Virus genome (UHGV): UHGV-0885813
Reading direction: 5' to 3' (one strand)
DNA from: a virus
DNA length: 10,114 nt
The position numbers were made by a program, and so were the translations under genes. Positions 1-10,114 of the stretch are shown here, one piece after another; within the stretch, counting starts at the first letter, position 1, and every line of letters starts with the position of its first letter. The notes beneath the pieces were generated by a model, which saw only the letters and a program-made list of their open reading frames with translations, did no database searches and had not been told where the DNA came from.

Positions 1-26
1 GCGCCTGCGTAATTACCGCTCACGCT

Positions 27-350
27 ATGGCGCTATCAGTAATGACTGAGGAATTAACAATGAAAACAATGAAGCTAAACATCGACCTCGGAAAATACGT
101 TATTACCGGAACAAAACACGATCTGATTCTTAGCGAAAGAGGAATTATCAAAGAAGGCGAGAATGCAGGGAAAGAAACACTAAGTCGTATCGGTTATTAC
201 AGCAAGTTTGAGCATCTGGTCAAAGAGTTATGCAACCGTGAAATCCTGTTATCTCAGGCGCAGACGCTACAGGATATTCAGCAGCATATCGAAACTTTAG
301 GTATGTCACTTAGCATGGCTATTGACCAGTTCGTTGAGAGTAAATCATGA
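27..350 (+). CDS. hypothetical phage early protein; true start may be ATG at 60 or upstream of the window
   Basis: ORF of 107 aa; GAGGA at 48-52 precedes the ATG at 60 (MKTMKLN...). The frame is also open back to the window start. No recognisable domain. Confidence 0.4.
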
Positions 351-507
351 GAGGACTTGCATACAATCCCGGCATTCTTCCGGCAGAAATGATTATTCGC
401 CAACGCGTAAAGCCAATGCCATCGAGAGAGGGATTGCTTAAGAGAAATTCTTTTCCATCAGTGAATCAAAACAAATATCTGAATGCGATGTTGCGGAGTG
501 GGAAGAA

Positions 508-1029
508 ATGAAACAAATGTCACTAATTGAGATGGATGGTTTTCTGAAAGGTAAATGCATCCCACGAGATTTAAAGGTTAACGAAACAAACGCTGAATAT
601 CTTGTGCGTAAATTTGCTGAAGCGGAGGCCAAGATTTCGGCTCTGTCAGAAGACCAACAGAGAGCGATTGAGTCAATTAAGCAGGCTGATGCAGCTGTTA
701 AGTTGGCACACGAGAAGTTTTCGGCGCTGGCTGCGGAGAATGCGGGAATAAAGTCTGCAATTCCAGAACCACGGGATATTGAGGACGACAATGACAATAT
801 GGATGACGTATCTCTTGCTGAAGATTTCGGGTTCAATCATGCAATAGAACTGATGAGGAGACGGATTCCTGAAACTCCGGCAACAGATGCTTTCCTGGCT
901 GAAGTACGGGCGCAGGGCGTGGAGATGGCTATGGAGCATATGCAGTCGAGCGGTTCGTTAACATTTGGAGATTGCTACATATCACTTAACGAGTTCGCCG
1001 CCGAGCTACGTAAAGGAGGCAACCAGTGA
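508..1029 (+). CDS. hypothetical acidic, coiled-coil-like phage early protein
   Basis: ORF of 173 aa with GGAG at 495-498 upstream of the ATG. Its stop overlaps the next start (GTGA at 1026-1029). No recognisable domain. Confidence 0.55.
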
Positions 1030-1325
1030 CTGTATGTCTTATTGATAAACGTCGACGTGGGCAACAAATACCATCTGTTGAAATGCCGAATCACACATGG
1101 TTTTGCGTACTTGATATCGATGGTATGGATACGTTGATCGACACTCGTCATTACTGCGATACCGCAACAGCTACTCCTGCAAAAGCAAAGAAAATGGCTG
1201 CTCTGATAGAAAACTGGACTCCACCTGATGGTTGGTGCAATGGGAATGATCGAGATTGGCACGAAAAAATGAAGGGCTATATCTGCGATTTTTTACGTAA
1301 ATGCAACGGATTCAGGGTGATGTGA
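1026..1325 (+). CDS. hypothetical Cys-rich small phage protein
   Basis: GTG start preceded by AGGAGG at 1012-1017 with good spacing, overlapping the upstream stop (translational coupling). 99 aa; alternative ATG at 1084. Confidence 0.5.
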   Translation: MTVCLIDKRRRGQQIPSVEMPNHTWFCVLDIDGMDTLIDTRHYCDTATATPAKAKKMAALIENWTPPDGWCNGNDRDWHEKMKGYICDFLRKCNGFRVM

Positions 1326-1326
1326 C

Positions 1327-1770
1327 ATGAGCAAGATTGACTATCAGGCACTGCGTGAAGCGGCAGAAAAAGCAACGTGTGGTGAGTGGTCGCTCGAATA
1401 TGGAGAGGGCCGATTTGATGGTGATGATGCACTAATTCATCGCGAGGCTGCTGGATATATTCCCATTTGCAGAATTGAAGGAGCGCATCCTGAAAGCGGT
1501 TTCGATGAAGATTTCCAAATGGAACAGCAGGCCAATGCTGAATTCATCGCCGCAGCCAGTCCAGCTACCGTCTTAGCGCTGCTGGGCGAGCTGGAAACAG
1601 CAAAAAAGCGCATAGCAGAACTGGAGGAGCGGGAAATACTGCTCCCGGAACGTAGCAGCATGCTTCATCGAACAGATTTCCACGAGGATTACCAAACGGT
1701 AATGGCATACAAAGTTTCTGAAGTCATCGCTGCAATCCGCTCCGCTGGCATTCGCATCAAAGGAGAGTGA
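1327..1770 (+). CDS. Ead/Ea22-like family protein
   Basis: N-terminus MSKIDYQALREAAEKAT..GEW matches the conserved start I recall for Ead/Ea22-like lambdoid early proteins. ATG lies 1 nt after the upstream stop. Confidence 0.7.
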   Translation: MSKIDYQALREAAEKATCGEWSLEYGEGRFDGDDALIHREAAGYIPICRIEGAHPESGFDEDFQMEQQANAEFIAAASPATVLALLGELETAKKRIAELEEREILLPERSSMLHRTDFHEDYQTVMAYKVSEVIAAIRSAGIRIKGE

Positions 1771-1771
1771 T

Positions 1772-1969
1772 ATGGATAAAAACACTACTGCTTACTGGAG
1801 TCTGTCACTTGATACCGAATGTCCCAAATGTGGTCACAATTTCGATCTGCTTTGTGATCCAGATTTCTGGGAGTTTTCTGGAGCTAAACAGGCATGTGAA
1901 GAAATAAAAGGTTACGAAACATGCTGTCCAGAATGTAACCATGAATTTAAAACAGATTTTGTGTATTGA
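1772..1969 (+). CDS. small zinc-ribbon protein (CxxC...CxxC)
   Basis: 65 aa with CPKC and CPEC pairs. AGGAG at 1761-1765 precedes the ATG, which overlaps the upstream stop region. Confidence 0.6.
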   Translation: MDKNTTAYWSLSLDTECPKCGHNFDLLCDPDFWEFSGAKQACEEIKGYETCCPECNHEFKTDFVY

Positions 1970-1979
1970 GGCATAACAA

Positions 1980-2732
1980 ATGACCACTATTACCAAAGAG
2001 TTCACCAAAGAGCAGTTGATTGAGCAGGCTAAGAAGAATATTGAGGTTCTTCGCGGTGCGGTGGAAAGAGTCCCAGGCGCTTCTGATGCGGCGGTTATTC
2101 ACCTCAAGCTGGCCGAAATTACGCTGGCATCGCTGGAGGCAAAACCACTGGTGCCCGTCATGTATAAAGGAATGAAACTATTAACAAAAGAGGGGCTTGA
2201 GCTTATTCGTGACGGTATCGCGGAGGCTACGGGACTGGAAGCAATGTGTATGGCTGATGCTTTGCTGTCTGGGGCACCAGCGCCAGTAGTGCCGGATAAT
2301 GCATCAGGGCCTCTTGCTTATGCTTACAAAGAGCTTACGCCTGAGATTATGCGCGGTCATATCGCTGTATTCGAGCGATATGGAATAGCCACAAACGATA
2401 GCTCTACCACAATTCAGGCACTGCGAATCGCGCTGGATGGTATAGAGCGGAGCAACGCCATGCTTAATGGTGACGAGCCTGTAAGCCAAACTTACAAGTT
2501 GAACAAGCTGGCTGGCAACTCTCCGGTAACTCCGGATGGTTGGATAAGCTGTAGTGAGCGAATGCCGGATAAGTTAATTCCGGTAATGGTCATGTATGAA
2601 GACGGTGAGATGTGGTCTGCAATGTGGAATGGTAATCGCTGGGATGATGGCACCGAATATCCGGATCCGCACTCAGTTACGCACTGGCGTGAAATGCCAG
2701 CAGCACCGAAGCAGGAGGTTAACCGTAGCTAA
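1980..2732 (+). CDS. phage early protein with C-terminal DUF551-type domain
   Basis: 250 aa. C-terminus WISCSERMPDKLIPVMVMYEDGE..W.G.RW.....PDPHSVTHWREMP fits the DUF551 signature (W-x-S/C-x-E-x-P ... VTHW-x-P-x-P). GAGG at 1967-1970. Confidence 0.7.
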   Translation: MTTITKEFTKEQLIEQAKKNIEVLRGAVERVPGASDAAVIHLKLAEITLASLEAKPLVPVMYKGMKLLTKEGLELIRDGIAEATGLEAMCMADALLSGAPAPVVPDNASGPLAYAYKELTPEIMRGHIAVFERYGIATNDSSTTIQALRIALDGIERSNAMLNGDEPVSQTYKLNKLAGNSPVTPDGWISCSERMPDKLIPVMVMYEDGEMWSAMWNGNRWDDGTEYPDPHSVTHWREMPAAPKQEVNRS

Positions 2733-2769
2733 CCTGCAACTTGCCGTCAAAGGTGAATACTTCGATGCC

Positions 2770-3009
2770 ATGATTCGCGGAGATAAAACGGAAGAGTATC
2801 GCCTGTGTAATGACTACTGGAATAAGCGAATTATGTTCCGCGAGTATGACCGCCTGATTATCACAAAGGGATATCCGAAGCGCGACGACTTCAGTCGCAG
2901 AATTGATGTCCCATATGACGGATATGAAATCAAGACAATCACACATCCCCACTTCGGCGATAAACCGGTAAAGGTTTACGCGATAAAGGTGAATATCGGC
3001 AATGAATAA
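2770..3009 (+). CDS. ASCH/PUA-like small protein; start codon uncertain, homology appears to begin upstream of the first ATG
   Basis: Frame encodes ...NLQLAVKGEYFDAMIRGDKTEEYRLCNDYWNKRI..., which fits the phage ASCH-domain N-terminal pattern (L.L.LK.KWFD.I.SG.K.EEYR...YW.KR). The first in-frame ATG is at 2770; upstream in-frame there is only a CTG at 2734. Confidence 0.45.
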   Translation: MIRGDKTEEYRLCNDYWNKRIMFREYDRLIITKGYPKRDDFSRRIDVPYDGYEIKTITHPHFGDKPVKVYAIKVNIGNE

Positions 3010-3081
3010 CAATCCTAGCACTCGAGGGGATTTCTTTTATCTGAACTCGCTACGGCGGGTTTTGTTTTTTGGAGATGATAA

Positions 3082-3249
3082 ATGCACTTCCGAGTCACAG
3101 GTGAATGGAATGGAGAACCATTCAACAGAGTTATCGAAGCCGAGAACATCAGCGACTGCTATGACCACTGGATGCTGTGGGCGCAGATAGCACATGCAGA
3201 CGTAACCAACATTCGAATTGAAGAACTGAAAGAACACCAAGCCGCCTGA
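3082..3249 (+). CDS. small hypothetical protein (55 aa), not in the supplied ORF track
   Basis: ATG at 3082 preceded by GGAG at 3071-3074 with 7-nt spacing. Protein-like composition (MHFRVTGEWNGEPFNRVIEAENISDCYDHWMLWAQIAHADVTNIRIEELKEHQAA). Stop TGA sits in the loop of a hairpin followed by a T-run. Confidence 0.45.
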   Translation: MHFRVTGEWNGEPFNRVIEAENISDCYDHWMLWAQIAHADVTNIRIEELKEHQAA

Positions 3250-3261
3250 TGGCGGTTTTTT
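3241..3261 (+). terminator. putative intrinsic terminator (short GC hairpin plus T6)
   Basis: GCCGCC-TGAT-GGCGG followed by TTTTTT. The stem is only 5-6 bp, so it may be weak. Confidence 0.4.
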
Positions 3262-3306
3262 CTTGCCTGATTTGCAGGTTCGATTCCCTATTCGGAGATA
3301 GCACTC

Positions 3307-3507
3307 ATGCAACACGAACTACAGCCTGATTCACTGGTTGATTTGAAATTCATCATGGCCGATACTGGCTTCGGTAAAACCTTCATCTACGACCGGATTA
3401 AGTCCGGCGACCTGCCAAAAGCCAAAGTTATCCACGGACGAGCAAGATGGTTATATCGTGACCATTGTGAATTCAAAAATAAGCTCTTAAGCCGCGCTAA
3501 TGGGTAA
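3307..3507 (+). CDS. torI: AlpA/Xis-family recombination directionality factor (excisionase), TorI-like
   Basis: 66 aa. Central ...MADTGFGKTFIYDRIKSGDLPKAKVIHGRARWLYRD... fits the AlpA/Vis/TorI winged-helix family. It lies immediately upstream of the attP core and the integrase, and length and sequence match my recollection of E. coli KplE1 TorI. GGAG at 3293-3296. Confidence 0.75.
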   Translation: MQHELQPDSLVDLKFIMADTGFGKTFIYDRIKSGDLPKAKVIHGRARWLYRDHCEFKNKLLSRANG

Positions 3508-3522
3508 AATAGCGGGTAAAAT
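3502..3522 (+). repeat. direct repeat GGGTAAAAT x2 (12-bp spacing), candidate arm-type Int/RDF binding sites
   Basis: GGGTAAAAT at 3502-3510 and 3514-3522. The same 8-mer recurs at 3712-3720, and inverted as TTTTACCC at 3734-3741 and 3749-3756, flanking the core. Confidence 0.4.
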
Positions 3523-3580
3523 ATTTCTCACATCTAAAAAATATCATTCCAATCAATCCCCTGCCGCGCCAAGTAGATGT

Positions 3581-3595
3581 CTGCAGGGGACACCA
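3581..3595. other. attP core: 15-nt identity to the 3' end of tRNA-Arg(CCU) argW (CTGCAGGGGACACCA)
   Basis: Matches the T-stem 3' half, acceptor 3' strand, discriminator and CCA of argW as I recall it. Lies between the excisionase and the integrase, as expected for an argW-integrating element. Confidence 0.6.
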
Positions 3596-3690
3596 TTTAT
3601 CAGTTCGCCCCCATCCGTACCAGTCCGCAAAATCCCCTGAATATCAAGCCTTCCGTAGATTCACGGTTCGTCATGGTTCGCGTCAGATCG

Positions 3691-3720
3691 TTGACAGCCG
3701 CACTCCATGACGGGTAAAAA
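3691..3720 (+). promoter_or_regulatory. putative sigma70 promoter of the integrase gene overlapping GGGTAAAA repeats
   Basis: TTGACA at 3691-3696, 18-bp spacer, TAAAAA at 3715-3720. Overlapped or flanked by GGGTAAAAA (3712-3720), TTTTACCC x2 (3734-3756) and tandem TCAYGGTTCG x2 (3661-3680). Confidence 0.4.
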
Positions 3721-3756
3721 GTGGATAAAATAATTTTACCCACCGGATTTTTACCC
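3712..3756 (+). repeat. GGGTAAAA / TTTTACCC inverted-repeat cluster at the int 5' end (candidate arm-type sites)
   Basis: GGGTAAAAA at 3712-3720; TTTTACCC at 3734-3741 and 3749-3756. Same 8-mer as the direct repeats at 3502-3522. Confidence 0.4.
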
Positions 3757-4914
3757 ATGCTCACCGTTAAGCAGATTGAAGCAGCAAAGCCGAAAGAAAA
3801 ACCATACCGCCTTCTCGATGGTAATGGCCTGTACCTTTATGTCCCTGTATCAGGGAAAAAGGTATGGCAGCTTCGCTACAAGATTGACGGTAAGGAGAAA
3901 ATCCTGACTGTCGGAAAATATCCGCTTATGACTTTGCAGGAAGCAAGGGATAAGGCATGGACTGCGAGGAAAGACATCTCGGTTGGCATCGATCCGGTAA
4001 AGGCGAAAAAGGCTTCGTCTAACAACAATTCCTTTAGTGCGATTTACAAGGAATGGTACGAGCACAAGAAGCAAGTCTGGTCAGTAGGCTATGCAAACGA
4101 ACTTGCCAAAATGTTTGATGACGACATTTTACCCATCATCGGCGGTCTTGAGATTCAGGATATTGAGCCGATGCAACTGTTGGAAGTAATCCGCAGATTT
4201 GAAGATCGCGGTGCAATGGAGCGAGCCAACAAAGCACGCAGAAGATGCGGCGAGGTTTTCCGTTACGCTATTGTCACCGGAAGGGCTAAATATAACCCGG
4301 CACCTGACCTTGCAGACGCCATGAAGGGATACCGCAAGAAGAACTTCCCGTTTCTTCCTGCAGACCAGATCCCGGCATTCAACAAAGCACTGGCAACATT
4401 TTCAGGAAGTATCGTATCGCTCATTGCGACCAAAGTTTTACGCTACACAGCCCTAAGAACGAAAGAGCTTCGTTCCATGCTATGGAAGAACGTCGATTTT
4501 GAAAACAGGATTATCACCATCGACGCCAGTGTGATGAAGGGACGCAAAATTCATGTGGTCCCGATGTCAGACCAGGTGGTTGAACTTCTCACTACGCTAA
4601 GCTCCATCACCAAACCAGTATCAGAGTTTGTTTTTGCCGGGCGCAACGATAAGAAGAAGCCAATCTGCGAGAACGCGGTTCTACTTGTGATCAAACAAAT
4701 CGGCTATGAGGGTCTGGAAAGCGGTCACGGATTCAGGCATGAATTCAGCACGATTATGAACGAGCACGAATGGCCTGCTGACGCTATTGAAGTGCAACTG
4801 GCACATGCCAACGGCGGATCTGTGCGTGGAATTTACAACCATGCTCAGTATCTCGATAAGCGCAGAGAAATGATGCAGTGGTGGGCGGACTGGCTTGATG
4901 AAAAGGTGGCTTAA
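3757..4914 (+). CDS. intS: P4-family tyrosine integrase, IntS-like (argW-specific)
   Basis: 385 aa from the ATG at 3757 (MLTVKQIEAAKPKEKPYRLLDGNGLYL...). Shares P4/CP4-57 integrase hallmarks (..KQIEAAKPK.., C-terminal ..MMQWWADWLD..). The ORF track's GTG at 3721 is an alternative start but falls inside the promoter/repeat region. Confidence 0.9.
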   Translation: MLTVKQIEAAKPKEKPYRLLDGNGLYLYVPVSGKKVWQLRYKIDGKEKILTVGKYPLMTLQEARDKAWTARKDISVGIDPVKAKKASSNNNSFSAIYKEWYEHKKQVWSVGYANELAKMFDDDILPIIGGLEIQDIEPMQLLEVIRRFEDRGAMERANKARRRCGEVFRYAIVTGRAKYNPAPDLADAMKGYRKKNFPFLPADQIPAFNKALATFSGSIVSLIATKVLRYTALRTKELRSMLWKNVDFENRIITIDASVMKGRKIHVVPMSDQVVELLTTLSSITKPVSEFVFAGRNDKKKPICENAVLLVIKQIGYEGLESGHGFRHEFSTIMNEHEWPADAIEVQLAHANGGSVRGIYNHAQYLDKRREMMQWWADWLDEKVA

Positions 4915-5166
4915 TGCCATCTCACATAGTCCTTACATCATTGGTAGCATGATTAATGAAATGCGCAACCATACCAGGCACTTCTACCCATTCAATGGTG
5001 GCGCCAGCCCAATTATTGCTCCACAATTAAGAACATCATCGCCTTACTATGCTTCAGCAACGCTTGCATAAAAAAAAGTAATGTCTCTATCATCTTTTAC
5101 CAGTGTGACATAATTACATCAAAACTAAATGTATATACATTACACCATAACAAGGAATGGCATTAA

Positions 5167-5194
5167 TTACATGTTTACATTAGTATGCTAAAAT
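5167..5194 (+). promoter_or_regulatory. possible promoter for the acyltransferase gene
   Basis: TTACAT at 5167-5172, 16-bp spacer, TAAAAT at 5189-5194, about 30 nt upstream of the ATG at 5226. The region is AT-rich, so hexamer matches are easy to find by chance. Confidence 0.25.
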
Positions 5195-5225
5195 GCTGTT
5201 TTTTTTAGTTTGATAGGCTGATGCA

Positions 5226-6215
5226 ATGAACAGAAATGCCGGAATGGATGCTCTTAGAATCATAAGTTGCTTTATGGTTGTTTGTATACATACATGCCTG
5301 AATTATAAATATGGTCAAGATTCTCTCAACAACCTTCTCGCATTATTTGGTCAATCTTTATTCAGAATTGGACTCCCTGTTTTTTTTATTCTTAGCGGTT
5401 ATTTCATACTTAATTCAAGAGTTGACTTTACCGCAAGTTCTTTTTTCAAAAGAATAAAGAAAATTGCCATCCCTTTTATTTTTTATAGCATAGCCCACTG
5501 GTTTATAATAAATAAAGGAATGACAGTAAGTTTTTCTGGAGTGGCGGAATATATCAATGCTTTAACAGTAAGAAATTCAATATCTATACATTTTTAGTTC
5601 GTTTACTCACTAATTGGGATATATATATTCGCACAACCAATAAATTATCTTTTAAAAGATATTTCTATTAATGGTTCATTTTTTGGATTAATCATAATAG
5701 CTTTTTTGTTTCTATATAATGGTGACCTGCCTTCTATTGGTAATGTCTTACCTGTTTCAAGCGTCGATAAGTGGACTGCTTACTTTGTTGCAGGAGGTTT
5801 TCTTGCAAGGATAAAAGACAAAATATCCATTAATCAAGCTATTATATTAACACTAATTGGATACACATCCATTGTGTTTATTTCTGTTTACAATAGCAAG
5901 AACAATCATCCAATGCCATACGACTTCAGCATTAGTATGTTTGTTGCTTGTTGTGGAGTTGTCCTGCTATTTTCAAAATTACATATCAAAAACAGCAAAT
6001 TATTAAGCAATCTTTCAGAATCTACGTACGGGGCATACCTAATACACATTTGTATTTTAAAGTTATTATCTCCATTTTACTTTACTCACATTCATAAGCC
6101 CGGCGTAATAAATTATTTTTTTACCACATTTATTTTAGCGGTGTTTGTTTTTACAGTTTCTATAACCATATCATTGATGTTGTTACCTATATTTAAAAAT
6201 CGATATTTGAAATAG
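5226..6215 (+). pseudogene. oac: Oac-like O-antigen acyltransferase (acyltransferase-3 family) interrupted by an in-frame amber codon at 5595-5597
   Basis: Track ORFs 5226-5597 and 5706-6215 are in the same frame, and everything between them is open except the TAG at 5595-5597. The joined product (about 329 aa) is a multi-pass membrane protein with N-terminal ..DALRIISCFMVVCIHT.. and FFILSGYF motifs typical of Acyl_transf_3 (Oac/OafA). The TAG falls where the family has a conserved Trp (H-F/L-W-F). Markedly AT-rich by eye compared with int. Confidence 0.75.
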
Positions 6216-6304
6216 GACCTAATTAGCAGCAATGGAATCCTGTTGTTGTATTATTCTATTACGCTTGTCATAATACCATTGTTTAAACATTGTATAGTTT
6301 AAAC

Positions 6305-6333
6305 CAAAAAATACGCCTGCTAAACAGGCGTAT
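6305..6333 (-). terminator. intrinsic terminator downstream of the tailspike; hairpin shared with the convergent oac transcript
   Basis: 9-bp stem ATACGCCTG / CAGGCGTAT with a 5-nt loop at 6311-6333. On the - strand it is followed by TTTTTT (complement of the A-run at 6305-6310). Sits 7 nt past the tailspike stop. Confidence 0.6.
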
Positions 6334-6339
6334 TGCAGG

Positions 6340-8232
6340 CTAGGTGTTAGTGATTTTCTTCCATGCAGATGCTGTAGTACCAGTTGCTTTATACCACTCA
6401 AACTGACCAGCAGTCGTGTCAAGATATTCTTCTCCAATATATCTTGGAACTACATTGTTTATTGGGTTTTGCGCCTGTTTCCTAACAAAGAAACGATCAT
6501 CCCAAAGCTTTTGTGTTTCATAGTTTAGAAATGACATTCCAGCGATGGTTAATAATGGTGATCCTGATGATTGATTTGAATTAATATACATACTAATCAC
6601 ATGCCATCCTCGTGATGCTATATGTATACGTGCCGATTTTTGCGTATCATACGATGAGTTTCTATCTATTGAAAGTGTATTATCTTTAACATTTAAGTTT
6701 AATGTTGCCGATGGTTTTGATGTGATATCACCATTAATAATTTCAACAACTCTATCATCAAGAGAATATTGTGATTGAGGAAGTCCAAAATCAAGCTCTA
6801 TAGATAAAGCTGAATTTGCCACAATAATGCTTGGGGTGAAAATAAGATCATCCTCATCAGCGTAGAAGCATATAAACACTTTATTTCCATACTGGCTTGT
6901 TTCAACAACATAACCACCAGTGTAACTTGCTAACGGCGGGCTAACCATTGATGGTTTATTTAACTGAGTTCCCCATGCCCCATCCTTTAGCTTCATAGAT
7001 GTTTCGAAAGTTCTTACATTAATATTTGTTCCTGATTTAACTTTCGTTGGGTTATTAAATTTAGAAAGTAGAAATGCAAAAACTTTTGCCGCAAGGTATT
7101 TATAACCCTCTTCACGAAAATGAACATTATCACTAAATCTTGTTGAGTCAATACCGTAAAAAACTTCTACACCGTCAAGAACTGGTATTCCGTATTGTTC
7201 GCCAATATTAAAAACAGCTTCTCTATAAGCATCAAGAAGCCTTACATTTGCACCATATTGTTTCTGTGGAGGTGGAGTTATCAAAATTACAGCAGCCCCC
7301 TTCACAAGTTCTCTCGCAATTATTTTCTTATAATAAAAAATATAGTCTGATATTGACTGGTAAGGGCTGAATCCCTGTGCAGCATCATTTGTTCCGTACA
7401 TGATAATAGTTAAATCACTATTAACATTTACATCCCAATCACCCCACCCTAATTTAGTATTATCACCTGAATAGCCTTGGTTAATAACATTAATGGATGA
7501 TGAAAATGCTTGCTGAAGATAGCCTTGCAACGCCTGAGGGTAAGTTGTTGCTGCCCTTGTTTTATTATGAACACGACCTGATGCTGTAGGAGTTGTATCT
7601 GGTGGAGTCGGTGCAACTGTAGTGTCTTCTCCATATGTCAGGGAATCACCTCGGCAAACGATGGTTATCGCGTCTGAATCACGTGCTACCTTTTCTGCAT
7701 ACTTGCTAAGATTTAGTCTTTGTAGAGCGTGTAATTGTTTCCCTAGTATTATTTGCGATCCAATATCGACAGAGTCATCTGAAAGCGCGAGGTTCATAGC
7801 TTTGTCGGCAACATCAACAGAGTTTGCAATATCTTTTGCATGCTTACCTGCAATGATAACTTCGCTACCTTCTTGCGCTAATCTTTGCTCAAATTGGTCT
7901 GGATCGTACTTCAGCACATTAGGAAAATAGAACTGCTGCACACCGTACGCATCATAAACAGCCATAGAATGGCCTTGCACAGTTACGAACTTGGCAATCT
8001 GTCCGTTATATACCGGATATCCAGCGGCGTTAATGATGATTGGTTGCGAAACAGGAACGTGAGAGCCGTCTTCGTTCTCCACATAAACCTGAATCCGGTT
8101 TTCAGGATTTACCGGGTCAGTGTCAATTTTACCGATATAAATTTTGCCATTGGCTACGGCTTTAAAAGAACGCGCCATAGTGAAGAGTTGCGAAGGCATT
8201 CCAATAACAGCATTTGGGGTGATTTCCGACAT
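6340..8232 (-). CDS. tailspike protein: P22/Sf6-type head-binding N-terminus, central SGNH/GDSL hydrolase domain, uncharacterised C-terminal domain
   Basis: From the internal ATG (plus-strand 8230-8232, preceded by AGGA): [69 protein letters not shown] closely matches the P22 gp9 / Sf6 head-binding domain. Downstream are all four SGNH blocks in order: GDSLTYG (Ser codon at 7642-7644), [18 protein letters not shown] (His codon at 7120-7122). 630 aa from this start. Confidence 0.85.
7066..7683 (-). other. SGNH/GDSL esterase domain within the tailspike
   Basis: Blocks I, II, III and V (GDSL, G, GxND, DxxH) span roughly residues 215-420 of the track ORF. Confidence 0.7.
7876..8232 (-). other. 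P22-like tailspike head-binding (particle-binding) domain
   Basis: About 115 aa with high similarity to the P22 gp9 N-terminus as recalled ([22 protein letters not shown]...[13 protein letters not shown]...NVLKYDPDQ). Confidence 0.75.
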
Positions 8233-8423
8233 GTGCACAATCCTATTAGATTGATTCGATAAAGAAGGGAAAGGAGTTAATGCTACAAATGACGCTATTG
8301 ATTTGAAAAATGATCTTCTGTTCATTTAAAACACACTTTAAGCATGACATTTGGTAGTAATGTAAGAAAAAATTACAATCAACTCCATAGCTATTTAATT
8401 TTTAACAGTAATTCACATCTGCA

Positions 8424-10114
8424 TTACCCTGACAACGCATCAGACTTAACGCCTTGGGTCAGCGCGTTAATTGCCTTTTGTGCCTGACGCAAGGCTTTCT
8501 CAAACGCTGTTGATCCGCGTGGGGTATTTGCCATCCGGAGCATTGCATTTCTGAATGGCTCGCTCTCATAGGCTCGAGTAAGAAGTCCGTAGCTTACTGC
8601 TGCGCCAGTTGTCGCCGGGTTCATTGCTGTCCCATATCCGATAATGAACGGGATGGTTTGCTGCCCTGTTGGTGTTGTTACTGCCGCTTTTGCAGCCTGC
8701 TGCGTGGATTGCAGGTAGTTTTTCAATCCTTTCAGATAAGCGGCTTCCTGACCTTTAAATGTGATGCCAGTCTGATTTTGCAGAATGTTAAGCTGTCGAA
8801 GGAACTGGTCAGGGGATCCGCCAGATTTCTCCATCGCCTTTCCAATGATGCCATTGCGCATTTGCGCCCTGCCAACACGACCAACTGAGTTATACAGAGT
8901 CTTAATTTCCGATTTGTTCTTGCTGAATAGCATGTTGTTGACAACTTCCGGCGTCAGGTCGCCTTTCATGAGAACATTCTTCAGCCTGGTATTCTTTAGT
9001 TTCGCCGCTTCGTCAGCGTAGACGGCATTGGCCTGCTGATATTTACGAAGAGTATCATTGCCAAGATTCTGACCAATGGCACCATTGATATCGTCGGTCA
9101 TCGCCTTGTAAACTCGCTGAATGGCAGCATCGGAACGGTTTGGTAACACTGGTCGCTCACCCTTCACGTCCATTCTGAACTGGCTGCGCAGATCGCTTAA
9201 TTGCTTCAAATCCAGATTTACCGGACCATCAGGACCAGCATTGCGAACAAGCTCATCACGATAGGACTGAAGTTTTGAAATAGTCTCGTTATCAGCAACC
9301 TTACCAAGCTTCTGCAGGTTAGATATTTCTGTATCAATCTGCTGAATTGCTCCAGCAGGCTGAATGTTTACTCCGGCCATAGCATTCTGAACCTGCTCCA
9401 GTCGATTACCGGCGGCACGACGAATTCCTGATGTTTTCGCTTTAAGGCTGTCAATAACAACCGCTGGATCATACTCACCGAATTTATCGGCAAATCTCTG
9501 CACCAACTGGCTTCTCGCTTCCTGTTGCGTTGCTCTCATTCCGCTTGTGCCAGCCAGAGGGATATTTTCTGCTGTAGTCTGCGCCATTTTTCCGACGCGG
9601 GAAGTAGGCGGTAACAGGTCTGTGGTGTGCAGAGGAACTCCTTCACGCTCTGCAAATCTGATAGCCTGCTGCGCTTCTGGTGCAATAGCACCACGAACGC
9701 CACGATAAGCAGCACCTAATCCACGTCCGGCAGCGTTAATAGCGCCGCCAGCCAGAACGCCAATGCCTAAATCGGTAGCGAGTGCTTCCGCATCATCTTT
9801 CGCACTATTTGCAGCAAGTGACCCGACTGCGTTTTCAGCGAGAAGGCGAGTTGCACCCTGAGCGATTCTACCAGCGAGTGTTGGTGCCTGTGTTGCCGCT
9901 CTCTCAATGCCAGCAGGAGTGAGGTAAGGCAATGCCTCAGCAAATACCCTGCCCTCTGTAGTTTGTGGAGTCAGCGCGCCTTGCTGAAGGCCAAAGTCCT
10001 GCTCTAATCCATGCGTTGTTACTCGTGGCGTTGGGTGATATGTCCCATCGCCAATTCCGAGTTTACCGCCAGCCCAAGCCGCCGCGCTTGTTACAGCATC
10101 GGCAACTGATGCAG
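8424..10114 (-). CDS. DNA-ejection/transfer protein, gp16-like; 5' end lies beyond the window
   Basis: I translated 9933-10114 on the - strand and found the frame open to the window edge with no start codon, so the 502-aa track ORF is a truncation. Gly/Ala/Gln-rich composition and position immediately upstream of the tailspike fit P22 gp16 / Sf6 ejection protein; the assignment is by synteny and composition, not a verified alignment. Confidence 0.65.
   Translation of the reverse strand, partial: ASVADAVTSAAAWAGGKLGIGDGTYHPTPRVTTHGLEQDFGLQQGALTPQTTEGRVFAEALPYLTPAGIERAATQAPTLAGRIAQGATRLLAENAVGSLAANSAKDDAEALATDLGIGVLAGGAINAAGRGLGAAYRGVRGAIAPEAQQAIRFAEREGVPLHTTDLLPPTSRVGKMAQTTAENIPLAGTSGMRATQQEARSQLVQRFADKFGEYDPAVVIDSLKAKTSGIRRAAGNRLEQVQNAMAGVNIQPAGAIQQIDTEISNLQKLGKVADNETISKLQSYRDELVRNAGPDGPVNLDLKQLSDLRSQFRMDVKGERPVLPNRSDAAIQRVYKAMTDDINGAIGQNLGNDTLRKYQQANAVYADEAAKLKNTRLKNVLMKGDLTPEVVNNMLFSKNKSEIKTLYNSVGRVGRAQMRNGIIGKAMEKSGGSPDQFLRQLNILQNQTGITFKGQEAAYLKGLKNYLQSTQQAAKAAVTTPTGQQTIPFIIGYGTAMNPATTGAAVSYGLLTRAYESEPFRNAMLRMANTPRGSTAFEKALRQAQKAINALTQGVKSDALSG

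Follow-up and report, generated by a model that had tools for sequence, protein, structure and literature searches.

Two groups of described phage proteins are closest to the genes analyzed here. Phage HK446 gp27 is Oad2 (OLD anti-defence 2), a protein related to P22 EaE; by binding to OLD, the ATPase-TOPRIM abortive-infection nuclease of P2, Oad2 prevents the nuclease from being activated, and it has been reported that an Oad2 homologue of phage HK75, 54% identical by the preprint's figure, does not inhibit OLD and that HK75 is OLD-sensitive (bioRxiv 10.64898/2026.07.10.737580). Lambda Ea22, on the other hand, is a tetrameric, pro-lysogenic protein (PMC10834534, PMC7093339), and the C-terminal domains (CTDs) of Ea22 vary among phages (PMC10834534). 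Lambdoid genomes are also known to carry boundary (linker) sequences, of which bsq2 and bsq3 are annotated in the Sf6 GenBank record. Literature searches on DUF7739, DUF2737, DUF5405 and DUF4752, and on exo-xis together with defence, yielded no functional data.

The window studied here is the whole stretch of 10,114 nucleotides of the virus genome UHGV-0885813, and the subject is a chain of four small genes in it, ORF1 to ORF4. The best explanation, to which we give a probability of about 0.7, is that they are mosaic 'ea' accessory cassettes whose products are putative host-protein binders, with ORF1 as a candidate anti-defence protein.

Four coding genes in a packed early-left operon

The ORF listing confirmed all four ORFs on the + strand (Table 1) with the lengths and the start codons (GTG for ORF2 and ATG for the other three) given in the original prediction, and the junctions read as it had claimed, with GTGA at 1026-1029, a stop at 1323-1325 followed by ATG at 1327, and a stop at 1768-1770 followed by ATG at 1772. 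Each ORF also has the Shine-Dalgarno (SD) site ascribed to it, the anti-SD duplexes being -6.9, -11.6, -7.2 and -12.1 kcal/mol for ORF1 to ORF4 in that order. When positions 1-3600 were shuffled 1000 times, no shuffle gave a chain of 4 or more ORFs joined in this way (minimum ORF length 60 aa), and the longest shuffled chain was 3, seen in 4 of the 1000 shuffles. In the annotated frames dN/dS was 0.05 for the ORF1 N-terminus, 0.21-0.29 for ORF2, and 0.11 and 0.28 for parts of ORF3, whereas in the wrong frames of ORF2 the synonymous versus nonsynonymous counts were 1 vs 12 and 0 vs 11; these values point to purifying selection in frame on the ORF1 N-terminus, ORF2 and ORF3. The sole DNA homologue of ORF4 that was compared was identical and the coding status of ORF4 rests on the conservation of its family, which falls into 216 clusters at 50% identity. 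As a set, the four are genuine protein-coding genes. No antisense ORF of the region had family support, a lone marginal PHROG match (E 0.0014) being all that was found, and a search of the region for Rfam families and repeats gave nothing.

Table 1. Features of the abc2-to-DUF551 part of the window
Feature	Position	Strand	Basis or remark
abc2 3' end (anti-RecBCD)	1..49	+	Stop TGA 47-49; Sf6 alignment
DUF5405 gene (Sf6 gp24 / HK446 gp29 type)	60..350	+	Pfam DUF5405, phrog_154
DUF2737 gene (HkaI / P22 orf56 type)	347..511	+	Pfam DUF2737, E 4e-31
ORF1, EaE/Oad2-family protein, 173 aa, pI 4.7	508..1029	+	BLASTP, phrog_614
ORF1-tail boundary sequence	1009..1029	+	RKGGNQ-stop, SD AAGGAGG 1012-1018 and ORF2 GTG
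ORF2, DUF7739 protein (Sf6 gp22 / HK75 gp27 type), 99 aa, GTG	1026..1325	+	Pfam PF24881
ORF3, short EaD/Ea22-family protein, 147 aa	1327..1770	+	Pfam Ead_Ea22 (PF13935)
Boundary sequence bsq3, first 31 nt of Ead-type genes	1328..1358	+	Sf6 record annotation
Ead-tail boundary sequence GCTGGCATTCGCATCAAAGGAGAGTGATATG	1744..1774	+	AGIRIKGE-stop, SD and ORF4 ATG
ORF4, 65-aa predicted zinc-ribbon protein (CPKC...CPEC)	1772..1969	+	phrog_4173, E 9.5e-28
DUF551 (EaA-type) gene	1980..2732	+	Pfam DUF551, E 1.7e-17; 10-nt gap after ORF4

The genes stand in a packed run that extends from the abc2 3' end to about 3009. Positions 1-495 of the window align with 1501-1995 of the Sf6 locus (L001) at 97.8% identity, the end of Sf6 abc2 at L001 1549 falling on window position 49, and the order across abc2, DUF5405 and DUF2737 matches that of HK446. 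The DUF5405 gene is 99% identical to HK446 gp29 (96 aa) and probably starts at ATG 60 rather than at 27, the SD duplex being -6.1 kcal/mol at 60 and +0.5 at 27. The DUF2737 gene reads with an ATGA overlap at either end (347-350 and 508-511), the DUF551 gene is the following link of the coupled chain after ORF4, and the junction distances from the DUF5405 gene to the DUF551 gene are -4, -4, -4, +1, +1 and +10 nt. Genes on the + strand cover 95% of 60-3507. Promoter- or terminator-like sites were not found inside the packed run; only 1 promoter-like site was found in 1-3800 (at 3707) as against 6.3 ± 2.4 expected, and no good terminator-like hairpin comes before those at 3043 and 3239. We read this arrangement as placing the four ORFs in a single co-directional transcription unit. 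The phage is temperate and Sf6/HK620/P22-like, the unit is its early-left (pL-type) operon, and the four ORFs lie in the 'ea' segment of that operon, which stretches from abc2 to xis and corresponds to the exo-xis region of lambda. A neighbouring ASCH-like gene has lost its GTG start.

Patchwise, the DNA is 95-98% identical to Sf6, HK620, HK446 and others, and none of 50,697 phage records holds at least 80% of window 1-3600 in one place, nor does any of 5,426 complete E. coli genomes hold at least 80% of 508-1969 in one place. It had been thought that only the Ead/Ea22-like member of the four was recognisable. This proved too narrow: all four ORFs are members of already known Pfam or PHROG families and nothing in the window is unprecedented, and, in keeping with the original prediction, none of the four matches a characterised housekeeping function. 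An NCBIfam scan of all four proteins gave nothing meaningful, and, with E <= 0.1 as the limit, PADLOC models matched neither ORF1-4 nor two neighbours.

ORF1 and the anti-defence protein Oad2

In BLASTP, ORF1 is 43% identical to Oad2 over its full length (173 of 175 aa, E 6e-39); it matches phrog_614 with an E of 9e-59 and is 75% identical to a phage Gally protein annotated 'EaE'. ORF1 had been called an acidic coiled-coil-like protein of no obvious family, and while the description is borne out by its pI and by a long, confidently predicted helix, the family is EaE-type, PHROG 614. This family, which also takes in P22 EaE and HK620 HkaH, has more than 8,000 word-sharing relatives, in 311 phage records, and the exact ORF1 protein was seen on five contigs. 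The first 38 aa of ORF1 are conserved and a coiled-coil helix spans about residues 26-84; a variable segment that is acidic and disordered (VS1), a conserved motif, a second variable segment (VS2) and the tail LRKGGNQ complete the protein. The EaE framework of N-terminus, internal motif and LRKGGNQ tail is present in ORF1; in 51 sequences its columns are either invariant or conserved to at least 90%. Among 113 relatives, VS1 comes in 19 alleles and VS2 in 14, and these are seen in 47 combinations. The AF2 model is of low overall confidence (pLDDT 68, pTM 0.29), and a fold search with it was ruled out because this pTM is too low; a PDB sequence search with ORF1 gave no real relatives. ORF1 also scores 27.8 bits against the threshold of 27 for Pfam Ead_Ea22, at profile positions 79-138 only, and this match arises because the C-terminal part of the profile reflects EaD-EaE fusion proteins; ORF1 as a homologue of lambda Ea22 was rejected (E 0.66).

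The likeness of ORF1 to Oad2 goes beyond overall identity. The N-terminal 38 aa are nearly identical, the internal motif and the LRKGGNQ tail are common to both, and the two proteins are alike in size (173 vs 175 aa) and acidity (pI 4.7 vs 4.8). Their place in the pL operon is also the same, immediately behind abc2-DUF5405-DUF2737, the order abc2-DUF5405-DUF2737-ORF1 being that of HK446 gp30-gp29-gp28-gp27. They differ in the coil allele, in VS1 and in VS2, the coil/VS1/VS2 alleles being 0/0/0 in ORF1 and 1/1/1 in Oad2. The earlier suggestion that anti-defence genes are found at this position thus has a direct precedent, as Oad2 is in the ORF1 slot and is homologous to ORF1. A probable scheme is that OLD would be triggered by RecBCD inhibitors, e.g. 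Abc2, which is encoded just upstream of the ORF1 region, and that ORF1 would neutralise a host immune or stress effector in the way Oad2 does. Because ORF1 is a same-slot homologue of Oad2, neutralisation of such an effector is, by analogy, its most likely role, and our best guess is that it is a candidate anti-defence protein. Anti-OLD activity of ORF1 is nevertheless not to be assumed, since the HK75 homologue (gp28), whose VS1 and VS2 differ from those of Oad2, is reported to be inactive and ORF1 is no closer to Oad2 than that homologue is. As both variable segments of ORF1 differ from those of Oad2, its target specificity is probably different.

The ORF3, ORF2 and ORF4 proteins

ORF3 scores 83.9 bits against the Pfam Ead_Ea22 threshold of 27, at profile positions 1-90. 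It is made up of an N-domain of the Sf6 gp21 type, a short coil, a C-terminal module of the ILLPERSS... type and the tail AGIRIKGE; it is 87% identical to residues 1-110 of Sf6 gp21, its C-terminus is 90% identical to that of the Ead protein of E. coli MB53, and it has a full-length match of 87% in phage N7. The exact protein was seen on one contig only, and a PDB sequence search found no matching chain. Like lambda Ea22 and P22 EaD, ORF3 begins with the family N-terminus MSKIDYQALREAAEKA, contains a coiled coil and is encoded upstream of xis/int, and its tail is of the P22 EaD type (…GIRIKGE in ORF3, …GIKVKGE in EaD). It is, however, shorter (147 aa vs 182 in Ea22 and 197 in EaD), and it has neither the long ERERNQQYIK… coil nor the lambda Ea22 C-terminal domain, for which an NMR structure is known; the match to lambda Ea22 is 34% over 101 aa of N-terminus and coil (E 1e-6) and leaves the CTD unmatched. 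By analogy ORF3 probably acts like lambda Ea22, and it would then be an oligomeric coiled coil that biases the lysis-lysogeny outcome via a host partner.

Extended to the whole set, this analogy would make the genes modulators of the lysis-lysogeny outcome similar to the exo-xis genes of lambda, among which Ea22 is pro-lysogenic and others are pro-lytic; they would act on host physiology and not on defence. It is favoured by the position, which is that of the lambda exo-xis region, by the place of ORF3 in Pfam Ead_Ea22 with an N-terminus and coil common to lambda Ea22, and by the published pro-lysogenic action of Ea22 (PMC10834534, PMC7093339). As an account of the locus we hold it to be possible but unlikely, considering that ORF3 is without the lambda Ea22 CTD, that virulent Klebsiella phages, for which there is no lysogeny decision to make, carry ORF4 relatives of 83-88% identity, and that in the ORF1 family the sole member defined biochemically acts in anti-defence. 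The Ea22 CTD alone is insufficient to reproduce activity (PMC10834534). This reading and the preferred one, of mosaic cassettes with a candidate anti-defence protein, are not mutually exclusive and both can hold.

ORF2, which had also been assigned no obvious family, is a Pfam DUF7739 protein equivalent to Sf6 gp22: it scores 76.1 bits against a cutoff of 27 (E 3e-21; residues 1-93 on profile positions 1-92 of 98), matches phrog_1239 with an E of 2e-55, and is 93% identical to Sf6 gp22 and HK75 gp27, which, like it, are 99 aa long and overlap the upstream gene by 4 nt. That upstream gene is EaE-type here and in HK75 and DUF2737 in Sf6. The label 'Cys-rich' has to be dropped, as C93 alone of its six Cys is invariant in the family, and for this reason a Cys-dependent or zinc protein was ruled out. 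The AF2 model is a compact alpha/beta domain (pLDDT 90.5), from which we infer a compact alpha/beta binding module. That ORF2 is a DNA-mimic or immunity-type inhibitor of a host DNA-binding protein or of a nuclease/tRNase is improbable: Foldseek against the PDB gave nothing significant (best E 0.33, with a match identity of only 8-10%), and ORF2 does not combine a DMP12-like fold with an acidic surface, being non-acidic (pI 7.6, 13 acidic vs 14 basic residues), unlike DNA mimics. Moreover, HK75 carries the 93%-identical homologue and yet stays sensitive to OLD, so in the HK75 context ORF2 is no OLD inhibitor.

The description of ORF4 as a CxxC..CxxC Zn-ribbon agrees with the conservation of its CxxC...CxxC motif, and the family it was said to lack is phrog_4173. 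Residues W9, C17, C20, D25, C52 and C55 are invariant as read in 59 diverse members, all 59 of which match phrog_4173. A stand-alone protein of ~65 aa that has two CxxC knuckles and in which a W and a D are conserved fits a predicted zinc ribbon, and ORF4 would be a second compact binding module. The index has 1675 blocks that list the exact protein, and its relatives in virulent Klebsiella myophages suggest that its role is not tied to lysogeny. The neighbours of distant relatives are small early or replication-region ORFs and were not informative, and the family profile gave only generic zinc-finger noise against the PDB. Lambda Ea8.5 is likewise a small zinc protein encoded just downstream of an Ea22-type gene, but neither it nor Lar-type proteins have detectable homology to ORF4. 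ORF4 as Lar (PF14354) had no Pfam match at E <= 0.1 and an hhalign probability of 2.7%, ORF4 as an Ea8.5-like protein had an hhalign probability of 4.2%, and BLASTP in the Lar/Ea8.5 comparison gave an E of 0.012; both were rejected. That ORF4 goes with one Ead C-terminal domain in particular was also rejected, only the 8-aa tail and the junction being in common.

Boundary sequences and independent assortment of the cassettes

As in lambdoid mosaics, the similarity of the window to other phages starts and stops at gene junctions. Similarity to Sf6 restarts at window 1009, where the alignment takes in the last 21 nt of Sf6 gp23, upstream of gp22; gp23 is a DUF2737 protein ending in RKGGKQ, and the ORF1-type tail is conserved across EaE variants. 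Window 1328-1358 is the element that the Sf6 record annotates as 'bsq3; boundary sequence' at the start of gp21, and its 31 nt are found 100% identical just downstream of HK446 oad2 and also in HK75, in loci L005 and L006 and in Gally. The junction of the Ead tail and ORF4 was compared in 8 loci with differing Ead bodies and was identical in 7, with L020 a few bases off. The present analysis adds that two of the junction elements, 1009-1029 and 1744-1774, serve at once as coding tail and as ribosome-binding site (RBS), and that analogous conserved linkers lie inside the EaE and EaD reading frames. The protein tails may be conserved only as DNA-level RBS/recombination linkers, and to that extent arguments from protein motifs are weakened. 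The boundary sequences would provide both translational coupling and recombination sites for cassette swaps, and the cassette products would be small non-essential proteins acting by binding host proteins.

In L005 and L006 different genes come after the exact ORF1 protein, the ORF2 cassette (1030-1327) is missing in L005, L006 and Gally, the ORF2 homologue of Sf6 comes directly after DUF2737, and the exact ORF4 protein is found behind ten Ead genes with different bodies. Since the genes assort independently among phages, they are cassettes and not one four-gene system. Judged by these sequence comparisons, the four genes are independently assorting cassettes joined at short conserved boundary sequences, and ORF1 and ORF3 are internally mosaic, with conserved ends, a coiled-coil core and interchangeable variable segments. 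Of the 'four-gene cluster' that had been proposed, the tight coupling stands and the discrete unit does not, as the coupling runs on both upstream and downstream.

It is very improbable that the four genes form one functional system, i.e. a multi-subunit complex or a toxin/antitoxin-like module whose stoichiometry is fixed by the coupling. Such a system would be consistent with the tight junctions (-4, +1 and +1 nt), with the prediction that mRNA structure sequesters the SD and the start of ORF2 (P unpaired 0.12), so that ORF2 may depend on translation of ORF1, and with the 4-nt overlap of an EaE-like gene and the following DUF7739 gene in HK75. However, ORF1 occurs without ORF2 in L005, L006 and Gally, ORF2 occurs without ORF1 in Sf6, ORF4 follows a large variety of Ead genes and is also present in Klebsiella myophages, flanking unrelated genes are equally tightly coupled, and PADLOC matches none of the four. 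The least probable reading, that some or all of the ORFs are debris, i.e. chimeric frames made by boundary recombination and transcribed without selected function, could draw on database chimeras (P0184, with an EaE N-terminus and an ORF4 C-terminus, P0183, P0130 and P0123), on the few contigs with the exact ORF3 and ORF1 and on the lost start of the ASCH-like gene, but it is contradicted by dN/dS of 0.05-0.29 in the annotated frames against a nonsynonymous excess in others, by conserved cores of the ORF2 and ORF4 families across genera, by the confident ORF2 fold and by good SD sites on all four ORFs.

Within the preferred reading of mosaic cassettes, a more specific proposal can be put forward only tentatively. 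EaE (ORF1) and EaD/Ea22 (ORF3) might be coiled-coil scaffolds with interchangeable recognition cassettes, shuffled via in-frame linkers, that retarget inhibitors against host immune effectors (OLD-family or other nucleases); the ORF1 allele, with its acidic disordered VS1 and its own VS2, might inhibit a defence protein other than P2 OLD, and ORF2 and ORF4 might be further single-domain inhibitors. The cassette architecture indicates VS1 and VS2 as the place where specificity should reside. The abc2-to-xis segment is very common in P22-like and lambdoid prophages of E. coli, Shigella and Salmonella and is almost wholly unannotated, and the value of the window lies in annotation and in the choice of candidates for anti-defence screens. 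For the very large EaE family, the placement of ORF1 with Oad2 offers the hypothesis that ORF1 may be a protein inhibitor of an abortive-infection nuclease that would otherwise be triggered by the phage's own RecBCD inhibitor.

Gene run and phage setting

The window comes from a temperate phage or prophage of the Sf6/HK620/P22-like (Lederbergvirus) type and covers its integrase-proximal end, where int and xis (TorI type) are accompanied by genes for a DNA-transfer protein, a tailspike and an O-antigen acyltransferase that is split. The segment from abc2 to xis that holds ORF1-4 is the 'ea' segment, the counterpart of the exo-xis region of lambda. Positions 1-3600 are matched without a difference by an ENA metagenome contig (L007), whose gene calls are also the same up to the contig end at 4909. 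Similarity to known phage DNA is 94-98% and patchy; none of 50,697 phage records held at least 80% of 1-3600 in one place, and none of 5,426 complete E. coli genomes held at least 80% of 508-1969 in one place. Exact copies were found on five contigs for the ORF1 protein and on one for the ORF3 protein. The exact four-gene combination is rare, which is the outcome expected of a shuffling region.

Coordinates of the gene run and of other features of the window
Feature	Position	Strand	Remarks
abc2 3' end (anti-RecBCD)	1-49		stop at 47-49; window starts inside abc2
DUF5405 gene	60-350
DUF2737 gene	347-511		ATGA overlap at both ends
ORF1	508-1029	+	173 aa, ATG start
ORF2	1026-1325	+	99 aa, GTG start
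ORF3	1327-1770	+	147 aa, ATG start
ORF4	1772-1969	+	65 aa, ATG start
DUF551 gene	1980-2732		10-nt gap after ORF4
ASCH-like gene (phrog_625)	2725-3009	+	GTA at 2725
Terminator-like hairpin	3043-3062	+
phrog_676 gene	3082-3249		55 aa
Terminator-like hairpin	3239-3258	+
O-antigen acyltransferase (Pfam Acyl_transf_3)	5226-6215	+	5226-5597 (profile 1-104) and 5706-6215 (profile 187-325)
Tailspike	6340-8325	-

When the ORFs were listed, the coordinates of the four genes in the original prediction were borne out exactly, and the junctions it described were read from the sequence as GTGA at 1026-1029, TGA-C-ATG at 1323-1329 and TGA-T-ATG at 1768-1774. Each of ORF1-4 also has its own Shine-Dalgarno (SD) sequence, as had been claimed, with duplex energies against the 16S 3' end of -6.9, -11.6, -7.2 and -12.1 kcal/mol, respectively. 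What has to be given up is the cluster of four, as the coupled run is longer, with the abc2 3' end and the DUF5405 and DUF2737 genes before it and the DUF551 and ASCH-like genes after it, and since each ORF also occurs without the others, ORF1-4 are not one obligate system. The packing is co-directional, with junction distances of -4, -4, -4, +1, +1 and +10 nt along the chain and + strand coding over 95% of 60-3507, and 1000 shuffles yielded no chain of at least four such ORFs. Only one promoter-like site was found in 1-3800 (at 3707, against 6.3 +/- 2.4 expected) and no good terminator-like hairpin upstream of 3043 in the same stretch, which fits a single polycistronic transcript.

The annotated frames are under coding constraint, with dN/dS against homologous DNA of 0.05-0.29, which is purifying selection; read in either of its other two frames, ORF2 has mostly nonsynonymous changes. 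Antisense ORFs in the region were without family support, and neither Rfam matches nor notable repeats were found there. The start of the DUF5405 gene is most likely ATG 60 and not the first ATG, at 27, because the SD energies are -6.1 and +0.5 kcal/mol, respectively, and the homologues have 96 aa. RNA folding of 956-1061 predicted that the SD and GTG of ORF2 are paired (mean probability unpaired 0.12), whereas the initiation regions of the neighbouring chain genes are mostly open (0.45-0.61). The ORF1/ORF2 junction may be the best candidate for obligatory coupling, but only tentatively so, because the pairing partner lies within variable segment 2 (VS2) of ORF1 and hence is not conserved in Sf6.

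Several observations concern the rest of the window. The ASCH-like gene has GTA where E. coli MB53 and the homologous locus L005 have a GTG start behind a strong SD (CAGGAGG); from the next in-frame ATG, at 2770, the product would have 79 aa, the locus L006 has the same GTA change, and start-codon loss or N-terminal truncation is possible. The two hairpins bracket the phrog_676 gene just upstream of xis, in the position of the Sf6 pI promoter/bsq2 region. With its two ORFs, the acyltransferase gene appears disrupted, probably the pseudogene remnant of an oac-like gene for serotype conversion. The tailspike has a P22-type head-binding domain and, instead of the endoglycosidase of P22- or Sf6-type tailspikes, a GDSL/SGNH esterase domain, which suggests a deacetylase-type receptor-destroying enzyme.

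Families of the four products

It had been proposed that the ORFs other than the Ead member have no obvious family and that all four, in a position commonly given to host-takeover or anti-defence genes, are candidates for new functions. As anti-defence candidates they stand, whereas the statement on families does not, as homology places every component in a known family, namely EaE/Oad2, DUF7739, EaD/Ea22 and phrog_4173. ORF1 is assigned to the EaE type: it matches phrog_614 (E 9e-59), shares 75% identity with a phage Gally protein annotated EaE and, along its whole length, 43% with HK446 gp27 (E 6e-39). HK446 gp27, which is related to P22 EaE, has been named Oad2 (OLD anti-defence 2); it rescues the toxicity of P2 OLD, binds OLD directly and blocks its tetramer activation, and an HK75 homologue is inactive against OLD (bioRxiv 10.64898/2026.07.10.737580, July 2026). 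The HK446 order abc2, gp29 (DUF5405), gp28 (DUF2737), gp27 is that of the window, and 1-621 is 95% identical to HK446 DNA; ORF1 and Oad2, however, differ in the coil allele and in both VS1 and VS2. The AF2 model of ORF1, of low overall confidence, has a helix predicted with confidence at 26-84, a linker that is disordered and acidic (10 acidic residues and 1 basic among 26) and a helical C-terminal part, in agreement with its earlier description as acidic and coiled-coil-like. Its weak match to Pfam Ead_Ea22 (27.8 bits, profile positions 79-138) stems from EaD-EaE fusion proteins; homology to lambda Ea22 was rejected (E 0.66).

We infer that ORF1 is the best-founded case for a host-protein binder among the four, because its homologue in the corresponding HK446 slot, Oad2, has been demonstrated to inhibit OLD and because it lies next to a RecBCD inhibitor gene, abc2, of the kind that triggers OLD. 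ORF1 would be expected to work in the mode of Oad2, by direct binding, but probably on a different target, because the HK75 homologue was reported inactive against OLD. The products of ORF1-4 may all be small non-essential host-protein binders.

ORF2 matches Pfam DUF7739 (76 bits) and is 93% identical to Sf6 gp22 and to HK75 gp27. The family is small (46 clusters from Enterobacterales and Plesiomonas; 20 phage records) and C93 is its only invariant Cys, which speaks against the label 'Cys-rich'. The AF2 model is a confident, compact alpha/beta domain (pLDDT 90.5) for which Foldseek returned nothing significant, and the protein is not acidic (pI 7.6). ORF2 is unlikely to be an OLD inhibitor because HK75, with its 93%-identical homologue, is OLD-sensitive.

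ORF3 matches Pfam Ead_Ea22 with 84 bits (profile positions 1-90). Over residues 1-110 it shares 87% identity with Sf6 gp21, and over the last 60 it shares 90% with the C-terminal end of an Ead protein from E. coli MB53 (238 aa), so it is a short Ead version without the long central coil; a match over the full length (87%) is present in phage N7. Lambda Ea22 has the N-terminus and coil in common with ORF3 (34% over 101 aa, E 1e-6), whereas its solved C-terminal domain is absent from ORF3.

ORF4 is a predicted zinc ribbon. Its family comprised 216 clusters at 50% identity in a full HMMER scan, mostly stand-alone proteins of 62-70 aa, with W9, C17, C20, D25, C52 and C55 invariant; all sampled members match phrog_4173, and neither a specific Pfam family nor a solved relative was found. 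Lar and lambda Ea8.5 were rejected as unrelated. Exact copies of ORF4 are very common, with 1675 index blocks listing the protein. Homologues with 83-88% aa identity occur in virulent Klebsiella myophages of ~48 kb (e.g. NC_041900 KpV52, NC_042041 KpV79, NC_071128) that are otherwise unrelated to P22-like phages, which points to horizontal movement of the gene between temperate and lytic phages.

Mosaic joints and boundary sequences

Similarity to other phages begins and ends at gene junctions, and the suggested comparison with Sf6 matched parts of the run to gp21, gp22, the end of gp23 and bsq3. Compared with L005, L006 and Gally, in which the Ead gene follows directly on the ORF1-type gene, the window has ORF2 (1030-1327) as a clean insertion. 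ORF3 opens with 31 nt (1328-1358) that the Sf6 record annotates as 'bsq3; boundary sequence'; HK446 has the same 31 nt, 100% identical, directly downstream of oad2. RKGGNQ-stop is encoded by the final 21 nt of ORF1 (1009-1029), in which the AAGGAGG SD and GTG start of ORF2 also lie. In Sf6 these 21 nt align with the end of gp23, which is located upstream of gp22 and specifies a DUF2737 protein with the terminus RKGGKQ. At the end of ORF3 (junction 1744-1774), AGIRIKGE-stop is combined with an AAAGGAG SD and the ATG of ORF4. At all ten places read (L015-L024, 3960-4010 in each), exact ORF4 is directly behind an Ead gene with this 8-aa tail (one ends IRIKGD), although the Ead bodies differ widely (135-226 aa, with unrelated C-terminal modules), and the junction DNA is identical in seven of eight loci inspected. 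As tail, SD and start coincide, these short boundary elements are at once protein tail, ribosome-binding site and, probably, recombination joint.

The same mosaicism is found within the proteins. The 113 close relatives of ORF1 combine 8 N-terminus/coil, 19 VS1 and 14 VS2 alleles in 47 ways, with a 20-residue sequence and LRKGGNQ as invariant linkers, and Ead proteins have an equivalent pattern. Five relative proteins from public data (P0184, P0183, P0181, P0130, P0123) are chimeric frames joining pieces of neighbouring ea genes, such as the EaE N-terminus fused at 'NET' to the ORF4 C-terminus in P0184, a DUF2737-DUF7739 fusion, and DUF7739 joined to a segment with the end IRIKGE. Short-homology recombination in this region seems to have produced them, and they illustrate ongoing illegitimate recombination. 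This mosaic, boundary-sequence organisation is an already-known property of these phages; the idea that EaE and EaD proteins serve as scaffolds on which specificity cassettes for anti-defence are displayed combinatorially has about one chance in four of being right.

Follow-up and report, generated by a model that had tools for sequence, protein, structure and literature searches.

An argW-identical box is conserved in the leaders of TorI-family excisionase genes

A piece of argW in front of torI

Why does a piece of a tRNA gene stand directly in front of a phage excisionase gene, apart from the attachment core that matches the end of the same tRNA gene? The question is raised by a 10,114-nt stretch of virus genome UHGV-0885813, analysed here at its full length (the window). 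This DNA comes from a P22-like (Lederbergvirus) temperate phage whose nearest relatives are Sf6, HK620 and related phages. On its plus strand, early-left genes are followed by an intrinsic terminator, a 16-nt sequence (the 16-mer), the excisionase gene, two GGGTAAAAT repeats, the att core, the P′ arm with PintS and the integrase gene (Table 1). A preliminary description, made from the sequence alone, had placed a torI-like gene between the two halves of an argW-like 30-mer. The product of that gene is TorI itself: the 66-aa protein shares 100% of its residues with TorI/HkaC, as encoded in 80 IMG/VR loci and by HK620, Sf6 and Kapi1. The GGGTAAAAT repeats had been said to flank the gene; both copies lie at its 3′ end, and further copies precede int.

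The window shares with the KplE1 (CPS-53)/HK620/Sf6/CUS-3 module an identical TorI as the RDF, an IntS-type (P4-like, DUF4102) integrase, assigned by DNA similarity, an attP placed between xis and int with the same core, and five TorI pentamers arranged in two blocks in the P′ arm and overlapping PintS. Published TorI sites are GTTCG, GATCG and GTCCG, in two blocks of 2 and 3, and the −35 and −10 elements described for PintS (PMC2951348) match TTGACA and TAAAAA in the window. The IntS/TorI module is already well known, and the 16-bp repeat has been read before: the CUS-3 record takes it for an att core, and those of HK620 and Sf6 include it in a pI-like promoter.

Table 1. Features of the excisionase-attP-integrase region (window coordinates)
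Feature	Position	Strand	Basis or remark
Intrinsic terminator hairpin with T-run, closing the upstream lambda-like block	3239..3262	+	Terminator-like site in scan
TTGC-N5-TTGC, "cII site of pI-like promoter" in the HK620 and Sf6 records	3263..3275	+	Mapped annotation; alignment to lambda pI
16-mer TTGCAGGTTCGATTCC, equal to argW nt 46-61	3272..3287	+	T-stem 5′ strand, T-loop and first CC of the 3′ strand
Family-wide box GTTCGATTCC plus C	3278..3288	+	Cross-lineage conservation
xis Shine-Dalgarno GGAG	3294..3297	+	GGAG(A)T conserved among leaders
xis/torI, 66 aa	3307..3507	+	Identical to TorI of KplE1, HK620 and Sf6; RefSeq name torI
Two GGGTAAAAT repeats, candidate IntS arm-type sites of the P arm	3502-3510, 3514-3522	+	HK620 'attP' repeat annotation
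Phage-side flank left of the core, AAGTAGATGT, candidate C core-type half-site, T-loop-like	3571..3580	+	
attP core CTGCAGGGGACACCAT, argW 3′ end plus T	3581..3596	+	Junction mapping; PMC2951348
P′ arm with five TorI-type pentamers	3603..3690	+	GTTCG 3603, GTCCG 3623, GTTCG 3666, GTTCG 3676, GATCG 3686
PintS region	3691..3756	+	TTGACA 3691-3696, TAAAAA 3715-3720
P′ arm-type repeats	GGGTAAAA 3712, GGATAAAA 3723, inverted TTTTACCC 3734 and 3749		Within the PintS region
intS-type integrase gene	3757..4914 (ATG 3757)	+	DNA ~98% identical to RefSeq 'prophage integrase IntS' genes

Upstream of the module, window positions 3006-3266 are 94.5% identical to lambda 29091-29361, the ea8.5-xis interval with its terminator included, and homology to lambda ends at about position 3266. 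The mosaic joint between lambda-like DNA and the IntS/TorI module falls within the annotated pI-like cII box. At the other end of xis, a 46-aa ORF homologous to HK620 hkaB and Sf6 gene 17 (window 3500-3640) starts inside the xis stop region and crosses the att core; it would be split by integration.

The preliminary description gave a 16-nt match to the argW T-arm region. Comparison with the real E. coli gene, which is located beside intS on the chromosome and reads ...GGGCTAATTGCAGGTTCGATTCCTGCAGGGGACACCA, confirmed it: the 16-mer reproduces argW nt 46-61 without a mismatch. The other piece, at 3581-3595 (CTGCAGGGGACACCA), corresponds to argW nt 61/62-75, with 3582-3595 equal to nt 62-75. The two pieces share the C at nt 61 and, when joined, rebuild the 3′-terminal ~30 nt of the tRNA as contiguous argW 46-75, just as had been proposed. 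Chance had been judged an improbable source of the match, and the numbers agree: each motif is found a single time in the window, shuffled windows contain on average 0.13 and 0.05 matches to the two motifs even when up to 3 mismatches are allowed, and simple arithmetic gives ~3e-4 expected occurrences in 2 × 10 kb for a perfect 16-mer match to a 75-nt tRNA.

Identity with argW ends at 3287/3288, where the window continues with CTATTCGGAG and argW with TGCAGGGGAC. The leading TTGC of the 16-mer is specific to the E. coli lineage and is at the same time the second half of the TTGC-N5-TTGC element, so that the element and the 16-mer have these 4 nt in common. What the genera share is CAGGTTCGATTCC, with GTTCGATTCC as its core; we refer to the latter, generally followed by C, as the box. 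That final C is absent from argW, the base after the 10-mer being C in most lineages and T in argW.

The 16-mer was also considered as a tRNA or tRNA-like RNA and rejected. ARAGORN detected no tRNA gene and Rfam no tRNA-like match in the window, the 3′ strand of the T-stem is absent (CCCTA instead of CCTGC), neither a cloverleaf nor a T-arm stem-loop is present, and among relatives we found no conserved stem around the box. A decayed full tRNA 3′ end beyond the box was likewise discarded, as 6 of 16 consensus positions match in an ungapped register, mostly by virtue of the GGA of the Shine-Dalgarno sequence, which is not significant. Rfam returned a weak, sub-threshold match to the sRNA STnc130 on the minus strand of 3230-3357 (25 bits against a gathering score of 55); it is carried mainly by the bidirectional terminator hairpin and was not retained as a feature of the box.

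Lysogen junctions and the split-core reading

In E. coli lysogens, the prophage match on the xis side stops at window position 3595-3596 (~800 genomes, each covering at least 80% of the query), and the match on the int side starts at 3581, beside tRNA-Arg, in ~1,900 genomes. The attL and attR junctions fall exactly at 3581-3596, where the tRNA 3′ end had been presumed to form the attP core, and none falls at the 16-mer. The 16-nt core of KplE1 is the same sequence (PMC2951348), the same integration site is given for Kapi1 (PMC8787464), and every argW-targeting module that we found uses the same tRNA-Arg 3′ end.

An attP form, with xis, core and int contiguous, is present in a few E. coli assemblies, namely no107 (L007), NZ_CP081786 and similar ones. 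Those located on chromosomes are probably tandem prophages; NZ_CP081786 and similar modules are separate 39-kb records resembling circular phage genomes. Around the core (3556-3564, 3583-3590 and 3632-3639), ATCCCCTG occurs in direct orientation on both sides, its left copy being kept in relatives, and TCCCCTGC forms a perfect inverted repeat of the core's GCAGGGGA at a distance of 18 nt. These repeats may be extra core-like sites.

The preliminary description offered two explanations for the 16-mer: an RDF cassette inserted into a once-contiguous 30-nt core, or a secondary core capable of supporting alternative recombination. Three things speak for this pair of readings: the two pieces abut exactly in argW, each lysogen has at attL a direct repeat of 16 bp made up of the 16-mer and its argW counterpart, and the CUS-3 record treats the 16-mer as the att core. 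The term core-like is in itself reasonable, as the 16-mer has the sequence that adjoins the attB crossover block on its left. Nevertheless, chimeric queries for both products of recombination at the 16-mer, including the argW-16-mer-xis junction, gave no contiguous match among 5,426 complete E. coli genomes. Thirteen E. coli genomes appeared to cover the joined query and were dismissed, as the two pieces lie ~530 bp apart in them, which is the normal attP form. We found after the 16-mer neither identity to the overlap region nor a second, inverted half-site, and for this reason the 16-mer is not a working second core.

A recent insertion is contradicted by the order box, Shine-Dalgarno, xis, arm sites, core and int, which is common to the modules of eight genera and to all relatives examined, by the divergence of the Xis proteins (down to 35-39% identity) and by our finding no unsplit 30-mer in attP form; candidate unsplit 30-mers in phage genomes were only those of records that include host DNA at the prophage ends. 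In lambda-type Int biology, moreover, a working attP requires a P arm with arm-type sites abutting the core. The 16-mer is neither a recently split core nor a second crossover site, and we consider the twofold proposal largely refuted for present-day function and, taken as a whole, extremely unlikely. An ancient insertion of an RDF cassette into a contiguous core may have taken place. What stands of the preliminary interpretation is the tRNA identity, its non-chance nature and its vicinity to an IntS/TorI module with the core at 3581-3596; the recent insertion and the working second site do not.

The 16-bp direct repeat has already led an annotation astray. The first and last 16 nt of the CUS-3 record (CP000711) are the 16-mer, annotated there as 'attL core' and 'attR core' and noted as a direct repeat of 16 bp that closes the prophage on either side. 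The left end of a prophage in E. coli S88 is 100% identical to CUS-3, and in S88 (L237, 500-960) torI, the arm repeats and the true core come between the 16-mer and dsdC. With torI and the real core situated past it in this CUS-3-type lysogen, the 16-mer is not the crossover site and the CUS-3 record was cut at the wrong repeat; it is devoid of the excisionase gene and of the true attR. Automated callers of prophage boundaries that rely on direct repeats can repeat this error.

Stx2a phages that integrate at argW were examined and set aside as another system. In phage LC645409 (L325, 1-69; L326, 2159-2182), the first 24 nt of argW are duplicated (GTCCTCTTAGTTAAATGGATATAA). As the tRNA 5′ end is the part duplicated by these phages, both ends of argW serve as att sites, for different integrases.

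Conservation of the box in excisionase leaders

The box, often in the extended form CAGGTTCGATTCC, stands ahead of excisionase genes of the TorI family; the IntS/TorI modules concerned target argW and come from Escherichia, Salmonella, Erwinia, Pantoea, Edwardsiella, Serratia, Citrobacter and Enterobacter. The 16-mer itself precedes torI in K-12 KplE1 and, apart from a few single-base variants, in almost every one of 80 IMG/VR loci; further IMG/VR scans yielded many Salmonella-type and other lineages. A scan of one genome per species located it before xis in Enterobacter, Serratia, Citrobacter, Pantoea and Edwardsiella; in the same scan it was not found in Dryocola, Tatumella, Rouxiella and some Pantoea. 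Among phages, the leader of Erwinia phage phiEt88 reads ggctAGGTTCGATTCCCagcaaaggagtacaacccATG (Xis 39% identical) and that of Salmonella phage Emek ccAAGTTCGATTCCCaaaccggagataaaacctATG (Xis 52% identical), and Erwinia phage Midgardsormr38 (L089, 1655-1690) carries two tandem boxes that repeat every 16 nt (CAGGTTCGATTCCCGT CAGGTTCGATTCCCAC), with the xis Shine-Dalgarno sequence following directly.

Twelve representative lineages were compared. The 10-mer GTTCGATTCC is 100% identical in all pairs, and the distance from the end of the box to the xis ATG is 16-25 nt, mostly 18-19. The flanks are close to random: identity is 30% over the 10 nt upstream and 33% over the 5-nt spacer between the box and the Shine-Dalgarno sequence. 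The Xis proteins of these lineages share a mean identity of 57% and a minimum of 35%, and the DNA around the box cannot be aligned across the prophages of Serratia, Pantoea, Edwardsiella, Citrobacter and Enterobacter. A box that is invariant next to a spacer of random identity argues for selection on the box itself and, together with the divergence of Xis, for an arrangement that is old and under selection. The six positions 5′ of the box read TTnCAG, compared with TTGCAG in argW. This match to the tRNA is far above chance and fits descent from a tRNA fragment of at least 16 nt.

Not every leader carries the box. It is found in 52 of 74 non-redundant xis leaders; the other 22 lack it or hold a decayed copy. 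The decayed copies are few (GTTAGATCCCC, GTTAGAGCCCC and CCAGATTCCC), and the remaining boxless leaders have unrelated sequence. Missing or decayed boxes were recorded in Klebsiella Chronis, Erwinia EhrS_49, Dryocola, Tatumella, Rouxiella and some Pantoea. With ~30% of the lineages lacking it, the box is dispensable. Identical leaders stand before very different xis types (L137 and L099); leader blocks are exchanged by recombination, and for this reason the lineages with the box are not independent of one another. The hosts probably all share the same T-arm.

Two boxless leaders preserve traces of their surroundings. In Dryocola sp. (L102), the terminator and ATTGCCTG are present as in the leaders of E. 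coli and Citrobacter and then run straight into the Shine-Dalgarno sequence, which looks like a clean loss of the ~24 nt that hold the box. In E. coli SWYHX138.261ft (L006), a copy of IS911 reaches to 9 nt from the torI ATG, and only from 3306 onwards is the locus similar to the window; the leader, including the box, is gone from this strain. AlpA homologues of the Pseudomonas F116 type were tried as comparators and discarded, since their xis and int genes are convergent and their gene order is different.

What may read the box

The box is probably a control site rather than a broken or second integration site. According to the published view, the integrase is produced at a constant low level and expression of the RDF decides on excision; IntS and TorI repress PintS through the att sites, and PtorI, the control region of the RDF, is described as uncharacterised. 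In the KplE1-module literature that we examined, core, arm-type and TorI sites are described only within attL and attR, and a box of tRNA sequence ahead of torI is nowhere mentioned; searching published text for its sequence gave no result. Since our coverage of the literature is incomplete, the finding of no description of a conserved tRNA-identical box in an RDF leader leaves room for an earlier one.

Our favoured reading, held with low confidence, somewhat short of even, is that the 16-mer is an old leader sequence of xis derived from tRNA-Arg(CCU), the core of which has been under selection, and that it mimics a core-type half-site of the integrase and thereby controls xis. Descent from the tRNA, integrase binding and a regulatory effect on xis are separate steps in this proposal, each deduced from sequence comparison. 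Selection in the xis leaders of the IntS/TorI (KplE1/HK620/Sf6) family would have kept the 10-11-nt core GTTCGATTCC(C), so that a half-site mimic would sit 18-19 nt ahead of the xis start codon. Integrase bound at the box could dampen expression of xis, and it may bridge to it from the GGGTAAAAT arm sites at the far end of the 200-bp xis gene. In argW, GTTCGATTCC immediately precedes TGCAGGG; on this side, the crossover block of attB is thus bordered by the sequence of the box. The flank left of the core on the phage side reads (A/G)TTCGATGT(A/C) in relatives, a degenerate, T-loop-like copy of the box, and from this the integrase is expected to read a TTCGAT-type sequence left of the crossover.

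Known systems offer partial parallels. Like a core-type (B/C) half-site of lambda-family integrases, the box comprises the 10 bp beside the attB crossover block, on the bacterial side; unlike such half-sites or secondary att sites, it stands alone, ~300 bp from the core, and has no overlap region, no inverted partner and no recombination products. A lone core-type half-site is usually bound only weakly by lambda-type integrases. As in the autoregulation of PintS by IntS and TorI, a site of the type used by recombination proteins is found at the start of a recombination gene, but here it precedes the RDF gene, lies outside attL and attR as these are defined, and resembles a core-type rather than an arm-type or RDF-type site.

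Variation among lineages narrows down the possible readers. In lineages whose Xis helix is of the T(S/A)KYFY type instead of GKTFIY, the P′ arm contains RTTACC repeats and no GTTCG, and GGGCATA replaces GGGTAAAA among the arm repeats; the GGGTAAAAT copies of the P arm and the P′ copies change together to GGGCATA in other lineages. The box is unchanged. As it stays constant while P′ repeats and arm sites vary, it is not tied to the apparent specificity of the RDF or of the arm sites, the RDF specificity of the T(S/A)KYFY lineages being deduced from their repeats. The partners that remain constant across lineages are the (presumed) tRNA, the core and whatever reads them. The IntS/TorI module is found among unrelated phage backbones, so the reader of the box should be encoded by the module or be a universal host component. 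The box is also more invariant than the C half-sites on the phage side, which tolerate changes at 3-4 positions, and this rigidity is not explained by integrase binding alone. More broadly, the leader might carry a decoy of the left half of attB through which the integrase, or another reader of the tRNA gene, sets the level of excisionase, a version that we regard as possible but rather doubtful.

Among the other explanations, an inert relic, left over from a longer tRNA copy and passed on with the xis leader as a 'boundary sequence' without a function of its own, would agree with the annotation of 3264-3504 as boundary sequence bsq2 in Sf6, with the identical leaders found before unlike xis types, and with the existence of boxless leaders and decayed copies. 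We nonetheless consider it unlikely, given a 10-mer that does not vary between randomised flanks in 12 lineages: a recent transfer of the leader as a block would have kept the spacer too, and intermediate stages of decay are rare. Acting in the xis mRNA, the box could instead be one arm of an anti-Shine-Dalgarno hairpin or a T-loop mimic for enzymes of the TruB/TrmA type. The fixed distance to the AUG would suit such an RNA element, as would the near reverse complementarity of GGUUCGAUUCC to GGAG(A)UAAAACC in many lineages and the predicted folds that pair the box with the Shine-Dalgarno region (L099, L174 and L103); we also count in its favour that GUUCGAUUC presumably matches the GUUCNANNC-type T-loop consensus. 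Yet the folds of 12 leaders are no stabler than those of shuffled sequences (z-scores near 0), the lineages of E. coli and Midgardsormr38 have an intact box but no longer the complementarity to the Shine-Dalgarno region, the T-stem is not conserved (1-2 pairs at most in most lineages), and ARAGORN and Rfam recognised nothing tRNA-like, all of which makes a role in the RNA quite unlikely.

Autoregulation through a TorI operator, the box being the binding site of the excisionase itself, is suggested by the GTTCG at 3278-3282, which has the sequence of a published TorI site, by the five pentamers of the P′ arm of the window, two of which occur as GGTTCG like the box, and by the tandem boxes of Midgardsormr38. 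It is very unlikely in view of the lineages in which GTTCG has been lost from the P′ arm and the recognition helix of Xis differs but the box does not; besides, a TorI pentamer is only half as long as the ten-base invariant stretch, and known TorI sites work in clusters of 2-3. Scarcely any weight can be given to the remaining reading, a cII-activated, pI-like promoter in which the 16-mer would merely supply spacer and −10 sequence. The HK620 and Sf6 annotations of such a promoter span 3262-3300, and TTGCCTGATTTGC resembles lambda pI TTGCGTGTAATTGC at the homologous place; the position relative to xis, upstream DNA whose homology extends to within a few bases, and a TTGC repeat are shared with lambda. 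However, the spacing is N5 in the window and N6 in cII sites such as that of lambda pI, the first TTGC is TTAC in K-12 and many other loci, and the second is absent from other genera, which retain the box, so that the element is conserved in one lineage only. Furthermore, a promoter scan gave no promoter-like match at this place, a start so near the Shine-Dalgarno sequence would leave almost no leader, and int has its own promoter beyond attP. A sigma-70-like promoter at the box was rejected on the same scan, and the sigma-54 and sigma-28 consensus sequences do not fit by eye.

Being invariant across eight genera and matching the attB flank, the box is a concrete candidate for control of the RDF that is cheap to mutate. 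If the decoy reading is true, it would provide the control point that is missing from the RDF-driven excision switch of these tRNA-integrating phages, a widespread class, and other xis-attP-int modules should carry their own attB flank in their RDF leaders.

In four loci (L093, L298, L304 and L305), compared with window positions 3603-3756, the P′ repeats, the Xis helix and the arm repeats switch together. Judged from the repeats and the protein helix, this coordinated switch appears to be a natural specificity swap inside one module family.

Follow-up and report, generated by a model that had tools for sequence, protein, structure and literature searches.

The stretch of viral DNA analyzed here (UHGV-0885813, 10,114 nt; hereafter, the window) contains the attachment site attP of an argW recombination module of the type found in HK620, Sf6, CUS-3, Kapi1, and KplE1/CPS-53, and we have high confidence that the sequenced DNA is most likely phage DNA in its non-integrated form. 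The torI gene (3307–3507, + strand), the attP core (3581–3596), and the intS gene (3757–4914, + strand) are contiguous, and the two genes are encoded on the same strand with a spacer of 249 bp between them, which places attP between the RDF gene and the integrase gene. This arrangement is already known, as it is the published and annotated organization of HK620, Sf6, CUS-3, and Kapi1. In Sf6, HK620, KplE1, and Kapi1, the position of attP between int and xis brings the two genes to opposite ends of the prophage (PMC8787464). The KplE1-type module is conserved across phages, and its hallmark is an integrase promoter that overlaps attL, with the transcription of int and the RDF gene uncoupled (PMC2951348, PMC3509656). 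Positions 3200–4910 of the window were 96–98% identical to 17 phage records, including HK620 and Sf6. The contiguity of torI, attP, and intS and their phage arrangement, both asserted in an earlier note on this DNA, are confirmed by the coordinates and by alignments with K-12 attL and attR. Its statement that intS and torI lie at opposite ends of the K-12 prophage was also correct, as they are 10 kb apart in the integrated KplE1.

The alignments with the two junctions of the integrated K-12 element were complementary. The K-12 attR matched the window from 3266 to 3596 (torI, P arm, and core), with 11 mismatches in 331 nt, and the window diverged from the host sequence right after 3596. The K-12 attL matched the window from 3581 to 3770 (core, P′ arm, and intS), with five mismatches in 190 nt, and here the divergence, from the body of argW, began directly 5′ of 3581. 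The region therefore combines the left half of K-12 attR with the right half of K-12 attL, which means that it is attP. When 5,426 complete E. coli genomes were searched, most matches covered one half only and broke at query position 382, equivalent to position 3581 of the window, beside an annotated tRNA-Arg gene; 17 of the genomes contained a contiguous torI–attP–intS match, mostly on chromosomes. The earlier note had suggested looking for a complete argW gene adjacent to the site, but ARAGORN identified no tRNA gene in the whole 10,114-nt window. Neither a complete argW next to intS nor host DNA from the dsdC side after the core was present, and both flanks of the core were phage arms. An Rfam scan of the whole window returned nothing meaningful. 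No evidence contradicting the identification as attP was found in the analysis.

The core itself (CTGCAGGGGACACCAT, 3581–3596, + strand) comprises 16 bp in common with attB and is identical in K-12 attL and attR, HK620, and Sf6. It had been described in the earlier note as a 15-nt segment of the argW 3′ end. The sequence CTGCAGGGGACACCA indeed occurs once in the window, at 3581–3595, and corresponds to nucleotides 61–75 of argW (its 3′ end in K-12), but the identity with attB runs one base past the end of argW, to 3596, giving the 16 bp that are annotated for HK620. A 46-amino-acid ORF (3500–3640; hkaB or Sf6 gene 17, phrog_18701) extends across the core, so that integration would disrupt it. 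This ORF is probably not a gene.

The torI gene (hkaC in HK620 and gene 18 in Sf6; phrog_66) encodes an RDF/excisionase of 66 amino acids, all 66 of which are identical to those of K-12 TorI and of PDB 1Z4H. The intS gene encodes a tyrosine integrase. Although the ORF finder listed it from a GTG codon (3721–4914), its true start is the ATG at 3757, because the resulting 385 amino acids match the length of the HK620 and K-12 IntS proteins. The protein is identical to K-12 IntS at 383 of 384 residues (99.7%), with a single residue different, and contains the Pfam domains Arm-DNA-bind_3, Phage_int_M, and Phage_integrase. Judging from its sequence, IntS is heterobivalent, with an N-terminal arm-binding domain, a central domain, and a C-terminal catalytic domain.

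The core is flanked by short repeats. The motif GGGTAAAA occurs in six copies in the window, compared with 0.34 expected, and none of 200 shuffled sequences reached six. Five of these copies, together with one copy of GGATAAAA, form two clusters, one on each side of the core. The P-arm cluster consists of two direct GGGTAAAA repeats on the + strand (3502–3509 and 3514–3521), which overlap the torI stop codon, are identical in K-12 attR, and are equivalent to the "attP" repeat region of HK620. The P′-arm cluster (3712–3756) contains four repeats in mixed orientations, comprising GGGTAAAA at 3712–3719 (+), 3734–3741 (−), and 3749–3756 (−), the last of which abuts the intS ATG, and the variant GGATAAAA at 3723–3730 (+); these correspond to the attP repeats of HK620 and to the P′ sites of Panis 2010. 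A further GGGTAAAA copy lies inside intS (4127–4134, − strand), and the equivalent position in HK620 is also annotated as an attP repeat. The P′ arm-type sites of KplE1 IntS have a common TAAA motif, and P′1 overlaps the −10 box (PMC2951348). The repeats on both sides of the core reported in the earlier note are thus present, but its expectation that IntS or TorI binds them is narrowed by the site definitions in PMC2951348, according to which the GGGTAAAA-type repeats are predicted to be arm-type sites of IntS, and TorI to use separate motifs elsewhere.

The predicted TorI sites lie between the core and the intS promoter in two blocks on the + strand. The first block, I1–I2 (3601–3628), contains GTTCG at 3603–3607 and GTCCG at 3623–3627, and the second, I3–I5 (about 3664–3691), contains GTTCG at 3666, GTTCG at 3676, and GATCG at 3686, the last of which (I5) abuts the −35 box. 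These five motifs (GTTCG, GTCCG, or GATCG) occur on the + strand within the 96 nt that separate the core from the −35 box, where 0.19 would be expected from the window-wide density, and none occurs on the opposite strand of the same 96 nt. The sites of KplE1 are said to have been defined by Panis in 2007 (JBC). In KplE1, TorI has five sites of the GTTCG/GATCG/GTCCG type in two blocks, of which I4 and I5, by the −35 box, mediate repression, and when the blocks were placed on the window using the published coordinates relative to the intS ATG, they coincided exactly with the five motifs (PMC2951348).

The intS promoter, PintS (3691–3720, + strand), consists of a −35 box, TTGACA (3691–3696), an 18-nt spacer, and a −10 box, TAAAAA (3715–3720), which lies inside the arm-type site P′1. 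Positions 3683–3770 of the window contained no mismatches with K-12, in which PintS, made up of TTGACA and TAaAAa, has a transcription start that was mapped by primer extension (PMC2951348). The combination TTGACA-18-TAAAAA was not listed by a generic promoter scan, because the scan accepts only −10 boxes with T as the sixth base, and the promoter call consequently rests on the K-12 experiments. The earlier note had placed a TTGACA box for int inside the repeat field; the box is perfect, but it lies 15 nt 5′ of the first repeat on the intS side, and it is the −10 box that overlaps a repeat. The broader suggestion that the promoter layout fits the integrase autoregulation and RDF binding reported for KplE1 holds, given that PintS lies within the att site without a mismatch to K-12 and that the sites are conserved. 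A search with the strict IHF consensus detected no site at 3450–3760, weaker sites being outside the reach of this consensus.

Upstream of torI, a terminator-like GC hairpin (3239–3262, + strand), composed of an eight-pair stem followed by TTTCTTGC, lies where the early-left "ea" gene block ends, just 5′ of the recombination module, and its conservation extends to HK620 and Sf6, not to K-12. Immediately after it lies a TTGC-N5-TTGC sequence (3263–3275, + strand), a predicted cII-binding site of a putative integration promoter, pI; this prediction was made by the authors of the HK620 annotation and was carried over to the window through alignment. The region 5′ of torI also contains an exact 16-nt copy of argW nucleotides 46–61 (TTGCAGGTTCGATTCC, 3272–3287, + strand), 19 nt 5′ of the torI ATG, which covers the variable region, the 5′ T-stem, and the T-loop of the tRNA. 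The number of matches expected by chance was 0, even when two mismatches were tolerated. The copy is conserved in K-12, HK620, and Sf6, is missing from Klebsiella phage Chronis (77% identical), and lies at the left edge of the block common to K-12 and the phages. It ends on nucleotide 61, the argW base that opens the core. We found no description of it in the accessible literature. It is only tentatively, and with far more doubt than belief, that we regard the copy as non-coincidental, either as a fossil of the way in which the unusual placement of attP between xis and int came about or as a working part of torI control. A fossil may derive, for example, from an older and longer block of tRNA identity or from a tandem-integration junction at argW, whereas a role in torI control is raised by the overlap of the copy with the second half of the TTGC-N5-TTGC sequence proposed as a cII site by the HK620 authors. 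The idea that the copy and the core were once a single block split by the insertion of torI is weakened, because the two pieces overlap rather than abutting cleanly (the GATGT just 5′ of the core already resembles GATTC of the argW T-loop), and it is further weakened by the absence of the fragment from Chronis.

In terms of the physical state of the DNA, the earlier note inferred an excised configuration. The attP junction on which this was based is present, but contiguity alone is not proof of excision, as is demonstrated by E. coli ET776 (NZ_CP100909). In this genome, the order is dsdC–torI (attR), a P22-like prophage, intS–attP–torI, and a further copy; the unit recurs after 40,497 bp, and the 1,213 nt of overlap that were compared are identical. 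By analogy, the junction in the window could be the internal attP of at least two tandem prophages at argW (attL–prophage–attP–prophage–attR) rather than part of free phage DNA. ET776 is an exact case, and most of the 17 complete E. coli genomes with a contiguous match carry it on chromosomes. Nevertheless, no host sequence occurs anywhere in the 10 kb, and the assembly argues against this explanation. In the independent ENA assembly ERZ807378, contig NODE_34 (71×) is identical to positions 1–4909 of the window and reads continuously across the attP junction, which is indirect evidence for free phage DNA. In a tandem lysogen, attL and attR would be expected alongside attP, and, as k = 55 exceeds the 16-bp core, the graph would branch on both sides of the core, assuming a de Bruijn graph assembler. 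NODE_34 passes the core without a branch. Tandem prophages are therefore an improbable source of the junction.

The same assembly bears on whether the junction is a chimera, in which the attR side of one element was joined to the attL side of another via the 16-bp core. NODE_48 (56×) is identical to positions 4855–8878, and the contigs, which overlap by 55 nt, break at 4855–4909, inside the 3′ end of intS, and at 8824–8878, inside the gp16-type gene. These breaks imply that the sample holds other sequences with these 55-mers, and such related repeats, in what appears to be a short-read assembly, are the kind of setting in which chimeras might arise. However, the junction lies 1.3 kb inside NODE_34, the 16-bp core is far below the 55-nt overlap, so that a k-mer path would need reads spanning the P arm, the core, and the P′ arm, and 17 independent phage genomes share the contiguous arrangement. 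A chimera is accordingly very improbable, even more so than tandem prophages. That the region is an attL or attR of an integrated prophage whose contiguity was misread has almost no probability and is already refuted by the alignments: the predominance in E. coli genomes of one-half matches breaking at 3581 indicates that the integrated form is common in databases, but the window has no tRNA gene, and the core is preceded by the P arm and torI, not the body of argW, and followed by the P′ arm and intS, not dsdC-side host DNA. An attP in non-integrated phage DNA thus remains our preferred interpretation.

From the sequence identities found in the window and the biochemistry reported for KplE1, the following mechanism can be proposed for this attP. 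The N-terminal domain of IntS would bind the GGGTAAAA arm-type sites of the P arm (two) and the P′ arm (four), while its catalytic domain would bind the 16-bp core and exchange strands with the identical 16 bp of argW. Integration would leave intS beside argW (attL) and torI at the far end (attR), the separation of the two genes following from the position of attP between them. During excision, TorI bound to the five GTTCG-type sites that intervene between core and PintS would steer IntS toward recombination of attL with attR. IntS at P′1, together with TorI at I4 and I5, would also repress intS, because the intS promoter lies within their sites. That IntS, TorI, and IHF bind the attP of the window and recombine it with the attB in argW may be inferred from the near-identical substrates of KplE1 and HK620 that were used in vitro (PMC3509656, PMC2951348). 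We infer from the arrangement alone that, in the attP form, early-left transcripts heading rightward through the ea genes and torI could run on across attP into intS and that this coupling would be broken on integration.

The remainder of the window links the recombination module to a P22-like phage (Lederbergvirus). The tailspike gene (6340–8232, − strand) encodes 630 amino acids, with a head-binding domain of the P22 gp9 type and, after it, an SGNH/GDSL esterase domain. The N-terminus matched the Pfam Head_binding domain (E = 6e-64), and the N-terminal 130 amino acids matched the tailspike structures of Sf6 and P22. For the C-terminal 486 amino acids, the best phage matches were tail proteins of Vibrio phages, with 54–55% identity. 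The tailspike is of an unusual esterase type. Upstream of it on the same strand, the 3′ 563 codons of a DNA-ejection gene of the P22 gp16/Sf6 gp13 type (8424–10114, − strand) remain open to the end of the window, which cuts the gene so that its first ~100 codons lie beyond; the encoded protein is 98% identical to residues 164–664 of Sf6 gp13. That a P22-like phage carries a KplE1-type argW recombination module here is thus supported by TorI, IntS, the core, the sites, and the head-binding domain of the tailspike, and the tailspike is intact, as had been stated, in that its 630-amino-acid ORF is uninterrupted. In contrast, the reference to a full virion module and an intact ejection protein went too far, because the only virion genes inside the window are the tailspike gene and the partial gp16-type gene; a head, portal, and terminase module would lie outside it. 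Exact 40-mer scans with the junction downstream of intS gave no hit in the viral and genome contig collections, and exact-protein look-ups led to NODE_34 and NODE_48, which are 4–5 kb long and add no sequence flanking the window. Given the two contig breaks, the linkage of the att module to this particular tailspike depends on the assembly of the window itself and on its synteny with Sf6.

Between intS and the tailspike gene lies a gene of the acyltransferase-3 family (5226–6215, + strand), a candidate for O-antigen modification, in one 329-codon frame. This frame contains a single amber codon (TAG, 5595–5597), and the same two ORFs are found on NODE_48. A megablast search of positions 4900–6400 against the complete E. 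coli genomes produced no match, and neither the esterase-type tailspike nor the amber-interrupted acyltransferase had a nucleotide match in the 5,426 genomes. As a discovery, the recombination module itself matters little, being a textbook-level example in its field, with 97–98% identity to the annotated phages HK620 and Sf6. Its value lies in annotation: the contig can be assigned to a P22-like temperate phage of the HK620/Sf6 group targeting argW, with the exact integration site and prophage ends predicted, and the IntS sites, the TorI sites, and the intS promoter can be given base-level coordinates. The neighboring cargo (i.e., the esterase-type tailspike and the amber-interrupted acyltransferase) decides which host O-antigen is recognized and modified, and is for this reason likelier than the att site to hold something new.

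Among the known systems, HK620 (AF335538; Clark et al. 2001) has the same gene order and orientation (hkaC, attP core, and int), with 96.7% identity over positions 3202–4907 of the window. Its annotated 16-bp core, arm repeats (including the one inside int), and two promoters can be placed base for base on the window, and on the P side, nine substitutions occur in 361 aligned nt, five of them clustered at 3542–3569. The cargo differs, however, in that the receptor-binding part of the tailspike is unlike that of HK620 and the window carries an acyltransferase gene. Over the window as a whole, the best match was Sf6 (AF547987; Casjens et al. 2004), which covered 49% of it at 95.7% identity; the Sf6 attP is annotated as in HK620, and the synteny is the same, with a gp16-like gene 13, tailspike gene 14, the O-antigen acetylase gene 15, int (gene 16), attP, gene 18, and the ea genes. 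Nonetheless, the oac gene of Sf6 has no DNA-level relation to the amber-stopped acyltransferase gene in the window, and the catalytic part of its tailspike is an endorhamnosidase, whereas that in the window is an SGNH esterase. KplE1/CPS-53 of E. coli K-12, the regulation of which was worked out experimentally (Panis 2010, PMC2951348), has an identical TorI and an IntS that differs at one residue; it shares PintS, the five TorI sites, and the P′ sites with the window, and its attL and attR together rebuild the attP of the window exactly. However, KplE1 is integrated, defective, and without virion and immunity genes, whereas the window contains an intact attP next to P22-like tail genes. The module also resembles that of lambda, in which an integrase that binds arm and core sites acts with a small winged-helix RDF and strands are exchanged at a short core. 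In lambda, attP lies outside the int–xis pair, which therefore remains together in the prophage and is co-transcribed from PL (PMC2951348), whereas in the window, attP lies between the two genes, integration would part them, and int is served by an autoregulated promoter of its own within the att site.

The contiguous torI-attP-intS junction, in which the 16-bp attP core separates the excisionase gene from the tyrosine integrase gene, was found in 17 complete E. coli genomes. Some of these junctions sit on small records of approximately 39 kb labeled as plasmids, which are probably free phage genomes. In the complete chromosome of strain ET776 (NZ_CP100909, about 1,453,000–1,515,000), tandem copies of a P22-like prophage lie at argW-dsdC with a period of 40,497 bp, and the same junction occurs internally. 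In ENA assembly ERZ807378, contig NODE_34 (71x) matches positions 1–4909 of the window exactly, as does contig NODE_48 (56x, reversed) positions 4855–8878, and these contigs overlap the adjoining stretches of the window by 55 nt each (4855–4909 and 8824–8878). Because the contig breaks fall within the 3' end of intS and within a gp16-type gene, and because the coverage is unequal, the sample behind this assembly appears to contain more than one element with these sequences in common.

The attP core lies inside a 46-aa ORF on the plus strand (3500–3640), which corresponds to hkaB of HK620, gene 17 of Sf6, and phrog_18701, and which integration would split in two. All five substitutions specific to the window relative to K-12, HK620, and Sf6 (3542, 3544, 3565, 3568, and 3569) are contained in this ORF, which is probably not a real gene. 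A sixth copy of the arm-type repeat GGGTAAAA, which IntS may bind, was located on the minus strand at 4127–4134, within the intS coding sequence and 370 nt past its start; the HK620 annotation also places an attP repeat at the matching position. Upstream of torI, the 16 nt at positions 3272–3287 reproduce argW nt 46–61 without a mismatch; this copy ends 19 nt before the torI start and covers the variable region, the 5' T-stem, and the T-loop. It is oriented like the core, whose first base corresponds to argW nt 61. It lies where the conserved recombination module begins on the left and shares bases with the cII site that the HK620 annotation predicts. It is retained in K-12 KplE1, HK620, and Sf6, and Klebsiella phage Chronis lacks it.

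The tailspike gene (6340–8232, minus strand) encodes a P22-type head-binding domain followed by an SGNH/GDSL esterase domain where a glycosidase beta-helix would stand, and the best matches of its C-terminal 486 aa were Vibrio phage tail proteins (54–55% amino acid identity). When positions 4900–8400 were compared with 50,697 phage records, matches were confined to the head-binding end of the tailspike, and positions 4900–6400 had no nucleotide match among 5,426 complete E. coli genomes. The latter region includes an acyltransferase-3 family gene (5226–6215), a single 329-codon frame with one in-frame TAG at 5595–5597 (...SIHF*FVYS...), which ORF finders divide into pieces of 123 and 169 aa; the gene is divided identically in NODE_48. 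This gene is a candidate O-antigen modification gene. At the DNA level it is unrelated to the oac gene of Sf6.

Follow-up and report, generated by a model that had tools for sequence, protein, structure and literature searches.

The locus studied here, in the virus genome UHGV-0885813, raises the question of whether two small open reading frames are separate genes or the halves of one gene cut by a stop codon and, in the latter case, whether the stop is real and what it means for the phage. The window, i.e. the whole stretch of 10,114 nucleotides that was analysed, was translated. It holds a single frame of 329 codons followed by a terminal TAG on the plus strand (5226-6215), with only one internal in-frame stop, the TAG at 5595-5597. 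It falls at codon 124, with the flanking residues SISIHF*FVYSLIG. The mechanical list of open reading frames cuts the frame in two, giving a product of 123 aa (5226-5597) and another of 169 aa that starts at the TTG at 5706. The coordinates of the features discussed below are collected in Table 1.

Table 1. Features of the acyltransferase locus and its surroundings (positions in the window)
Feature	Position	Strand	Remarks
attP core CTGCAGGGGACACCAT	3581..3596	+	Same 16-mer as the attP core annotated in Sf6
Tyrosine integrase of IntS type; 385 aa in the gene call for L001, an integrated relative	3757..4914	+	
Sigma-70-like promoter candidate, ATTACA-17-TAAAAT, extended -10 TG	5166..5194	+	Consensus match only
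Low-GC (~30-36%) cassette: acyltransferase gene and esterase receptor-binding part of the tailspike	5169..7818	.	Enterobacter comparison
AT3-only (Acyl_transf_3) acyltransferase, complete frame	5226..6215	+	Nonsense pseudogene/null allele; Pfam, homologue alignment, PHROG
Truncated N-terminal ORF, 123 aa; keeps R11-x10-H22 and the first helices	5226..5597	+	Residue 124 to the C terminus lost
T8 run in the gene, in frame here	5380..5387	+	T9/T7 versions explain the frame-shifted P0023/P0028 and P0025
Amber TAG in place of the conserved Trp124 codon; changed base A5596	5595..5597	+	TGG in all relatives
T6 run in the gene, in frame here	5702..5707	+	T7 in E. coli L003 and L004, giving ORFs of 164 aa and 169 aa
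Residual C-terminal ORF, 169 aa, TTG start; without 36 residues including the conserved FVYSLIGIY helix	5706..6215	+	First in-frame start past the stop
Hairpin, perfect 11-bp stem, between the acyltransferase gene and the tailspike gene, which converge	6310..6334	.	T run next on the minus strand
Tailspike, 630 aa: P22-type head-binding domain, then SGNH/GDSL esterase receptor-binding part	6340..8232	-	

A single acyltransferase frame with one amber codon

With a tryptophan restored at codon 124, the protein matches the Pfam family PF01757 (Acyl_transf_3) with an E-value of 1.8e-40, over residues 4-316 and profile positions 1-325 of 326. The score is 139.4 bits, the gathering cut-off of the family being 31. 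Scored separately, the N-terminal piece aligns to profile positions 1-104 with 77.3 bits and the C-terminal piece to 127-325 with 49.4 bits. The two pieces thus match successive stretches of PF01757 and are halves of one domain, not two genes. P0001, an intact protein that is 99% identical, matches phrog_3333 ('O-acetyltransferase') in PHROGs with an E-value of 1.6e-23; in NCBIfam, the sole match (VanT N-terminal) is below the threshold. Given the local composition of 30% G+C, 7.1% of codons should be stops by chance. The probability of finding 205 stop-free codons after the TAG by chance is about 3e-7, and that of finding at most one stop in 329 codons about 7e-10. Such tiny odds indicate that the amber-split gene is real and not a chance effect. 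The preliminary description had proposed a single Acyl_transf_3 membrane protein gene with this TAG as its sole break, which agrees with the translated frame and the end-to-end profile match, including the alignment of the downstream segment to the C-terminal half of the family.

A search of 5.8 billion proteins returned 17 relatives, and an alignment with 16 homologues was made. Position 124 is a tryptophan in 16 of the 16, H122 is invariant, and the motif at this point reads H-[FL]-W-[FY]. The W124 column is still invariant once the distant Sf6 Oac joins the alignment. The stop thus stands on a conserved Trp, as had been anticipated. At the DNA level, codon 124 is TGG in all five related DNAs (E. 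coli L001, E. coli L003 and three Enterobacter loci). L001 is the nearest intact DNA, and the window gene differs from it at 4 of 990 bases, namely A5596, which is a G in L001, and three others. P0020 (EFC4198956.1), an intact E. coli protein of 329 aa on record in 28 contigs, equals the window product at every residue but W124. These comparisons uphold both the TGG-to-TAG transition and the recent date that had been proposed for it. Between E. coli and Enterobacter, where the proteins are 74-75% identical, the gene shows a dN/dS of 0.10-0.14 at a dS of 1.0-1.5. Such a low dN/dS is a mark of purifying selection and tells that the gene family is normally functional.

The defining motif of AT3 proteins is R-X10-H in the first transmembrane helix, represented by Arg14/His25 in OafB (PMC9833829). 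It is present in the window protein as R11, IISCFMVVCI and H22; in the alignments H22 is invariant and R11 nearly so. The RXXR motif in TMH3 holds arginines that are critical in Sf6 Oac and OafA (R72 of OafA). The corresponding site of the window protein is K75-R76-I-K-K79, i.e. R-x-x-K, and its homologues vary here (KRLTRI, KRFMRI, KHLTHL). In OafB, the conserved Trp138 is listed among the mutagenesis-tested residues that are important for AT3 function (PMC9833829). We infer that OafB Trp138 and W124 fall in the same column.

A confident AlphaFold2 model (pLDDT 83.6, pTM 0.85) was made from an intact relative. It consists entirely of helices, about 11 of them long, at residues 5-23, 34-46, 49-61, 70-95, 103-112, 118-122, 124-143, 148-167, 182-199, 202-225, 236-250, 257-289 and 297-324. 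The amber codon falls on the first residue, in the first turn, of the modelled helix 124-143, the one that follows the periplasmic loop, with six more long helices beyond. Truncation at this point removes seven long helices, including the nearly invariant block of S264, G269, Y271, L272, H274 and I275. The best Foldseek matches of the model in the PDB are to human HGSNAT and are weak (E 0.09, probability 0.96, TM 0.38-0.41), and a sequence-profile search of the PDB with the acyltransferase gave no match.

Conversion slot and esterase tailspike

The window is a mosaic of P22-like type (Lederbergvirus), with patches that are 94-97% identical to Sf6, HK620, IME10, HF4s and CUS-3. The order is: early genes (ead/Ea22 and DUF551), a xis-like ORF, the attP core, integrase, acyltransferase, the convergent tailspike and gp16. 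A metagenome contig of 4024 bp, L002 (ENA ERZ807378 NODE_48), is 100% identical to window positions 4855-8878. It ends inside int and inside gp16, as would be expected if assembly broke at stretches of the mosaic backbone that other P22-like phages of the sample have in common with it. In L001, the 16-mer of the attP core forms the 3' end of the tRNA-Arg gene argW, adjoining yfdC. In the window, phage DNA flanks the attP core on both sides, so the window corresponds to the unintegrated form of the phage, excised or in the virion.

The acyltransferase gene holds the slot between int and the tailspike gene that is occupied by oac in Sf6 and by neuO in CUS-3. This slot is the classical lysogenic-conversion position. 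The G+C content drops from 45-50% in the backbone to 30-36% over positions 5000-7400, the acyltransferase gene itself being at 30-34%. GATC is under-represented in the window as a whole (22 sites observed versus about 40 expected). The features of a conversion module are present: the position from int/attP to the tailspike, the deviant G+C content, and a candidate promoter and hairpin, these last two as consensus matches only. The promoter candidate is located in the 310 bp of AT-rich DNA that separate int from the acyltransferase gene, at the same place as the putative oac promoter of Sf6. Between its -10-like element and the acyltransferase start codon, a second T8 run is found at 5199-5206 (CTGTTTTTTTTA), which matches the intragenic one exactly over 12 nt. 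On the minus strand, the hairpin downstream of the gene has a T run behind it and thus looks like the terminator of the tailspike gene. No match for positions 5100-6330 was found by megablast in 50,697 phage records or in 5,426 complete E. coli genomes. An exact 41-mer across the stop, in which the variable base was set to N, is absent from the IMG/VR viral contigs and from the JGI metagenome contigs.

The esterase part of the convergent tailspike matches Pfam Lipase_GDSL_2 (E 6.6e-19). Its GDS, GTND and DxxH blocks, which we take to be the SGNH catalytic motifs, are intact, and its sequence matches in the PDB are to esterase regions of phage tail fibres. Among the 50,697 sequenced phages, the receptor-binding part is without close relatives, the nearest being tail proteins of Vibrio phages at 52-55%. 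The sequence of this tailspike suggests that it would be a deacetylating rather than a depolymerising one. An esterase tailspike that deacetylates O-antigen is known from phage G7C (gp63.1; PMC10743462), and SGNH receptor-binding proteins have been documented in temperate Klebsiella phages (PMC13123978).

Positions 5169-7818 of the window have 72% nucleotide identity to a prophage of Enterobacter cloacae (L006:5946-8569). From about residue 122 onwards, up to the C terminus, the tailspikes of the two phages have 70% identity, whereas their N-terminal adaptors differ, with P22 Head_binding in the window and Tail_spike_N in the E. cloacae prophage. The recombination joint is located near tailspike residue 122. 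The shared esterase part behind different adaptors indicates that the acyltransferase and the esterase receptor-binding domain are co-inherited across phage types. In PMC9558356 and PMC4413052, conversion genes are described that protect against the phage's own tailspike, in Sf6 and in BTP1. By analogy, the co-inheritance of acyltransferase and esterase would fit this logic of protection against one's own tailspike. The acyl group attached by the AT3 protein may be the one that the tailspike takes off or, alternatively, one that blocks it. This context may be worth a small follow-up, as it concerns the management of receptors by temperate phages with deacetylating tailspikes.

Probable loss of function and its competing explanations

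We consider it highly probable that the locus carries a genuine and very recent loss-of-function allele (W124amber) of a conversion acyltransferase in a P22-like coliphage. In the mechanism that we propose, the intact gene would be a lysogenic-conversion ('moron') gene of an argW-integrating P22-like E. coli phage, and its product an AT3-only integral-membrane O-acyltransferase that would most likely acylate the O-antigen or another surface polysaccharide of the host. A single G-to-A transition has changed Trp124 from TGG to TAG. Translation would then end after 123 residues, and the product, deprived of residue 124 to the C terminus, would be non-functional. The phage would be viable but would no longer convert its host. 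The otherwise intact phage backbone speaks for such a viable phage that has ceased converting its host, and the event must be very recent because the rest of the gene shows no decay. The N-terminal product of the amber allele (P0019) is on record in one other contig only, L002, which suggests that W124amber is a rare and young allele. Of the three explanations offered in the preliminary description, namely a recent knockout, a sequencing error and expression restricted to amber-suppressor hosts, the first is by far the best supported.

The amber is not the only disrupted allele of this gene. In E. coli L003 (T7 at L003:2207-2213) and L004, the T6 run has become T7 by an insertion, with TGG kept at codon 124. 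Editing the T8 run of the window to T9 reproduces exactly the database proteins P0023 (4 contigs) and P0028, and editing it to T7 reproduces P0025; these T9 and T7 alleles rest on database proteins matched to edited window DNA, not on DNA of their own. With at least four disrupted alleles in public E. coli data (W124amber, T6-to-T7, T8-to-T9 and T8-to-T7), one may wonder if the acyltransferase is lost by selection or through a switch. The locus would then be of the contingency type: its inactivation would alter the receptor state met by competing phages or by the esterase tailspike of the phage itself, and the amber would be one recurrent 'off' allele among several. The co-inheritance of the gene with the esterase receptor-binding domain as a cassette would be in line with this, and phase-variable or frame-shifted AT3 genes are known, such as Haemophilus oafA and Salmonella oafB (PMC9558356). 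However, an amber point mutation is no slippage switch. Both T runs (T8 and T6) are broken up in the Enterobacter homologues and therefore look like by-products of coding in a Phe-rich, AT-rich gene; in our reading, they are mutational hot spots rather than an evolved switch. Some of the tract-length variants could moreover be assembly errors, and intact copies dominate, with about 66 contigs versus about 9 disrupted ones among the listed cluster members. A Dam/OxyR epigenetic switch, as in gtr operons, was also considered and rejected, as there is no GATC site in positions 4821-6494 (1.67 kb, covering the acyltransferase gene and its upstream spacer). Selected or switchable loss is thus improbable. 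In a wider version of the idea, one acyl group of the host polysaccharide would be added by the acyltransferase and removed by the esterase tailspike, a matched 'writer/eraser' pair whose cassette moves between unrelated backbones, and the recurrent null alleles would reflect selection or switching of the receptor state, not random decay. This proposal is speculative, and we give it only a small chance of being right.

Could the TAG be a sequencing or assembly artefact, the true phage carrying TGG and an intact gene? The window is one base away from the common intact allele, and the single further record of P0019 would also be compatible with an error. However, L002 is a separate assembly record that has the same TAG at a k-mer coverage of about 56x (label cov_56), where consensus substitution errors are very rare, and this argues against a consensus error. 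The window and L002 may come from the same sample, in which case the TAG would have been seen only once independently. The change itself is a G-to-A substitution after a T5 run, outside any homopolymer-length error. The sequencing error envisaged in the preliminary description is thus very unlikely.

Last, expression of the gene could persist, with an amino acid inserted at codon 124 through amber suppression or readthrough, or with two half-proteins that complement each other. Nothing interrupts the frame downstream, and an in-frame TTG start is available past the stop, but the recency of the event fully accounts for the intact frame. A restart at this TTG (5706), 36 codons past the stop, would omit 36 conserved residues, including the nearly invariant F125, V126, Y127 and Y133. 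This makes a working split enzyme unlikely: a functional split gene was rejected on this basis, and the 169-aa ORF, judged by its sequence, would probably not be a functional half-protein. Furthermore, TAG ends the acyltransferase gene itself (6213-6215), the tailspike gene and the ORF at 3002-3190, an internal TAG occurs in no other gene of the window, and ARAGORN found no tRNA gene in the 10-kb window. With TAG as a normal terminator and no tRNA gene in the window, recoding or suppression is unlikely, and we rejected TAG reassignment, pyrrolysine-type recoding and suppressor tRNAs. A T after the stop codon favours efficient termination in E. coli, and the amber has a T next to it. Amber suppressors are rare among natural isolates of E. 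coli. A suppressor tRNA gene outside the 10-kb window and readthrough at a low level are formal possibilities, readthrough being presumably absent. Continued expression is extremely improbable, and the earlier idea of a gene expressed in amber-suppressor hosts finds no support here.

The locus is a clean case of an accessory (conversion) gene just after its knockout, such genes being dispensable for the phage. For annotation, a single pseudogene should be recorded in place of the separate 123-aa and 169-aa ORFs, and modification of surface sugars should not be predicted for lysogens of this phage. Modest leads are the uncharacterised cassette of an AT3 protein and an SGNH-esterase receptor-binding domain, and the several independent null alleles in E. 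coli.

Comparison with known systems

The best-known counterpart is Oac of Sf6 (gene 15), an O-antigen O-acetyltransferase. Both proteins belong to Acyl_transf_3, are AT3-only and are of similar length (333 aa for Sf6 Oac versus 329 aa), and the H22 and W124 columns are common to both. The gene order is also the same, with int, the acyltransferase gene and a convergent tailspike gene, an AT-rich promoter spacer and a closely related backbone. However, overall identity is only about 20%, and BLASTP aligned only the N-terminal 128 residues (30%, E 1e-4). Sf6 was not recovered by tblastn against the 50,697 phage records at E 1e-5. A close relationship or orthology to Sf6 Oac, a rhamnose 2-O-acetylase, was rejected on account of the low identity and the tblastn result. 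The label 'Oac-like' of the preliminary description is thus appropriate for the family and the genomic position, but not for close relationship. The partner tailspikes also differ, being an SGNH esterase in the window and an endorhamnosidase in Sf6, and the window gene is a nonsense allele, unlike Sf6 oac. From the context, we infer that O-antigen is the substrate of the acyltransferase.

Far closer are the AT3 acyltransferases of E. coli and Enterobacter prophages. Their full-length identity to the window product is 99-100% in E. coli (P0020) and 74-75% in Enterobacter (E. cloacae P0002 and E. mori P0005). They share the prophage context, and the E. cloacae copy is again convergent with an esterase tailspike. 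Unlike the window gene, the compared copies (P0020, P0002 and P0005) are intact, with TGG at codon 124. Our literature search found no experimental studies of these E. coli and Enterobacter prophage enzymes. More distant homologues are found in other prophages. In a Citrobacter freundii prophage at argW (L013:5001-8363), an AT3-only homologue with 33% identity is located in the int-adjacent slot and is followed by a stand-alone GDSL/SGNH protein of 232 aa and a convergent AT3-SGNH fusion of 529 aa. This AT3-only protein may have a separate SGNH partner. In a Morganella morganii prophage (L011:5001-8423), an AT3 homologue with 34% identity is convergent with a 787-aa protein without Pfam match, beside holin genes; here, too, a conversion gene is probably coupled to a tail protein.

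The GtrC/OafB genes of BTP1 and the gtr/oac-type modules of P22-like phages resemble the window in that prophage-borne O-antigen-modifying genes are placed beside the tailspike gene, and conversion genes of the GtrC/OafB type block the activity of the adjoining tailspike (PMC4413052; PMC9558356). OafB differs from the window protein in being an AT3-SGNH fusion under Dam/OxyR phase variation, whereas the window protein is AT3-only and its gene has no GATC upstream. In Haemophilus influenzae, oafA is an AT3 gene with on and off alleles among isolates (PMC9558356), and the E. coli copies of the window gene likewise include several off alleles. The lesion in the window is a base substitution, unlike the repeat-length change of the oafA type, and the T8 and T6 runs are short and not conserved in the homologues. 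The acyltransferase itself is of an uncharacterised AT3-only type, and the W124amber allele belongs to a known kind, that of the decayed conversion gene.

Follow-up and report, generated by a model that had tools for sequence, protein, structure and literature searches.

The window analysed here, 10,114 nucleotides of the virus genome UHGV-0885813, holds the standard receptor-recognition and host-conversion region of a temperate, P22/Sf6-like phage of E. coli, where a gene for an Oac-like O-acyltransferase (oac) and a gene for an SGNH-esterase tailspike converge. By itself the window shows nothing beyond an ordinary module of the Sf6/g341c type whose conversion gene is dead. As to how the two products relate, we tentatively favour, with a probability of about 0.4, the reading in which Oac and the tailspike act on the same polysaccharide at different positions, as parts of the module that serves adsorption and lysogenic conversion in a phage integrating at argW. 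The tailspike would attach to the virion through its P22-type head-binding domain, recognise an O-acetylated surface polysaccharide, most probably O-antigen, through its SGNH acetyl-esterase module, and strip acetyl groups while the particle descends to the membrane, in the manner of c341 and G7C. In a lysogen oac would be expressed from its own promoter, and Oac would O-acetylate that polysaccharide too, but not at the position hydrolysed by the spike; the altered receptor would then exclude phages bearing this receptor-binding module, following the logic of Sf6 and OafB. Promoter, oac, terminator and the receptor-binding part of the esterase would move jointly as a low-GC block of 2.65 kb. 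What we infer in this scheme is the substrate, the regiochemistry and the exclusion effect; some other acetylated glycan, e.g. ECA or capsule, might serve as the receptor. As to the host O-type, a single database label gives O179/8:H45.

The two convergent genes and their surroundings

The attP core (3581-3597, plus strand) is identical to the 3′ end of the tRNA-Arg(CCT) gene argW, and the match of the window to the integrated prophages L001 and L002 starts at this core. An IntS-like tyrosine integrase gene (3721-4914, plus strand; Pfam Phage_integrase, Arm-DNA-bind_3 and Phage_int_M), oac and the convergent tailspike gene follow, in the order and orientations of phage Sf6. As in an Sf6-type lysogenic-conversion module, a conversion gene with a promoter-like site of its own lies between the integrase and tailspike genes, convergent with the latter, and attP lies beside int. 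The gene order being the canonical one of Sf6, the adjacency of oac and the tailspike gene is ordinary rather than improbable. The gene for a gp16-type DNA-transfer (ejection) protein (8424-10114, minus strand) extends past the window end and is intact inside the window; a second nonsense mutation, suspected there from the open reading frame list, was ruled out because the frame stays open as far as the window reaches. Around the spike gene L001 and L002 carry gp16, gp20, gp7, gp26 and so on. Among 50,697 phage records and 5,426 complete E. coli genomes, no match to the oac and tailspike DNA was found past the head-binding domain.

The oac gene (5226-6215, plus strand) spans 329 codons on read-through of its sole in-frame TAG. 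The read-through product matches Pfam Acyl_transf_3 (PF01757) over positions 1-325 of 326 (E=2.7e-37, 129 bits) and contains the R11-X10-H22 motif, which is invariant in the alignment; a full-length AT3 domain has about 10 transmembrane helices, with an R/K-X10-H motif in the first. The amber codon (5595-5597) replaces the TGG of Trp124, a residue invariant in 8 of 8 homologues; intact 329-aa alleles (99-100% identity) have TGG at codon 124, and an intact oac adjoins the same spike in at least 60 E. coli contigs. Carrier strains include GCA_012098305.1, SRR28808170 and SRR29733113. No suppressor tRNA was found within the window, and the exact DNA around the amber codon had no match in IMG/VR or the JGI metagenomes. 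The family assignment stands, but the window copy is a pseudogene. As a predicted member of the Oac family, the intact product would acetylate O-antigen and convert serotype; neither an NCBIfam equivalog for the Oac of the window nor a solved structure of a relative was found.

A promoter-like site for oac (ATTACA-17-TAAAAT with an extended TG; 5166-5194, plus strand), called as a consensus match, coincides with the left edge (5169) of a block shared with an Enterobacter phage. The earlier note had placed a single terminator, shared by both genes, at 6305-6333. There is indeed a GC-rich hairpin between the genes, at 6310-6334, with a stem of 10-11 bp and a free energy of -16 to -19 kcal/mol. 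Because a T-run (T6) follows it on the minus strand only, we assign it as the intrinsic terminator of the spike transcript; oac has a weaker hairpin of its own straight after its stop codon (6226-6249, plus strand), a possible terminator. The proposal of one shared terminator is therefore borne out in part only.

The tailspike gene (6340-8232, minus strand) encodes 630 aa. Its start was placed at 8232, where the homologues begin, and the 661-aa frame starting at 8325 was rejected as an over-extension. The N-terminal part (7819-8232) is a P22-type head-binding, i.e. particle-attachment, domain, with a score of 213.8 bits for Pfam Head_binding (PF09008) and PDB matches to the Sf6 and P22 tailspikes, which makes the protein a P22-like tailspike. 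The receptor-binding part (6340-7818, minus strand; residues about 139-630) comprises an SGNH acetyl-esterase and a C-terminal beta-sandwich domain. It scores 69.5 bits for Pfam Lipase_GDSL_2 against a cut-off of 32.9 and carries the motifs GDSLTYG, NQGYSGD, YGTNDA and DNVHF; the SGNH residues S197, G256, N282, D368 and H371 are invariant in 30 homologues, a complete catalytic set. An AlphaFold model (pLDDT 85) has the alpha/beta/alpha SGNH fold, and Foldseek matched it to Shigella phage receptor-binding proteins (9lna, 9d84 and 9d81), the acetyl-mannan esterase 6hfz, gp63.1 of phage G7C (4qnl) and many GDSL esterases. From motifs and model the spike is predicted to be a carbohydrate acetyl-esterase acting on a host polysaccharide. 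Pfam matches, catalytic residues and fold thus bear out both domain identities proposed in the earlier note, Oac-like AT3 and SGNH-esterase tailspike, and the reading frames bear out their adjacent, convergent placement. As a module the arrangement is not novel, being the layout of Sf6 already, and a pairing of esterase with Oac has been the subject of speculation for Serratia phage BZS1 (PMC7556043).

Comparison with known phages

Sf6 shares with the window an attP upstream of int, a promoter-bearing oac, a terminator between oac and the spike gene (gp14), the orientations of these genes, a P22-type head-binding domain and an AT3-only Oac of about 330 aa. In contrast to the window, its spike is an endorhamnosidase beta-helix rather than an esterase and its oac is intact; the two Oac proteins are about 30% identical, over the first 128 residues only. 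The common gene order is in line with our preferred reading, and it also favours a view that we consider unlikely, in which genome architecture alone makes oac and the spike gene neighbours. In Sf6-like genomes conversion 'morons' would land in the slot that separates int from the tailspike gene. The two products would then have unrelated substrates, or oac would be a decaying passenger.

Salmonella phage g341c (c341, NC_013059; host Salmonella Anatum) is a P22-like temperate phage whose spike also combines Head_binding with Lipase_GDSL_2; its esterase domain aligns with that of the window, while the C-terminal part is unrelated. After the spike gene come a terminator annotated on both strands, a convergent O-antigen acetylase gene and int. 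The writer, gp15, is intact and has a gtrA-like gene beside it; unlike the AT3-only Oac of the window, it fuses AT3 and SGNH domains in 640 aa and shares about 80% identity with OafB (6SE1). As cited in PMC5380687 and PMC7556043, Iwashita and Kanegasaki (1976) showed experimentally that c341 baseplate parts deacetylate O-antigen. OafB is a rhamnose 2/3-O-acetylase that blocks a tailspike, whereas the known O-acetyl group of the group E1 O-antigen, that of the g341c host, is Gal-6-O-acetyl, written by the chromosomal WbaK. Writer and known host acetyl group in g341c therefore point to different positions of a single O-antigen and to ordinary superinfection exclusion.

This bears against a rival that we regard as rather unlikely, in which the O-acetyl group written by Oac is the very one on which the esterase spike depends as a receptor and which it then takes off. 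Under that rival the spike would have evolved or been recruited to infect hosts converted by an oac prophage, as with epsilon34, and recombination with the resident prophage would have joined the genes. Epsilon34 is not known to infect cells other than epsilon15-converted ones. Two published conversion systems, Sf6 Oac and OafB against BTP1, also stand against the identity of the two marks, as each keeps a phage out and does not supply it with a receptor; P22 gtr, epsilon15 and phiV10 conversion likewise block phages.

One observation on G7C speaks for that rival: hosts resistant to this E. coli phage are acetylation-deficient mutants (PMC10743462). Its gp63.1 (PDB 4QNL), an SGNH esterase and receptor-binding protein like the spike of the window, deacetylates O-antigen without cutting it, a step essential for infection (PMC10743462); this, like the deacetylase of c341, agrees with our preferred reading. 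The spike model matches gp63.1 with a Foldseek E-value of 1.6e-12 and a query-normalised TM-score of 0.51, at a sequence identity of about 14%. Unlike the phage of the window, G7C is virulent and N4-like, lacks a conversion gene and uses a different attachment domain. Serratia phage vB_SspM_BZS1 is temperate and has an acetyl-esterase tail fibre with an opposed Oac-like AT3 in the tail-gene region; its authors speculate, without experiment, that the deacetylase serves entry and the acetylase conversion (PMC7556043). It differs in being a myovirus, in having SASA (PF03629) instead of GDSL_2 as its esterase domain and in two extra genes that separate esterase from AT3.

Similar pairings of esterase and acyltransferase are present in other phages.

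The shared cassette and its null alleles

Promoter, oac, hairpin and the receptor-binding part of the esterase form a single low-GC block of 2.65 kb. The whole cassette, with the same convergent arrangement and hairpin, is found in Enterobacter cloacae prophages (L009 and L010, and also L022) at amino-acid identities of 75% for Oac and 78% for the receptor-binding part, although there the spike adaptor is PF18668 (Tail_spike_N) and the neighbours are siphovirus-type tail genes. Blastn against L009 gave one contiguous match, window 5169-7818, at 72% nucleotide identity, with tight edges 57 bp upstream of oac and exactly at the head-binding-domain junction. GC content is 30-37% in the block and 48% in the flanks, and E. 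coli copies are 99.6-100% identical inside the block versus 97-98% in the flanks. Composition and distribution indicate that oac and the spike are linked beyond adjacency, as a compositionally foreign cassette that also occurs in this unrelated Enterobacter phage type.

The cassette structure agrees with our preferred reading, and its co-inheritance in two phage types is also in line with a single acetyl mark written by Oac and erased by the spike. If the genes are instead neighbours by architecture only, the Enterobacter block would stem from one recombination event spanning both; the tight edges, uniform composition and better conservation of the block speak against that. The same holds for the two non-homologous acetyltransferases, oac and in L024 a hexapeptide acetyltransferase, found in the slot beside the same spike. 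We did not take the latter as evidence for an esterase-specific coupling, since its Enterobacter homologue adjoins a non-esterase spike, and this also counts against a shared mark. In three other contexts (L011/L012/L027, L013-L020 and L025) the receptor-binding part has no acyltransferase gene beside it, a point against our preferred reading, and oac homologues without a spike are present in E. mori; both are as expected if only architecture joins the genes. In L011 and L027 the hairpin at 6310-6334 is kept as the edge of the receptor-binding block.

The oac gene also contains a T8 homopolymer at codons 52-54 (5379-5386, plus strand) with T7 and T9 frameshift alleles in other E. coli, both adjoining the same spike variant. 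These alleles, known from proteins rather than DNA, were rebuilt exactly in silico from the database proteins. With the amber allele they make three independent oac nulls, so recurrent inactivation in related prophages, which the earlier note had proposed to survey, does occur. The T8 tract, a short coding tract with natural length variants that is at most a candidate for slipped-strand phase variation, is confined to the E. coli lineage; the Enterobacter prophages L009 and L010 (and L022) have T6. A 174-aa protein (P0147), at first sight a further truncation, proved to stop at a contig end, and a frameshift in L022 was left uncounted because it affects a different T-run and the assembly, an old metagenomic one, may contain a sequencing error there. 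Null alleles amount to about 10%, from which exclusion would not be under constant selection, a point against our preferred reading; that null alleles are common also suits a decaying passenger. The phage of the window carries a dead writer and its DNA is in the unintegrated phage form, which suggests that conversion is dispensable for it.

Three independent nulls, with slips in both directions at a tract peculiar to E. coli, count in favour of Oac writing the receptor of the spike. An OFF state of oac (amber, T7 or T9) would then hide the lysogen from heteroimmune phages with the same receptor-binding part, and such predators exist, given that a second, unrelated E. coli prophage type has, in a 750-aa spike, a receptor-binding part 97% identical to that of the window. 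An extended form, a mobile 'write and erase' cassette in which Oac installs the receptor mark of the spike and T8 slippage or nulls toggle the visibility of the lysogen to phages with the module, seems to us doubtful. If true, phages with esterase spikes would as a rule specialise in hosts that a prophage acetyltransferase has converted.

O-acetylation of surface polysaccharides determines serotype, vaccine epitopes and phage host range. Were writer and esterase functionally tied, the host range of esterase phages would depend on prophage content and the ON/OFF state of the conversion gene, the O-antigen or K locus would not be its sole determinant, and phage-therapy matching and genotype-based serotyping would be affected. 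The host-range consequence is the same for exclusion by a second position and for writing and erasing of a single mark. The cassette, of which intact and null alleles exist in nature and whose slot can also hold a second acetyltransferase, is a convenient test system.

Acyltransferases beside esterase tailspikes

Neighbours of SGNH spikes were surveyed by Pfam scans, as a local phmmer search with the Oac of the window misses other AT3 clades. Near distant oac homologues, an SGNH spike was found at 0 of 54 loci in species-representative genomes, which makes this comparison uninformative. An O-acyltransferase gene is next door in 11 of 25 SGNH-spike families (44%), and an AT3 or hexapeptide acetyltransferase in 12 of 46 evaluable non-esterase P22-like spike types (~26%). 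The latter share, and the SGNH and SASA spikes beside which no acetyltransferase was found (L039, H112, H113 and L176), fit a slot open to any conversion gene.

Co-occurrence of an acyltransferase with SGNH tailspikes, which the earlier note had suggested surveying, thus recurs in 11 independent families, while its enrichment is marginal and not robustly significant (p=0.10). That p-value, obtained without post hoc restriction, weighs against a mark common to writer and spike; a comparison restricted post hoc, 11/17 versus 12/46, gives p=0.006. If any receptor change excludes, exclusion through a different position predicts no excess of acetyltransferases beside esterase spikes, and the data lean toward an excess. 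The recurrence itself argues against neighbours by architecture only and for a shared mark, the more so as the AT3s of the paired families are only 22-40% identical to one another and one paired family has an MBOAT + AlgX-like system.

Layout of the phage end

The window covers the right end of the genome of a temperate, P22/Sf6-like phage. Small early-region ORFs occupy its left part, followed by an xis-like ORF (3307-3507) just upstream of an attP core (~3581-3597) that matches the 3′ end of the tRNA-Arg(CCT) gene argW exactly. Next on the plus strand come a tyrosine integrase gene (3721-4914), an AT-rich spacer and the frame of an AT3 acyltransferase (oac, 5226-6215); the minus strand carries the tailspike gene (6340-8232) and a gp16-type ejection-protein gene, running from 8424 past the window edge. 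Homology to the integrated E. coli prophages L001 and L002 starts exactly at 3581, which corresponds to the 3′ end of argW in L001. Left of this point the window holds phage DNA, not chromosome, so the phage is present here unintegrated, in circular or virion form; L001 and L002, in contrast, are integrated beside yfdC.

The acyltransferase and tailspike genes

The earlier note described an Oac-like acetyl "writer" convergent with an adjacent SGNH-esterase "eraser" spike, and a null allele of the writer; both descriptions hold. The oac frame has 329 codons and a single interruption, TAG at 5595-5597, and its translation through this stop aligns with Pfam Acyl_transf_3 over the full length (129 bits). 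The codon is TGG in L001, L002 and the Enterobacter homologue, and the replaced Trp sits in an invariant HFWFVY motif. A search of the window for tRNA genes found none encoded. As judged from its reading frame, the writer in the window is dead. The amber allele also occurs in one ENA contig, 100% identical to window 4855-8878 and probably from the same strain. E. coli has intact alleles at 99-100% identity (P0001 and others), and the 90%-identity protein cluster of oac contains intact 329-aa or 323-aa forms on at least 60 contigs.

Three members of this cluster have out-of-frame N-termini, and oac contains a run of eight T (T8) at 5379-5386. Rebuilding the gene in silico with T9 gave an exact match to database proteins P0143 and P0148, and with T7 to P0145, these alleles being deduced from proteins and homopolymer length being error-prone in some sequencing technologies; P0143 is present in two independent assemblies (NCBI and Logan). 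Judging from neighbouring accession numbers, the T7 and T9 alleles adjoin one identical spike variant, so that slippage would have gone both ways in one lineage, and the variants suggest slipped-strand ON/OFF switching of oac. Enterobacter homologues have T5 or T6 here, and the T8 tract is a feature of the E. coli lineage, arisen by synonymous change. Upstream of the oac start codon, at 5197-5206 and after a promoter-like -10 element, is another run of about eight T.

Recurrent oac inactivation, which the earlier note had proposed surveying, was found as the amber, T7 and T9 alleles. Writers are broken beside other spikes as well: the AT3 gene of locus L188 (7736-8461) is 5′-truncated relative to that of L189 (7736-8809), that of L080 (8320-9341) is split, and that of L022 (1356-2341) has a frameshift that may be a sequencing error in an old assembly. 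These predicted genes show the window's null allele to be one among several, and writer inactivation to be recurrent.

The spike starts at 8232. Its homologues are all 630 aa, which rules out the upstream ATG at 8325; the in-frame 31-residue extension between them (8233-8325, minus strand) resembles a twin-arginine signal peptide and is probably non-coding, because homologues begin at 8232. A P22 head-binding domain precedes a GDSL/SGNH domain with all four SGNH blocks, in which S197, G256, N282, D368 and H371 are invariant among 30 homologues; the predicted catalytic set is intact. In an AlphaFold model (pLDDT 85), residues 140-630 form the SGNH domain and a beta-sandwich domain, best matched by the Shigella phage receptor-binding proteins SFP21A Gp09, B2 Gp48 and Moo19 Gp82, with a two-domain acetyl-mannan esterase and G7C gp63.1 as further top matches.

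The two genes had been thought to share one hairpin terminator. The hairpin is real (6310-6334, -16 to -19 kcal/mol), but its 3′ T-tract is on the minus strand only; it is therefore the terminator of the spike. A weaker hairpin at 6226-6249 belongs to oac.

The mobile block

GC content drops from 48% in the flanks to 44% over the head-binding part of the spike, 37% over its receptor-binding part and 30% over oac. Window 5169-7818, spanning the oac promoter, oac, both hairpins and spike residues ~139-630, matches an Enterobacter cloacae prophage (L009/L010) in a single ungapped-scale blastn alignment at 72% identity; there the N-terminal adaptor of the spike is PF18668 instead, in a neighbourhood of siphovirus tail genes. 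E. coli copies agree at 99.6-100% identity within the block, versus 97-98% in the flanks. These alignments show a real linkage, with oac and the receptor-binding part apparently forming one mobile block.

The receptor-binding part accompanied only by its hairpin was found in three Enterobacter loci (L011, L012, L027). It also occurs, 97% identical, in a 750-aa E. coli spike with the PF18668 adaptor (L013-L020, L025), in an unrelated prophage type where holin and endolysin genes come after the spike. Some database copies of this spike are misnamed endo-alpha-sialidase.

In L024, whose P22-like spike (98%) and integrase (96%) are those of the window, the oac slot between them holds the gene of a 178-aa WcaF/WbbJ-like hexapeptide acetyltransferase (4972-5508), co-directional with the spike. 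An Enterobacter homologue (79%) follows an 850-aa non-esterase spike (L164-L168), which rules out a writer specific to esterase spikes and makes this a general mobile conversion gene. Enterobacter mori (L003-L005) has an oac homologue (74%; 10001-10990) in a decayed, spikeless prophage remnant that occupies one chromosomal site in several genomes; a second AT3 gene (2507-3538) is 6.5 kb off.

Writers beside esterase spikes

The spike would deacetylate an acetylated surface polysaccharide as an adsorption step, most probably O-antigen, although the receptor could be another glycan; intact Oac would acetylate the same polymer in lysogens. The closest precedent is Salmonella phage g341c (c341), where a Head_binding + Lipase_GDSL_2 spike, whose esterase domain aligns with ours, is separated by a terminator annotated on both strands from a convergent "O-antigen acetylase", after which come a gtrA-like gene and int. 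The window is a module of this Sf6/g341c type. Both PMC5380687 and PMC7556043 cite Iwashita and Kanegasaki (1976) for O-antigen deacetylation by baseplate parts of c341. The acetylase of g341c belongs to the AT3-SGNH proteins and shares ~80% identity in its SGNH domain with OafB (PDB 6SE1), a rhamnose O-2/O-3 acetylase that confers protection from a tailspike phage; in group E1 Salmonella the galactose 6-O-acetyl is written by the chromosomal AT3 WbaK (PMC9558356 for both). Writer and eraser of g341c therefore most likely address different positions of the same O-antigen. Our tentative first choice (probability about 0.42) is likewise that Oac would mark a position other than the spike's target and so block this receptor-binding module, a classical exclusion that fits Sf6, OafB and g341c.

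The earlier note knew of no characterisation of this pairing. The architecture exists in g341c, and for Serratia phage BZS1 its authors speculate that a tail-fibre deacetylase serves entry and an Oac-like acetylase serves conversion (PMC7556043). In Klebsiella, a 2026 study of prophages reports abundant SGNH receptor-binding proteins as well as prophage-borne acetyltransferases and draws no link between them (PMC13123978). The coupling is tested in none of the c341, BZS1 and Klebsiella papers.

We sampled 80 P22-like spike loci from IMG/VR (56 spike types, 49 with enough downstream sequence). Sorting the genes after the spike into clusters gave 10 of AT3 acyltransferases and three of hexapeptide-repeat acetyltransferases; all but L024 adjoin non-esterase spikes (beta-helix, endosialidase-like or unassigned), for which the base rate of an adjacent writer is about 12/46 (26%). 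Starting instead from the SGNH domain of P22-like esterase spikes, a second survey gave 32 spike families, and an O-acyltransferase adjoins the spike in 10 of the 24 that could be judged. With the window family the pairing recurs in 11/25 (44%), but enrichment over 26% reaches only p=0.10 (one-sided Fisher); without the spikes that precede lysis or structural genes, a restriction picked after seeing the data, the count is 11/17 (p=0.006). Counter-examples are the G7C-like L039, two complete E. coli genomes with SASA spikes, and P0065/L176, which carries a gtr glucosylation set. An esterase spike beside an acyltransferase is a widespread, little-discussed pattern, and the earlier interpretation is supported in part: the two genes are truly linked, and the writer is inactivated repeatedly.

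That Oac writes the esterase's own substrate would fit the trend to enrichment, the ON/OFF alleles and the existence of a heteroimmune phage sharing this receptor-binding part; the pairing would then have come from esterase phages that attack converted lysogens and undergo recombination with the prophage residing there. g341c points the other way, and we think this reading unlikely. Ranked third, and improbable, is that the two genes are neighbours by architecture only. Adjacency by itself is unremarkable, because Sf6 has exactly the same order and orientation (attP, int, oac promoter, oac, terminator, convergent tailspike).

Nine of the ten second-survey pairings are convergent, and their AT3 proteins mostly share 22-40% identity, so the pairings are independent. 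AT3 or AT3-SGNH genes lie beside the SGNH spike in the g341c group, L180, L184, L187, L188/189, L190, L195, L198 and L202. In L213 an MBOAT + AlgX-like pair (7944-10548) is convergent with the SGNH spike; it is an alginate-type O-acetylation system and adds a third type of writer to those seen next to esterase spikes. In L198, a small free-standing GDSL/SGNH ORF (7732-8415, 227 aa) lies between the SGNH spike and the AT3-SGNH acetylase.

Follow-up and report, generated by a model that had tools for sequence, protein, structure and literature searches.

A mosaic tailspike gene joining a P22-type head-binding domain to an SGNH/GDSL esterase cassette in a putative P22/Sf6-like podovirus

Tailspike gene and genomic neighborhood

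The window, which is the whole stretch of DNA that was analyzed (10,114 nucleotides of the virus genome UHGV-0885813), carries the following genes and signals.

3721..4914, plus strand: IntS-type tyrosine integrase of the same phage (Pfam Phage_integrase, Phage_int_M, and Arm-DNA-bind_3)
5226..6215, plus strand: convergent neighbor, Acyl_transf_3 (Oac-like membrane O-acyltransferase), 329 codons (PF01757 on both halves)
6310..6334, minus strand: terminator-like hairpin and T-run directly after the tailspike stop (11-bp stem, AATACGCCTGTTTAGCAGGCGTATT then TTTTGG)
6340..8232, minus strand: tailspike gene, 630 codons plus stop (ORF list and translation; ATG at 8232-8230, stop at 6342-6340)
8241..8244, minus strand: AGGA ribosome-binding site (Shine-Dalgarno), 8 nt 5' of the ATG (read from the sequence)
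8424..10114, minus strand: P22 gp16-type DNA-transfer (ejection) protein gene, cut by the window end (open frame; nucleotide identity)

The coordinates of the tailspike gene in the first-pass annotation were exact, and the strand was corrected to minus; when 6340 to 8232 was read on the plus strand, translation yielded stops only. A further in-frame ATG at position 8325 would add a 31-aa leader (MNRRSFFKS...) with a Tat-like look. This start has neither a Shine-Dalgarno sequence nor a Pfam match, homology to other tailspikes begins at MSEI, and related phages do not conserve the intergenic region; on these grounds it was rejected. The length of 630 aa was also given by gene callers for three related loci (L003, L008, and L009). 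An E. coli protein listed in the database as "phage tailspike protein" (P0001) was reported to be 100% identical to the window protein, and the gene that encodes it, in L003, differs from the window gene at 4 nt. The tailspike ORF was intact in four independent samples. A search of NCBIfam returned no name for the spike.

The tailspike gene lies directly downstream of the gp16-type ejection gene, on the same strand. The latter is 95% identical at the nucleotide level to phage DNA that carries the annotation "DNA transfer protein," and PF26808 was found in the corresponding gene of L003. A shorter gp16 ORF at 8424 to 9932 was dismissed as an artifact of the ORF lister, the frame being open to the window edge. 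In L003, a complete P22-like structural operon was observed, with coat, gp4, gp10, gp7, gp20, and gp16 genes upstream of the spike. The tailspike also adjoins the conversion-gene slot and the integrase of an Sf6-like genome; no tRNA was found in a search of the window. The best explanation is therefore that the gene encodes the only tailspike of a temperate E. coli podovirus of the P22/Sf6-like (Lederbergvirus) kind. The adjacent acyltransferase gene, with a GC content of 0.30, is a pseudogene in the window copy, broken by an in-frame TAG at 5595 to 5597 where L003 and L009 have TGG (Trp124). Almost no relatives of this acyltransferase were found by tblastn in the phage collection.

Domain architecture of the tailspike

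The tailspike was divided into five segments, listed from the N terminus together with the catalytic blocks. All lie on the minus strand.

7894..8232, minus strand: P22-type head-binding (virion anchor) domain, residues 1-113 (Pfam PF09008, PDB sequence matches, Foldseek)
7779..7893, minus strand: linker or neck, residues 114-151, the third mosaic segment, between two DNA breakpoints (DNA comparisons and AF2)
7060..7674, minus strand: SGNH/GDSL esterase domain, residues ~187-391 (PF13472, PF00657; AF2; 9lna/9d80 alignment; Foldseek)
7630..7650, minus strand: block I, GDSLTYG, residues 195-201, nucleophile Ser197 (motif, homologues, 9lna/9d80 alignment)
7459..7476, minus strand: block II, GYSGDN, residues 253-258, oxyanion-hole Gly256 (same evidence as block I)
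7381..7398, minus strand: block III, YGTNDA, residues 279-284, Asn282 (same evidence as block I)
7120..7131, minus strand: block V, DNVH, residues 368-371, Asp368 and His371 (same evidence as block I)
6493..7059, minus strand: predicted beta-sandwich (CBM6/CBM36/galactose-binding-like jelly-roll), residues ~392-580 (AF2 and Foldseek)
6343..6492, minus strand: small C-terminal beta module, residues ~581-630 (homologue sequences; AF2 strands at 583-627)

The N terminus aligned to P22/Sf6 head-binding domains, as had been expected, by Pfam, PDB, and Foldseek matches. The Head_binding family PF09008 was matched over residues 1 to 113 (profile positions 1 to 113 of 113) with an E value of 5.5e-64. 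In the PDB sequence search, Sf6 gp14 was matched at an E value of 6e-65 and chains of P22 gp9 were matched too, and Foldseek gave 91% identity between 7sg7 and the head-binding part. Identity in this domain was ~91% to Sf6 gp14 and ~68 to 70% to P22 gp9; "near-identical," as the domain was first described, thus holds for Sf6 and applies more loosely to P22. The tailspikes also agree in gene position and phage type. The likeness of both proteins to the window protein stops at YDPDQF, residue ~114. In Sf6 and P22, the receptor-binding part of the tailspike is a trimeric beta-helix glycosidase. No such glycosidase of the P22/Sf6/HK620 type was found here, the AF2 model having instead an SGNH domain and a jelly-roll, and beta-helix, pectate-lyase, and glycosidase signatures were absent from the Pfam, PHROG, and C-terminal Foldseek matches.

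The first-pass annotation had described an SGNH hydrolase with all catalytic blocks present, and this was confirmed by sequence, profile, and predicted structure. The four quoted motifs were found, with S197, G256, N282, D368, and H371 intact. Lipase_GDSL_2 (PF13472) was matched over residues 195 to 378 (E = 6e-19; 69.6 bits against a curated cut-off of 32.9) and Lipase_GDSL (PF00657) over residues 191 to 383 (E = 1.1e-9; 39.2 bits against 23.6). Across 44 homologues, D283 and H371 were invariant, and G195, D196, S197, G256, N282, and D368 were at least 90% conserved. The AF2 model, which is of a monomer (pLDDT 82.7), was confident for the SGNH domain and the beta-sandwich, and of low confidence over residues 108 to 149. 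Residues 189 to 389 form alternating strands and helices in a three-layer alpha/beta/alpha flavodoxin-like fold, with pLDDT mostly 85 to 97. Foldseek matched this fold to TesA, Axe2, 1yzf, and CE2 esterases with target-normalized TM scores of 0.6 to 0.8.

The C-terminal ~240 residues, initially described as being of unknown fold, were instead predicted by AF2 and Foldseek to comprise a CBM6/CBM36-like jelly-roll followed by the small beta module. The domain model of the beta-sandwich had a pLDDT of 82, and its Foldseek matches included CBM6, CBM36, Cry toxin domain III, and MAM domains, as well as the Klebsiella phage fiber and tailspike proteins 7xyc and 8iq9, all at E values of ~1e-4. In >150 protein clusters, the beta-sandwich and the SGNH domain were conserved as a pair. 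The small beta module had no Pfam or NCBIfam match, and its motif (YLDTT...WYK) occurs in two copies in some homologues.

Relatives and mosaic origin of the esterase cassette

The best matches to the SGNH domain and the beta-domain that follows it were Shigella phage proteins, namely, Moo19 gp82 (9d80/9d81), B2 gp48/49 (9d84), and SFP21A gp09 (9lna). The best PDB matches obtained by Foldseek included B2 gp48 (9d84; E = 1e-23; 595 columns), SFP21A gp09 (9lna; E = 5e-21), and Moo19 gp82 (9d81; E = 6e-19), and they spanned 430 to 595 columns. Homology to the SGNH and beta-rich distal domains of this group was also found with phmmer (E = 7e-15 to 7e-13). Blocks I, II, III, and V of Moo19 gp82 and SFP21A gp09 align with those of the window spike, as does an unusual TRAxxxYP insert between blocks I and II. 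The three proteins differ from the window spike in being much longer, with virion anchors that are not P22-type (Moo19 and B2 being N4-like Schitoviridae), and identity was 26 to 29% in the SGNH domain and 16 to 17% over the structural alignment. Moo19 gp82 and B2 gp48/49 hydrolyze 4-nitrophenyl acetate; Moo19 and B2 need O-acetylated O-antigen, and both fail on a gtr-minus strain from which oacD, encoding the GlcNAc O-acetyltransferase, is missing as well (PMC11654681).

The G7C tailspike gp63.1 (4QNL), an SGNH esterase with a galactose-binding-like domain, acts as a deacetylase, and the phage cannot infect without this activity (PMC10743462). It deacetylates O-antigen without cutting it and can be regarded as a functional analogue. 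The alignment with this protein that had been suggested at the outset gave no significant sequence likeness: its best BLASTP E value was 0.40, and membership of the G7C gp63.1 family at the sequence level was rejected. In Pfam, gp63.1 has the layout Tail_spike_N, Gp63_3rd_G7C, Lipase_GDSL, G7C_GBD, and G7C_C; the window spike lacks G7C_GBD and G7C_C, and PF21562, PF21988, and PF22245 were absent from its Pfam matches at E values of ≤1. Similarly, G7C was absent from the tblastn matches of the window spike, and the top 50 Foldseek matches did not include 4QNL. It is thus the Moo19, B2, and SFP21A relatives, at only ~16 to 17% identity over the structural alignment, that carry the analogy in mechanism. 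A true G7C-type module is carried by other E. coli P22-like spikes (P0081, L014, and L050).

The same order of domains was found in the spike of Salmonella phage g341c (c341, NC_013059), a Lederbergvirus, with Head_binding at residues 1 to 115 followed by Lipase_GDSL_2 at 187 to 361. Its gene likewise follows gp16 and is itself followed by an opposite-strand gene whose annotation reads O-antigen acetylase. The g341c spike differs in length (792 versus 630 aa) and C-terminal part, with ~33% identity in the SGNH region, and the phage infects Salmonella Anatum. PHROG 19528, which holds the g341c spike and prophage relatives, aligned to residues 1 to 406 of the window spike. In the literature searched, no experimental work on the g341c tail spike was found. 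The architecture is thus not new, and the novelty implied at the outset does not hold: Head_binding is joined to SGNH in g341c and in many Escherichia, Salmonella, Yersinia, Cronobacter, and Pantoea prophages. Deacetylase tailspikes have likewise been characterized before, in G7C, Moo19/B2, and epsilon15. With both the esterase tailspikes and the Head_binding/SGNH architecture already documented, current understanding is unchanged.

The closest copies of the esterase cassette were found on a different anchor. Epsilon15/phiV10-type (Uetakevirus-like) E. coli prophage spikes of 750 aa (P0006 to P0016) share 94 to 95% amino acid identity with residues ~130 to 630 of the window spike, whereas their anchor is phiV10-like with PF18668 Tail_spike_N and their prophage backbone is different. 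For one of these genes (P0009, in L004), nucleotide identity was 97% over window positions 6380 to 7778. The tailspike is therefore a real mosaic with two junctions, at residues ~114 to 118 and ~151/152. At the first, DNA likeness to other E. coli P22-like tailspikes ends at window positions ~7877 to 7892; at the second, the 97% identity to the epsilon15/phiV10-type gene begins only at 7778. The mosaic had been correctly read, with the correction that its junctions are not spread over residues 150 to 215. GC content was 0.448 (GC3, 0.451) in the head-binding domain, 0.411 (0.299) over residues 114 to 190, 0.383 (0.220) in the SGNH domain, and 0.354 (0.242) in the C terminus, in agreement with the by-eye impression that the head-binding part is richer in GC than the rest (0.354 to 0.411), with GC3 going from 0.45 to 0.22. 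This adds one more clear example of a cassette exchanged between podovirus anchors that are unrelated (P22-type and epsilon15-type), and here both DNA breakpoints are mapped. The SGNH domain and beta-sandwich are best explained as a mobile receptor-binding module gained by recombination. At 50% identity, 705 related clusters were obtained, of which 153 had E values of ≤1e-30 and mostly spanned the SGNH domain and beta-sandwich. No copy of the cassette was found in 5,426 complete E. coli genomes. Strains with the prophage or the cassette are represented by SRR29733113, ERR1789944, ERZ28535851, and GCA_029782705.1.

Proposed function and alternatives

The protein is probably a tailspike with a P22-type anchor and an SGNH acetyl-esterase/CBM-like receptor module that deacetylates an O-acetylated surface glycan. 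The reading as a deacetylase spike is supported by its nearest solved relatives, which are phage esterase tail proteins, two of them with measured acetyl-esterase activity. By analogy with these systems, we infer trimer formation, enzyme activity, substrate identity, and a role in adsorption. Residues 1 to 113 would hold the trimer on the tail hub just as they do in Sf6 and P22, and the SGNH acetyl-esterase, beta-sandwich, and small beta module would replace the beta-helix endoglycosidase of those phages. In a rare E. coli serotype, the spike may bind a surface polysaccharide that bears O-acetyl groups, the O-antigen being the likeliest one, and remove these groups through a putative Ser197-His371-Asp368 triad with an oxyanion hole of Gly256 and Asn282, while the glycan backbone would stay intact. 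By repeated cycles of binding and deacetylation the virion could then reach the outer membrane, a model already put forward for G7C gp63.1 and Moo19/B2. Being temperate, with a single, compact spike (630 aa), the system would be suited to asking whether deacetylation alone permits a P22-like virion to cross the O-antigen layer, and once the substrate is known, the cassette might be used as a serotype-specific probe or an O-acetyl-removing reagent.

The most likely substrate is O-acetylated O-antigen. The same esterase acting on a capsular K-antigen, colanic acid, enterobacterial common antigen, or another exopolysaccharide is a rather unlikely alternative, for which there are precedents in the capsule-acting esterase spikes of Acinetobacter phage Aristophanes and in Klebsiella prophage SGNH proteins. 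Sequence does not discriminate between these substrates. The top PHROG match by score, phrog_8280, is annotated as colanic-acid degradation and covers only the head-binding residues 1 to 134. The spikes of P22-like and epsilon15-like prophages, however, are typically O-antigen specific (PMC10408124), the nearest characterized relatives of the window spike act on O-antigen, and Oac-type O-antigen conversion genes occupy the slot beside the tailspike. The rarity of the cassette in E. coli was taken to argue against conserved targets (enterobacterial common antigen and colanic acid), and its absence from the complete genomes fits a serotype-restricted rather than a conserved receptor.

It appears very improbable that the SGNH domain is accessory only, with a further, glycan-cleaving activity of the spike at an unrecognized C-terminal active site. 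Epsilon15 gp20 does combine both activities, as an endorhamnosidase with an esterase petal domain (bioRxiv 10.64898/2026.07.31.742079), and the C-terminal 240 residues of the window spike have no family assignment in Pfam or NCBIfam. The epsilon15 glycosidase, however, resides in a trimeric beta-helix, and the window spike has none; its whole distal part is only ~480 residues, in which the prediction for the C-terminal domain is a ~190-residue jelly-roll resembling noncatalytic carbohydrate-binding modules. Least probable of all is a dead SGNH domain, a lipase or peptidoglycan O-acetylesterase, or a nonfunctional prophage relic, as might be suggested by the Pfam family names ("lipase/acylhydrolase") and by the neighboring pseudogene, since the catalytic residues are all intact and conserved in the 44 homologues, the spike ORF is intact in the four samples with only 4 nt separating the window from L003, the structural operon of L003 is complete, and the distal position in the tailspike exposes the SGNH domain to surface glycans, not peptidoglycan.

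It was also considered whether the deacetylase spike and the adjoining acetyl/acyl-transferase form a write/erase pair on the same surface glycan, which is quite unlikely on present evidence. If they did, the prophage would acetylate the host polysaccharide, for competitor exclusion or host marking, and its own virions would carry the eraser; a P22-type virion could then cross the O-antigen layer without cutting it, which would offer a direct test of "pull, not cut" podovirus entry. The neighbor survey covered 113 surveyed loci plus directed loci, grouped into 89 receptor-binding-domain (RBD) clusters, in which the esterase loci were not sampled independently. An acyl- or acetyltransferase neighbor was found for 4/6 SGNH-type clusters versus 18/71 others (Fisher P = 0.052), an enrichment that is suggestive only, given this sampling of the esterase loci. 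The HB+SASA esterase type (L052/L053) had only an integrase as neighbor, and counting it changed the comparison to 4/7 versus 18/70. The pairing of an esterase spike with a transferase recurs across unrelated transferase families: Acyl_transf_3 lies beside the spike in the window, L003, and L009 and in Yersinia, Cronobacter, and Pantoea loci, an Acyl_transf_3+SGNH gene lies beside the g341c spike, and a hexapeptide-repeat transferase adjoins a 98%-identical spike in L008 and L055.

Segment structure of the tailspike gene

On the plus strand, 6340-8232 was found to be stop-rich throughout when translated, and the tailspike was assigned to the minus strand with the following features.

8232 to 6340, minus strand: tailspike ORF of 630 codons (ORF list and translation), ATG at 8232, stop at 6342-6340
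Eight bases 5' of the tailspike ATG, minus strand: AGGA, read from the sequence
6334-6310, minus strand: terminator-like hairpin with T-run, 3' of the tailspike stop
6343-6492, minus strand: small C-terminal beta module, residues ~581-630

A second in-frame ATG at 8325, which would add 31 residues, was rejected as the start: tailspike similarity begins at MSEI, and independent gene calls in three related contigs gave 630 aa. No Shine-Dalgarno sequence accompanied this ATG, and the 31-residue leader had no Pfam match. The leader (8233-8325, minus strand) has a twin-arginine (Tat-like) look and could be left over from a different gene; the intergenic stretch 8233-8428 is shared by neither phage 683R2 nor HF4s.

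Residues 1-113 matched the Pfam family Head_binding (E=5.5e-64), and the N terminus aligned to the head-binding domains of Sf6 gp14 and P22 gp9 up to residue ~114, the likeness ending at YDPDQF. The first-pass annotation had called the first ~115 residues near-identical to P22/Sf6, which is accurate for Sf6 gp14 (~91% identity) but too strong for P22 gp9 (~68-70%).

By Megablast, the 5' end of the gene was present in 1,132 of 5,426 complete E. coli genomes, and all 1,132 matches ended at window ~7877-7892, corresponding to residue ~114-118; the rest of the gene was found in none of the 5,426. Comparison with P0009, an E. coli prophage spike of 750 aa, provided a second breakpoint. This protein and its relatives shared 94-95% amino-acid identity over residues ~130-630, while the P0009 gene showed 97.0% DNA identity over window 6380-7778 only, with an onset at residue ~151/152. 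The N terminus of P0009 is phiV10/epsilon15-like with a PF18668 domain, unlike the P22-type anchor here, and its gene resides in a different prophage backbone. With breakpoints at ~114-118 and ~151/152, the tailspike gene comprises at least three segments: an anchor (residues 1 to ~117), a neck (118-151), and an esterase cassette (152 to ~617). The final 13 codons differed once more. The junction previously placed at residues 150-215 captured the second breakpoint but missed the first. GC3 agreed with the segment boundaries, at 0.45 for the anchor, 0.30 for residues 114-190, 0.22 for the SGNH domain, and 0.24 for the C terminus, bearing out the earlier remark that the head-binding part is more GC-rich.

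Esterase domain and C-terminal region

The four catalytic blocks quoted in the first-pass annotation were located at residues 195-201, 253-258, 279-284, and 368-371. Pfam placed Lipase_GDSL_2 at residues 195-378 (E=6e-19), scoring 69.6 bits where the cut-off is 32.9, and Lipase_GDSL at 191-383. Across 44 aligned homologues, D283 and H371 were invariant, and G195, D196, S197, G256, N282, and D368 were at least 90% conserved. In sequence alignment, 9lna and 9d80 matched in blocks I, II, III, and V and also in TRAxxxYP, an unusual insert separating block I from block II.

The 44-homologue alignment served to build an AlphaFold2 model with a mean pLDDT of 82.7, in which the head-binding domain, SGNH domain, and C-terminal part were confident and residues 108-149 of low confidence. 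In Foldseek, the best PDB matches spanned 430-595 alignment columns and were to Shigella phage B2 gp48 (9d84; E=1e-23), phage SFP21A gp09 (9lna; E=5e-21), and phage Moo19 gp82 (9d81; E=6e-19). Next came the Sf6 and P22 head-binding domains and then ordinary SGNH esterases, among them CE2, Axe2, and TesA.

The C-terminal 240 residues, previously described as of unknown fold, were modelled separately as a beta-sandwich (pLDDT 82.3). Its Foldseek neighbors (E~1e-4) were CBM6, CBM36, CBM61, Cry-toxin domain III, and MAM domains, together with the Klebsiella phage fibre and tailspike proteins 7xyc and 8iq9, and the model indicates a galactose-binding-like jelly-roll. A small beta module follows over the final ~50 residues, with a motif of 19 residues and, further on, WKxIT. 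As judged from the model, the region is thus probably a carbohydrate-binding domain followed by a small module at the terminus. The ~45-residue C-terminal motif (40 residues as written out) is single here and occurs as a tandem duplicate in several E. coli, Vibrio, and Aeromonas homologues (P0005, P0025, P0028, P0034). No family assignment was found for this motif, which may serve in trimerisation or in glycan binding.

Predicted function

Hydrolysis of 4-nitrophenyl acetate has been reported for Moo19 gp82 and the B2 gp48/49 complex; neither phage infected a Shigella flexneri gtr-minus strain in which the GlcNAc O-acetyltransferase gene oacD is missing as well (PMC11654681). G7C gp63.1 deacetylates the E. 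coli 4s O-antigen without cutting it, this deacetylation is required for infection, and nonacetylated mutants are resistant (PMC10743462). In epsilon15 gp20, an SGNH "petal" domain removes acetyl from O-antigen galactose, besides the endorhamnosidase activity (bioRxiv 10.64898/2026.07.31.742079). Because of homology to the Moo19 and B2 proteins and analogy to gp63.1 and gp20, the spike most likely binds and de-O-acetylates a host surface polysaccharide. The best guess for the receptor is the O-antigen of a rare serotype, in O-acetylated form: none of the complete E. coli genomes has the cassette, and O-antigen specificity is the rule for P22-like and epsilon15-like prophage spikes (PMC10408124).

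Membership in the G7C-specific domain family was rejected. The alignment to the G7C esterase tailspike suggested earlier gave no significant BLASTP match to gp63.1, and PF21562, PF21988, and PF22245, present in gp63.1 and in the E. coli spike P0081, had no match here. Pfam, PHROG, and Foldseek revealed no beta-helix, glycosidase, or lyase signature anywhere in the protein. The original observation is confirmed, and its interpretation as a receptor-modifying rather than a receptor-cleaving enzyme is supported to the extent that computation allows.

Distribution and genomic context

The exact spike, or a protein differing from it by a couple of residues at most, is already public as "phage tailspike protein [Escherichia coli]". 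PHROG 19528 covers residues 1-406, and PF09008 with PF13472 was found in many other clusters from E. coli, Salmonella, Cronobacter, Citrobacter, Yersinia, and Pectobacterium. The 792-aa spike of the isolated Lederbergvirus g341c likewise combines Head_binding (1-115) with Lipase_GDSL_2 (187-361). An SGNH-type receptor-binding domain occurred in ~3% of 113 surveyed head-binding-domain loci; the architecture is uncommon yet established. The cassette (residues 152-630) had 705 related 50%-identity clusters, 153 of them at E<=1e-30, in which SGNH domain and beta-sandwich were usually both covered. The nearest relatives outside the Enterobacteriaceae were Vibrio and Aeromonas phage tail proteins (48-55% identity). 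Among other P22-like spikes, P0081 carried a true G7C cassette and P0061-P0080 a SASA-type acetylesterase (PF03629). This latter class (also L052/L053) is separate and fairly common; its spikes, of ~634 aa, have the head-binding domain fused to a sialate O-acetylesterase-like PF03629 domain and form a further esterase-type family among E. coli P22-like tailspikes.

The window is a piece of a P22/Sf6-like (Lederbergvirus) genome. Shigella phage Sf6 aligned to 49% of it at 95.7% identity, and HK620, IME10, and HF4s aligned over large parts. Early-left genes were followed in order by:

3307-3507: excisionase
3721-4914, plus strand: IntS-type integrase
5226-6215, plus strand: Acyl_transf_3 gene
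8232-6340, minus strand: tailspike
8424-10114, minus strand: gp16-type DNA-transfer gene, continuing past the right window edge

Window 3581-10114 had a 99.1%-identical copy in E. coli contig L003, preceded by a P22-like structural operon in complete form and adjoining the yfdC/mlaA side of the chromosome; the tailspike genes differed by 4 nt. Identity to this prophage stopped at ~3581, between excisionase and integrase, with the host genes yfdC and mlaA beyond, so that the window represents the phage (attP-joined) rather than the integrated arrangement, with attP 5' of int, as in Sf6/CPS-53-type elements. ARAGORN found no tRNA fragment in the window.

The Oac-like Acyl_transf_3 gene (329 codons, GC 0.30) is convergent to the tailspike and had almost no relatives among the phage collection. 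Its frame is broken by one TAG (5595-5597), which is TGG (Trp124) in the related contigs L003 and L009; the TAG reflects either recent loss of the gene or an error in sequencing. In another prophage (L008, likewise L055), a 98%-identical spike is followed by a hexapeptide-repeat acetyltransferase (L008:6197-6733), and in g341c, Yersinia, Cronobacter, and Pantoea an Acyl_transf_3 gene comes after the SGNH spike. Esterase-type P22-like spikes were often followed by an acetyl/acyl-transferase gene (L007, L012, L015, L033, and L008/L055), from unrelated families: hexapeptide-repeat enzyme, Acyl_transf_3, and Acyl_transf_3 plus SGNH. Such a neighbor was seen in 4/6 SGNH versus 18/71 other receptor-binding-domain clusters (Fisher p=0.052), and in 4/7 versus 18/70 once the SASA-type spike, with an integrase as its sole neighbor, was added. 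The enrichment, weaker after this addition, is suggestive, a lead rather than a result. In the related Lederbergvirus vB_EcoP-683R2, a free-standing 178-aa SGNH esterase gene (L002:2127-2663; Lipase_GDSL_2, E=1e-21) occupied the conversion-gene slot between integrase and tailspike, and its product could be a lysogenic-conversion deacetylase.
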